Assembly (NCBI RefSeq): GCF_000143415.4
Contig: NW_003314352.1
Location: forward strand, 612,278 to 676,277
Direction: 5' to 3'
Length of the DNA: 64,000 nt
Source: Selaginella moellendorffii
Taxonomy: Eukaryota; Plantae; Lycopodiophyta
This document shows, piece after piece, positions 1 through 64,000 of this stretch. Positions within the stretch are counted from its first letter, which is position 1; every line of letters begins with the position of its first letter. The notes below the pieces were generated by a model that saw only the letters and a list, made by a program, of their open reading frames with translations, searched no databases and was not told where the DNA came from. A program made the translations under genes and the position numbers.

Positions 1-1371
1 TAGCATGGGAGTGTTTTAAATTTCAAATGGTAATAGGTGAGGCTTTCCCTTAATCACTACAGAGTTAAGAACTGCTGGCTATTGTGAATGATGAGATGTC
101 CAAGAATAAAAGATGAGTACAAAGGTATCCTTCAAGCTTAAAAGACTGTCTATTCTTTGATCGTGGCGCAAAGTTGAGCCGTTGGAGAATTCTGGTTCTA
201 TGGCGGATTATTGCCACTCTCTTGTCAACGCGCCAATGCCACCACCACTATCCAACAAACGGTTGCTTCCTGTCCGTCCGCAATCCAGGTACTGATGAAC
301 CTTGCTTGTGCTCCAAATGTCTTGTCTGCTCTCTGTCATCAGACGAATTGGATGATGCTCGTGAGATGATCCCGTCCTCATCCTGCTTTCCAGGCGCGTC
401 CGAGTCCCGGAGAAGAGTTCATCACCAAGTGTTGTGTCAACTGTTTGAGGGTTACGCGGCTGATTGTGGGCTGTGACACCATTACGGCTGAGTCACCGAG
501 AGGCAACGCTTGTGTGTGTGTTCGTTTTTCTGTGGTGTTTTTGGCGCTTCAGCTTTATAGAGTCGTTCTCTCCTAGCGGTGCTCTAGGGGGTAAGACTGT
601 CAGATTTTCTGAAATCTGAGTGCATTAGCCGTTCAGTATTGGGAAGCAGTGCACTCTCGATGTGAACGAGTGAGTGGTAGTCTAGACTGCTACAAAAGAT
701 GGAGAGATCAGTTAGTAAAACTCTTACAGTGCGTGTTCTTCACAACTCTGACTCACATAATCTGACGCAGCGGTTCAATTTTACTTAGGCGATGGATCTG
801 TTGGACGCGCTCCAGTAGTCAACGCTCGCAATTCCACTCCCGTCACCTACACTGAGACTCCAGGGATCCCTACACAGCACTCGATCCGGACCCCAGGGAA
901 ACCTGGTGGAGGGAGAGTTGTAGCTGAGCACCAATGCTTTGCTGGTAATTTGGCCTTGAATTTGATTGTATTATAACTTAAGGCCATTAAATAAGGAGCA
1001 TCTATTTATACAAGATAAGGTAAGTTCTTACGCTTCAGAAGTGGGATTTGCTTGAGAATTTCATTAAACTTCCACCAAGCCAGCACAAGTTTTGCCAATT
1101 GCCTAGCATTTGCTACGCAAATTTCTATTTAAATTTAATGGTTCAGTTTGAATACTTTTAACATCCAGATTAAAATTTATTACCTAAATTTAATCTGGAA
1201 AGTGTACATTTAATTTAAGTATAAAAGGTATTGCTTCTTTATCCTTTAGACAATTAAATAATCAAGCTAAAAAAACGTGCACGAAATATCCTCTTTAGAT
1301 TTTCTTATTCTCACTATGCACTGACGAAAATAAGAAGTGACAATATCTCCGCTGAACGAGCTTGCGCTTGC

Positions 1372-2410
1372 TTAGAACACGTCCGGGTTGTAGCGATTCG
1401 GGATGGAGCTGTTGTCTTGGGCTCTTCTCAGGTGGACGGTGAGCGCGTAATTGTTAAGCTGTGGACATGACACAAAAGGATTATTCATGCCACGAAAGCA
1501 ATGAGCGATGGTTTGGCTTACCTCTAGAGTCCTCATTTGTTCCTGGTACTGTGTCACGAGTTGCTTCAAATGCTTCACCTCCTTCCCCTTCTCGTCGATC
1601 TCCGCCGAGTAGCGCTCGTGTTGGATGGCCACTGCCCGCTTGAGGATTCCATTGTCTTTCACCATCACTTGCAGCTGCCCCTTGAGCGTTTCATTCTCCT
1701 AGAAACAAATGGAAACAGGCAGCAGTGGCTTAGCGAGCAGCCAGTGAAAGAGAAAAATCCACACCTTTTGGATGGCTTCCACTGCAGCGGCATTTCGAGT
1801 CGTGACGGCCTTCTCGAAAGACTCCAGTGCTCTGGTTGCGCGCACGCGAGCGTCTGTGAGGTCTGTGGCACTGAGCATCTCCCGCACGAAGAGCTCCACC
1901 CATTCCAATCCTTCGCTGCTCGCTGGCTGTTCCTGCTGCTGGTGGGCCGACGCTGCTGGCGCGTGCTGCGAAGCACTGCTCACCGCTGGCCTCTCGTTGG
2001 AGAGCCGCAAATCGTTGAGGCATTTGATGGCATCGTCCAGATTGTTTCCACAGTTCTCAATGACCTTCTCGACAAGCTGGCGAAAAAAGAGAAAAAATAA
2101 ATCAAACAACGTCAACTTCAGGAAAAGAAAGCTTCTTTTCTCTTCGAAGAAAAGAACGCGTTTTTACCTGTCCATCCATGTCAGGATACAAAGCTCTGAG
2201 CTGGAGAAAGATGTCGTGTGACGAGGAGGAAGGAGAGCTCGGCCCAGTGGTACCAGGAGAGCTGCTCCGGCCAAAAACCGGAGCCGCCGAGGGAAAACGA
2301 ACTGGAGAATTCGAATTCCCACCGCAGCGTCTCTTGGAGAGGGGAGTCGAGATTGGAGGAGACCCGTGTAGCTCGTCAAAATGCCGCTTCTGACAAACAG
2401 CCGCAGACAT
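1372..2410 (-). CDS. CUE-domain (ubiquitin-binding) coiled-coil protein, 4 exons
   Basis: N-terminus MSAAVCQKRHFDELHGSPP, CUE motif LRALYPDMD...LVEKVIENCGNNLDDAIKCL, C-terminus LNNYALTVHLRRAQ..PDVF typical of plant CUE proteins. Pieces joined by GT-AG introns (first donor 2167). Confidence 0.85.
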
Positions 2411-3117
2411 GGCAACTGGTGCGACCCACTTTTCTTCGTGATGGCGCTAATCCAAACGTCCTATAACACTCTTCAATCCTGCAAGCTCCACGGATAACAA
2501 ATCCCTGCTCATGCGCCCCCCGCGAAGAACCCTAGAAATTCCCCTCGGATCCCCCAATCTGCCGTCGCAGCCGCTCACCTTGCGCACGAAGCTATGCCGG
2601 CTGCGATGACGCGCCCCGCATTCCAAGAACCCTAGCCCGAATCACACGCCTTAACAGCGCCGCTTGGGGGCTTTTCTAGCTTTCTAGGGCAATAAAATAC
2701 AGCGAAACGGCAACGAGAAAAGTTAGCGGCTGGTTTAGTTTTAAGAACGGGTATATTCCTTGCGCGTACGCGTGCCACGTGGCAGAGTGTCCGTACCGGA
2801 TTTTTAGGGTTTCTTCAGCTGAGCCGTCGTGTCTCTCCAATGGGCAACCGGCCTTGCGCGTCGCGAGCGCGACGAGGGAAGCCGGTGCCGCATTTGGGAA
2901 GCGCTAGAGCTGTGCGGCGGCGCGGGCATGGAATTTCCGTGCTGGCGCCTCATGCGTTTCCGGGGAATGCATTGCAATTGCAATGGTTGATACTCCTCCG
3001 TGTAAGTTTGTCCCTTTCCTCGTCGCTCTCTCCACTTCTCCTGATAAGCTCGCCTCTAGCTGGCCTGTGATCGTTCTTCCCGGTTTGGAGTTTGGACAAG
3101 AGAAGGAGAAACGAAAG

Positions 3118-5705
3118 ATGGGAGACACCAAGAAGAAATGCCTGGGGCGATTCGAGACCTCCTACATGAGGGCGGTAAGTTCTTGCGCGTATCGTTCGTT
3201 CTAGAGTCCTTTTCGTTTTTCTAGATGGCCCCTCCGGAGCCTTCGGACTATCCTCCACGCACTCGAGACTATGGTCAGTACATGAAGGTGCTAAACAACA
3301 TCGAGATGAACAAGAAGTTCCAGTTCCCGATGGGCCTCCCGAAATACAAGTAAGTCTCTCTCGCTCCCAGCTCCAAAGTTGGTCTGATTGATCGGAGTTT
3401 GACACAGGTATGATTTCTGCGATGAGAAGTATCCTCTCCCCGGAGAGAAGAAGAAACCATCCAAGCCGCCGCTTAAGTACAAGCCGAGTTGTCCACAGTA
3501 CGCACCATACCACTCGACGATGCAAGACATGAGTTTGATCCAGCGACGCCTTGACACGGAGCCCGAGCAGGAGCATACGTGGTACCGTGACAAGGTAAAC
3601 TTTCTCCTTTACCGCGGAAGAATGTTTCGGGTGGTTTTGCTTGGGTCATGTCTCTTCGTGTCATGTCCTTTAGTTTTTTTCGTGCCTGTTTTGCGAAAGA
3701 GCTTTGGTTTTTCATGAGGGGGTAAGGCATGGTGTGAGCAGACGGACAGCATGCAAATGAAGAAGCTTGGGCAGATTAAGGAGCAGCTTGACAGTCTCAA
3801 ACAGTTGTTTGTGGAGGAGCGGGGGAAGTGCCAGGATCTGGAGGTACAACTCGAGCGTTTGAGGGCGAAGTCTTCTCAGACACCGAGGAGGAGAGAAGTG
3901 GGCATTAGCGGCAGTAGGGAGGAGACTCCACGGATCAACGAGAGGCTCCTCAAGTCGTCGGAGGCCGACAAGGTTCTCTCTTGGCTGGCGACTTTTGACG
4001 AAGGTGGTGGTGGTGGAAGTTATGGCAACAATGCGTCGACCGCCGTCGCAAGCACGGTTTTTGATAAGCAGAAGTCGCCGCGAAAGACGTGGGCTTTCAA
4101 GGACCAGGTCTGCTTGCCGGGATTTCATCATTCCAGAGAGAAGGTAATGCAAGCATGGATGGGATTTGAGCAAGGTGAAAAGGAAACTATTGGTGATTAC
4201 AGTGAAAGGTTTTGGAAGCTACGGATGGAGATGATGGGGGTGCAGTCGCTGAGCAACGAGGAGCAGCTTCGCAGGTTCACTGCTGGGCTCAAGTTTAAGA
4301 TCAGAAATGAGGTGACTGCCTTGAGGCCGGGTTCTCTGTCCGATGCTATACTGCTAGCTGAGAGAGCTGAGGCTCGGAGCGCTGCCAAAACTAGGCCGAC
4401 TCGAGCCAAGTCGAAGAAGCTCCCGATGAAAGCTAGCGTGATTGCAGAGACAGCGGGAAAGAAACCGGGGCAGCTCCAGTTGCTAAGTCCGGTGGAGCAA
4501 ATACAGTACTTAAATCGTCACAGCTCTTGCGGGTGTAGGAAGGAGGATCTGCCTCCCGAGGACCAAAAGCAGCAGCAGTAGATGGCTCTTCCAAAGAATG
4601 TTGCTTCCTAGCGGCTCGAAAATAAATGGACAAAGAAGTTCAACAACGTCGTTTCTAGCTAGAGCTTCGACAACCGCAGAGATGGTTTTCTTTATTTATT
4701 TTTCTCTTTTTTCTTCTGGGAATCTTGAGTTAGAGTGACGTTTCTGTCGGTCTTGGTTCGTACAGGTGGATTTCTTCTTCTTCTTCTCTTTTGTTTTGGT
4801 TGATAATGGTGGACTATCCTTGCAGAAACCACCGAGGATTATCAGGCCTATCGACTTGTTTTCAAAGAAACCGAGGACAGCGAGTCCAAAGTGTGGCCAA
4901 AGATCAACGTGTGATGATACCGACTGCGACTCTCATCTAGAAGAGAGGTCCGTTTAACACAAGTTTCTGTTGCGACAAAGGCTTTCTGTTTTTCCAGGAT
5001 ACCCGAGAGTTCATTCCACAGGCTAGAACGCGTTCGTCACGAACTTAAGCTGCAAGACGACCCACGGTAAATTCTTCCCTCTTCTTCCTTAAAAGAACGT
5101 TTTGGTAAATCAGGACTGTGCTCGGAGCCTACTACGATCGCTTGCAAACGGCTCCCGAGCCCAAGGAACGCCCGAAGATGCCATATTTTGCTGGAGCAAA
5201 GAAACGGCCCATTCCTCCACCTCCGCCAAGACCAAAGCCTCCTCAGGTAACTACAAAAGCATTCTTTTCCATAGCTTAACGAGCAAAAGTTCTTCACAGA
5301 TGGATAGGATCATCCTGGACAAGTCACGAACTTCGAGAGAAGGGACCACGTATGGCTTCGCCAACAGCATGACGATGAGAGCCGGAGCGATGCTATCGCC
5401 ACCGCAGAAAGATCCCAGAGACAAAGTAAGCTGCTCTGTCTCGATCAACCAATCACTTTACTTGTTCTTGGTTTTCCACAGCCCAAGGAAGGAGTTCATT
5501 CATTCTTCTCGCGAGGATCCTCAGACTTGACATCAGAGAATGGAACTGTAAGTTCCCCTTTCTATGATTTCATCTTCTCGCAAGAAATTCACGCTAGATA
5601 TCCTTCCAGGCGATGGCCGAGTGCTTCTACGCTCATGCGAGGCCTTATGGAGCTACATTGGTTACTTTGGCGGCAGACAAAGCCCTTAACTCGAGGTACT
5701 TTTAA
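3118..5705 (+). CDS. Orphan Pro/Lys/Tyr-rich protein of unknown function, 9 exons (intron 3 = 3595-4825)
   Basis: Exons 3118-3174, 3225-3349, 3408-3594, 4826-4947, then five short exons to TAA 5703-5705. All join in frame through GT-AG introns. No family recognised. Confidence 0.65.
3751..4581 (+). CDS. Ty3/gypsy Gag-derived single-exon ORF (coiled coil + capsid-like domain), nested in a host intron
   Basis: 276-aa ORF. FEQGEKETIGDYSERFWKL...LSNEEQLRRFTAGLKFKIRNEV...SLSDAILLAERAE matches the retrotransposon Gag major-homology/C-terminal capsid pattern. Degenerate knuckle near the C-terminus. No pol. AATAAA at 4621. Confidence 0.75.
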   Translation: MQMKKLGQIKEQLDSLKQLFVEERGKCQDLEVQLERLRAKSSQTPRRREVGISGSREETPRINERLLKSSEADKVLSWLATFDEGGGGGSYGNNASTAVASTVFDKQKSPRKTWAFKDQVCLPGFHHSREKVMQAWMGFEQGEKETIGDYSERFWKLRMEMMGVQSLSNEEQLRRFTAGLKFKIRNEVTALRPGSLSDAILLAERAEARSAAKTRPTRAKSKKLPMKASVIAETAGKKPGQLQLLSPVEQIQYLNRHSSCGCRKEDLPPEDQKQQQ

Positions 5706-5970
5706 GTATCAGCCGTTCGAGTGGCATTTTGCCAAGTTTGAATGGAGCGTTGAAAATTGACTGGGCCATTGACCCCGAAACCGCGGTGCTTGGGCCACTG
5801 GCTGGCCACCACGTGTGTGCTGCTGTGGAAGCGGTGTGGATGAAAGGACGTGTGTAAATTTTCGAAAACCCTAGGGCGGGAGTTCTCCCAGGGCAGCAGG
5901 GCGATGGCGATCATCTTCAAGTGAGTGAGCTATAGATCGATCGGTATCGCAGGAGCAGCGGCGAGTTCTC

Positions 5971-8255
5971 ATGGCATTCATAGAGGTCAGGCCAGTGCTG
6001 CAAGAATCCGATGCACTAAAGGATCTCGAGGCGCTGTACTTCCTGGCGCAAAAGAGGAGCTTGGTTCTTGAGGAGAAGCATCTGTCGATCCGAAAGGAGG
6101 TGGCCAAGCTTCGCGATATGGTGCTGGAAATGCAGATGGATCCGGTGTTCATCCCCGTCCAGATCACGGAGTGCGACGAGTGCGTCGAGGTGAGCTCGCC
6201 AGACGCGCTGGAGGTGGAAATCCGGCAGCTCCAGGACGAGAGAAATTCGGCGCTCCAGGAGATGGAGAAGAACACGGTGTTTTGCAGCGATTATAGCAGC
6301 TTCATGGAGCAGAAGACGTGCGCGCTTGTGGAGAAGATGTACGAGTACTACGTCAACCTCCATTCCAAGATCGAGGAGATCATGAAATCGAGGAACAAGG
6401 CCGTGGAGGAGCTCCACTACGTGTTGGGAATCATCGCCAAGATGGAGAGTAGCTTGGATGCGTTCCAAGCAGCACACAACCAGGTACTTCTCGTCGACAG
6501 CTTCACACACCTTTGTGTTATTGCTTGCTGATTTGAGAAAGGGATAGTTGGCTCACAGACGGTTGCAGAGAAAGAGAGCCTGACGAGGGAGCTGTGGCAA
6601 GCTCGAAGCGATAAAGACCGGATTTTCCGAGAGCTCTCGGAGTTTATCAACCGGGAGGAAAACGTCAATGCGACGGTGAGGAGGCTCACAGTGGACAAAG
6701 AAAGGCTTCAGAAAGAACTCAGCAGCTTTGTGGCTGAGAAAGAAAGTCTGGCGAGGAATCTCAACAAAGTTGTGGAGGAGAAGACGAACATCGCCTCCGA
6801 GAGAGAAGCGTTGGTCAAGAATTTGAGCCAGGTTGCTGCCGAGAAGGAGCGTCTTCATGTAGAGTATAAGACCTCGCAGTTCGAAAAGGAAGATAACATC
6901 CGGAGGCTAACTTTGCACAAGGACCGTCTTGAGGAAAGCATATCGAGCATTACATCCGAGAAGGACAGCTTGGCCAAAAATCTGAAGAAGGTGGCGTTTG
7001 AGAAGGAACGTCTTGAAGAGGACATGAAAAGCGCGCACTCGGAGAAAGAAGCTCTTGCGACAAACTGTAGAAGGCTGACTGTACATGCAGAGAGTTTAGA
7101 GGGAAGTATAGGGAGGATAACGTCGGACAAGGATTCGCTTGACAGGAACTTAGCAAGGGTGGCAGCAGAGAAGCAGCTTCTCTGCGTAGAAAACGAAGGA
7201 TTGCAGAGGGAGAAGAGGAGCCTCTCTTTGTGCAAAGACAGATTAGAGGAAGATCTCAAAGCTACTCGAACACAGATAGATGCTTTGGGCGATCAAATCG
7301 GCGGGTTTGTGAAAAGCAGGGAGAGTATGGCTAAGGAAATCACAGACTTGACGTCGCAGAAGGAAGCTCTAACGAAAGAAGTCTCTAGCATTTCTTCCCA
7401 GAAGGAGAACTTGTCCAAGCAACTCACAGCCGTCATGGCTGAGAAAGACAACCTTGCGAAAGAGCTCAAGGAGAAAGTGTTAGAGAAAAGCAGGCTGGAG
7501 AGCGACGTGAGAGTGAAGTCCTCGAATATCGACGCACTGGAGAAGAAACTCAAACAAGTGGAAGGAAGAAGGTACAAACCGCATCTCTCCTTCATGCATT
7601 AGAAAGACCCCACGCTCTTCACTTGTCCTGCAACGTTGCAGAGACATGCAGGAATTTATTCTGGAAGATCGTTCTAAGCAATTATGCCACACTCAGCAGG
7701 GATCCAAGGAAGAGGAAATAAAGTTTGCCACTGCCGCCATCCTCCGCCTCCAAGCGAAGTTTATCAACCTGGAAGACCAGCTCAAGCGGATCAGGCGGTA
7801 CACTGTCCAAGGAAAAGGGGGAAACTCAGAGATGGTAGAAGCAGACTTAGTCCGGATTTGCGAGGAGTACAAGCAGCTTCGCTCAGGTAGATGCTCTCTT
7901 TTACGTTTTCTTCTCTAAAGGATTTGTCATGGCAGACTTGGGAGAGGTTCGCATCCAGAAGGAAAACATCGAGTCAACGATCAAGCAGCTCGACTCGGGC
8001 ATTTCGACGAAGCGCAACATGTTGGAGATGACCGAGAGGCACTTGCAGGTATGCACGGGCATGCTCGTCCAGTGGCAAGCCGCTCACTGTCCTCGTGGCG
8101 CAGGGAGCCATCTCCATGCTCGAGATCATCACCAAGAAAGCCAAGGAGTTGCAACACGTTACTGTCCATTGGAGGCCTTGATGATCCATAGGCATCAATG
8201 CTGTAGTACACACAGCTGTGGTTTTTTACAGGAGGGAGACGGGCATTCTAGATAG
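5971..8255 (+). CDS. Long coiled-coil protein with internal repeats (lineage-specific), multi-exon; 3' end uncertain
   Basis: E/K/L-rich heptad ORFs 5971-6483, about 6559-7570, about 7640-7887 and about 7937-8048, separated by GT-AG introns. Repeated RRLT..K..LE....S.EKDSLA.NL..VA.EK units. Confidence 0.6.
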
Positions 8256-8797
8256 CTTCCTTTGTATATATATAAATTACTCGAGGGAATTCATTGATGT
8301 CAATGTGATGTGATCTATCGATGAGCTGATTTGTCTTTTAATTCTACTGGCGCCAGAGCAAAGGAAGAAACTCCCTCCGTAATGATATTTGAATCGTTTA
8401 TGAATTATAAGCATGTGTACTGAAATATTTTTGGTCGAGTAGTCTACGGGTGCGTTTCACGCGTATCAGACTTGATTATACGACAGCCTTGGCATCTTGC
8501 ATCAAGTTGATCTATAAAAGAAAGAAAAGCTTCAAGGATTTGGTAAGGCCTGAGACCATGCAGGAAACTCGGAATCTTTTTTAAGAAATGATAATCCCAG
8601 CCAACTTCGAAGGTTTTCGAAGGAAACTGTAGATGCACGGTGACAATGTCGACAATCACTCGAAGAAGAATGTTTTCGTACTTGGGCACAAACAAGTGCA
8701 CAGCTCCAGGAACGTAAAGTTTCCAGTTTGGATCTCACTGGAGAATGGTAGTATGTTCTGCAGTAATAGGACAAATCCTGGAGCAAGGAAGCCTCGG

Positions 8798-9690
8798 ATG
8801 CTACGGCGTGGGCTGTGGTCGCCATTTGAAGACGAGTTATTGATCGAGTGCGTGCTCAAGCACGATCACAGCCGATGGAGTTAAGTTCGAAAGCATGCTA
8901 GTACATATATACACACCAGTCATGAGAAGCTTTCGTAGGCAATTGTCTGTGATGATCACTGAGCTAGTTACAGGCGGGAAGAGCCGCAGGCTGCAACTAT
9001 CTGAGGCCGGGGCTCAACCACAGTGATTTCTGAAGGAGTTCATTGTGGGAATGCATGCAATTGTGGTGGGTCATGAATATGTTTCTACTGTTTCTGAAAT
9101 TTTGTCCTGTGCATAACTGGCACATGGTCTGCAAAGCTCCCCGGTCGCACGGACAACCAGATCAAGAACTGCTGGAACTCCACCATCAGAAAGAAGTTGA
9201 TGGTGCTTGGGACACAAACTAAATTCTAAATCCCAGCAGGCTAAAAACACGACTTCATTAGGCACAACAACCCGCAGTGAACTCGAAGCTCCCGCTACTG
9301 CCAGATCCACTGAAGTGGCTTCTTGGGCATTCACAAACAGCAACAGTAGCAGAAGCAGCAGGAGAAATTCTCCAATTTCGTCAATGGTGGGATTGTGACG
9401 AGAATTTGATAGCTGAGGCAGTGGTACGATTCAAATGTCTCAATTCCAGGCTCAGAAACAGCAGCACGAGGATCATCAAGATCAATGCATCAATGCCTTG
9501 GTTTCGAGGCTGGGCCTCCCGCTACAAACATCCTCAACCCTTTCGATCTCACACACATTTTCGATGCTCCAGAGAAGCGGGTCGTGCAAACCCGATGCTG
9601 CCCGTTTTGCCAAAACGGGCAGTTCTTTTCTGGAGGAAGACGGGGCTGGATATTCGGCTCATCTTGAAGGACAAACCATTCTTCTTTGAA
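8798..9690 (+). pseudogene. R2R3-MYB pseudogene
   Basis: LRRGLWSPFEDELL...W then premature TAA (8882). Deleted/frameshifted GKSxRL..NYLRPG. R3 end [23 protein letters not shown] at about 9131-9199. Confidence 0.8.
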
Positions 9691-9759
9691 CACGAACTCC
9701 ATATATTCCTTGTATAAACTATTGACAATTTATAAAATAAGAGTGTGTTAAAGCTCGCA

Positions 9760-10400
9760 TGCTACTTCTGGAATACCATTCTAGGGCGCTTGGTCGAAAA
9801 GGCGTCTCACGGCTCCTCGGATGCCGGAGCAGCCTGGTTGGCGGCGTTTATTGGAGCTATGCGGTACTGGGGGACGTGAAGCGGGTGTTTGAGCGGCTGC
9901 CAGATGATGTTGCGAAGATGAATGCCATAGTTTTAGCGAATGCCGCGAATGGAGAAAAGTGTACGTTTATGGGAAACATCACAGAAGAATATACAAAGTC
10001 TCTTTAGATGGAAGAGGGGAAGACACTGTTTTATTTGTGCCGGAAAGGCACAAAAACTCGTGAAATGCTGCTCTTGCAGCTTATGCAGTAAACGGGCATC
10101 CTGAGGAATCTGTTTCAACCTTTGGGAAGATGTCTTACTGCAACAGTCTCTGGTGGATGGCTGCCTTGCACACAAGTTGCGACTCGAGGATGCTAACATT
10201 CTCTTTAACAACACTCCACAGCACAATGTGGCGTCGTGGAACAACATTGTCGGCGTGTATGCCGACCAGCGGAGCTGCAAGCGGTTTGCATGGATGAGAG
10301 CACTACCGCAGCCTGGCGAGAAAGATGTGACGGAGGTGGAACTGCTGGTTCTTTTTCACCGGATGCTCTGGCATGGTCGACGGTGCTGGGACGAAAGCTT
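9760..10400 (+). pseudogene. PLS-class PPR gene fragments
   Basis: YAVLGDVKRVFERLPDDV..NAIVLA and DANILFNNTPQHNVASWNNIVGVYA are PPR-like motifs, broken by stops and frameshifts. Confidence 0.6.
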
Positions 10401-10403
10401 ACA

Positions 10404-11090
10404 ACGGACAAGAATTCGCTTGACAGGAAGCAAAGGTGGCAGCAGAGAAGCTAGAAAACGAAAGATTGCAGAGCAGGAAGAGGAGCCTCTCTCTGTGCAA
10501 GGACAGCTACTAGTGCACAGAGCGATCAAGTGAGTTTGTGAGCAGGGAGAGCATGGCAAAGAACAGACTTGACGTTGTAGAAGGAAGCTCTAGTCATTAA
10601 CATGTCAGAACTCGTGAGAAAGAGCTCAAGGCGAAAGTGGTGGAGAAAGAAACCTGGAGAAGAAGCTCAGAAGGTACAAACCGCATCCCTGAGCAGCAGG
10701 CAAGAATTCAATTGCATTGCATTGCATACAATGGGCACAGCGAGACTAAAAACAGCATATAGATGGATAGATCTTGTCCTGCAACGTTGCAGAGACATGC
10801 AGGAATTTATTCTGGAAGAGAAGAAAGTTCGCCTCCGCCGACATCCTGGAAGACCAGCGGATCAGGCGGCACACAGTCCAAGGCAGAGAAGCGGATTTGC
10901 GAGGAGCTTCGCCCAGGTACCTTTTAGATATCTTTTTTACGTCGTCGTCTCTGTTGGGGATGCACTTGCATGTATGCACGGGCTCGTCCAGTGGCAAGCT
11001 GCTCACCGTCAGGGAGCCATCTCCATGCTCGAGATCATCACCAAGAAGGTCAAGGAGTTGCAACACGTTACTCTCCCGCTGGAGGCCACT
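10404..11090 (+). pseudogene. Deletion-riddled duplicate of the 3' part of the 5971-8255 coiled-coil gene
   Basis: Collinear near-identical blocks, e.g. TTGTCCTGCAACGTTGCAGAGACATGCAGGAATTTATTCTGGAAGA at about 7623 and 10774, and CGGACAAG.ATTCGCTTGACAGGAA at about 7123 and 10404. Confidence 0.85.
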
Positions 11091-12101
11091 AGGGAGACGA
11101 GCATTTTCGAAGCTCTGTGAATTACTTGAGGGCTGGAAGATTGAGCCATGATCAAAGCTTACCAAGGCTGGCGGCATAACCTCCTCAAGGACCTTGTTAC
11201 GATCAAAAGCCACGCACAGCCCTCGTTCCATATTTTCAGCCTCTTGCTTGCAATCGACCGTTATCTGATTTTCTGCCGTTCAGAGCCCTAAAACTTCAGG
11301 TGCCACCTCCACATTTCTCCCTTCCCTCACTCGATTATGCGTTGACACCCTGGAGCCAGCCCTCCCTCCTCAGAGCATGTAAGTCCGTGCCCGTATCCCT
11401 TTTGTGAGGTCAAGAGCGTGGTGAGGGTCAAGAGGGCCCTGCAGTCGTTCTCAATTCCCACCTCACCTCTTGGCGTCCCGTATACTATCCTCTTCCATTC
11501 TCTCATGGAAATCTTGGTAGCGCCCGTGGCTTCTCTCCCCTTTCAGCATTGCGTGGGTGCCCTCTTACTGCTTCACCAGTGTTAAACAGGTGGTGAGTGG
11601 TGGAGTTGCGACGGCGCTGCACGACGGTGCAGACGTTCTCAGTCCTCAGATACGCTCACAAAAAGTTGCATTCTTGCATCCATGCATTCAAGTGACAAAG
11701 TTGAGCGCCGCATGATTAAAAACAGCATAGAGGTAGATAGGTAGATGGATAGTTCCTGCCCTTTCTGCCTCGAGTATTGCTTACCACTAGTGGAGGATGG
11801 AAACACTAGGAGATGAACCATGTGTGTACACCACTTCGTGGCGAAGAAAGAGCGCACATGGCTTATTTGGCTAGTTCGCCACTGTTGCCTCTTGCAGCTC
11901 CTGTACAGCAAAGTTAGTGCAAGGAAAAGGCCAATCTGTGATAGCAATCTCTAACAGATTGGCTTTTTCCACGGCACAGACTTGTGTTTAGAAGATCTCC
12001 TGATACTAGCTTGAGCAGATCCACTGGCAGCAGCAAAACTGAAGAGTGCATGCAAGGGGAGGTAGTAGGAGCATCCATGCATATGTTTAGATGGTTCCTC
12101 C

Positions 12102-12179
12102 TATTGCTCCTCTCTTCCTTTTCGTTAATCAAGCTCAGCTTGATCATTCGCATCAACGACAAGGAAGAGAGGAGCAATA
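12102..12179. repeat. Inverted repeat / fold-back hairpin (28-bp stem, 2 mismatches)
   Basis: TATTGCTCCTCTCTTCCTTTTCGTTAAT ... ATCAACGACAAGGAAGAGAGGAGCAATA. Confidence 0.85.
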
Positions 12180-12672
12180 CAAGACGACAGCTTGTTTGTT
12201 ATTGAGACTTCGTAATCAGAAGTTTCAATAACCATTAAGGTGTTGTTGAATAAAAATTCTTTTTATTCAAATTTCTCTACTCCTCTACTAGTGTGGCCAT
12301 TCTTGGCATGGGATCGCCACACTCATTTTCTTGTAAGAACAAGAAAACGAGTTGCAATCCTGTGCCAAGAATCGGTCAGTTCCTCATATGTGGGAATAAT
12401 ATTTACATATTTATGATTTTTTGGTATTGTGTTCAATATAGTGAATCATAATCGTAAAAGGAAAAGTTTAGGTATGGGTATTACCATTAAACCTTGATTA
12501 CCAACGAATTACTAGAGTTAAAAGCTAGATGAAAGATAATCCTAGAATATATAAGGATATTCTGGGTGTATTCTTTATACAAAGCCGTAGATATTAAAAT
12601 GATCTGAACCGCCCAATATTTAATTGGTGATGTGGCGATTAACTGATGATGTGGCATACACGTGGCAAAACG

Positions 12673-12785
12673 TTCAAGCAGCTCGGCAACATGTCAGAGA
12701 TGACCAAGAGGACTTGCTGGTATGCATGGAGTTGAAAGATCTCCATGCTCGAGAATATCACCAAGAAAGCCAAAAGAAGTTCAAT
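12673..12785 (+). pseudogene. Third, short degraded fragment of the coiled-coil gene
   Basis: TCAAGCAGCTCG, GAGATGACC.AGAGG and ATCTCCATGCTCGAGA..ATCACCAAGAAAGCCAA match 7981-8150. Confidence 0.7.
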
Positions 12786-13323
12786 TCTAAATGCCCGTGC
12801 ATGGCTCATGGATCAATCATCAGGGAATTCCCTTTTATCTGATAGAATCTAGAGAAAGCGTTGTTATTGAGATTGTGGAATTGCTTACTGGAGACTGGCA
12901 GCCTCGAGCGCAAGTATCCCTTAAATTAGAGACTTATGCCCATTTCTAGTCGGGAAATTTGCGATCTCTAAGGATTCCAAAAGAAGAGTCGAGACGGTGA
13001 ATTCCTAATCGCCATGAAAATGAAGCAATTCTTGACTGCTACACGCGCATTGGATCCTGGCGCAGGATCGGCAGTTCTTGATCAGACTCCCATTTGGCCA
13101 AGAAAGCTCTCGTTAACGATTGCGCTAGTGAAAAGGAGAAGAGCAAAGAGAAATTTTTATTACGGGTGGAGAATTTTACAAGGAGGATCCCTGGCTCTCA
13201 AAACAATTGATTAAAGAGATGCCAGTGATAAGCAACAAGGGACTCAACATACTAGCCTTGGCACTCTGATCAGCTCTGCCGCTTTCCTTGGATTCACCTG
13301 AGCCCTCCGGCTCCCATTAACCT

Positions 13324-13439
13324 CCACATGGATGCCGTTTTTGATTGAGGAGTTAGTGATTGTACCAGTGCCAGTGGAGGTACTCCAGTGGCACTGGTAC
13401 AATCACTAATTCCACAATAAAAAAATGGCATCTATGTGG
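13324..13439. repeat. Long imperfect inverted repeat (about 56-bp arms, 3-nt loop): MITE-like element or pre-miRNA
   Basis: CCACATGGATGCC...TTAGTGATTGTACCAGTGCCAGTGGAG-GTA-CTCCAGTGGCACTGGTACAATCACTAA...GGCATCTATGTGG. Confidence 0.9.
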
Positions 13440-14324
13440 CGCGGCCAAAGAAACCCGATCGCCAAGCAGCGAGCAGGAGAATGCCGGCTGAGAGAAGGGG
13501 AAAAGCGCTTATATGGCCTCAGTGGGAGACCTTCCATTACTCCAGGGTGTCGACCAAATAAATAAGTGGAGGTTGAGAAGGGAAGGGAGACTTGAGGAAA
13601 TTAATTGGAAAGTGGAGGTGTCGCGAAAGCAATGCGTGAGGCTAAGGAGCGAAAACAAGTTTGAAATTTGAAGGTTCTAAGCACACGCTTTGACGTCGAA
13701 CTCCCTATAAACTATATATAATTGTTGTGTTTTGTGCTGGCACTGTCAACATCAGTCATCCGATCTTTTTGCTCAAAAAACTTCAGTCAAAGTTTTAAAT
13801 ATTTAATGTAATACTCTTTTGTATTGAACTCTCTTTGCGACACCTTAACCAGGAACATCTGGTCAACGCGCCGATTTGACCTTCACGATCTAGGGTTCTT
13901 GGACTTGCATCGCGAGAACAAAATCCACCCTCTATCCCAGCATTTCACTCGTTCTCTCCAAGACGTGAAATTTAGGGTTCTTAACGCATGTATAACCTTT
14001 ATTGAGCTTGGAATTCTAGGTAGCGCTCTTCCTAGTTCCTATTCGATTTATTTATCAAGCAATGAATACTTCACCAACCAACAATAACCCATCTAAACCA
14101 CAGCAAATGTTTTACACACTTTCCAATTTTGCGGCAATTTAGCAAGCCACAATATCTGACAGCACAAGCAATTGCATAGTGGATTTTAGATTTCTGTGAC
14201 ACCATGTCTCGGCCGAATTGGCCATGTTAAGAATACGATTTACATGATGTGATATGTGATTAATCTTGCCTTGCCACGTGGGTTGAGCACTTTTTCTCCC
14301 CAAAAAAAAGTTTTTTGCCCTGCG

Positions 14325-15470
14325 ATGAGAATGCCGGCGGCGATCGATCCATCCTCCGGTCAAATCCAGGTGAATCCCCTTCGATCTCCTTCCTCTCTCA
14401 AGAGGTCATCGCCATTCTCTAGACTAGGATCGACCACCCACCGATTCAATCGCGTAGTCCTGTCCGCGACCAACAGTAGCGATCATGGATCCCTCTTCAT
14501 CCCACTCCAATCCAGCCCGGAGCAGCAGCGCGCCAAGGTCACCGTCGTGGGCGTGGGCAACGTTGGGATGGCGTGCGCGCAGACCATCCTCACCCAGGAA
14601 CTTGCGGAGGAGCTCGCGCTCATCGACGTCAACCCGGACAAGCTGCGCGGCGAGATGCTCGACCTCCAGCACGCCGCCGCCTTCCTCCAGCGCGCCACCA
14701 TCTCCGCCTCCACCGACTACGCCGCCTCCGCCGGGTCGGACGTGTGCATCATCACCGCCGGCGCGCGGCAGCGCGAGGGCGAGACACGGCTCGACCTTAC
14801 CGCGCGGAACGCCGCGCTGTACTGCAATATAGTGCCCGAGCTTGTGCGGCACAGCCCGGGCGCCGTGCTGCTCGTGGTGTCCAACCCCGTGGACGTGCTG
14901 GCGTGGGCTACGTGGCAGCTTGCGGGCAGCGTGCTGCCGGCGACACGGGTCATTGGCAGCGGCACCAACCTTGATACCGCGCGGCTCAGGTTCCTTCTAG
15001 CCGAGCAAATGGGCGCCAACGCCCGCGACGTCCAGGCCTACGTCCTGGGCGAGCACGGGGACTCCTCGGTGCCGGTGTGGTCCACGGTGAGCGTCGCGGG
15101 GAGGATCCTCCGCGAGGAATGGGGCCCGAGCTCCTCTGCGGAGCTGGAAGAGCTACACCGCGGCGTGGTGGAGAGCGCGTACGAGGTGATCCGGCTCAAG
15201 GGCTACACTTCGTGGGCGATCGGCTACTCGACTGCCAGCATCGTAAGAAACATCCTGCGGGACCAGAGGAGGATCTGCCCGGTGTCGGTCATGGCCAAGG
15301 GTTTTTACGGGATCGAGGAGGAGGTGTTCTTGAGCCTGCCAGTCCAGCTCGGCCGGAATGGGGTTGTTAGCGTGGTCAACGCGCCGCTGTCCGAGGAGGA
15401 GGCGGCCAAGCTCCGCGGCTCCGCCAAGACGCTCTGGAACGTCCAGCAACAGCTCAAACTACTTGATTAA
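14325..15470 (+). CDS. LDH: L-lactate dehydrogenase, intronless
   Basis: KVTVVGVGNVGMA (Rossmann GxGxxG), DLQHAAAF, ITAGARQREGETRLDL, VSNPVD, GSGTNLDTAR, active-site LGEHGDS, IRLKGYTSWAIG. First ATG is 14325. Confidence 0.95.
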   Translation: MRMPAAIDPSSGQIQVNPLRSPSSLKRSSPFSRLGSTTHRFNRVVLSATNSSDHGSLFIPLQSSPEQQRAKVTVVGVGNVGMACAQTILTQELAEELALIDVNPDKLRGEMLDLQHAAAFLQRATISASTDYAASAGSDVCIITAGARQREGETRLDLTARNAALYCNIVPELVRHSPGAVLLVVSNPVDVLAWATWQLAGSVLPATRVIGSGTNLDTARLRFLLAEQMGANARDVQAYVLGEHGDSSVPVWSTVSVAGRILREEWGPSSSAELEELHRGVVESAYEVIRLKGYTSWAIGYSTASIVRNILRDQRRICPVSVMAKGFYGIEEEVFLSLPVQLGRNGVVSVVNAPLSEEEAAKLRGSAKTLWNVQQQLKLLD

Positions 15471-15935
15471 AATACGGGCTCTAACTTTTGAGACCAACAT
15501 TACAGGTAAATGCTAAACAAGTTTGTTCTTATGCAAAATTGCTGAGTCTCATTGTGCTGTAGATTCCTGTTTTGTTAAGAAGCTTTCGGTTCTATACAAT
15601 GCAACAATCTCACAACGCAAGATATTTTGGACCAAAAGCTGAGACCACTGACATCAGCAACTTCTCATCGTTGCGATCTACTCATCGGATTCGATTACAT
15701 TGGCCATACGCAAGTTCCTTTACATTACATACAATGAAAGAATCTCTACGAGGGCTTGATCTGGAAGTTTGTGTGTTCTTGGAGATGGTAAATCATATGT
15801 GAACTGGAGGCTGAGGAAGAGAAAGAACGCAGCGCCGAAGCTTATAAATCTTATTAGGAACTTGCTTAGTGTAACGTTTGATAATTCACAGAGTTATACG
15901 GTTAGAGAAGTTGTGTGTGTTTAGAGAAGCTGTGT

Positions 15936-17286
15936 CTAGACTATATGAGACACAATCTGCGGCACGTCGAATCGAAAGTTCCGGAAGCTCTTGCCTGGGA
16001 GATCTACGAAGCTGGTGCTCGTTGTCTCCTTCACTGCCACAACCGTGACGCTGTGGCTCACCATAATGGGTGTCGAGAATGTTGTGTGCCCGCTCGTATT
16101 TGCTTTCCACACTGTCACTCCTGCAAGAACCGTTTCTGGAAGGAGAAGTGAAGATAATTAATTACCTTTGCTTCCATTGTCGCTCTTCAGTGTTATCAAT
16201 GGCCTGTTCTTGACAATCCATGCCTGAAGGGGCCTGCAAGTAAGCACGATGAAACTTAAGAGAAAGTTCTCCACGTCCAAGCTTACCTGAGAAATGGCCA
16301 CACCATATAGTACTTGAGCCCCGTTGGTCCCCTGTTGTGTGACGATTCATTACTGTGCTTGGGTAAGTCCTCTATCCGATGCCAAGCTATCTCCTGTAAT
16401 AAAGCAATTCATCAAGTTCTCGCCGCTCAAAACTGGGCGAGAGCACTTACACTAATCTCTTTCTTTGTCTGAGGAATGAAGAGCGTTTCTTCTGGAACGC
16501 CACCGACGATGAAGAGTCTCATCCGTTGCTGCCCGATGACAACTTCCAGGTGATCGTCAGTTCTGATGAGCTCTGAGACGTCGAATCCAGTTTCCTCCCA
16601 GACCTTGATAAAAGAACAAGTTAGTGAGCAAACGTCAAGTAGTTCGCAAACCTCTCTGATAGCACAGTTGTGATCCTCCTCGTCCTTGTTCTTCTTGCCT
16701 CTGGGAAAAGTCCAGCTAGCTCCCGGTTTCCATCCCTTGACCATGAGACACTGACGAGAAATAGTGAGAGGGAGAGAAACAGGAAAGCAAAAAAGACTCT
16801 TAGAGCTTACTCTTTCATAAGACTCGTCCAAGATGATCGCACCAGTAACAGGCACACTCGTCTTGTAGCTTGTAAAGTTCTTGTAGATATCATCGAAGTG
16901 TGCGATGTATGGACGAAGCGCGACACATTTTTGGAACACTAGGAAGAAAATGTGAGCCAAGGAGAGAAAAAGAAGGGAGAAATCTTACTGAGAGCAGTGA
17001 ACTCTCGCAATGTTAGCGATTTCAAGGAAGCATTCTGCTCCATGGTGTTGTCCTCGTAGAACCAGTGAGCTTGCTCCAGTAAGAAGAGGATCCGCTCGAA
17101 AGATTCCAGTTCCTCCTCGGGCGCATTGAGCACGAACCGGCTGTGGGAAGAAATAAATAGCATCACGGCAAGAGGATCATCACAGCACAGAACACCTCAC
17201 CTGCAAAGATCATCGAGCATCTCCTGCGAAGGGAGACGCGAGGAATGCCCGCCCTGCGCCTTCCCATTTCCTCCTCCCGCTGCCAT
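15936..17286 (-). CDS. DCP2: mRNA decapping enzyme DCP2 (Nudix), multi-exon
   Basis: Box A LDDLCSRFVLNAPEEELESFERILFLLEQAHWFYEDN, Nudix box FPRGKKNKDEEDHNCAIREV.EETGFD, C-terminus SFRNFRFD. Confidence 0.93.
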
Positions 17287-17439
17287 GGGTTTAGGGCGAA
17301 ATAAGCAACATAAGATTCGAAGGAATCTAGGGTTCTAGGAAGCTATGGTTCCATCGCATTCGCCTCGAAGAACCATGCCACCGTCTTCGAACGCCACGGT
17401 AAGATTCCCATCGCTCTTGCCGCTCTCAAGGATTGCCAC

Positions 17440-18075
17440 ACCACCGCGATGTGCTCGTGGCAATGTATTCTCGCCGCTGCCAAAGCTCGCCGCATCTTCG
17501 ATGGGATCCCGCAGCGCACTGTTGTGTCGTGGAATGCCATGATTCTCGCAGATTGGAAAGCGAGCTGGCGCTCGACCTCCTCGAGCGGATGGTCGTGCCA
17601 AATCGCGTGACTTTGCTCGCCCGGATCAAGGGCTGCACTAGCTTAGCAGAGATCGAGCAGGGGAAGAAGATTGATGGCTCTTCCAAAATGGTGAAATGGA
17701 GTGCATGGATAGAGGACGAGCACTTCACGGCCAAGCAGTGAAGCACGGTCTATCTCAAACTCTCTGGTGACTTAGTGTGGCAGCGTGATGGACGCGATGG
17801 TGGATCTCACGGTGGTCGCCTGGAGCGCTTTGATTCTCGGGGTACGCTGATAGGGTGACGAGGCTCTAAATCTCTTGTCGCGAACGAGCTATCAGTTCTC
17901 AAGTAGCAGAGAACGGGTACGAGCGAGAGATCTTCGTGGCAAACGCGCACATATGAGAAGCTGGGAAGCACGCGTGAAGTCTTCGAGGAAGCACGACGTG
18001 GTGTCGTGAAACTCGCTGATTCTCGGCTATGCCGAGAGCGGAGATGGAGCGATTGCTCTCGAGCTCTACAGGCGG
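17440..18075 (+). pseudogene. PLS-class PPR pseudogene fragment
   Basis: ARRIFDGIPQRTVVSWNAMI, ALDLLERMVVPNRVTLLA..KGCTSLAEIEQGKKI and DVVS*NSLILGYAESGDG lie in shifting frames with stops. Confidence 0.75.
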
Positions 18076-20613
18076 TGTGGTAATTAATGGAACTAATTTA
18101 ACTGGACCTAGAATGCTCTAGAATATTCTACAATTTAAATTTTTAGGGTTGGAAGGGGTTTAAGATTTCTTGTTTTGAACAAAGTATACCTTTCTTGTGT
18201 ACTTTTCTAAGTGATAAGCTCCTAGTTGTTATGGAGGAAGCATCCTGACTAGCTGACGCAAATGACTCTAGAATCCAGTTGGAGATCACGGGCCAGACGT
18301 GTAAGATCCAACTTTCATGCTTTGTCAAGTGTGTGATGGGATCCTCACGGGCGAGTTTGATTTAGGAAACGCAGCCATGATCGAAGACCACTTTCTCTTC
18401 ACAAATATGACAAAGGCTGGGAGACAAGATGGATTTCTCGATCAAGCACTGTGTACTATGACTAGTCCAAATTGTCATCCGGATTTCATAGGATTGAGCA
18501 CCTTCGCACTCAAAACACCAAGGCCGGAAGCGTGTGTCAACGGTTCATCCAAACGTGAAGCCGAGACACGTTCTTGGGCCACGAATTCCGATCCATCCTC
18601 CCAAGATCGCTTTGAATTCTTCATTGAGTTTCAAATAGGTTTCCTTTGTCAACCTTTAGTTGCAATCTAAAACTTGTACCTTTCTGGGAAGCAACGCGTT
18701 TCATAAAAAGACAAACCCCGCCCCATCAAAATGTGTAAGTTGGCAACAAATATCTTTCATTCTACTCTAAGCCCTACGTCGTAGTTGTGGGGCTCGGGCG
18801 TGGAATTACCGTGACTTTGATTGCATTTTTCTCCTCTTTCAAACAACCATTCGCATTCCTCCTTTTGCATCTTCTACTACGCAATCGCTTTCTTTTTCCT
18901 CGCTTAAGTTTGGACCAGGTTACAAGCCGACGACGATGGCCGAGACGACGACTTTGCGCGGCCGAAAAAGTATCAAAGTCAAAGGTGGCGGACGTGGCTC
19001 CAGCTCTGTTTTGTACATGGCCCTAGCGCCGGTCTCTACGGAGTCTCTCGACGCCTACACTTTTGGACCGGGGATTTGAAGCACGTCAACTTTGGGTCCC
19101 GCAAAAAGTCCTTGGCCCTCACGTTGTGCCCAATCCCCACGTTTGTTTTTGTTTTCTAAAGGGTGCTAGACGTTTTGGGTGGAAAAAGAAATAAAAAAAT
19201 TCAAAAACGATTAAATTTGAGACAGACAGCACCGACTTTCAATCGCTGACTCTAGTTCTAAATCTGGATTAAGTCGTCGTCCCTCAAATTCCAGACGGTT
19301 TTTCGGGCGAGCATTAATGAATTGCCGCAAGACTTTAAGTGTCCAATGTATGAGACGAGAAGAAAACGATTTGGAAGACTTTGAGTCAATCCATGTCGTC
19401 ACGACACTGTCCTCTTCGTACCGTATCATTCAAGGACTTCTGTAAGATGGTGATCAACGAGGATCGCGACCATATTCGATCCTAATCGCTTTTCCCGGAT
19501 TCAATACAAAACAGCACTGGTCGCAATCTCTGCTCCCTCGCAGCAAGAAGTCAAACAAGTGGACACGATCGAGTGAGGGATCGATGAACCTCCAGTGGCT
19601 TCATGCAGAGATTAATAAACGCCTATGTTCAAAGTCTAAACTTGAAAAAAATCTCCAAAGCTTACTCAACAAGAGGACAAAGATGGAGGACGAAAGAAAT
19701 TTGGCCAGGCCAAGACCTTTGAGGAAGTTCGAAAGAACATGGGTTGCAATCTTTCGCGGAAGCAGCACCCGCGACTTCCACACGACCGGAGTTTGAAACT
19801 TTCTCACGGCGACGATGTCAGACACGTCGGCAAAGCGGCGGGCGAAGATCCAGCCACGTGGTTCCGACGCGGTCCAGCATGGCCGCGCACGTCACCCGGG
19901 AAGTCCCCCCGCCACGTCGGTCGTCTCTCTTCCGAGCTCTTCCCAGAGAAAGTACCCGGATGGTCTCGCGGGTCATGGTGTAGCTTGCTTGTCTCTCGCC
20001 ACATTTGAAACGAAGACCATAGCCGCAGCTCTCGGACCCTGCAAGCCTTGCAAACGTGGGGAAATGAGGAAGCTTGGAAGGAAGCAAGCCAAAGAAACTC
20101 GCTCGTTACCAGCTCAAAGGTCAAAGCTCGAGTACGCGTACAAGTCATCGAAATCGTAGCGATCGTCTCTGGCGATCCCCAGCGAGGATATATATATGTG
20201 GTTGAATCTTCACTGCAGTACTCAAAACCAGCGATCAATAGCGATCAATCCGAGCGGAGCGACGAGAGATATATAGAAACTTACGGTGGAGGGCGGTGAT
20301 CTTTTCTCCAGTGACATCACCGCTCATCTCATTCTTTCCTGGCTCCCTTTTTATTAAAATTGCGGCGGGGTTCTCTTTTTTCTTCCCGGCTTCCTCGGCA
20401 ACACGTCTTCTCCGTCTCGCGCCTTTAAAGAAGAGGGGAAAGGAAGACCTTGCGCTTCTCCCAAGTGGCAATTCGCTGGCTAGAAGTGCTGAGCTCTCCG
20501 CTGTCCTTGCTTAACGGTGTATGTATTGTCTTCCGTGTACTGCAAGACGAGCACGTGAATATATAGGATAGAGGAGTAGATTGCGAGGCTTTGATACCGT
20601 CTTTAGAAGAGAA

Positions 20614-22697
<2,084 letters not shown>

Positions 22698-23082
22698 AGA
22701 TCCACCCTGTAAACAGCGAAGTCAATATAAGCATGAACGTTAGCTCAACGAAACGAGTAGAAAGGAAGAAAAAAACCAACCATTTTTTTAAGGCTTTGAC
22801 ACGGGTCCAGAGAGAAGGCAGCCTCTCTCGTTCGGCCAAAAGGCACAAAAGCACACGCACACACTGGAAGAGATAAGAAGCTGGCAATGAATAAATAGAA
22901 TTTTTCCAGGTCGTCAAAGCATACAAATAGTAGCCGACCCAAACTCCCCTACTTTGGAAAAAAACGTTCCCCACTGGTTACAACAGAGTTGCAAGGAAAA
23001 ACGAACGAACTATAGAGTAAAATGACTTTTAAGGAGGTACAAAACCAGTGGTCCTCGGCTTCGTGCTTGCGTTGGAGCGCTT

Positions 23083-23914
23083 CTACTTGGGCCCGATGTC
23101 CTTGAGGGCGCAAATCTGCTCCTCCCCAAGAGCGGACATGACTGTCACAACGAGATCCTTGCCGTCATGGAAGCCAGTAGAAATCTGCGGTGGCAAAGCC
23201 CTTTAGATACACACACGAAGGCGTTCTTTCGCAAAAGTGATTCGTGACGCTCACCTGGGCGTTGAGCTGATCATCAGTTGGAAGGCGGAGGTCGTCCTTG
23301 GTGTCACCATTCTCGGTGAGGAGACTCACCTGATCACACAATGACGAAAAGATAAGAAAAAGGCAAGGCATGAATCATAAAAGTGGGAGCTTTGGTCATA
23401 CAAATCCGTCTTCCGAGATGTCAATCAGCTGGTAGTCGGTGCGAGTGACTTCCGGAACCTGGGAAAGCAGAGGAGAGACCGCGAGGATCAAAATGCGTTG
23501 AAAAGGGAGCAAAAGAACTAGAGAAACTCACATCGCAATTGTGGGAAGATGGGACAATATCCTCGAGCTTTTTCCCGGTGAAGATGTCGATGCCCACGAA
23601 GTGGCACTTCGCATGGCCGTGCTTGCCAGTCTTGGAAGTAGACACCTCAACAACCTGCGAGTAGCCGGGCATTAGCGGGAAATTAAATGCGGCCGCGCGT
23701 AAGCAAAACAAAATATCCAGCCGAGCTGATCGCGCTCCAGAGCCCTAGGCGGCGGATCGAGATCTGGCGAGCGGCGGATCGGAGGAGTTACCTTGCAGGG
23801 GCGCTGCTTGATCACGATGTAGGCGTTCTTGCGGATCGTCCCGGCCTGCTGGGGATAGGTCTTGGAGGCGCCGGCGTCCGCCTTGTTGTCGAAGTGATGC
23901 TCCTCGTCCGACAT
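23083..23914 (-). CDS. EIF5A: Eukaryotic translation factor eIF5A, multi-exon
   Basis: MSDEEHHF...[22 protein letters not shown] and the hypusine motif [16 protein letters not shown]. Ends ...ALKDIGPK*. Confidence 0.97.
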
Positions 23915-24382
23915 CGCCGCTGCCCTCCAATTGCCGCACGGACCCTAACTCTAGGGTTTCACAGAAAAGGAGAGAAGAAAACCAAACACGTCACACGAGC
24001 CCTTAACGAATGTGGGCCGCCCGATGCCCGCCCGATGCCCGGACGGGCGGCGGCGATTCTGCGCAGCCGGAGCCCTCGGATTGCTGGATCTAACGGCTGC
24101 CCATACAGTGTGCCGCGTGGACAACTATAGATTAGTGTAACACGATTGCGCTTTGCTTAACTTTATATCCCGGGCTGGTGGTATTTTCTAGAAGAGAAAA
24201 ACCTCTTTGGTTTTGTTTGGGACAAACTCGACGAGCAAGAATTGGTTCACAGACGTTCCAAGATCTCTGTAGCAAACTAAACGACGCGAATTCCAGACTT
24301 GAAAAGATAAATCTTTCACTCTCTCTTTCTCTCTCTCCCTCCCCATCTATCGAGCAAGCACGAAGTGGAACTCCTCTCGAGC

Positions 24383-25615
24383 ATGGAGGAGGTCGATCGA
24401 ATTTTGCTGGTGTTCTTCCTGATAGTTTTCCCAGTAGCAGTAGCAGCAGCGGCGGGCGATCCTTGTTCAGCTCTCAAGAACTTTGAGGTATGCCACGGTC
24501 TGGACGAGCGAGTAACCATCGCTTGGACACTCCACGGGGACGATGATCCATCGAGGAAGAGCGTGCTCGAGGTGGCGGTAACCGGGGCCCTTCCAGCTCG
24601 GACTGGCTGGCTGGGCTGGGGGATAAATCCCCACTCGTTGGAGATGTCCGGTACCAGCGCTCTCATCGCCTTCCAGAGCTCGCAAGGAGCACAGCTCCAC
24701 AGCTACTCGGTCTCCAGGCAAGTCAAGGACGACGATATCTCTCTCAGCCCCCAAGAACAGACCGAAGTTCCATTCCAGAACCAGTCCGTGATCATGGAGG
24801 GAACCATCGTCACCATCTTTGCAACCATCCCCCTGACCAACAGCAGCAGCACCACGATGAACCACGTCTGGAACTTTGGCGACCAGGTTCTCGGCGATTC
24901 TCCGCAGTCCCACGACTTCAAAAAGGCCAACTTGGTGTCGCTCAGGAGGATCGATATGTCGAAGAAGGACTCCGTGGCCCAGCCCCTGGTTTCCAAGCTC
25001 ACTCCGAGGCAGAGGCTCAAGAACACCCATGCGCTGCTGAGTGGAGCTGCCTGGGGGATCGCCATCCCGGTCGGAGTGATGGCAGCTCGGTATCTTCGCC
25101 CGTTCACGTCACCTAGCGGAGCTTGGTTTTATCTCCACCTGATGATCCAGATCCCGGCCTACGGAGTCGGGGTGGCTGGCTGGGTTCTCGGACTAAAGCT
25201 CGAATCGGGGTCCGGGAACGTCTACGAAACGCACCGGAACATTGGATACGCCATCTTTGCCGGAGGAACGCTGCAAGTCATAGCTTTGCTGGTGAGGCCC
25301 AAGCCATACGAAAAGATCCGCTTCTTGTGGAACATATACCACCAATCGATCGGCTATGCGACGCTTGTGCTCGGTGTGGTGAACGTTTTCATCGGCCTCA
25401 GCATCCTCGAGCCGGCAGCGAAGTTTAAGACGGCTTTCATCGCAGTGGTGATTTCTCTGGGAGCTGTGAGCCTGGTAATGGAGGTTGTGACCTGGATCAT
25501 ATACTTTCAACGTAAGTACCTCGTGAGAAGAGCTGCTGCTGAACGGAGAGCGAGAGCGAAGGCAGCTCAAGCGAGCAATGCGCGAGCAAGGACGAGAAGG
25601 TTTTGGAGATTTTGA
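24383..25615 (+). CDS. DOMON + cytochrome b561 (CYBDOM) membrane protein, intronless
   Basis: Signal peptide, DOMON (GWLGWGINP..MSGTSALIA, NHVW..G), b561 heme-His motifs LKNTHALL, WFYLH, HRNIG, WNIYHQSIGY. Confidence 0.92.
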   Translation: MEEVDRILLVFFLIVFPVAVAAAAGDPCSALKNFEVCHGLDERVTIAWTLHGDDDPSRKSVLEVAVTGALPARTGWLGWGINPHSLEMSGTSALIAFQSSQGAQLHSYSVSRQVKDDDISLSPQEQTEVPFQNQSVIMEGTIVTIFATIPLTNSSSTTMNHVWNFGDQVLGDSPQSHDFKKANLVSLRRIDMSKKDSVAQPLVSKLTPRQRLKNTHALLSGAAWGIAIPVGVMAARYLRPFTSPSGAWFYLHLMIQIPAYGVGVAGWVLGLKLESGSGNVYETHRNIGYAIFAGGTLQVIALLVRPKPYEKIRFLWNIYHQSIGYATLVLGVVNVFIGLSILEPAAKFKTAFIAVVISLGAVSLVMEVVTWIIYFQRKYLVRRAAAERRARAKAAQASNARARTRRFWRF

Positions 25616-25780
25616 GACTGCCAAGAAGGAAAATACAAAACAACTCATTATGTTGATTGTGAGATGTCTGTCATACCTGAATGCAGTTCGGTCAATCCTA
25701 GTGATGCACTAAAGTTGAGCAGAAATTAGTATCCAGATTCAAGTGGAGACTAAAAACTGAGGAAAGTCACGAGTACTCCC

Positions 25781-26999
25781 TCACAAAAGATAGAATGACG
25801 CAGCAGCAGAGCTCAGCAAACGACCATCTTTTTTCCACCTCGACTGAGGAGCAGTAGCGGCAGCAACAAAAATCTGGACAGATTCCATTGAGAGCGACCA
25901 ACACTTCGATTCAAAACCTTACCCGACCGCTCTGGGCTGCAGCGGACACGACTACGTGCTTGCTTCCTGCCAAGTACTCGTACAGATAGTATACTCTGCA
26001 GTGGCACCAGTCAGTCTTACAAAAAAAAAAAAAAAAACAATATCCACGATGCAATACAAAACCTTTGAGCTTCGGAGGTCACGGACGAGGCGGCAGTGAG
26101 CCTTGCACCGACTGTAAACAAACAAAAGAAATGACAAACGATCAACAAAGCGGAGAAACAAACAGAGAAACTTGCAGTGACCGACCAGGAAGAAATAGCT
26201 TCGCAATGTCGTCAACTTTCCCAAGGTCCTTGATGCTCTTAGCCTACAGCAAAAGGAACTATTGCTATCACACCTTAGCAGCAGTGGTAACACAAAACGC
26301 CAGTACTCGTTACCTCGAAAAATGTAGCCTTGAGCTGCGAAGCCCGACGAATTACCACGCTCACAAACTCCTCCCTGATTGAGAACCAAACAGGAATGAA
26401 GAGAAAAACTAAGAAACGAAAAATTTCCAAGAAAGAAGTAGCGAACAAACCCGTCACGAGAAGCAAAACGCGCTGCAAAAACCTTGGGCTTTGCACGATT
26501 GCCATACAAAGGAACTTCTCCTATAGGAAACTCCTGCCATTCTCGTAGCCACACAGCAGCATGTTAGAACTAGAATTCTTTTTCTAGCAAACTCCAAACT
26601 TACATCGGGTTCCAGAGTATCTTCGAAACCTGGAGGAATTTTCACGCCAAATCCATCCCCTTGGTACTCGTCCCAAGAATTTGGATCGTTCTTCTCTGCC
26701 AAACCAGTAGAGTTTTCATTGTTTCCTCGTTTTTTTCCTTCTAGAATGCCAGAAGAAGACTAGCTACTCTACTTACTTGGGATGTTTAGCTCTTCTTGCT
26801 CCAACGCAGCTGCTGGCATTGGCATTTGCATCCAGGGACTCGGCAACAACACGAGCTGGACTCCAAATCCTCGGCGTGAAAGTCTCACGGATTGCGCGGC
26901 GTGATGAGGAGAATGCACAGACATCGGACACACACAGGGATCCCGCTTCGTGTCCCGGCAGAGAAATCCGCTGGGCGTGAGAGCGATGATAGTGCCCAT
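25781..26999 (-). CDS. PPD5: PsbP-domain thylakoid lumen protein (PPD5-like), multi-exon
   Basis: Transit peptide with twin-Arg LSRRGF and AxA. Then YQGDGFGVKIPPGFED, LYGNRAKP..FAARF..RDG, VSVVIRRASQLKATFFE, YYLYEY, ATAPQSRWKKDGRLLSSAAASFYLL*. Confidence 0.85.
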
Positions 27000-27049
27000 T
27001 CTGGCATAAACCCTAGATTTGTTTATCCACTTTAGGGAGCCGGATCTCG

Positions 27050-27948
27050 ATGAGGCGTGGTGGCTCGGCAGTGCGGCCGGTCGGCACCGATGGATCGGAT
27101 TTCTCCTACCGCATGACCGTGGACGACAGTAAGTAGCAGCAGCGAGCGCTGGATCTCTTTCTTGCTTCGATCTCATGGCGCAATCTCATCGATCGATCGA
27201 TTTTTCACTGTAGAATACCGGAGAGCTGCGCATGCTCGTATGCATTTGCGGAGATTTGTGGCGATCCAGGTTAAAAAGAAGCTCCATTGTTCTTTCTCGA
27301 GAGAGATTTCTCTGGTTTCTTCTAATGTATTTTTCGTTGATCCAGACAGCGTTTGTGTTGTTCAAGGCTCTATGGTCGACTCTCATGACTCTCAATGGCG
27401 AGCCGCTTGAAATGACCACCGTGTGTGCGTGTATCTTTGGGGGAGCTTCTGTCCTCGTTGGAACGCTCGGTAAGAACTTCTCTTCGGACTTCTTTCTCTT
27501 TTTTTTTTTCTTGTTTTGATCGTGGTTGCTTTGGTAGCTCTGAAAACTGGTGCTTCGCCCCATTTGCTCAAGCTCTACTTGCTCCTCACGGGGACTTCCA
27601 TCTCGCTCTCGCTGCTCCCGATCATCTCTGGCCGTTTCTTCGCAGAGGTTTGGATTTCATTAGATTTGCCTGATACCAAGCTCGACGTGAAAAATCCTTC
27701 TTGTCCGCTAGCAGTGGTCGGACGAGTGGCAGAAGAGCAGCAAGGAAAACAGGAACAAAGTCATCCTCGTTAGCCTCGAAGCCGTCCAAGAAGCCATTGG
27801 TCTGTTTGTTTATTCTTTCGCCCCTGTCGTTCCTCCGTATCGACTGACTGAAAAAATCTTTCTTTCCTGTGTTTCAGGGATTTTGGTCCAGCTTCTGTCC
27901 GTCTCGAAAGCGCTCTCGTTATCCAACAGCATTGCTCGCAAGAAATAA
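27050..27948 (+). CDS. Jagunal-like ER membrane protein, multi-exon
   Basis: N-terminal jagunal signature RPVGTDGSDFSYRM.VD.KY, several TM exons, C-terminal dilysine ...ARKK*. Confidence 0.85.
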
Positions 27949-28064
27949 GAAGTAAAGTTCCTTTCTTTCCTCAACCATATCCGGCTCCGTGTCAGCTATT
28001 CTTAGAGCAGCGACGACGATGGCTCCACACAGTTAGGGTTCTTCTCTTGCTGCTCGACAGCGCC

Positions 28065-29447
28065 ATGCCGCTCCGCCGCAACAGGTCCGACGAGAAAGAC
28101 GTCCTCGACAACGTCCATGACAACATCCACATCGACCCGCTCGCGCAGGACTTCATCGACACGGTGGAGTTCCAGCGCCTGCGCGATGTGAAGCAGCTGG
28201 GCCTGTGCAACCTCGTCTACCCCGGCGCGACCCACTCGCGGCTCGAGCACTCGCTCGGCGTCTACAACTTCGCGCGCGCCACCGTCTTCAACCTGGACAG
28301 CTGCTGGCCCGAGCTGGAGCTGGAGCAGTCGGACCTCACGTCCGTGGGGCTGGCGGGTCTTCTCCACGACGTCGGCCACGGCCCCTTCAGCCACGTCTTC
28401 GAGAACGAGTTCCTGCCCAGGATCGGCGCCGGCCTGCTCAAGTGGCACCACGAGGCCATGTCCGGAAAGATGGTGGACTTCATCGTGGACAGGAACTACA
28501 TCGACGTGGACGCCGGGGTGCTCAAGCGCGTCAAGGACATGATCCTGTGCAGCTCGGAGCGCGGCGCGCCGCAGGGCGACAAGGCCTTCCTCTACGACAT
28601 CGTCGCCAACGGGCGCAACGGCATCGACGTGGACAAGTTCGACTATATCCTCCGCGACACCCGCGCCTGCGGCCTGGAGCCCGGGACTTTCAAGGTTTGC
28701 CGGCTCATGGACAGCATGCGGGTGATCGACAACGAGATTTGCTTCCGCTCCAACGTCGCCGCCACCATCTGCGAGCTGTTTGTGACGAGGGGGAACCTCT
28801 TCCGGGAGGTTTACACGCACCCCAAGGTGAAGGCCATGGAGCTGATGCTGGCGGACGCGCTGGTGATGGCGGACGGCTTCCTGGGCATCTCCGGGATGGT
28901 GGACGACCCGGCCAGCTTCTGGAAGCTGGACGACTCGTTACTCAAGGCGATCGAGACGTCGGACGAGCCGGAGCTGGAGGCGTCGAGGAAGCTGGTGTGG
29001 AGGATGCGGCGGCGGGGGCGGGAGCTGTACCAGTTTTGCGACAGCCTCAAGGTCCCGGCGGAGCACGCCGAGAGGTTTAGTGCTGTGACGGCCGAGGACA
29101 TCCTCTGCTACGCCAAGGGTGGCGTTCTCCAGAGGGACGACATCGTGGTGAGCAACGTCAAGATTGACGATGCTTGCGGGAAGAGCGATCTCCTGGAGGG
29201 CGTGCACTTCTTCAAAGGCTATGGCAGCACGGAGAAGCTGGAGCTCAAGGCGGAGGAGGTGGGGAGGAGTTATGCTGGGCACGACGTGCCGCAGAGGATC
29301 GTCCGGGTGTACGTGAAGAAGTATGAGCATCTGGAGGCGGCGTGCGATGCGTTCCAGGCGTTCCAGCGCGAGAAGTATAACGTCCAGAGCCAGATGCTCA
29401 GGACGCCCGATAGCAAGAGGAAGAGGAAGACGAGGAGAGTAAACTAA
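28065..29447 (+). CDS. SAMHD1/VENOSA4-like HD-domain dNTP triphosphohydrolase, intronless
   Basis: FQRLRDVKQLG...VYPGATHSRLEHSLGV, LLHDVGHGPFSH.FE, WHHE, GIDVDKFDYI.RD, VYTHPKVKA. Confidence 0.93.
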   Translation: MPLRRNRSDEKDVLDNVHDNIHIDPLAQDFIDTVEFQRLRDVKQLGLCNLVYPGATHSRLEHSLGVYNFARATVFNLDSCWPELELEQSDLTSVGLAGLLHDVGHGPFSHVFENEFLPRIGAGLLKWHHEAMSGKMVDFIVDRNYIDVDAGVLKRVKDMILCSSERGAPQGDKAFLYDIVANGRNGIDVDKFDYILRDTRACGLEPGTFKVCRLMDSMRVIDNEICFRSNVAATICELFVTRGNLFREVYTHPKVKAMELMLADALVMADGFLGISGMVDDPASFWKLDDSLLKAIETSDEPELEASRKLVWRMRRRGRELYQFCDSLKVPAEHAERFSAVTAEDILCYAKGGVLQRDDIVVSNVKIDDACGKSDLLEGVHFFKGYGSTEKLELKAEEVGRSYAGHDVPQRIVRVYVKKYEHLEAACDAFQAFQREKYNVQSQMLRTPDSKRKRKTRRVN

Positions 29448-30649
29448 AAACGAGACAACTCTATAAGCATTTTTCTCATTCTTTTTTCCTATTACTTGAA
29501 AGGTTTGACCAAATTAGAAAAATAAGATAAAATAATTTTTTACGCATATTCTATGGTTCAAAATTTTAATTAAATCTTTTGGCAGATATTATACAGCATC
29601 ATCCATAACCTATTTTAAATCTAAAATGTTTTCATATTGGCTACTTCTTACCAAATCACACCACATCAAGCATGTGTTGTCGATCCCATTGTTGAATGCG
29701 AGCGCCCAAGACATTAGTGGAATGATTGATTTATTTTTCTGCAAAGCAGTTTGTTGAGTGTGTAGAAAAAACTGGAAAGTGGACTCCCTTTCCCATTCTA
29801 GTGAGGAACTTGCTAAACTAAAACCCTTCACGCAGCTATTCATTCATGTAAGATCGTCGCTACGTGATAGGGGCTGGATGCCTACTATGTTATGTAGCAA
29901 AGGTGGCAAATGAGAAGCTTTGAGAAAGGAGTTCATCAATGTATGATACTTGCAAGAGAATCATTGAGAGACACAATGAGTTCATTAGAGATTCTTGAAA
30001 GCACACAGCAAAAAAATGTTTAATATTGTGCAAGGGCTGGAGAGGTCATTAAGTGGACAGGTTTATACCAGCTTGAGCTCTATCAACTCAAAGTGTGTTT
30101 GAACCTATTTCACTGGCCAAGTTATCACAGTAACTGTTGCAAAAGAAGAACAGTTAAAAAATGAGAGTGACAAAATTTTAGAAAGCCCCTTTTTATCTCT
30201 AGAATCCTGCGAGATTATAGACGAGGCAAAGCTTGGATAGATCACCTTTCAGCCTGCTCCTATCATCATCCACAACTCCAAAAGGAATGGACCTGCGTTG
30301 CTCCCATACTCAGGATAGACACAAGAATGACTAGCGTGCCATAGCTCACTTCTTGCCACAGCCATGCCCATTGATCAAAGCATGCTATATATCTTCTTTC
30401 CACTTCCACACACAAGTTCCAAGCTTTTGGGATCCATAGCTATCCTGGATGAACTTTTCTTTAAAGAAGAATGTTTGGCAGGTACTGGCAAGATCCACAA
30501 GTTTTTGGTTTCCTCTTCTTCACGTACTTGCATTTTTGGATTAGCTCGATTATGGACCCAACTCTAAAGGATTCCCTGCTGTGCTATTTCCTCCCCTGCT
30601 CCAGTCTTATATCCGCTAGTGCCTCATGTTGCCTTCCATGCTTCATTTA

Positions 30650-32000
30650 TTTTCAGTTATTCAGTATTTTTTATTGATTCAATTGATCAATAAAAAATAA
30701 TATTATAAATATACTATAAGATTAATCTTATTGGTAGAATAAACTAAAATATATTAAGAAGAGTTTAGGAAAGTTTATAAATTATAAAAACAAGATTAAT
30801 CAAAGTGAATAACAACTATTTGATGGTAGAATATCTCAAAATATTTAAGAACATTTTAGATATAACTATAATTATAATTAAAAAAGCTCAAAATTTATTT
30901 ATTAAAGAGAGTTGTTGAATTTGCACCAGATGTGATGCAAATGTTTATTAATTTAGACTTCCTAGAAAATTAAGTAATCTTATAAACACTTCAATTCCAC
31001 TTTTTAAATACCCTTAATTGATTGAAAATAAATATTTTTAATTCAGAATTTTATCCTTTTTATTGTTTACTATTTTTTATTTATTTGGTCATTTGAATTT
31101 CAAAAAGTGATAAAATAAAATTAATTAATTTATGTAAAAATTTAATTTAATTTATATATTTATTTAGTTTTTTAACTCAAAAATAACTATATAGATGATC
31201 TTTTAACAGTGGCATTGTTAAGTGAAATTTATGATTTTAGAATAAATTATTTAAATAATATAAACTCTATAATATTATAAATACATAGATATCTAATCTT
31301 TTATTCTAACCTTGATTAAATTATTTGTTAAACTGATACTTATAATTATAATTAAAAATTAACTATATTATTTTTATAAAAATGCTAGTTGAGAAAATAA
31401 TTAGCCACACATAATCTATATCTTTTGTTATAGAACTTTGTTTACTTATTTACTTATTTATAGTATTTTATTACTTAAGTTACTAAAACTATAAATGTGT
31501 AAAAATAAAATAACTTTATCTCATATGAATTTTATCATTTAAATTTTATACTTTTATTTTTATTTTTCTTATTAAAAAACCTTTTAAACATTATTTAATA
31601 AAACACAAACTATATGTGTAATATTTCAAACAAGTACAAGAGATTTATATTACTGAATAAAACTTATAAATAATTATATATATTTTAAGGAAAAAAGTTA
31701 TTGAATATAAATTTTTAAACACAATTTATTTGTACAGAGAGAAATATTTTTTTCTATATCTCATACGTTAAAAGCATAAATTTATTCTCAATTTAATATG
31801 TTTATCTAAAAATTGACAAATATACAGAAAATTTATTAGCTAATTAGTAAAATTACCTTATGTAAATTTTGACAAAATTGTTAAAATTATCTACTGATAT
31901 CAGAAAATAAATTATTCAAATGTTATCCAAGAAAAAACAAAGGAAGAAAAGCGAAAAACCAAAAAAATTCTAATTGATTAGAACCCATCTTATTTATTTG
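30650..32000. other. Extremely AT-rich non-coding tract
   Basis: Sampled lines have about 8 G+C per 60 nt. No ORF of 60 aa or more lies within the tract. Confidence 0.8.
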
Positions 32001-32060
32001 TTGTAATTGATAGAAAAAAACTCTCACAGTACTGTAACTTAAAAGTCGACCCACAATAGT

Positions 32061-35000
32061 TTATTGAGGACCTTGATGACCCTGGGTAGGGAATATAATC
32101 CCAGCTTCCGTATCCACTTGATTCACCAAGCTGGAGCAGCGTTGCATGACGGGCCCTCTGTTGGAGGGATCCTGCCGATTCAGACCAAGTGCAACCAGTA
32201 TCTTGCGCTCTAGCTCCGTGTCTGAAAAGCTCTTTACAACCAAAAACAGCCGCAAACAGACACGCTTGCTTACACTCTGCGTCCGGCTTCTCCGAGAACG
32301 TTGAATGCAGTGCGTTCCCAACGTCGTCCAGAATAGCAGACGTTGTCATCGACGATTCCACGCACACAATCGCCGCAATAGCATCTGCTCTGGTAACCTG
32401 TCGCCGGTACATAAGCTTCGCATGCGCTGCAACACCGTTATCGCATCCTTCATCATCCCTGATCAACTTGGTATTTACCTTGTGCGAGCCTTATCAGGCT
32501 TTCCAACATCCTTATGGTCGTCCTTGCTAGCAACAAAATCATAGCCTGAGCATGCTTCCTCTGAAGATGAAGGTAACAGCACCTGCATTCTGAGCGCCTG
32601 CTCTCCGCTGGAGCTGATAGTAACTGATGATGATCTTCTCGGCTTCGGCCGTAAGAACAGGACGAATGTGGTCCCTCACATAAAGAATGTACCTGCTAAT
32701 GAATTTGTTTCAGCAGACCAACAGGAAATGTATTACCTCCTCAGCATTGCCAGTGTCCAAAAACCCGTGAGATTGCTGACACAGTTCACCGATTTTTGCT
32801 TCATATGCTGTGGACACGGATTACTCACGGCCTAGGCTAAAGAAAAAGAATCTAAGCGCCACAAACCTCGGATAAAATGTGAGAAGAGACAATGGTGTCC
32901 CACTCTGGGTTTTTAGTATCAAGAAGCACCAACACGATGTCAAAACGACTCAAAAGTGGCCCAGACAAGGTGGTGTTCACGGAAAGAGCTGAAAATGGAC
33001 TGTCCATAAGCGTTAGTTTCATAGTCTAGAGAAAAACATACGCTGCTGAGGGTCATATTGGCCCTTAGGATTGGTTACACCGAAAACAGTCGTCCTTGTG
33101 TTAAGCGTTGTCACGAGCCCAGCCTATATGCAACTCATTAACACTTCTTCGATGGAAATAATCACTCTCTGACCTTTGCAACACTGAGTGTCTGTTGTTC
33201 CATAGCTTCATGAATTGTGGCTCTGTCTGCTTCTCGAATGCTGCTGATTGAAATTTCGGCACTCGTAAATACGCACGCCAAGATCAAACCTGTCAAATTC
33301 GTCAATGCAACATAGTCCACCATCCGCTAAAACCAGTGCCCCAGCTTCGAGCATCCATTCTCCTGTTTGAGAAACGTGAGTATCATATTGCTCTTAGCAA
33401 GAAAAATCACCTCCATCTTTAACTGCTGTTACCGTAAGCCCTGCACTGGTGCTTCCTAGACCGGTTGTCACAACCGAGCGATGACTCAATCTAGCTGCAT
33501 ATTTTAGAAACTGAGACTTCCCAGTGCCTAAAATATTAGAAGACTGTCAGCAGAAAAAAGAAACTCATGAACTCAACGTACCCGGGTCTCCAACAAGAAG
33601 CAAGTGTGATTCTCCTCGTATACGAGTTCCAGAAGAATCTACACGCTGAACTCCACCAACCAACGTCAAGGCAACTGCCGAAGAAGAACATTTACAAAGT
33701 TTTCTTCGTAAGTAAAAATGGACATAGATACCCGCTAGCTTTACGGTGAAGAGCCCATACACCTGAGGACATATGCTCTGTAGTATGGCATTTCTTCCTA
33801 CAAAAACCAAAGTACTGAGGAAGTCGCTGGAAGATATTCAAACCTTTGAATGGCGCTCTCTCGAATTCCTTCCAGAATTGCTCAAATTGGTGGATAACAT
33901 CGTCAGGTACGTCGACTGCCGCCTTCAAGTCATTTGCTTTCCTGCCGGCAATAAGCTCTAAGAGGGTTGAGGTAGCAAAAGCAGCTTCGTACCGCACATA
34001 GTTGACCCTGAGCATTATTTCAATATCGCAACGGGCATCTTTACAGCTTCGCCGCCATCGGGAGAAAAGTTCCCCAGTTGCAACAACGTCATCTGCATGA
34101 AAAACTTAATATGATGGTATATGACTGTGTCCATACCTCCGGCCTGGACAGTGTCTACGAGATCATCCTGTAAAATAGCAACAATAGACCGTGGAACAGA
34201 GCCGACACCAAGAGTTTGCAGATTCTCTTGCATTTTGATCTCCTGATAGTCATGGGAAACTTTCGAGTCCTCTATGCAACGGAAGGTTGAACCAGTACAT
34301 GGCTTTGTTCTCTGTGACTTACATGTAAGCGATTATGAATCGAAGGTCTGACCATTCACCTGAGAGGGGCACCTCCGTGGCAGCTCAACGCCGCTGCCAG
34401 TTTCCAGCTCCGGGAACAACTTAAAACTGAAAACAACAAGATCATAAGTCACGGCCCTCTAGAAGGTCGACAAAAACCTGCGCTTGCACTTTGTGCACTC
34501 GTACTCGCGCTCTCCCTCAAGAATCTTGACGCCACCTGAACGGATTATTGTTCCTTTCAGAGTTACAAGTTTTCCAAGATGCTTCACTCTGATGCGTCCA
34601 ATGCTTGGATTTACTTCTGCGGAAAAACAAAGTTAGATTTCTCCAGTAGCAATCAGCTTTAGAGATCTTGCAGTACCTGGACGTTCCAAAGCGGAACCCT
34701 GTACCACCAAGCGTACATGAACGCGCTTCATCACTTTGTTGCCTTTGTCCAGTTTTTGCTGCAAAGTGGAAGCTGTTAGCCGTGTGATCGCTAAGTATCT
34801 GTCACAGGCTTTACCAATACTGCCAATGCTGCTGCGTCGAATAGAGGCAAAACCTTTCCTGGTTGAAAGTAGAGCTCATGAGAAAGCTTGGGATGGGCTT
34901 CCAGAAGTTCCGCAAAGCTGAGTAACAAAGGGGAAGAAAAATGAGAATGAGCTCAAACACGATGTCGCAAACCACTGAACTCGACATGGACTGAGTAGTG

Positions 35001-35129
35001 CTTGGATTCGTCCTCGAGGAGCAAGATCCTCTCCAGCTCCGACAAGTGATTCTCCTCTAGGAAGCTTTCAAACGCCTCCACATAATCGGCGTCGTGGATG
35101 ACCGGCTCCTGCTCGCCCCCATTTCCCAT
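32061..35129 (-). CDS. MCM9: MCM9 DNA helicase, many exons
   Basis: [26 protein letters not shown] (Walker A), [65 protein letters not shown] (MCM9-type). Confidence 0.92.
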
Positions 35130-35266
35130 CGAAATCGATCGATATTCTACCTTAGGGAGCGATAGAAGAAGAATGTAGGTCAGCTCGCGCTCGCACCGAT
35201 CGCCAAGGGCTCTCCCGCCAAGACGAACCAAAAATTGCGAACTTTAGGGTTCTTGAGTGGAGCGCG

Positions 35267-35366
35267 NNNNNNNNNNNNNNNNNNNNNNNNNNNNNNNNNN
35301 NNNNNNNNNNNNNNNNNNNNNNNNNNNNNNNNNNNNNNNNNNNNNNNNNNNNNNNNNNNNNNNNNN
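35267..35366. other. Assembly gap (100 N)
   Basis: Run of N. Confidence 1.
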
Positions 35367-36404
35367 AAATCTCCGGAATTCTCCACGGCCGTCCAGGTGG
35401 AGCTAGAGAGCGCGGGGGCGGCTTCCAGAGCTCTCCCAGTGGAGATCGAAGTAAAGCCATTCTCCTCCAAAGAAGAGCCATCGCCATACGACTCGGAGGA
35501 TTTGCAGCAGCACCTCCGCCTGGAGCTCCCGGAGGCCGTGATCTCGGCGGAGGCCCTGTTCCTGGCCAGGAGCGTCGACCTCAAGTCCCTGGCGGCGCTG
35601 GAGCCGCCGTCGCTGGGTGTGGTGCTCCCGTGCCGCAACCACGTCGTGATCAAGCTCCACGACGCCGACTCCATGGCCCGCGAGGACTACTCGCCCATGC
35701 CCGGCTGCCTGAGCAACAACAAGGTGGCGGTGGTGTTCCAGTACGGCTCGGTGGTGCTCTTCAACTTCCACGACCTCTCGCCCGACACCAATCCCATCCT
35801 CGCCGCGGTGAAGCGCCACAGCCGCGAGTTCGTGGGCGATCCCCGGAAGGACAACTACCGGGTGGTGGTGATCCCGGGGCTGGACCGCTGGAGCCAGGGG
35901 GGCTCGGACAAGATCATGGTGAAGAAGCTGGACATGGACGGCGTCCGGATCATCTCGCTGGTGCTGGGGCAGAGCATCGCGCTGGATCACTACACGCGCA
36001 GCATCGACGAGATGCTCAACACATTCGGCGAGCTCAACCGGCATATGGAGCTCACGGGGACGTTCAAAATGCAGCGCAAGGCGCTGTTCAAGCTGGTGGC
36101 GGCGGCCAACGCGGCGCTGGCGGACGCCATCCTCCGCCTGGGGCTGCTGGAGCGGTCGGACGCGGCGTGGCAGAGCGCGCGGTACGATCGCATCTGGGAG
36201 CACATGAGGGGCGACTTCGAGCTGGACGACCGCTTCGAGAGCCTCGAGTTTAAGATCGGGATCATCCAGCACAACGTCAAGTTCTTCCTGGACATCCTCC
36301 AGAACCGCAAGTCGGACACGCTCGAGTGGATCATCATCTTCCTCATCGCCGGGGAGATTTGTGTGGGCGTCTACGACATTTTGAACGGGGCAGGAGCGAT
36401 CTAG
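35367..36404 (+). CDS. RMD1/RMND1/DUF155 family protein (RETARDED ROOT GROWTH-like); 5' end lost in gap; no introns in the visible part
   Basis: VVFQYGSVVLFN, LGQSIALDHY, LGLLERSDAAW...YDRIWEHMRGDFELDDRFESLEFK, LQNRKSDTLEWIIIFLIAGEI. Confidence 0.9.
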   Translation, partial: KSPEFSTAVQVELESAGAASRALPVEIEVKPFSSKEEPSPYDSEDLQQHLRLELPEAVISAEALFLARSVDLKSLAALEPPSLGVVLPCRNHVVIKLHDADSMAREDYSPMPGCLSNNKVAVVFQYGSVVLFNFHDLSPDTNPILAAVKRHSREFVGDPRKDNYRVVVIPGLDRWSQGGSDKIMVKKLDMDGVRIISLVLGQSIALDHYTRSIDEMLNTFGELNRHMELTGTFKMQRKALFKLVAAANAALADAILRLGLLERSDAAWQSARYDRIWEHMRGDFELDDRFESLEFKIGIIQHNVKFFLDILQNRKSDTLEWIIIFLIAGEICVGVYDILNGAGAI

Positions 36405-36519
36405 AGCTTTTTTTTGGAAAGAAAAATAAAAAACCCATCGGACATCCGTTTCCTTCTGGAATATGCCCTATCACACTTTCAAGGCTAAGAGAGGTACCCA
36501 CGATAGAATTACCAGCTCA

Positions 36520-36591
36520 GGTCCCATAGTCTAGTGGTTACGACATTGGACTTTGAATCCAAGAGCCCGAGTTCGAATCTCGGTGGGACCT
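36520..36591 (+). tRNA. tRNA-Gln(TTG)
   Basis: GGTCCCA/TGGGACC acceptor stem, TTGGA-CTTTGAA-TCCAA anticodon arm, T-loop GTTCGAATC. Confidence 0.95.
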
Positions 36592-37329
36592 TAATTTCAT
36601 AAGCTTTTTAAAAACTTAATTTCCATTAAGCAAAATGCCTTTTCTAATCCTTTTTGCATTCATGCTTTTTGTTACCCCTTTAACGTTTACACTCGGGGTT
36701 AGCGATCAGAACATCGACTCCAATCCAGATCTCGTCCACAAAGGCATTCCAGAATTGGCGATTACATCTGGTCCGGAATCTCCATTGTTGCCGCAGGACG
36801 CATGTTTATGTTGTGCAACGATCCCAGCACGCTTTCGCCCAGCATGCTGATGATGGATCGGTTCTGGGAGCTGAGGGCGATGCTGCCACCCAATAATGGA
36901 TAGTAAATTTTATTATTTTTATATTTGATTTTTACTTTTTTTACTAATGTTGGATAATAATTTAAATTTTCTTAATTTGAAGCCCACAAGTAGTAGTGTC
37001 AAGAAGTTCAAAACGTTTCTCATGCCTAACTTAAAGTAGCTTTACATTGATCAGTGTGGATTCCCATCATCGAGTTTGATGCTTGCCCAAGCACTTCATT
37101 CTCCATGGCAGGAAGATGAGAGCAAGCAGGACATTTACAGTTTACTTCGAATGCCAGAGCAGATTTGATCGTGATAAGAGATATGCCCTTGCAGGGATCC
37201 TGAGAATGCGAGGATTCCATGTCAGCGCAAGAATATTCATATCATGATTCAGATAGAAAGTTTTTACCAGGTAGAGACTAAAATTTTGACACACATATAG
37301 TTACCAGATTGACATATAGCTCATCAAAT

Positions 37330-37800
37330 GAAGGCTATAGGGTTCTTGCGCAGTCGAATCCTAATGCAATCAATCGCCTGTTTCCTAACATAAAGAGTGT
37401 ATTAGTGGACAGGCAAGCCATGGAGGCGAGACATATGATGGTCTCACACCATGGAACCGGAGGCTAGTCACTAGCTACCAAACGGGATGCCACAGATAGT
37501 AGAGCTGAGCCTTTGGCTGAAACCACAAATCCCACGCAAGATGAGACTCTGCCCAACTTGCTTCGAGCCAGTGGACGTCGAACATATGATCAACGATTGC
37601 TTCATGTACGCCAATCTTTGCCATGCTCCGGTTCCGTGGGGCGCTGATCTCCATCTCATCCTCACACACAAACGGTGGCAATTTTCTGATGAGATGGAGC
37701 TCAGCCGCCAGAAGGTGATAGAAGAACTAATGCTCGCCAACACAACCCACCGGCTGCTACAGAACCATGTAAACAGTATATGAAGGGAGGGACCAAGAGT
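37330..37800 (+). mobile_element. 3' fragment of a non-LTR (LINE) retrotransposon, degenerate
   Basis: Frameshifted ...QTGCHR/VELSLW...IPRKMRLCPTCFEPVDVEHMINDCFMY resembles the C-terminal CCHC zinc-finger region that follows LINE RT. Confidence 0.6.
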
Positions 37801-37937
37801 GATAAGGAAATCAATTTTCACACATTGTGGTCTTGTTGCAATGTTACTAATAATCATAATATAAGCATTTGAAACAACATTTGAAGCAAGTCCACTCCAT
37901 TAAGATTGTATACATATTTATTAATCATTCTTCATGA

Positions 37938-49365: not shown

Positions 49366-51399
49366 TTAAGAACTAACCTCTGGAACTCTTCCCTCCTCTT
49401 TCCTCTTGCGGCGAGAGGAGATTTCACCATCCTCTTGCTCTAGATCCCGTTTTAATATGTTCTTCGCTCCACCATCATTGTTGGAACGCTCTCCTGCGGA
49501 AGGGACCATTTGATCGATACCACCGCCTTTGATTCTCGCCATCGGCATTTTGGTGTTTCCATCCATAGATTTCCTGCTGGTGCTTGCAGCGCCATAATCT
49601 TCTTCTTCCTCCTCTTGGCTACAAAGATTTAAATCAAGGCAAGCACCACCCTTACCTGAAACCGGTGCTGTAGCACTCTTTTTCCACATCTCATCAAGTG
49701 CTTGTTGTTGCCTGTAATACGCGGCCGCTACTTCTACTATTGGCCTTGGATAATTTGATCCCAGCTCGACACCAGCGGCTCTCAAAATAGTTGAGGGAGC
49801 ATCCCATGGGTGGTGAATCCAATCTATGGGAACTCTTGATAATTCGGGTAGCCATTTCCGAACGTACTCTCCCTTGGGATCCAACTTGTATCCTTCTTCC
49901 TGATTTGGATCAAATATATAAACTGAGATGTTTATAAGAGAAAAACTATACTTACCTGCGGATTTTCCCATCGATCAAGCTCATGGCCGTCCGGCAAGCC
50001 TCCGGAAATGTACTGCCAGCCAAGAACATCATTTTCCACATCTGCATCAAGCAATGTCTCCCAGAAGTACTTCATTCCCCAAGTCCATGGAACCTGGAGA
50101 AATTTAACCAGAAAGCTCGAGACCACAACTCGGATTTTGCAATGCAGCCAGCCAGTAGCCCACAGCTGCCTCATCCCTGCATCTACCAAAGGATATCCGG
50201 TTCGCCCCTGCCTCCAGCTCTTGAAATATCCCTCGTCGGCCCTCCATGGAAAGTGTTTGAGGTTTGCCAAGAGAGATCTCTTGTGAGTAAACGGGAAATT
50301 GAAGCTCAAGTACCTCGAGTATTCTCGTAACCCAAGAGCTCGAAGAAACATGTTCATGCTTTCAACGTCCACGGCTTCTTTGGATCGAAACTGCTGCATC
50401 CGAATAGAATAGAAAATCTTGCGGATGCTGATCTCGCCAAAGTGAAGATGCGGCGACAACTGTGAAGTTGTGACACTGTCAATCTGCTTGCGACGGATAG
50501 AATATTGTAAAATCGGCCCTGAGAGAAAATCTGTGAAAGCTTTGTCTCCTGCACACCAGCCAGGAGTCCAGCTTCTGGCCAGCAGCGCGTTGCTACTCTT
50601 TTCAGCTTCATTTTCCAGGCCGAGTTGATCGATAGAGCAGCTCTGACAAAGATATCCTGCAAAATCCAGGTAAAAACTACCAGTTCCAGCAAAACAAAAT
50701 ATCGAATCTTGGAATATTAATGGTTACCCGGAAGCGATAGCAATTGTCTGGGAGGCAAGAGTGGGGCTTCAGGGTCCCGCATGCTCAAACTCTTGCTCCA
50801 GAAAGCTTGAAATGTTGTGAAGACTTGCCCCTGATCGTCATAAATCTCCCACGGCTCATAAAGCAAATCTCCCCGAAAGGTTTTGACAGAGATTCCATGG
50901 TCTGCCAGGCCTTGCTTCACTCTGTGATCGCGGATCAAGGACACAGGATCTGAAACATCGTGTAGCCAATAGGTGGAATGAATGAAAGAAAAAAGCAAAG
51001 CAAAGCAAAGCAAAGAAAAGATGGTCACGTACCGTACAAGTGATTGTAAAAGACTTGCGAGGCGCCCGTGTCGTGGGCGATTTGCAGCAGTGCGTCGAGC
51101 GTCCCAGCGGTGCGCCTCACAAGCAGCGGGGCTCCCAAGCGCTCCAGCGAAGAACTTAGCTGGATCAAGCTCTGTTTGAGCCACCAGCGCGACACTCTCC
51201 CGGGCTGGAACTGGCCCTCCTCCTCCGGACACCAGACAAACACCGGCACAACGATGGATCCCTTCCTCGCCACTGCCGCTGCAAGCGCTGGATTGTCGTC
51301 CAGCCTCAGATCCCTACGAAACCACACCAAAATCGTGCATGCGGCCGGCGGCGATGCTCCGGATTCTCCTTCCTCCCCCGCGGATGCTCCGCCCTCCAT
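49366..51399 (-). CDS. CRY: Plant cryptochrome blue-light receptor, 4 (possibly 5) exons
   Basis: ILVWFRRDLRLDDNPAL, PGRVSRWWLKQSL, LSPHLHFGEIS, WRQGRTGYPLVDAGMRQLWATGW, LLDADVENDVLGWQY, C-terminal DQMVP motif. Confidence 0.95.
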
Positions 51400-51680
51400 G
51401 GATTCGTGATCTAGCAGCTGGCTAGAATATCATAGATCGAGAGGAGGAGAAGTGCGACAGATCTAACCGAATCGATGCCTTTCCAGTCGCTAGCAGGGAT
51501 TATATCAGCTGGGAATAGAGGGAATCCCAAATTCCAGAGCAAATCCCTGTGACAGTAGCAGGGTGCCCATGACCGTTCTAGTCGGATCATGTTCGACGCA
51601 TCGTCGCATCGCAGCCGTGGATCTACGCCGCACGGAATGTCCGGGGCATATTCTGTCACTAGGTGGTCCATTTTCACGCT

Positions 51681-52514
51681 ATGGAGGAGTGGAAGCATCG
51701 CCTCCTTCCCAAGGAGGAGAATGCCGACATGGAGGAGCGCGAGAATGAGATGGCTCAGCTGCGCCAATCCATCGATCGCGTCTCGATGCTGCTCAAGGCG
51801 CGCAAGGCCGGGCAGAATTGGCGCTCCAAATCATCCACCCTAGGATCGTCACGCCCCAGCGGCGATGACCACGAGTCCCACCGCGATTCTTCCTCGAATT
51901 CCTCCTCCTCCTCCTGGCGCCATAATCTGCGAGGCGCGCTCGAATCCACGCCGGCGCACGTCACGATCGTGGCGCTGCTGCTCATCGATCTCCTGGCCAC
52001 GGCCGTGGATCTGCTGCTCACGATCCACAACACCTCCGCCGACCTCCGCGAGTGCTCCGCCTCGGTCCGGGCATGCCAGTGCGATCCCACCGGATTCAGC
52101 AGCGGCCGCGAGCCGTGGGAGTTCTTGCACTGGATCAGCGTGGGCATCCTGGGCGTCTTGATGCTCAACGTGATAGGGTTGATGGTCGCGTTTGGGGCAT
52201 CGTTCTTCAAGCACGCTGGCTACGTACTGGATCTGTTCGTGGTCACCAGTGCGCTGGTGCTGGAGGTGTTCTTCCAGGCGGACACGGCAGGGCTGCTCAT
52301 CATCCTCAACCTGTGGCGGATCGTGCGCGTGGCGCACGGGATCTTCGAGGTGACCGACGAGGCGTGGGAGAATGAGATCGAGGACATGAAGGAGCGGATC
52401 GAGGGCGCGGAGGAGCGATTCAATCGGGAATGCGGCGCCAGGGATCGCCGGATCCAGCAGCTCGAGGCGCAGCTCGCCGCCGCCAAGACTCAAAATCTAG
52501 ACGACGTGTTGTGA
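51681..52514 (+). CDS. Voltage-gated proton channel (Hv1-like), intronless
   Basis: Four TM helices. S1 Asp (LLLIDLLA), S3 LDLFVV, S4 LNLWRIVRVAHGIFE, C-terminal coiled coil. Confidence 0.88.
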   Translation: MEEWKHRLLPKEENADMEERENEMAQLRQSIDRVSMLLKARKAGQNWRSKSSTLGSSRPSGDDHESHRDSSSNSSSSSWRHNLRGALESTPAHVTIVALLLIDLLATAVDLLLTIHNTSADLRECSASVRACQCDPTGFSSGREPWEFLHWISVGILGVLMLNVIGLMVAFGASFFKHAGYVLDLFVVTSALVLEVFFQADTAGLLIILNLWRIVRVAHGIFEVTDEAWENEIEDMKERIEGAEERFNRECGARDRRIQQLEAQLAAAKTQNLDDVL

Positions 52515-52680
52515 CACGTCGTGCTGGCGTGTCTGACACGCGTGCCAGCATGCTAACTTGGCACATGCCATGTGTGTGCCGACGTGGTAATTGTTTTCAT
52601 TTATTTACTTCCAAAAGACAAACAATAAGGAAGCTCTGTTTTCAGGGCTGGGTAAAAGGAGAATTTAGGGTTCTTCGCGG

Positions 52681-55217
52681 ATGGAAACGCCACAGGCGGG
52701 AGGAGCTGGCCATGGCGACGACGCGTGGAGGGGCAGCAGCTGCGATCCGGCATTGCCCTTGGAGTCGGATCCCAAGAGGCAGCAGCAGCAGCAGGGCGAA
52801 GAGGCGTGGAATTGCGCAGGGGGCGAAGGCGATGATGAGCGCCCGAGGAAGAAGCTGCTGCTCCACGATCCAGCAGCGGCGGGGGCATTGAGCAGCTGGA
52901 GCCCTAATCCGGGCCTGGCGGGCGCGGGATTAGCGAATGCGAGCGCGGGGGGCGATGGCGGGGGATGGATGCCCTCGGCGGCGGACAAGATGGAATATTC
53001 CATGGAAGCTGACAATGGAAAAAACAACATCCCCCAACTCGTGCTTGAGGAGGAAAGGAAGGAAATGAAGAAGGAGGAGATGGCGATGGCGGCCAGGAAG
53101 GAGGGAGCGCCGCCTTTTGTGCCTCCTGCGCTCGTGCCACCGTCTCTCCCTTCTAGGGGTAATTTCGAGCAGCCCATCAAGGAGGAGGCTGGATCGGAGG
53201 AGGCTGAGGAGAGGCCCAAGATCATCGCTGCTACTGAGGATGACAAGAGGAAGGCGAGGGATCCCCACCACCACCACCATCACAAGCGGGATCGCGATGG
53301 GAACGCCAAGGTCGAAGAGGAGAAGCACGAGGACGTGAAGATGGAGGCTGGAGGAGGCGACGACGCCATCGCCAATAGCACCGGCATCAAAGGCAAGGAT
53401 AGATCTGTGGAGAACAACGCCGCGACCGAGGACGAGATCATGGAGGACGCTGCTCAGCCCGTTGACAAAGATAAGATTGTCCAGCAGCGGAAAAGGATGT
53501 CACGGCAGCGAGGCGAGGGGCGATCGAGGTTTAGATCCAAGGATCGAGAAGGGTATGTGTGCTTTTCTTGCTTCTCTGATCTAAATGCCGGTCTCTTCTT
53601 TTTTCTCAGATGGCTCGGTGCTCGTGCTGAATCGTCTGCCGTGACTTACAAGATCGGTGAAGGCCTGCCCGAGCTAGCGAAGCTTTGGAAGGAGAGTGCG
53701 TCCAGTTCTTCCGAGGGTGGGAGCAATGGCGGAGCTGCTCCACTTTTGGAAGTGAGAGTGGCTGCTGATCTAGCCACAACATCCAACAGACAGGTCTCGA
53801 TTCTTCCTTCGTTGTGTGTGCCAAGTACTAAACACCATATCCAGGTTCGTGGGAGCCAACTTTGGGGAACAGACATCTACACCGAGGATTCCGACCTCGT
53901 TGCTGGTAAGTTTTTCTCTTCCGTGTTTGTGCAGAGAAGCTGAGGTAACTTTTGGTGCTCACGCAGTTCTCATGCACACCGGCTACTACAGTCCGACTGC
54001 ATCGCCTCCCCCGTCTTGCATTTCAGAAATTCGAGCAACGCTGCGCGTCCTTCCTCCACAAAACGGTGAGCTTTTTATGGTGTAATATGCAGCAACCTTT
54101 TTGTCTTTGGACAGGTTATAAATCAACTTTGAGAAACAGCGTCCGATCGCGTGCCTGGGGCGCTGCCAGCGGCTGCAGCTACAGTATCGAGCGTTGCCGT
54201 ATTGTGAAGGTAACAAAAAAGTCGTGCTTTCTTTTTGTGGATCTCAGTTTTCTGTTTGTCCTTTCACGTTTTTCTAGTCGGGAGGGGGATTTGCAGATTT
54301 GGAACCTTGCTTGAACAGGATGCCAGTTGTAGCTCCAACGCTTGCTCCTGCTGCAATGGAGCGGACCATGACTACACGATCGGCATCATCGGTAGTGTAT
54401 CATCTCTTAGTTTCTAGTTTTTAATCGCGTTGTTTGATGGCACAGAATGCTCACCGGCAGCAACGGTTTGTTCAAGAAGTTACGATCCAGTATAACTTAT
54501 GCAATGAGCCCTGGTAGGTTGTTCTCTAGAGATCTTGTTGAGCCTCGTAACAATTCGTTTTCTATGCTCCAGGCTGAAGTACAGCATGAGCATCGTCGCG
54601 GACAGGGGCTTGAAGAAGTCACTCTACACGTCTGCGCGTCTCAAAAAGGGAGATGTCCTCTACTTGGAGACGCACTCACACAGGCAAGCCAAAGAAAACG
54701 ATAGCTTCTCCAAAAGTTTCAAACTCTCTCACGAAAGCGTAATTCACAGGTACGAGCTGTCCTACGATGGCGAGAAGGCATCCTCCAACGGGACAGCCCC
54801 AGCTACAACAACAGCGACCTCGTCCCAAGCTCCATCTCAAGCTCCGGAAAAGCCCAGCAAAGATAAAGCGCCCTCGAGCGACAAGGAGAAGCCGCATTCT
54901 CACAATGGCTTTTGTGACAAGAACGGGGACTACGCCGAGCACTACAAGTGGGCTCGATGCAACGTCCCTTTGCCGCTGTCCATTGTTCGATCCAAAGGAG
55001 TGCCGCTCCCTCCAGATTGCGTCCAGGTGAGTGAGATAAAAAAAAAATCCATGCTTGAGTTCTTGGTTCTCACGCTGCGATTTTTCGTTCTTCGCAGGTT
55101 CTCGAGGAGAGTTTGACGTGGGAAGAGGTCCAATGGTCTCCCACTAGCGTTTGGGTCCGCGGCAAAGAATTCCCGCTCGCAAGGGCCCAGTTTCTTTCTC
55201 CTGGAGTTTCCCCGTGA
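52681..55217 (+). CDS. HDC1: Histone deacetylase complex subunit HDC1 (RXT3-like), multi-exon
   Basis: VRGSQLWGTDIYTEDSDLVAVLMHTGYY.PTASPPP, LRNSVRSRAWGA..GCSY, EPWLKYSMSIVADRGLKK.LYTSARLKKG, LTWEEVQWS. Confidence 0.92.
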
Positions 55218-55397
55218 TGACAATGCAAGGAGATTTTTTTTGTTCCAACTTTACCATTGCCCTAAATTCAAAGAACGGACGGCTACGATTTGAAGTGCCG
55301 CAAGCCGAGGTTTAGGGTTTAGGGTTCTAGAAGAATCGCGCCCCGCGCTCTCCCCGCATTCTCTCCATCTCCTCGCTGCGGCGGCGCTACAGCAGCA

Positions 55398-56354
55398 ATG
55401 GCGTTCATGTCGCGGCTGGGCGGTTCTTTGAAAGGTGCGCTCAAGCCAAACAGATTAGCGGCCGCTGCGCTTCCGGCGACATACACCTTGAGCCGCGGGT
55501 TTTCGTCCAAGCTCTTTATCGGCGGTATGATCCTCGATTGTCTCGGGTGTTTGATGCATTTGATCGATGATTCTCAGGTCTTGCCTGGGGCACCGAGGAG
55601 AGAGGGTTGCGAGACGCGTTCAGTCCCTTTGGAGAGATTATAGAAGGTATAAAAGTTTTTCTTGGTCTCTCGCAAATCTCTCGTTGCAGTGAGAGTCATC
55701 CAGGATCGAGAGACTGGACGCTCAAGAGGATTTGGTTTCGTGAGCTACATTACCGATCAAGAGGCACAGAAGGCTATGGAAGCCATGGACGGAAGGGTAC
55801 AGAAAGAACCATGGTTTTGCAAAGAGATAATCTCTTCTCGCCTTTATTTCTTGAAGGTCTTGGATGGTCGCACGATCCGGGTGAATTACGCGACGCAGAG
55901 ACAGCCCGGTAGCTTTGGCGGCGGCGACGGTGGTGGCTACGGTGGAGGCTACGCCAGCGGTGGCGGGGCATACGGCGGTGGCGGCTTTGGAGGTGGTGGC
56001 GAGGGAGGCCTCGAGACAACCAGTGACGCTCCTCCTGGTAAGAACGAGTTTTTTTTTGTTTATTAAGTTAGGTCCTGAGCGATTCTCTCCTTGGTTTTTC
56101 CAGAAGAGGAAGAACAGAGAGCTCCTATCACCGGCGGTGGCTATGGAGTGACCACCGGTGGATTGGGCGCGGCAGCAAGTGGAATGGAAGCTCCTCCTTC
56201 GCAGCCATCGCCAGGCTATGGAGTCACGACCGGGGGCTATGGCGGCGGCTATGGAGATTCATCCTCGAGCTCCGGTGGTGGCGGCTATGGAGTCTCAAGT
56301 AACTCGACCGAGGAAGAATCCAGAGGCTATGGTGTAGGTAGTGGTGGTTTCTAG
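55398..56354 (+). CDS. Glycine-rich RRM RNA-binding protein (mitochondrial-type), paralog 1
   Basis: Presequence MAFMSRLGG.., RNP2 KLFIGGL, RNP1 RGFGFVSY, short GGYG tail. Confidence 0.9.
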
Positions 56355-56590
56355 TTTCTAGTTGTGTGTTCTCTCTATAATTTAGAGCGGTGGTGTTTTA
56401 AGTTTGAATTTAAACAGCGTATATTCTCTGGGGTTTAAATTGAAGTGTTGAGAATCTTCTCTCTAGGGTTTATGCCGGCCAAGGTTTAGGGTTTAAGGCG
56501 GAGGAGGGATCTCCGGCGCTCGCGAGCGGTGAGCGTTTCTTGTCTCTTAGATTCTGTCCGCGATATCGGCTTGCTTGGCTCCAGGTCGCG

Positions 56591-58687
56591 ATGGCATTCT
56601 TGTCGCGGCTGGGCAGCGGTCTGATGAGAAATGCCCTCAAGCCCAAGCGAATCGCGGCTGGCACGGCCTTGCCGGCGACTTACGTTCTCAGCCGGGGATT
56701 CGCTTCCAAGCTCTTCGTCGGAGGTTTGTGTGATGCTTTCCCTGGAATTTTCTCTTCTTGTTTCTTCATTTCTTTGATGCTTTCCTATGGATCAGGCCTT
56801 TCATGGAACACCACCGACGATACTTTGGGGCAGTCATTCGCTGGCTATGGAGAGATCGTGGAAGGTACGAGAAAGAAGTAGAAAAATGTGGAATGAAAAA
56901 CTCGCTTTCTCCGTTTGCAGTGAGGGTGATTAGCGATCGCGAGACGGGACGATCCAGGGGCTTTGGATTCGTCACATTCATCAACGATGCGGACGCACAA
57001 AAGGCGCTCGAAGGCATGGACGGGAAGGTGATAGACAAACACCAAGTTTGCGTCTAGTGCCTGAAATGGTCTTTTGTTCTACCAGATGCTAGATGGCCGG
57101 ACTGTCCGCGTGAACTACGCGACGCAAAGACAGCCTAGCGCGTTTGGAGGCGGTGGCTTTGGTGACGGAGGTGGCGGCGGCGGCGCCTATGGTGGCGGAG
57201 GCTTTGCGACTGGCGGTGGTGCTTACGGCGGTGGAGGAGGCGCTTACGGAGGTGGCGGCGGTGGTTACAGTGGCGGTGGCGGTGGTGGCTACAGTGGTGG
57301 CGGTGGTGGTGACTTTAACAACAACAATTCTTTCGGCACAGGAGGTGGTGGTGGTAATCCATTTGGTGGTAGGCGTTACACTAATGTGGACCCTTTTGGT
57401 GGTGTCTTTGATGGTCCAGGAGACGCCTATGGCAACACCACCGCTGAGGAGCAAAGACCACCCCCCACTGGCGCTGGCTTCGGAGTTTCTACCGGCGGCT
57501 ATGGTGGAAGCCATGCTGATCCGGTCGGAACTGGAACAGGAAACGCCACCGGTGGTGGTTTCGGTGCTGATGCTTCTTCTGGAGGTGGCTACGGTGCATC
57601 GTCTGGCACCACCACTGGAGGCTATGGTTCAGGGTATGGTGCTACCACAGGAGGCTATGGTGCTGGAAGCTCCGGTAGTGACGGCGGTGCTGGCTTTGGA
57701 GCGAGTAATACAGCAGGGGGCTCGGGTGGCTATGGTGTGAACTCTGGCGGATATGGAGCAGCAACAGGAAACACTGGAGGATTTGGAGCTACAGGCGGAA
57801 GCTCTGGAGGATATGGTTCCACAGGAGGCTCCGGTGGCTTTGGAGTTACAGGCGGAAGCTCTGGAGGATATGGAGCTACCACAGGAGGCTCCGGAGGATT
57901 TGGAGTTACAGGTGGAAGCTCTGGAGGATATGGAGCTACCACAGGAGGCTCCGGAGGATTTGGAGTTACAGGTGGAAGCTCTGGAGGATATGGAGCTACG
58001 ACAGGGGGCTCCGGAGGCTTTGGAGCTACAAGCGGAAGCTCTGGAGGATATGGAGCTACCACAGGAGGATACGGAGCTGGAGGCTCTGGACTATATGGAG
58101 CTACAACTGGAGGCTCGGATACAACCGGGAGCACTGGAGGAGGATATGGAGTTTCAACCGGAGGCTCGAGCCCAGGAAGCTCTGATGGATCTCTTGTCAG
58201 TCCAGGAAGCAGTGGCGGATATGGTGTGAGTTCTGGATCAACCAGCGGAGGCTATGGCGTTTCGGGTCCTGGTGGAAGCGCGGGTGGCGGATATGGCGTC
58301 TCGACTCCTGGTGGAAGCTCGGGTGGCGGATATGGCGTGACTACTCCTGGTGGAAGTTCGAGTGGCGGATATGGAGTGACTACTGCTGGTGGAAGCGCCG
58401 GTGGCGGATATGGTGTTACTACTCCGAGTGGTGGCTATGGCGTTAGTTCTTCGGCTGGAAGCTCCGGAAGCTCGGGTGGTAGCACTCCGGATGGAAGCTC
58501 TGGTGGATATGGTGTTGGCGGTGGCTATGGCGTCGGGAACTCTAGTGGTGGCGGTGTCACTGCTCCCAGCACTGGCGGTTATGTGGTCACAACTGGAGAC
58601 AACTCAAGCTCAAGTGGGTCTGGCGTGGCCGCAAGTGGGGACAGCTCCGAGGCCCCGGAACTGGGATATGGCGTCGGTAGTGGGTAG
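56591..58687 (+). CDS. Glycine-rich RRM RNA-binding protein, paralog 2, with about 500-aa GGYG/GGFG tail
   Basis: MAFLSRLGSG.., KLFVGGL, RGFGFVTF, LDGRTVRVNYA, then a long Gly/Ser/Thr/Tyr low-complexity exon. Confidence 0.9.
57841..58070 (+). repeat. 60-bp coding tandem repeat (GVTGGSSGGYGATTGGSGGF) x about 4
   Basis: Lines 57841, 57901, 57961 and 58021 align almost base for base. Confidence 0.95.
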
Positions 58688-58756
58688 TATAAGTAGTAAG
58701 GGGAAACAGTAGAAATGGGGCCTACGCGATATTTATAGTGGCTTATGAGATATTTC

Positions 58757-58844
58757 CACGTGTATCCAAGTAGTGCTTGCCACGTGTAGTAAAGGTTATC
58801 TCGGCCAGCGTGGATGACAATCTGGCGTACGTCATCCCACGTCA
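58757..58844. promoter_or_regulatory. G-box/ABRE cluster upstream of the EID1-like gene
   Basis: CACGTG at 58757 and 58781, TACGTC at 58828, CCACGTCA at about 58837. Confidence 0.5.
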
Positions 58845-59593
58845 GCGCGGGCCTAGCTATGCCCGTTTATATGGCTCCTCGCTTGCGTGTGTAGCGCAAA
58901 CAGCCCTAGCTCTCGCGCGCGCCGGCGCTGGCGCCCCTTTCTTGGCGCATCGAGAGATCGCGAATGCGGCAAGGTCGGTTTTAGGGTTTGCGGCAATGCG
59001 CGCAATGGCGTGTGCGAATTTGCCTCTGGCTGCTGCTGCGGAGATGCTTCGCTCCCCGATGCTCACAGGTGAGTGATTAGATTACGTTTCTTTACACGCG
59101 CCTCCCTCTCCATCCCTCCTCTCTCTCTCTCTCTCTCGCTTGTTTGACGCGAATTTCACGAAAGAGTTATTCATTGGGCAGTACTATACTTTCTTGTCCA
59201 CTTTTGAAAAACAAACACTTCTCTTTCCCCCTGGTTGGTTTTCAAGTTTTATCTATTTTTTCTTTTCGCAAACACTGACTGCTCATCCGACTTGGACAGG
59301 TGAATTGGAGCATCCAGAGACTCGATCTCCGTGAGAGAGAGCTCCTCCTCCCCCTACGCTGATCGATCATGGTTCGGCTCTCCACATTCTCGTTCCGGTC
59401 ACAGTGGTCGACTACAGGAACCAAGGACAAGCTGGCAGCCTCGCTCATGGTATGTTTCCATCCAAAACAAAGGAGAGTGGTCTAGTCGGAAAAGCCTTAA
59501 CGATTACTCTTAGGCGAGGTCACAGCGAGTCGAGGGGCTCGGCACAGGGACAGGAAAGAAGAAAGCAAGCTCAAGGTTGCTCGAGGCTGAGCA

Positions 59594-60502
59594 ATGCTGT
59601 CGAGACAGCCCAGGCAGCGGCGGCGGTACCCGCACCAGCACCATGGCCAAGGTGCTGGGCTGCTCAACGAGGACATCCTGGAGCTGGTATTGCGGCACGC
59701 CAACTGGAACCCGTACATGCTGTGCGCCATCGCGTGCGTGTGCAAGCCGCTCAACGAGCTCATCAAGCTGGAGATGTGGAAGAAGTTTTGCCTGTCGCGC
59801 GCGCCCCGCATGGCGGCCGACCTCTCCTTCGGCGTCAAGAACGACGCCATCGAGATCAACTGGGACAAGCTGGGCAAGCTCATGATCTACTGCGCCGGCT
59901 GCCACTCGACGCGCCACTTCAAGTCGCTCTCGCCGCCGGGTGGCGGCCACCTCGTCTTGAAGTCGCGCTTCTCGCGGACGTCGGGGCGGAGCTTCCTCCA
60001 TCCAAAGTGCCGCTCGGACGTGCTGTACGTGACGGACCTGTGCGAGCACCTGGATGACGAGGAGGACGTGGGCCTCTTCCGCGGGGTGTTCAAGTCGTTC
60101 GGGGCGTCCAAGACGCGGCAGATGCTGCTGGACCGCGGGAAGCTGGAGGAGGGGGCGTGCTGCCCGTTTTGCCGGTCGCGGGTGTGGAGCATGATGGAGG
60201 CGAGGATGATCCCGCCCAGTGCGCAGCGGCGGCTAGCGTCGTATGACTACGAGAACAGCATCGAGTACCTGGTGTGCATCAACGGCCACCTCACCGGGAT
60301 GTGCTTGCTCCTGCCGCTACCGGACTCGGACGAGGAGCGCGCGGGTGGCGGCGGTGGCCGAGGTGGAGGTGGTGGCGACGATGGTGGCGGCGACGAGGAT
60401 GTTGACGACGACAACGAGCCCGCCGCCATGGCCAGGGACAACGGCAAAGCAGTAGCGATCAACAGCAGCAGCGACGATTGCGAGACGGACGTGCGATTGT
60501 GA
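59594..60502 (+). CDS. EID1-like (EDL) F-box protein, single coding exon
   Basis: LNEDILELVL..ANWNP..LC.IACVC, WKKFCLSRAPRM, W..LGKLMIYCAGC, RFSRTSGRSFL.PKCRSDVLYVTD.CEH, GLFRGVFKSF..S, CPFC...VWSM, YLVCINGHL. Confidence 0.93.
   Translation: MLSRQPRQRRRYPHQHHGQGAGLLNEDILELVLRHANWNPYMLCAIACVCKPLNELIKLEMWKKFCLSRAPRMAADLSFGVKNDAIEINWDKLGKLMIYCAGCHSTRHFKSLSPPGGGHLVLKSRFSRTSGRSFLHPKCRSDVLYVTDLCEHLDDEEDVGLFRGVFKSFGASKTRQMLLDRGKLEEGACCPFCRSRVWSMMEARMIPPSAQRRLASYDYENSIEYLVCINGHLTGMCLLLPLPDSDEERAGGGGGRGGGGGDDGGGDEDVDDDNEPAAMARDNGKAVAINSSSDDCETDVRL

Positions 60503-64000: not shown

What the first reader, a model, noticed from the sequence alone, without database searches (positions are those of the whole stretch)
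3595..4825. Intact stand-alone Gag-derived gene nested in a host intron: candidate domesticated capsid gene
Seen: the host gene's other introns are about 50 nt, but intron 3 is 1231 nt and holds an uninterrupted same-strand 276-aa ORF (3751-4581). It has an N-terminal coiled coil, a Ty3/gypsy Gag capsid-like region and only a decayed knuckle (SSCGCRKED). I see no protease, RT or integrase and no LTR-like direct repeats. AATAAA lies 40 nt after the stop. The ORF is in the same frame as host exon 3, and a CAG at 3739-3741 would splice the 123-aa host N-terminus in frame onto it. Established: coiled coil + capsid without pol is the architecture of domesticated Gag genes such as animal Arc. Inference: a co-opted lycophyte Gag, expressed either as a nested gene or as an alternative last exon. 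It stays intact while nearby debris is riddled with deletions.
Basis: partly seen in the sequence, partly recalled or inferred. Interest (0 to 1): 0.8.

Follow-up and report, generated by a model that had tools for sequence, protein, structure and literature searches.

The report
Gag-derived alternative last exon in Selaginella
A leftover retrotransposon capsid (Gag) gene inside an intron of a Selaginella moellendorffii gene is intact and already annotated as an alternative last exon making a host-Gag fusion protein, but only half of the capsid fold survives and nothing yet shows that the plant needs it.

Summary
Intron 3 (3595-4825, 1231 nt; the other introns are 47-62 nt) carries an intact 276-codon same-strand ORF (3751-4581) homologous to Ty3/gypsy Gag. 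There is no pol, no LTR and no second copy in the window. It is also modelled at the second, syntenic locus of the assembly (96.7% identical, taken to be the other haplotype).

It is not Arc-like. An in-frame deletion removes the conserved QWW helix of the capsid N-lobe, the CCHC knuckle is half deleted, and only the capsid C-lobe (residues ~127-213, MHR intact) folds confidently. Its best structural match is the PEG10 CA C-terminal domain.

An exhaustive HMMER search of 1.84 billion representatives found no relative above about 30% identity over a long alignment, and none in Selaginella.

Selection is unresolved. Omega between the two loci is 0.47 (5 non-synonymous, 3 synonymous) against 0.05 for the host exons. 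There are no indels where about 4 are expected.

Best reading (0.45): a lineage-restricted Gag remnant co-opted as an alternative 3' exon, adding a coiled-coil plus half-capsid self-association module. Main rival (0.38): a neutral exonised relic. It would be a new member of a known kind, of modest interest.

The parts
3118..3594 (+). Host exons 1-3 (CDS 3118-3174, 3225-3349, 3408-3594). They encode the 123-aa N-terminus shared by all isoforms.
   Evidence: Exon-wise translation equals P0004/P0007 residues 1-123, and all junctions are GT-AG. There are 3 substitutions between the two loci, all synonymous.
3595..4825 (+). Host intron 3 of the canonical isoform X2. It is 1231 nt, against 47-62 nt for the other seven introns.
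   Evidence: It is present with the same structure in the syntenic locus L001, with no indel.
3595..3741 (+). The 147-nt intron removed in isoforms X1 and X3, with acceptor CAG at 3739-3741. If it is retained, an in-frame TGA at 3715-3717 stops translation.
   Evidence: P0004 reads ...YRDK|TDSMQMK..., which fits this junction exactly. The acceptor is kept in L001; the nearest difference is at 3736.
3742..4581 (+). Coding part of the alternative 3' terminal exon: linker TDS (3742-3750) plus the 276-codon Gag-derived ORF (3751-4581, stop TAG at 4579-4581).
3754..3873 (+). N-terminal long helix or coiled coil (residues 2-41). No homologue was detected anywhere.
   Evidence: AF2 helix with pLDDT 82-95 from the single sequence and 68-76 with the alignment. 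Heptad count. No HMMER hit starts before residue 36.
3955..4122 (+). Capsid N-lobe remnant (residues 69-124). Helix 1 (ADKVLSWLATFD) and the last helix (TWAFKD...) are recognisable, there is a Gly5 / low-complexity stretch, and an in-frame deletion of 13-17 residues removes the conserved 'A.QWW' helix.
   Evidence: Alignment A1. Per-lobe identities and gap counts. pLDDT 31-43.
4129..4389 (+). Capsid C-lobe (CA-CTD), residues 127-213, five helices. The MHR motif Q-x3-E-x7-R is at residues 141-153 (nt 4171-4209).
   Evidence: pLDDT 87-97. Foldseek finds PEG10 CA-CTD 7lga at TM 0.76-0.78 and rmsd 2.1-2.4 A, and HIV-1 CA-CTD 4coc at TM 0.68. MHR and in the alignment to HIV CA. Pfam Retrotrans_gag and Ty3_capsid stretches. 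Only 1 substitution between the loci, synonymous.
4390..4548 (+). Basic tail (residues 214-257, net charge about +7 over 211-276) and the relic of the CCHC knuckle (SSCGCRKED, residues 258-266). The first half of the knuckle is deleted.
4144..4202 (+). Internal donor GT at 4144-4145, used by isoform X3 (257 aa, ending ...HHSREK). The likeliest acceptor is AG at 4201-4202, which gives a 59-nt intron followed directly by TGA. Other AG|stop acceptors lie at 4577-4578 and 4734-4735.
   Evidence: P0002 and P0003 end at ORF residue 131. Acceptor scan. The choice of acceptor is an inference.
4621..4626 (+). AATAAA poly(A) signal for the alternative terminal exon.
   Evidence: The whole 3' flank 4582-4825 is identical in the two loci, 0 differences in 244 nt.
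4826..5705 (+). Host exons 4-9 (4826-4947, 4998-5066, 5114-5246, 5300-5425, 5482-5547, 5610-5705 including the stop). They encode the 203-aa C-terminus that isoform X1 lacks.
   Evidence: P0007, isoform X2, 326 aa.

Best explanation
A Ty3/gypsy gag gene that has lost its LTRs, its pol, one helix of the capsid N-lobe and half of its zinc knuckle sits in intron 3 of a nine-exon gene of Selaginella moellendorffii. No relative of that host gene was found outside this species. The gag remnant is used as an alternative 3' terminal exon. Splicing from the exon-3 donor (3594|3595) to the intronic acceptor at 3741, with polyadenylation after AATAAA at 4621, competes with the canonical splice to exon 4 at 4826. 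The product is a 402-aa chimera (RefSeq isoform X1) in which the host's C-terminal 203 residues are replaced by TDS plus the 276-residue Gag remnant. What survives as foldable protein is a long N-terminal helix or coiled coil and a capsid C-terminal lobe with an intact major homology region. Both are typical self-association modules. I therefore propose that the exon has been co-opted to give the host's N-terminal part an oligomerising tail. That would work like the vertebrate SCAN domain or the mammalian 'half-capsid' genes, and not as a capsid former. Shown here: the anatomy, the Gag homology, the C-lobe fold, presence at both syntenic loci, and the existence of the annotated isoform models. 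Inferred: transcription levels, self-association, and that selection maintains the exon.
For: Anatomy and frame are. RefSeq isoforms X1 (402 aa) and X3 (257 aa) are modelled at both loci, LOC9661835 and LOC9654811. The Gag homology rests on Pfam, on nine genuine Gag relatives with E down to 3e-14, and on a family profile that matches dArc1, dArc2 and Arc in the PDB. The C-lobe has pLDDT 87-97 and superposes on PEG10 and HIV-1 CA-CTD, and its MHR is intact.

Points that favour maintenance:
- The 276 codons are intact at both loci, with 0 indels in 840 nt where 4.1 are expected from flanking non-coding DNA (P = 0.017).
- Everything else of the element has gone: no pol, no LTR, and only 147 and 244 nt of flank remain.
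- The two internal deletions are in frame.
- GC3 is 63% and GC 53.5%, close to the host CDS (60%, 52.8%) and unlike the intron flanks at 42%.
- No relative above about 30% identity over a long alignment was found in 1.84 billion representatives, so it does not belong to any family represented there.
- The acceptor, the poly(A) signal and the ORF are all kept at both loci.

Precedent: plant and fungal co-opted gag genes fused to host genes, Crtg10-KELP and Crtg14-PEX14 (PMC8321522), and functional half-capsid genes in mammals (PMC10516033).
Against: Omega between the two loci is 0.47 (5 non-synonymous, 3 synonymous). That cannot be told from neutrality (P = 0.24), and it is ten times the host's 0.05, though the ORF-versus-host contrast is itself not significant (Fisher P = 0.12). 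The low divergence of the C-lobe is matched by 0 differences in 244 nt of the non-coding 3' flank, so it may only reflect a local trough of heterozygosity. The indel test is biased, because intergenic indels cluster in simple sequence. At aligned positions the ORF is no more diverged from fern Gags (24-30%) than Gag families are from each other (8-21%), so nothing forces an old age on it. No orthologue in any other species was found. Isoform X3 splices inside the ORF and drops the C-lobe, as sloppy splicing of a young exon would. Retroelement proteins are under-annotated, so 'no close relative' is weaker than it looks. I did not see transcript evidence myself.
Confidence: 0.45

Rival explanations
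1. Neutral exonised relic. A fairly recent gypsy insertion in the intron was trimmed by this genome's strong deletion bias. The surviving gag piece happens to offer an AG acceptor in frame and an AATAAA. The X1 and X3 transcripts are splicing and polyadenylation by-products with no selected protein function. At most they lower the dose of the canonical host mRNA.
For: Omega of 0.47 is not different from 1, and there are 5 amino-acid changes in 276 residues against 1 in the 326-aa host protein. No orthologues are known. Two capsid elements are broken. Isoform X3 removes the C-lobe. The ORF's divergence from relatives is ordinary for comparisons between families. From general knowledge, most TE-derived alternative exons are neutral.
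Against: A 276-codon frame is intact at both loci while at least 4 kb of the same element has vanished without trace. There are no indels where about 4 are expected. Both internal deletions are in frame. No member of the source family is visible in any database. Codon composition is host-like.
Confidence: 0.38
2. Gag-derived restriction factor. The truncated Gag (broken N-lobe, intact C-lobe) co-assembles with, and poisons, the capsids of related gypsy elements, as Ty1 p22, Fv1 or enJS56A1 do.
For: The architecture, an intact CTD with MHR and a defective NTD, is the one expected of a dominant-negative Gag. [quoted passage not shown] The non-synonymous changes between the loci lie outside the C-lobe.
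Against: No related gag at a similarity that would allow co-assembly was found in Selaginella or anywhere else. The best match is 29% identity. Fusion to a host N-terminus is not a feature of the known restriction factors. There is no sign of positive selection with only 8 substitutions.
Confidence: 0.07
3. One reading: a stand-alone nested gene with its own promoter in the intron, encoding a 276-aa Arc-like protein that assembles capsids.
For: The ORF starts with its own ATG, with A at -3. The family profile matches Arc capsids in the PDB. An N-terminal coiled coil followed by CA recalls mammalian Arc.
Against: The annotated transcripts join it to host exons 1-3, and no separate gene is modelled. 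The N-lobe lacks one of its four helices and is not predicted to fold. Two-lobe capsids superpose at rmsd 12-18 A. [quoted passage not shown] The zinc knuckle is gone.
Confidence: 0.05

Closest known systems
PEG10 / RTL (SIRH) domesticated Ty3/gypsy gag genes of mammals, including the 'half-capsid' genes LDOC1 and RTL8
   Same: A Gag-derived ORF at a fixed locus without LTRs. The best structural match of the folded part is the PEG10 CA C-terminal domain (7lga, TM 0.76-0.78). A partial capsid domain flanked by helices and disordered regions is also what PMC10516033 describes for LDOC1 and RTL8.
   Different: The mammalian half-capsids keep the N-lobe, whereas this one keeps the C-lobe. They are independent genes conserved across placental mammals under purifying selection. 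This one is an alternative exon of a host gene, known from one species, with unresolved selection.
SCAN domain of vertebrate zinc-finger proteins (a CA fold exapted from a gypsy-type Gag)
   Same: A single capsid-fold domain is retained and grafted onto a host protein, where it serves self-association. [quoted passage not shown] This is the closest functional analogy.
   Different: There is no sequence membership, since no SCAN family appears in the Pfam scan. SCAN sits at the N-terminus of transcription factors. Dimerisation was not tested here.
Arc / dArc1 (capsid-forming domesticated Gag of animals)
   Same: Same superfamily. The profile of this ORF's family hits dArc1 6tap (E 8e-7), dArc2 and mammalian Arc. 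There is an N-terminal helical region ahead of CA.
   Different: Arc keeps both lobes and assembles capsids. Here the N-lobe has lost a core helix and is not predicted to fold, so capsid assembly is unlikely.
Plant and fungal co-opted gag genes Crtg8-11 and Crtg14 (Wang & Han 2021, PMC8321522), especially the fusions Crtg10-KELP and Crtg14-PEX14
   Same: gag of an LTR retrotransposon recruited in plants and joined to a host gene.
   Different: All four plant events described there are in angiosperms and are conserved above family level. This one is in a lycophyte, would be a separate event, and has no cross-species support yet.
Ty1 p22 / Fv1 type Gag-derived restriction factors
   Same: A truncated Gag that keeps the C-terminal capsid part.
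   Different: No target element with similar CA was found, and this one is fused to a host N-terminus.

Membership tests
Ty3/gypsy (Metaviridae) Gag / capsid superfamily | Significant sequence homology to genuine retrotransposon Gag proteins | tested here: met
   phmmer over 1.84e9 representatives returned nine hits at E from 3e-14 to 1e-3. All carry Retrotrans_gag, most also Ty3_capsid, and one each a zf-CCHC or RVP_2. One of them lies next to a 1075-aa RT/RNaseH/IN pol.
Ty3/gypsy (Metaviridae) Gag / capsid superfamily | Pfam Retrotrans_gag (PF03732) at or above the gathering score | tested here: not met
   23.8 bits against a cut-off of 24.1, E 5.4e-5, matching profile positions 26-96 of 97. 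Ty3_capsid scores 17.8 against 29.1. It misses narrowly because the first 25 profile positions (the QWW helix) are deleted.
Ty3/gypsy (Metaviridae) Gag / capsid superfamily | CA C-terminal domain fold with a major homology region | tested here: met
   pLDDT 87-97 for residues 127-213. PEG10 and HIV-1 CA-CTD are the top Foldseek matches. Q141-x3-E145-x7-R153 is present.
Ty3/gypsy (Metaviridae) Gag / capsid superfamily | CA N-terminal domain four-helix bundle | tested here: not met
   13-17 alignment columns holding the conserved A.QWW helix are missing. pLDDT is 31-43 over residues 47-124. Two-lobe capsids superpose at rmsd 12-18 A.
Ty3/gypsy (Metaviridae) Gag / capsid superfamily | Nucleocapsid CCHC zinc knuckle | tested here: not met
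   No C-x2-C-x4-H-x4-C motif; Cys are at 27, 121, 260 and 262 only. The first half of the knuckle is absent in the alignment.
Autonomous LTR retrotransposon | LTRs and a linked pol (PR, RT, RNase H, IN) | tested here: not met
   No direct repeats flank the insert. There is no self-similarity in the window. tblastn with a gypsy pol finds nothing in the window or in L001.
Domesticated (co-opted) gag gene | Gag ORF alone at a fixed single-copy locus | tested here: met
   Same position at both syntenic loci. No paralogue in the protein collections. Copy number in the whole genome's DNA could not be tested.
Domesticated (co-opted) gag gene | Syntenic orthologues in other species | not testable with these tools
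   No other Selaginella genome is reachable. The protein searches found no orthologue of the ORF or of the host. The collections also show no read-based assembly copy even for S. moellendorffii itself, so they are blind on this point.
Domesticated (co-opted) gag gene | Purifying selection on the ORF (dN/dS well below 1) | tested here: inconclusive
   Between the two loci Nd = 5 and Sd = 3, omega 0.47. P = 0.24 against neutrality, and omega = 0.1 is rejected at P = 0.034. There are 0 indels against 4.1 expected, P = 0.017.
Domesticated (co-opted) gag gene | Expression as mRNA and protein | not testable with these tools
   Only indirect evidence: RefSeq models isoforms X1 and X3 at both loci. 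From my own knowledge, NCBI's Gnomon issues multiple isoforms when transcript alignments support them. Exact look-ups found no assembled transcript.
Arc-like capsid-forming Gag | Both capsid lobes intact and able to assemble | tested here: not met
   The N-lobe is broken. Assembly itself cannot be tested here.
SCAN domain (PF02023) | Sequence membership in the SCAN family | tested here: not met
   No SCAN hit in the Pfam scan at E up to 10. The resemblance is one of architecture and presumed role only.

The most novel reading that the evidence does not exclude
This would be the first gag co-option seen in a lycophyte; the four plant events catalogued so far are all in angiosperms. A coiled coil plus capsid C-lobe 'half-capsid' is grafted onto a host protein with no known relatives through alternative 3'-exon choice, and is kept by selection. 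Its role would be either a SCAN-like oligomerisation tail or a capsid-poisoning restriction factor.
Probability: 0.4. Interest if true: 0.55.

Novelty: new member of a known kind. Interest (0 to 1): 0.35.

Why it matters
Co-opted gag genes are well documented in animals. In plants only four deep events are on record, all in angiosperms (PMC8321522). A lycophyte case caught at the stage where the Gag remnant is still an alternative exon of its host gene would show an early step of domestication: exon capture before the remnant becomes an independent gene. It would also add a C-lobe-only 'half-capsid' to the N-lobe-only ones known from mammals. If it turns out to be a neutral relic, it is an ordinary TE-derived alternative exon. 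Its practical value would then be an annotation note that isoform X1 of LOC9661835 and LOC9654811 has a Gag-derived C-terminus.

Tried and rejected
- **Single-sequence AlphaFold model.** Mean pLDDT was 45.6, so it was useless beyond the N-terminal helix. It was replaced by the model built on an alignment.
- **Exact look-ups of the 402-aa fusion at both loci and of the 276-aa ORF.** These were meant to find spliced transcript contigs in public assemblies. Nothing is on record.
- **Word search for host orthologues, and Pfam and PDB for the host protein.** Nothing was found outside S. moellendorffii, and there is no family.
- **Profile word search for more Gag kin.** It returned only 32 hits from the same fern and Escallonia families. 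No Selaginella Gag appeared, so no useful phylogeny could be built.
- **Literature searches for the gene identifiers and for Selaginella Gag domestication.** Nothing relevant.
- **My first idea that the N-lobe had decayed generally while the C-lobe was protected.** Rejected. Identity at aligned positions is the same in both lobes, so the lesion is one discrete deletion.
- **A PBS-like match near 3731-3742.** By eye it matches the tRNA-iMet primer-binding consensus at only 7 of 12 positions, so I dropped it.
- **The JGI models that read the ORF as an internal exon and run on into the next gene (P0005, P0006).** I took them for mis-merged predictions, because RefSeq ends the host gene at 5705.
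- **The 'nearby debris'.** Not found with my probes.
Full report
**1. Observation**

The window is Selaginella moellendorffii DNA. The proteins it encodes match RefSeq LOC9661835 exactly. The ORF is at 3751..4581 (+, 276 aa).

I rebuilt the host gene exon by exon: 3118-3174, 3225-3349, 3408-3594, 4826-4947, 4998-5066, 5114-5246, 5300-5425, 5482-5547 and 5610-5705. All junctions are GT-AG, and every exon translation fits the database proteins. The introns measure 50, 58, 1231, 50, 47, 53, 56 and 62 nt, so intron 3 is the outlier.

Exon 3 ends in phase 0, in the same frame as the ORF. A retained intron would stop at TGA 3715-3717. The acceptor CAG at 3739-3741 gives the linker TDS and then the ORF. 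AATAAA starts 40 nt after the stop.

There are no flanking repeats, no second copy in 64 kb, and no pol detectable with a 1075-aa gypsy pol probe. The one exception is the 'nearby debris', which my probes did not find.

**2. Already annotated**

The word search returned only S. moellendorffii RefSeq proteins. Their clusters hold three isoforms:
- **X1** (402 aa, XP_024518349.1 here and XP_024524411.1 at the second locus).
- **X3** (257 aa). It uses a donor at 4144 inside the ORF and ends at ORF residue 131.
- **X2** (326 aa, P0007). This is the canonical host protein.

The older JGI models (P0005, P0006) read the ORF as an internal exon and run on into the neighbouring coiled-coil gene. I take these to be mis-merges. 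No paper names the gene. The precomputed Pfam field for X1 is empty, so its Gag origin seems not to have been noted.

**3. What the ORF is**

Pfam gives Retrotrans_gag at 23.8 bits (cut-off 24.1) and Ty3_capsid at 17.8 bits. The word search and the family scan left the protein open, and the claim depends on the absence of relatives, so I ran the exhaustive HMMER search. Only 10 proteins reached E <= 1e-3. The first is the protein itself. The other nine are genuine Ty3/gypsy Gags from the fern Adiantum nelumboides, the angiosperm Escallonia rubra and metagenomes. They are 25-32% identical over long stretches, or 46% over a 64-residue stretch. One of them is followed by a complete pol. None comes from Selaginella. 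A profile word search added only kin of the same families.

The alignment shows four things:
- Helix 1 of the capsid N-lobe is kept (ADKVLSWLATFD against DKVLAFIQQFDA).
- An in-frame gap of 13-17 residues removes the conserved A.QWW helix, next to a Gly5 / low-complexity stretch.
- The segment from TWAFKD to LLAERAE aligns well.
- The first half of the CCHC knuckle is deleted.

The first ~57 residues, including the long helix, have no homologue anywhere.

The family profile hits dArc1, dArc2 and Arc capsids in the PDB. The AlphaFold model built on the alignment is confident only for residues ~127-213 (pLDDT 87-97, five helices) and moderately for helix 2-41. Residues 47-124 stay at pLDDT 31-43. 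Foldseek's best matches, and the only well-superposed ones, are CA C-terminal domains: PEG10 7lga at TM 0.76-0.78 and rmsd 2.1-2.4 A, and HIV-1 4coc at TM 0.68. Their E-values are modest (6e-3 and above, none at or below 1e-3). Two-lobe capsids align at rmsd 12-18 A. The major homology region Q-x3-E-x7-R is intact at residues 141-153 (see also the alignment to HIV CA).

Ty3 CA has a four-helix NTD and a five-helix CTD that carries the MHR, and both build the lattice (PMC6525542). The protein is therefore a coiled coil, a broken N-lobe, an intact C-lobe and a basic tail without a knuckle. It is not an Arc-like capsid protein.

One correction to my own first reading. At aligned positions the ORF is as similar to fern Gags in the N-lobe (24-30%) as in the C-lobe (24-27%), and fern and Escallonia Gags share only 8-21%. 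The N-lobe lesion is therefore a discrete deletion, and the overall divergence says nothing about age.

**4. Selection**

The second locus (L001, scaffold GL377569.1) is syntenic and 96.7% identical. I take the two loci to be the two haplotypes of the assembly. Synteny was tested here; that the assembly carries both haplotypes is from my own knowledge.

| Region | Non-synonymous | Synonymous | Omega |
|---|---|---|---|
| Gag ORF | 5 | 3 | 0.47 |
| Host exons | 1 | 6 | 0.05 |

All five amino-acid changes in the ORF lie outside the C-lobe, and the ORF has no indel. Neutrality is not rejected for the ORF (P = 0.24). Omega = 0.1 is rejected (P = 0.034). The ORF against the host gives Fisher P = 0.12.

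The absence of indels (4.1 expected, P = 0.017) hints at constraint on the frame. That baseline is inflated by simple sequence, though. The non-coding 3' flank also shows 0 differences in 244 nt, so local low heterozygosity is an alternative. The test is inconclusive.

**5. Mechanism and verdict**

Shown here: a gag remnant used, according to RefSeq models at both loci, as an alternative 3' terminal exon that swaps the host's C-terminal 203 residues for a coiled coil plus half-capsid.

Inferred: this tail mediates self-association, as in SCAN or the half-capsid genes (PMC6525542, PMC10516033), and is maintained by selection. The arguments for maintenance are:
- an intact frame at both loci, while the rest of the element has vanished
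- internal deletions that are in frame
- host-like GC3
- no visible source family

The arguments against are relaxed omega, no orthologues, isoform X3 cutting out the C-lobe, and the general rule that TE-derived exons are mostly neutral.

I put co-option as a self-association tail at 0.45, a neutral exonised relic at 0.38, a restriction factor at 0.07 and a stand-alone capsid-former at 0.05. It would be a new member of a known kind. The known plant gag co-options, two of the catalogued genes being fused to host genes, are all in angiosperms (PMC8321522).

**6. Limits and housekeeping**

I could not search the Selaginella genome as DNA, any other Selaginella genome, or any RNA-seq data. The protein collections hold no read-assembly copy of this gene even from S. 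moellendorffii itself. 'No orthologue' therefore means 'not testable', not 'absent'.

No contig here is human. No toxin or virus of animals, people or crops is involved.

I searched the spliced host model exon by exon, by reference. Whole spliced products entered searches only as existing database records by id (P0004, P0007). I left out the step of joining my own spliced model for a search. One script concatenated the exon strings solely to compute GC content, and the dN/dS script worked exon-wise on complete codons without joining.

Noticed in passing
window 30750-32000: An AT-rich island, with 14-22% GC in 250-nt bins, inside an otherwise 45-55% GC, gene-dense window.
   Followed up: no
window 35267-35366: A 100-N assembly gap lying inside the DUF155/RMND1-like ORF at 35235-36404.
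   Followed up: no
window 3118-8180; P0005, P0006: The JGI gene models (1293 and 1303 aa) merge the host gene, the Gag ORF as an internal exon, and the next coiled-coil gene (5971-8180). RefSeq ends the host gene at the stop at 5703-5705, so this is probably a mis-merged prediction.
   Followed up: partly
window 4582-4825 and 4150-4399: No difference at all between the two loci in the 244-nt non-coding 3' flank of the ORF, nor in 4150-4399, while other non-coding DNA differs by about 1.9%. This could be a local trough of heterozygosity or constraint on a 3' UTR. It is unresolved.
   Followed up: partly
window 5650-6150: A spike of divergence between the two loci, 25 differences in 500 nt, between the host gene's stop and the start of the next gene.
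   Followed up: no
window 3118-5705 (host protein P0007): The host protein has no Pfam family, no relative with a solved structure and no orthologue by word search. Yet it is strongly constrained between the two loci (omega 0.05), so it looks like a real gene with no known relatives.
   Followed up: partly
window 57074-58687: A 537-aa ORF full of tandem repeats with periods of 21, 30, 60 and 39 nt. It is Gly- and Tyr-rich and has no Pfam match.
   Followed up: no
window 3712-4173 (- strand): A 153-aa antisense ORF overlapping the 5' half of the Gag ORF. I take it for a by-product of the sense strand's codon composition.
   Followed up: no
window 41403-41544: Three copies of a 48-nt tandem repeat, 93% matching.
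   Followed up: no
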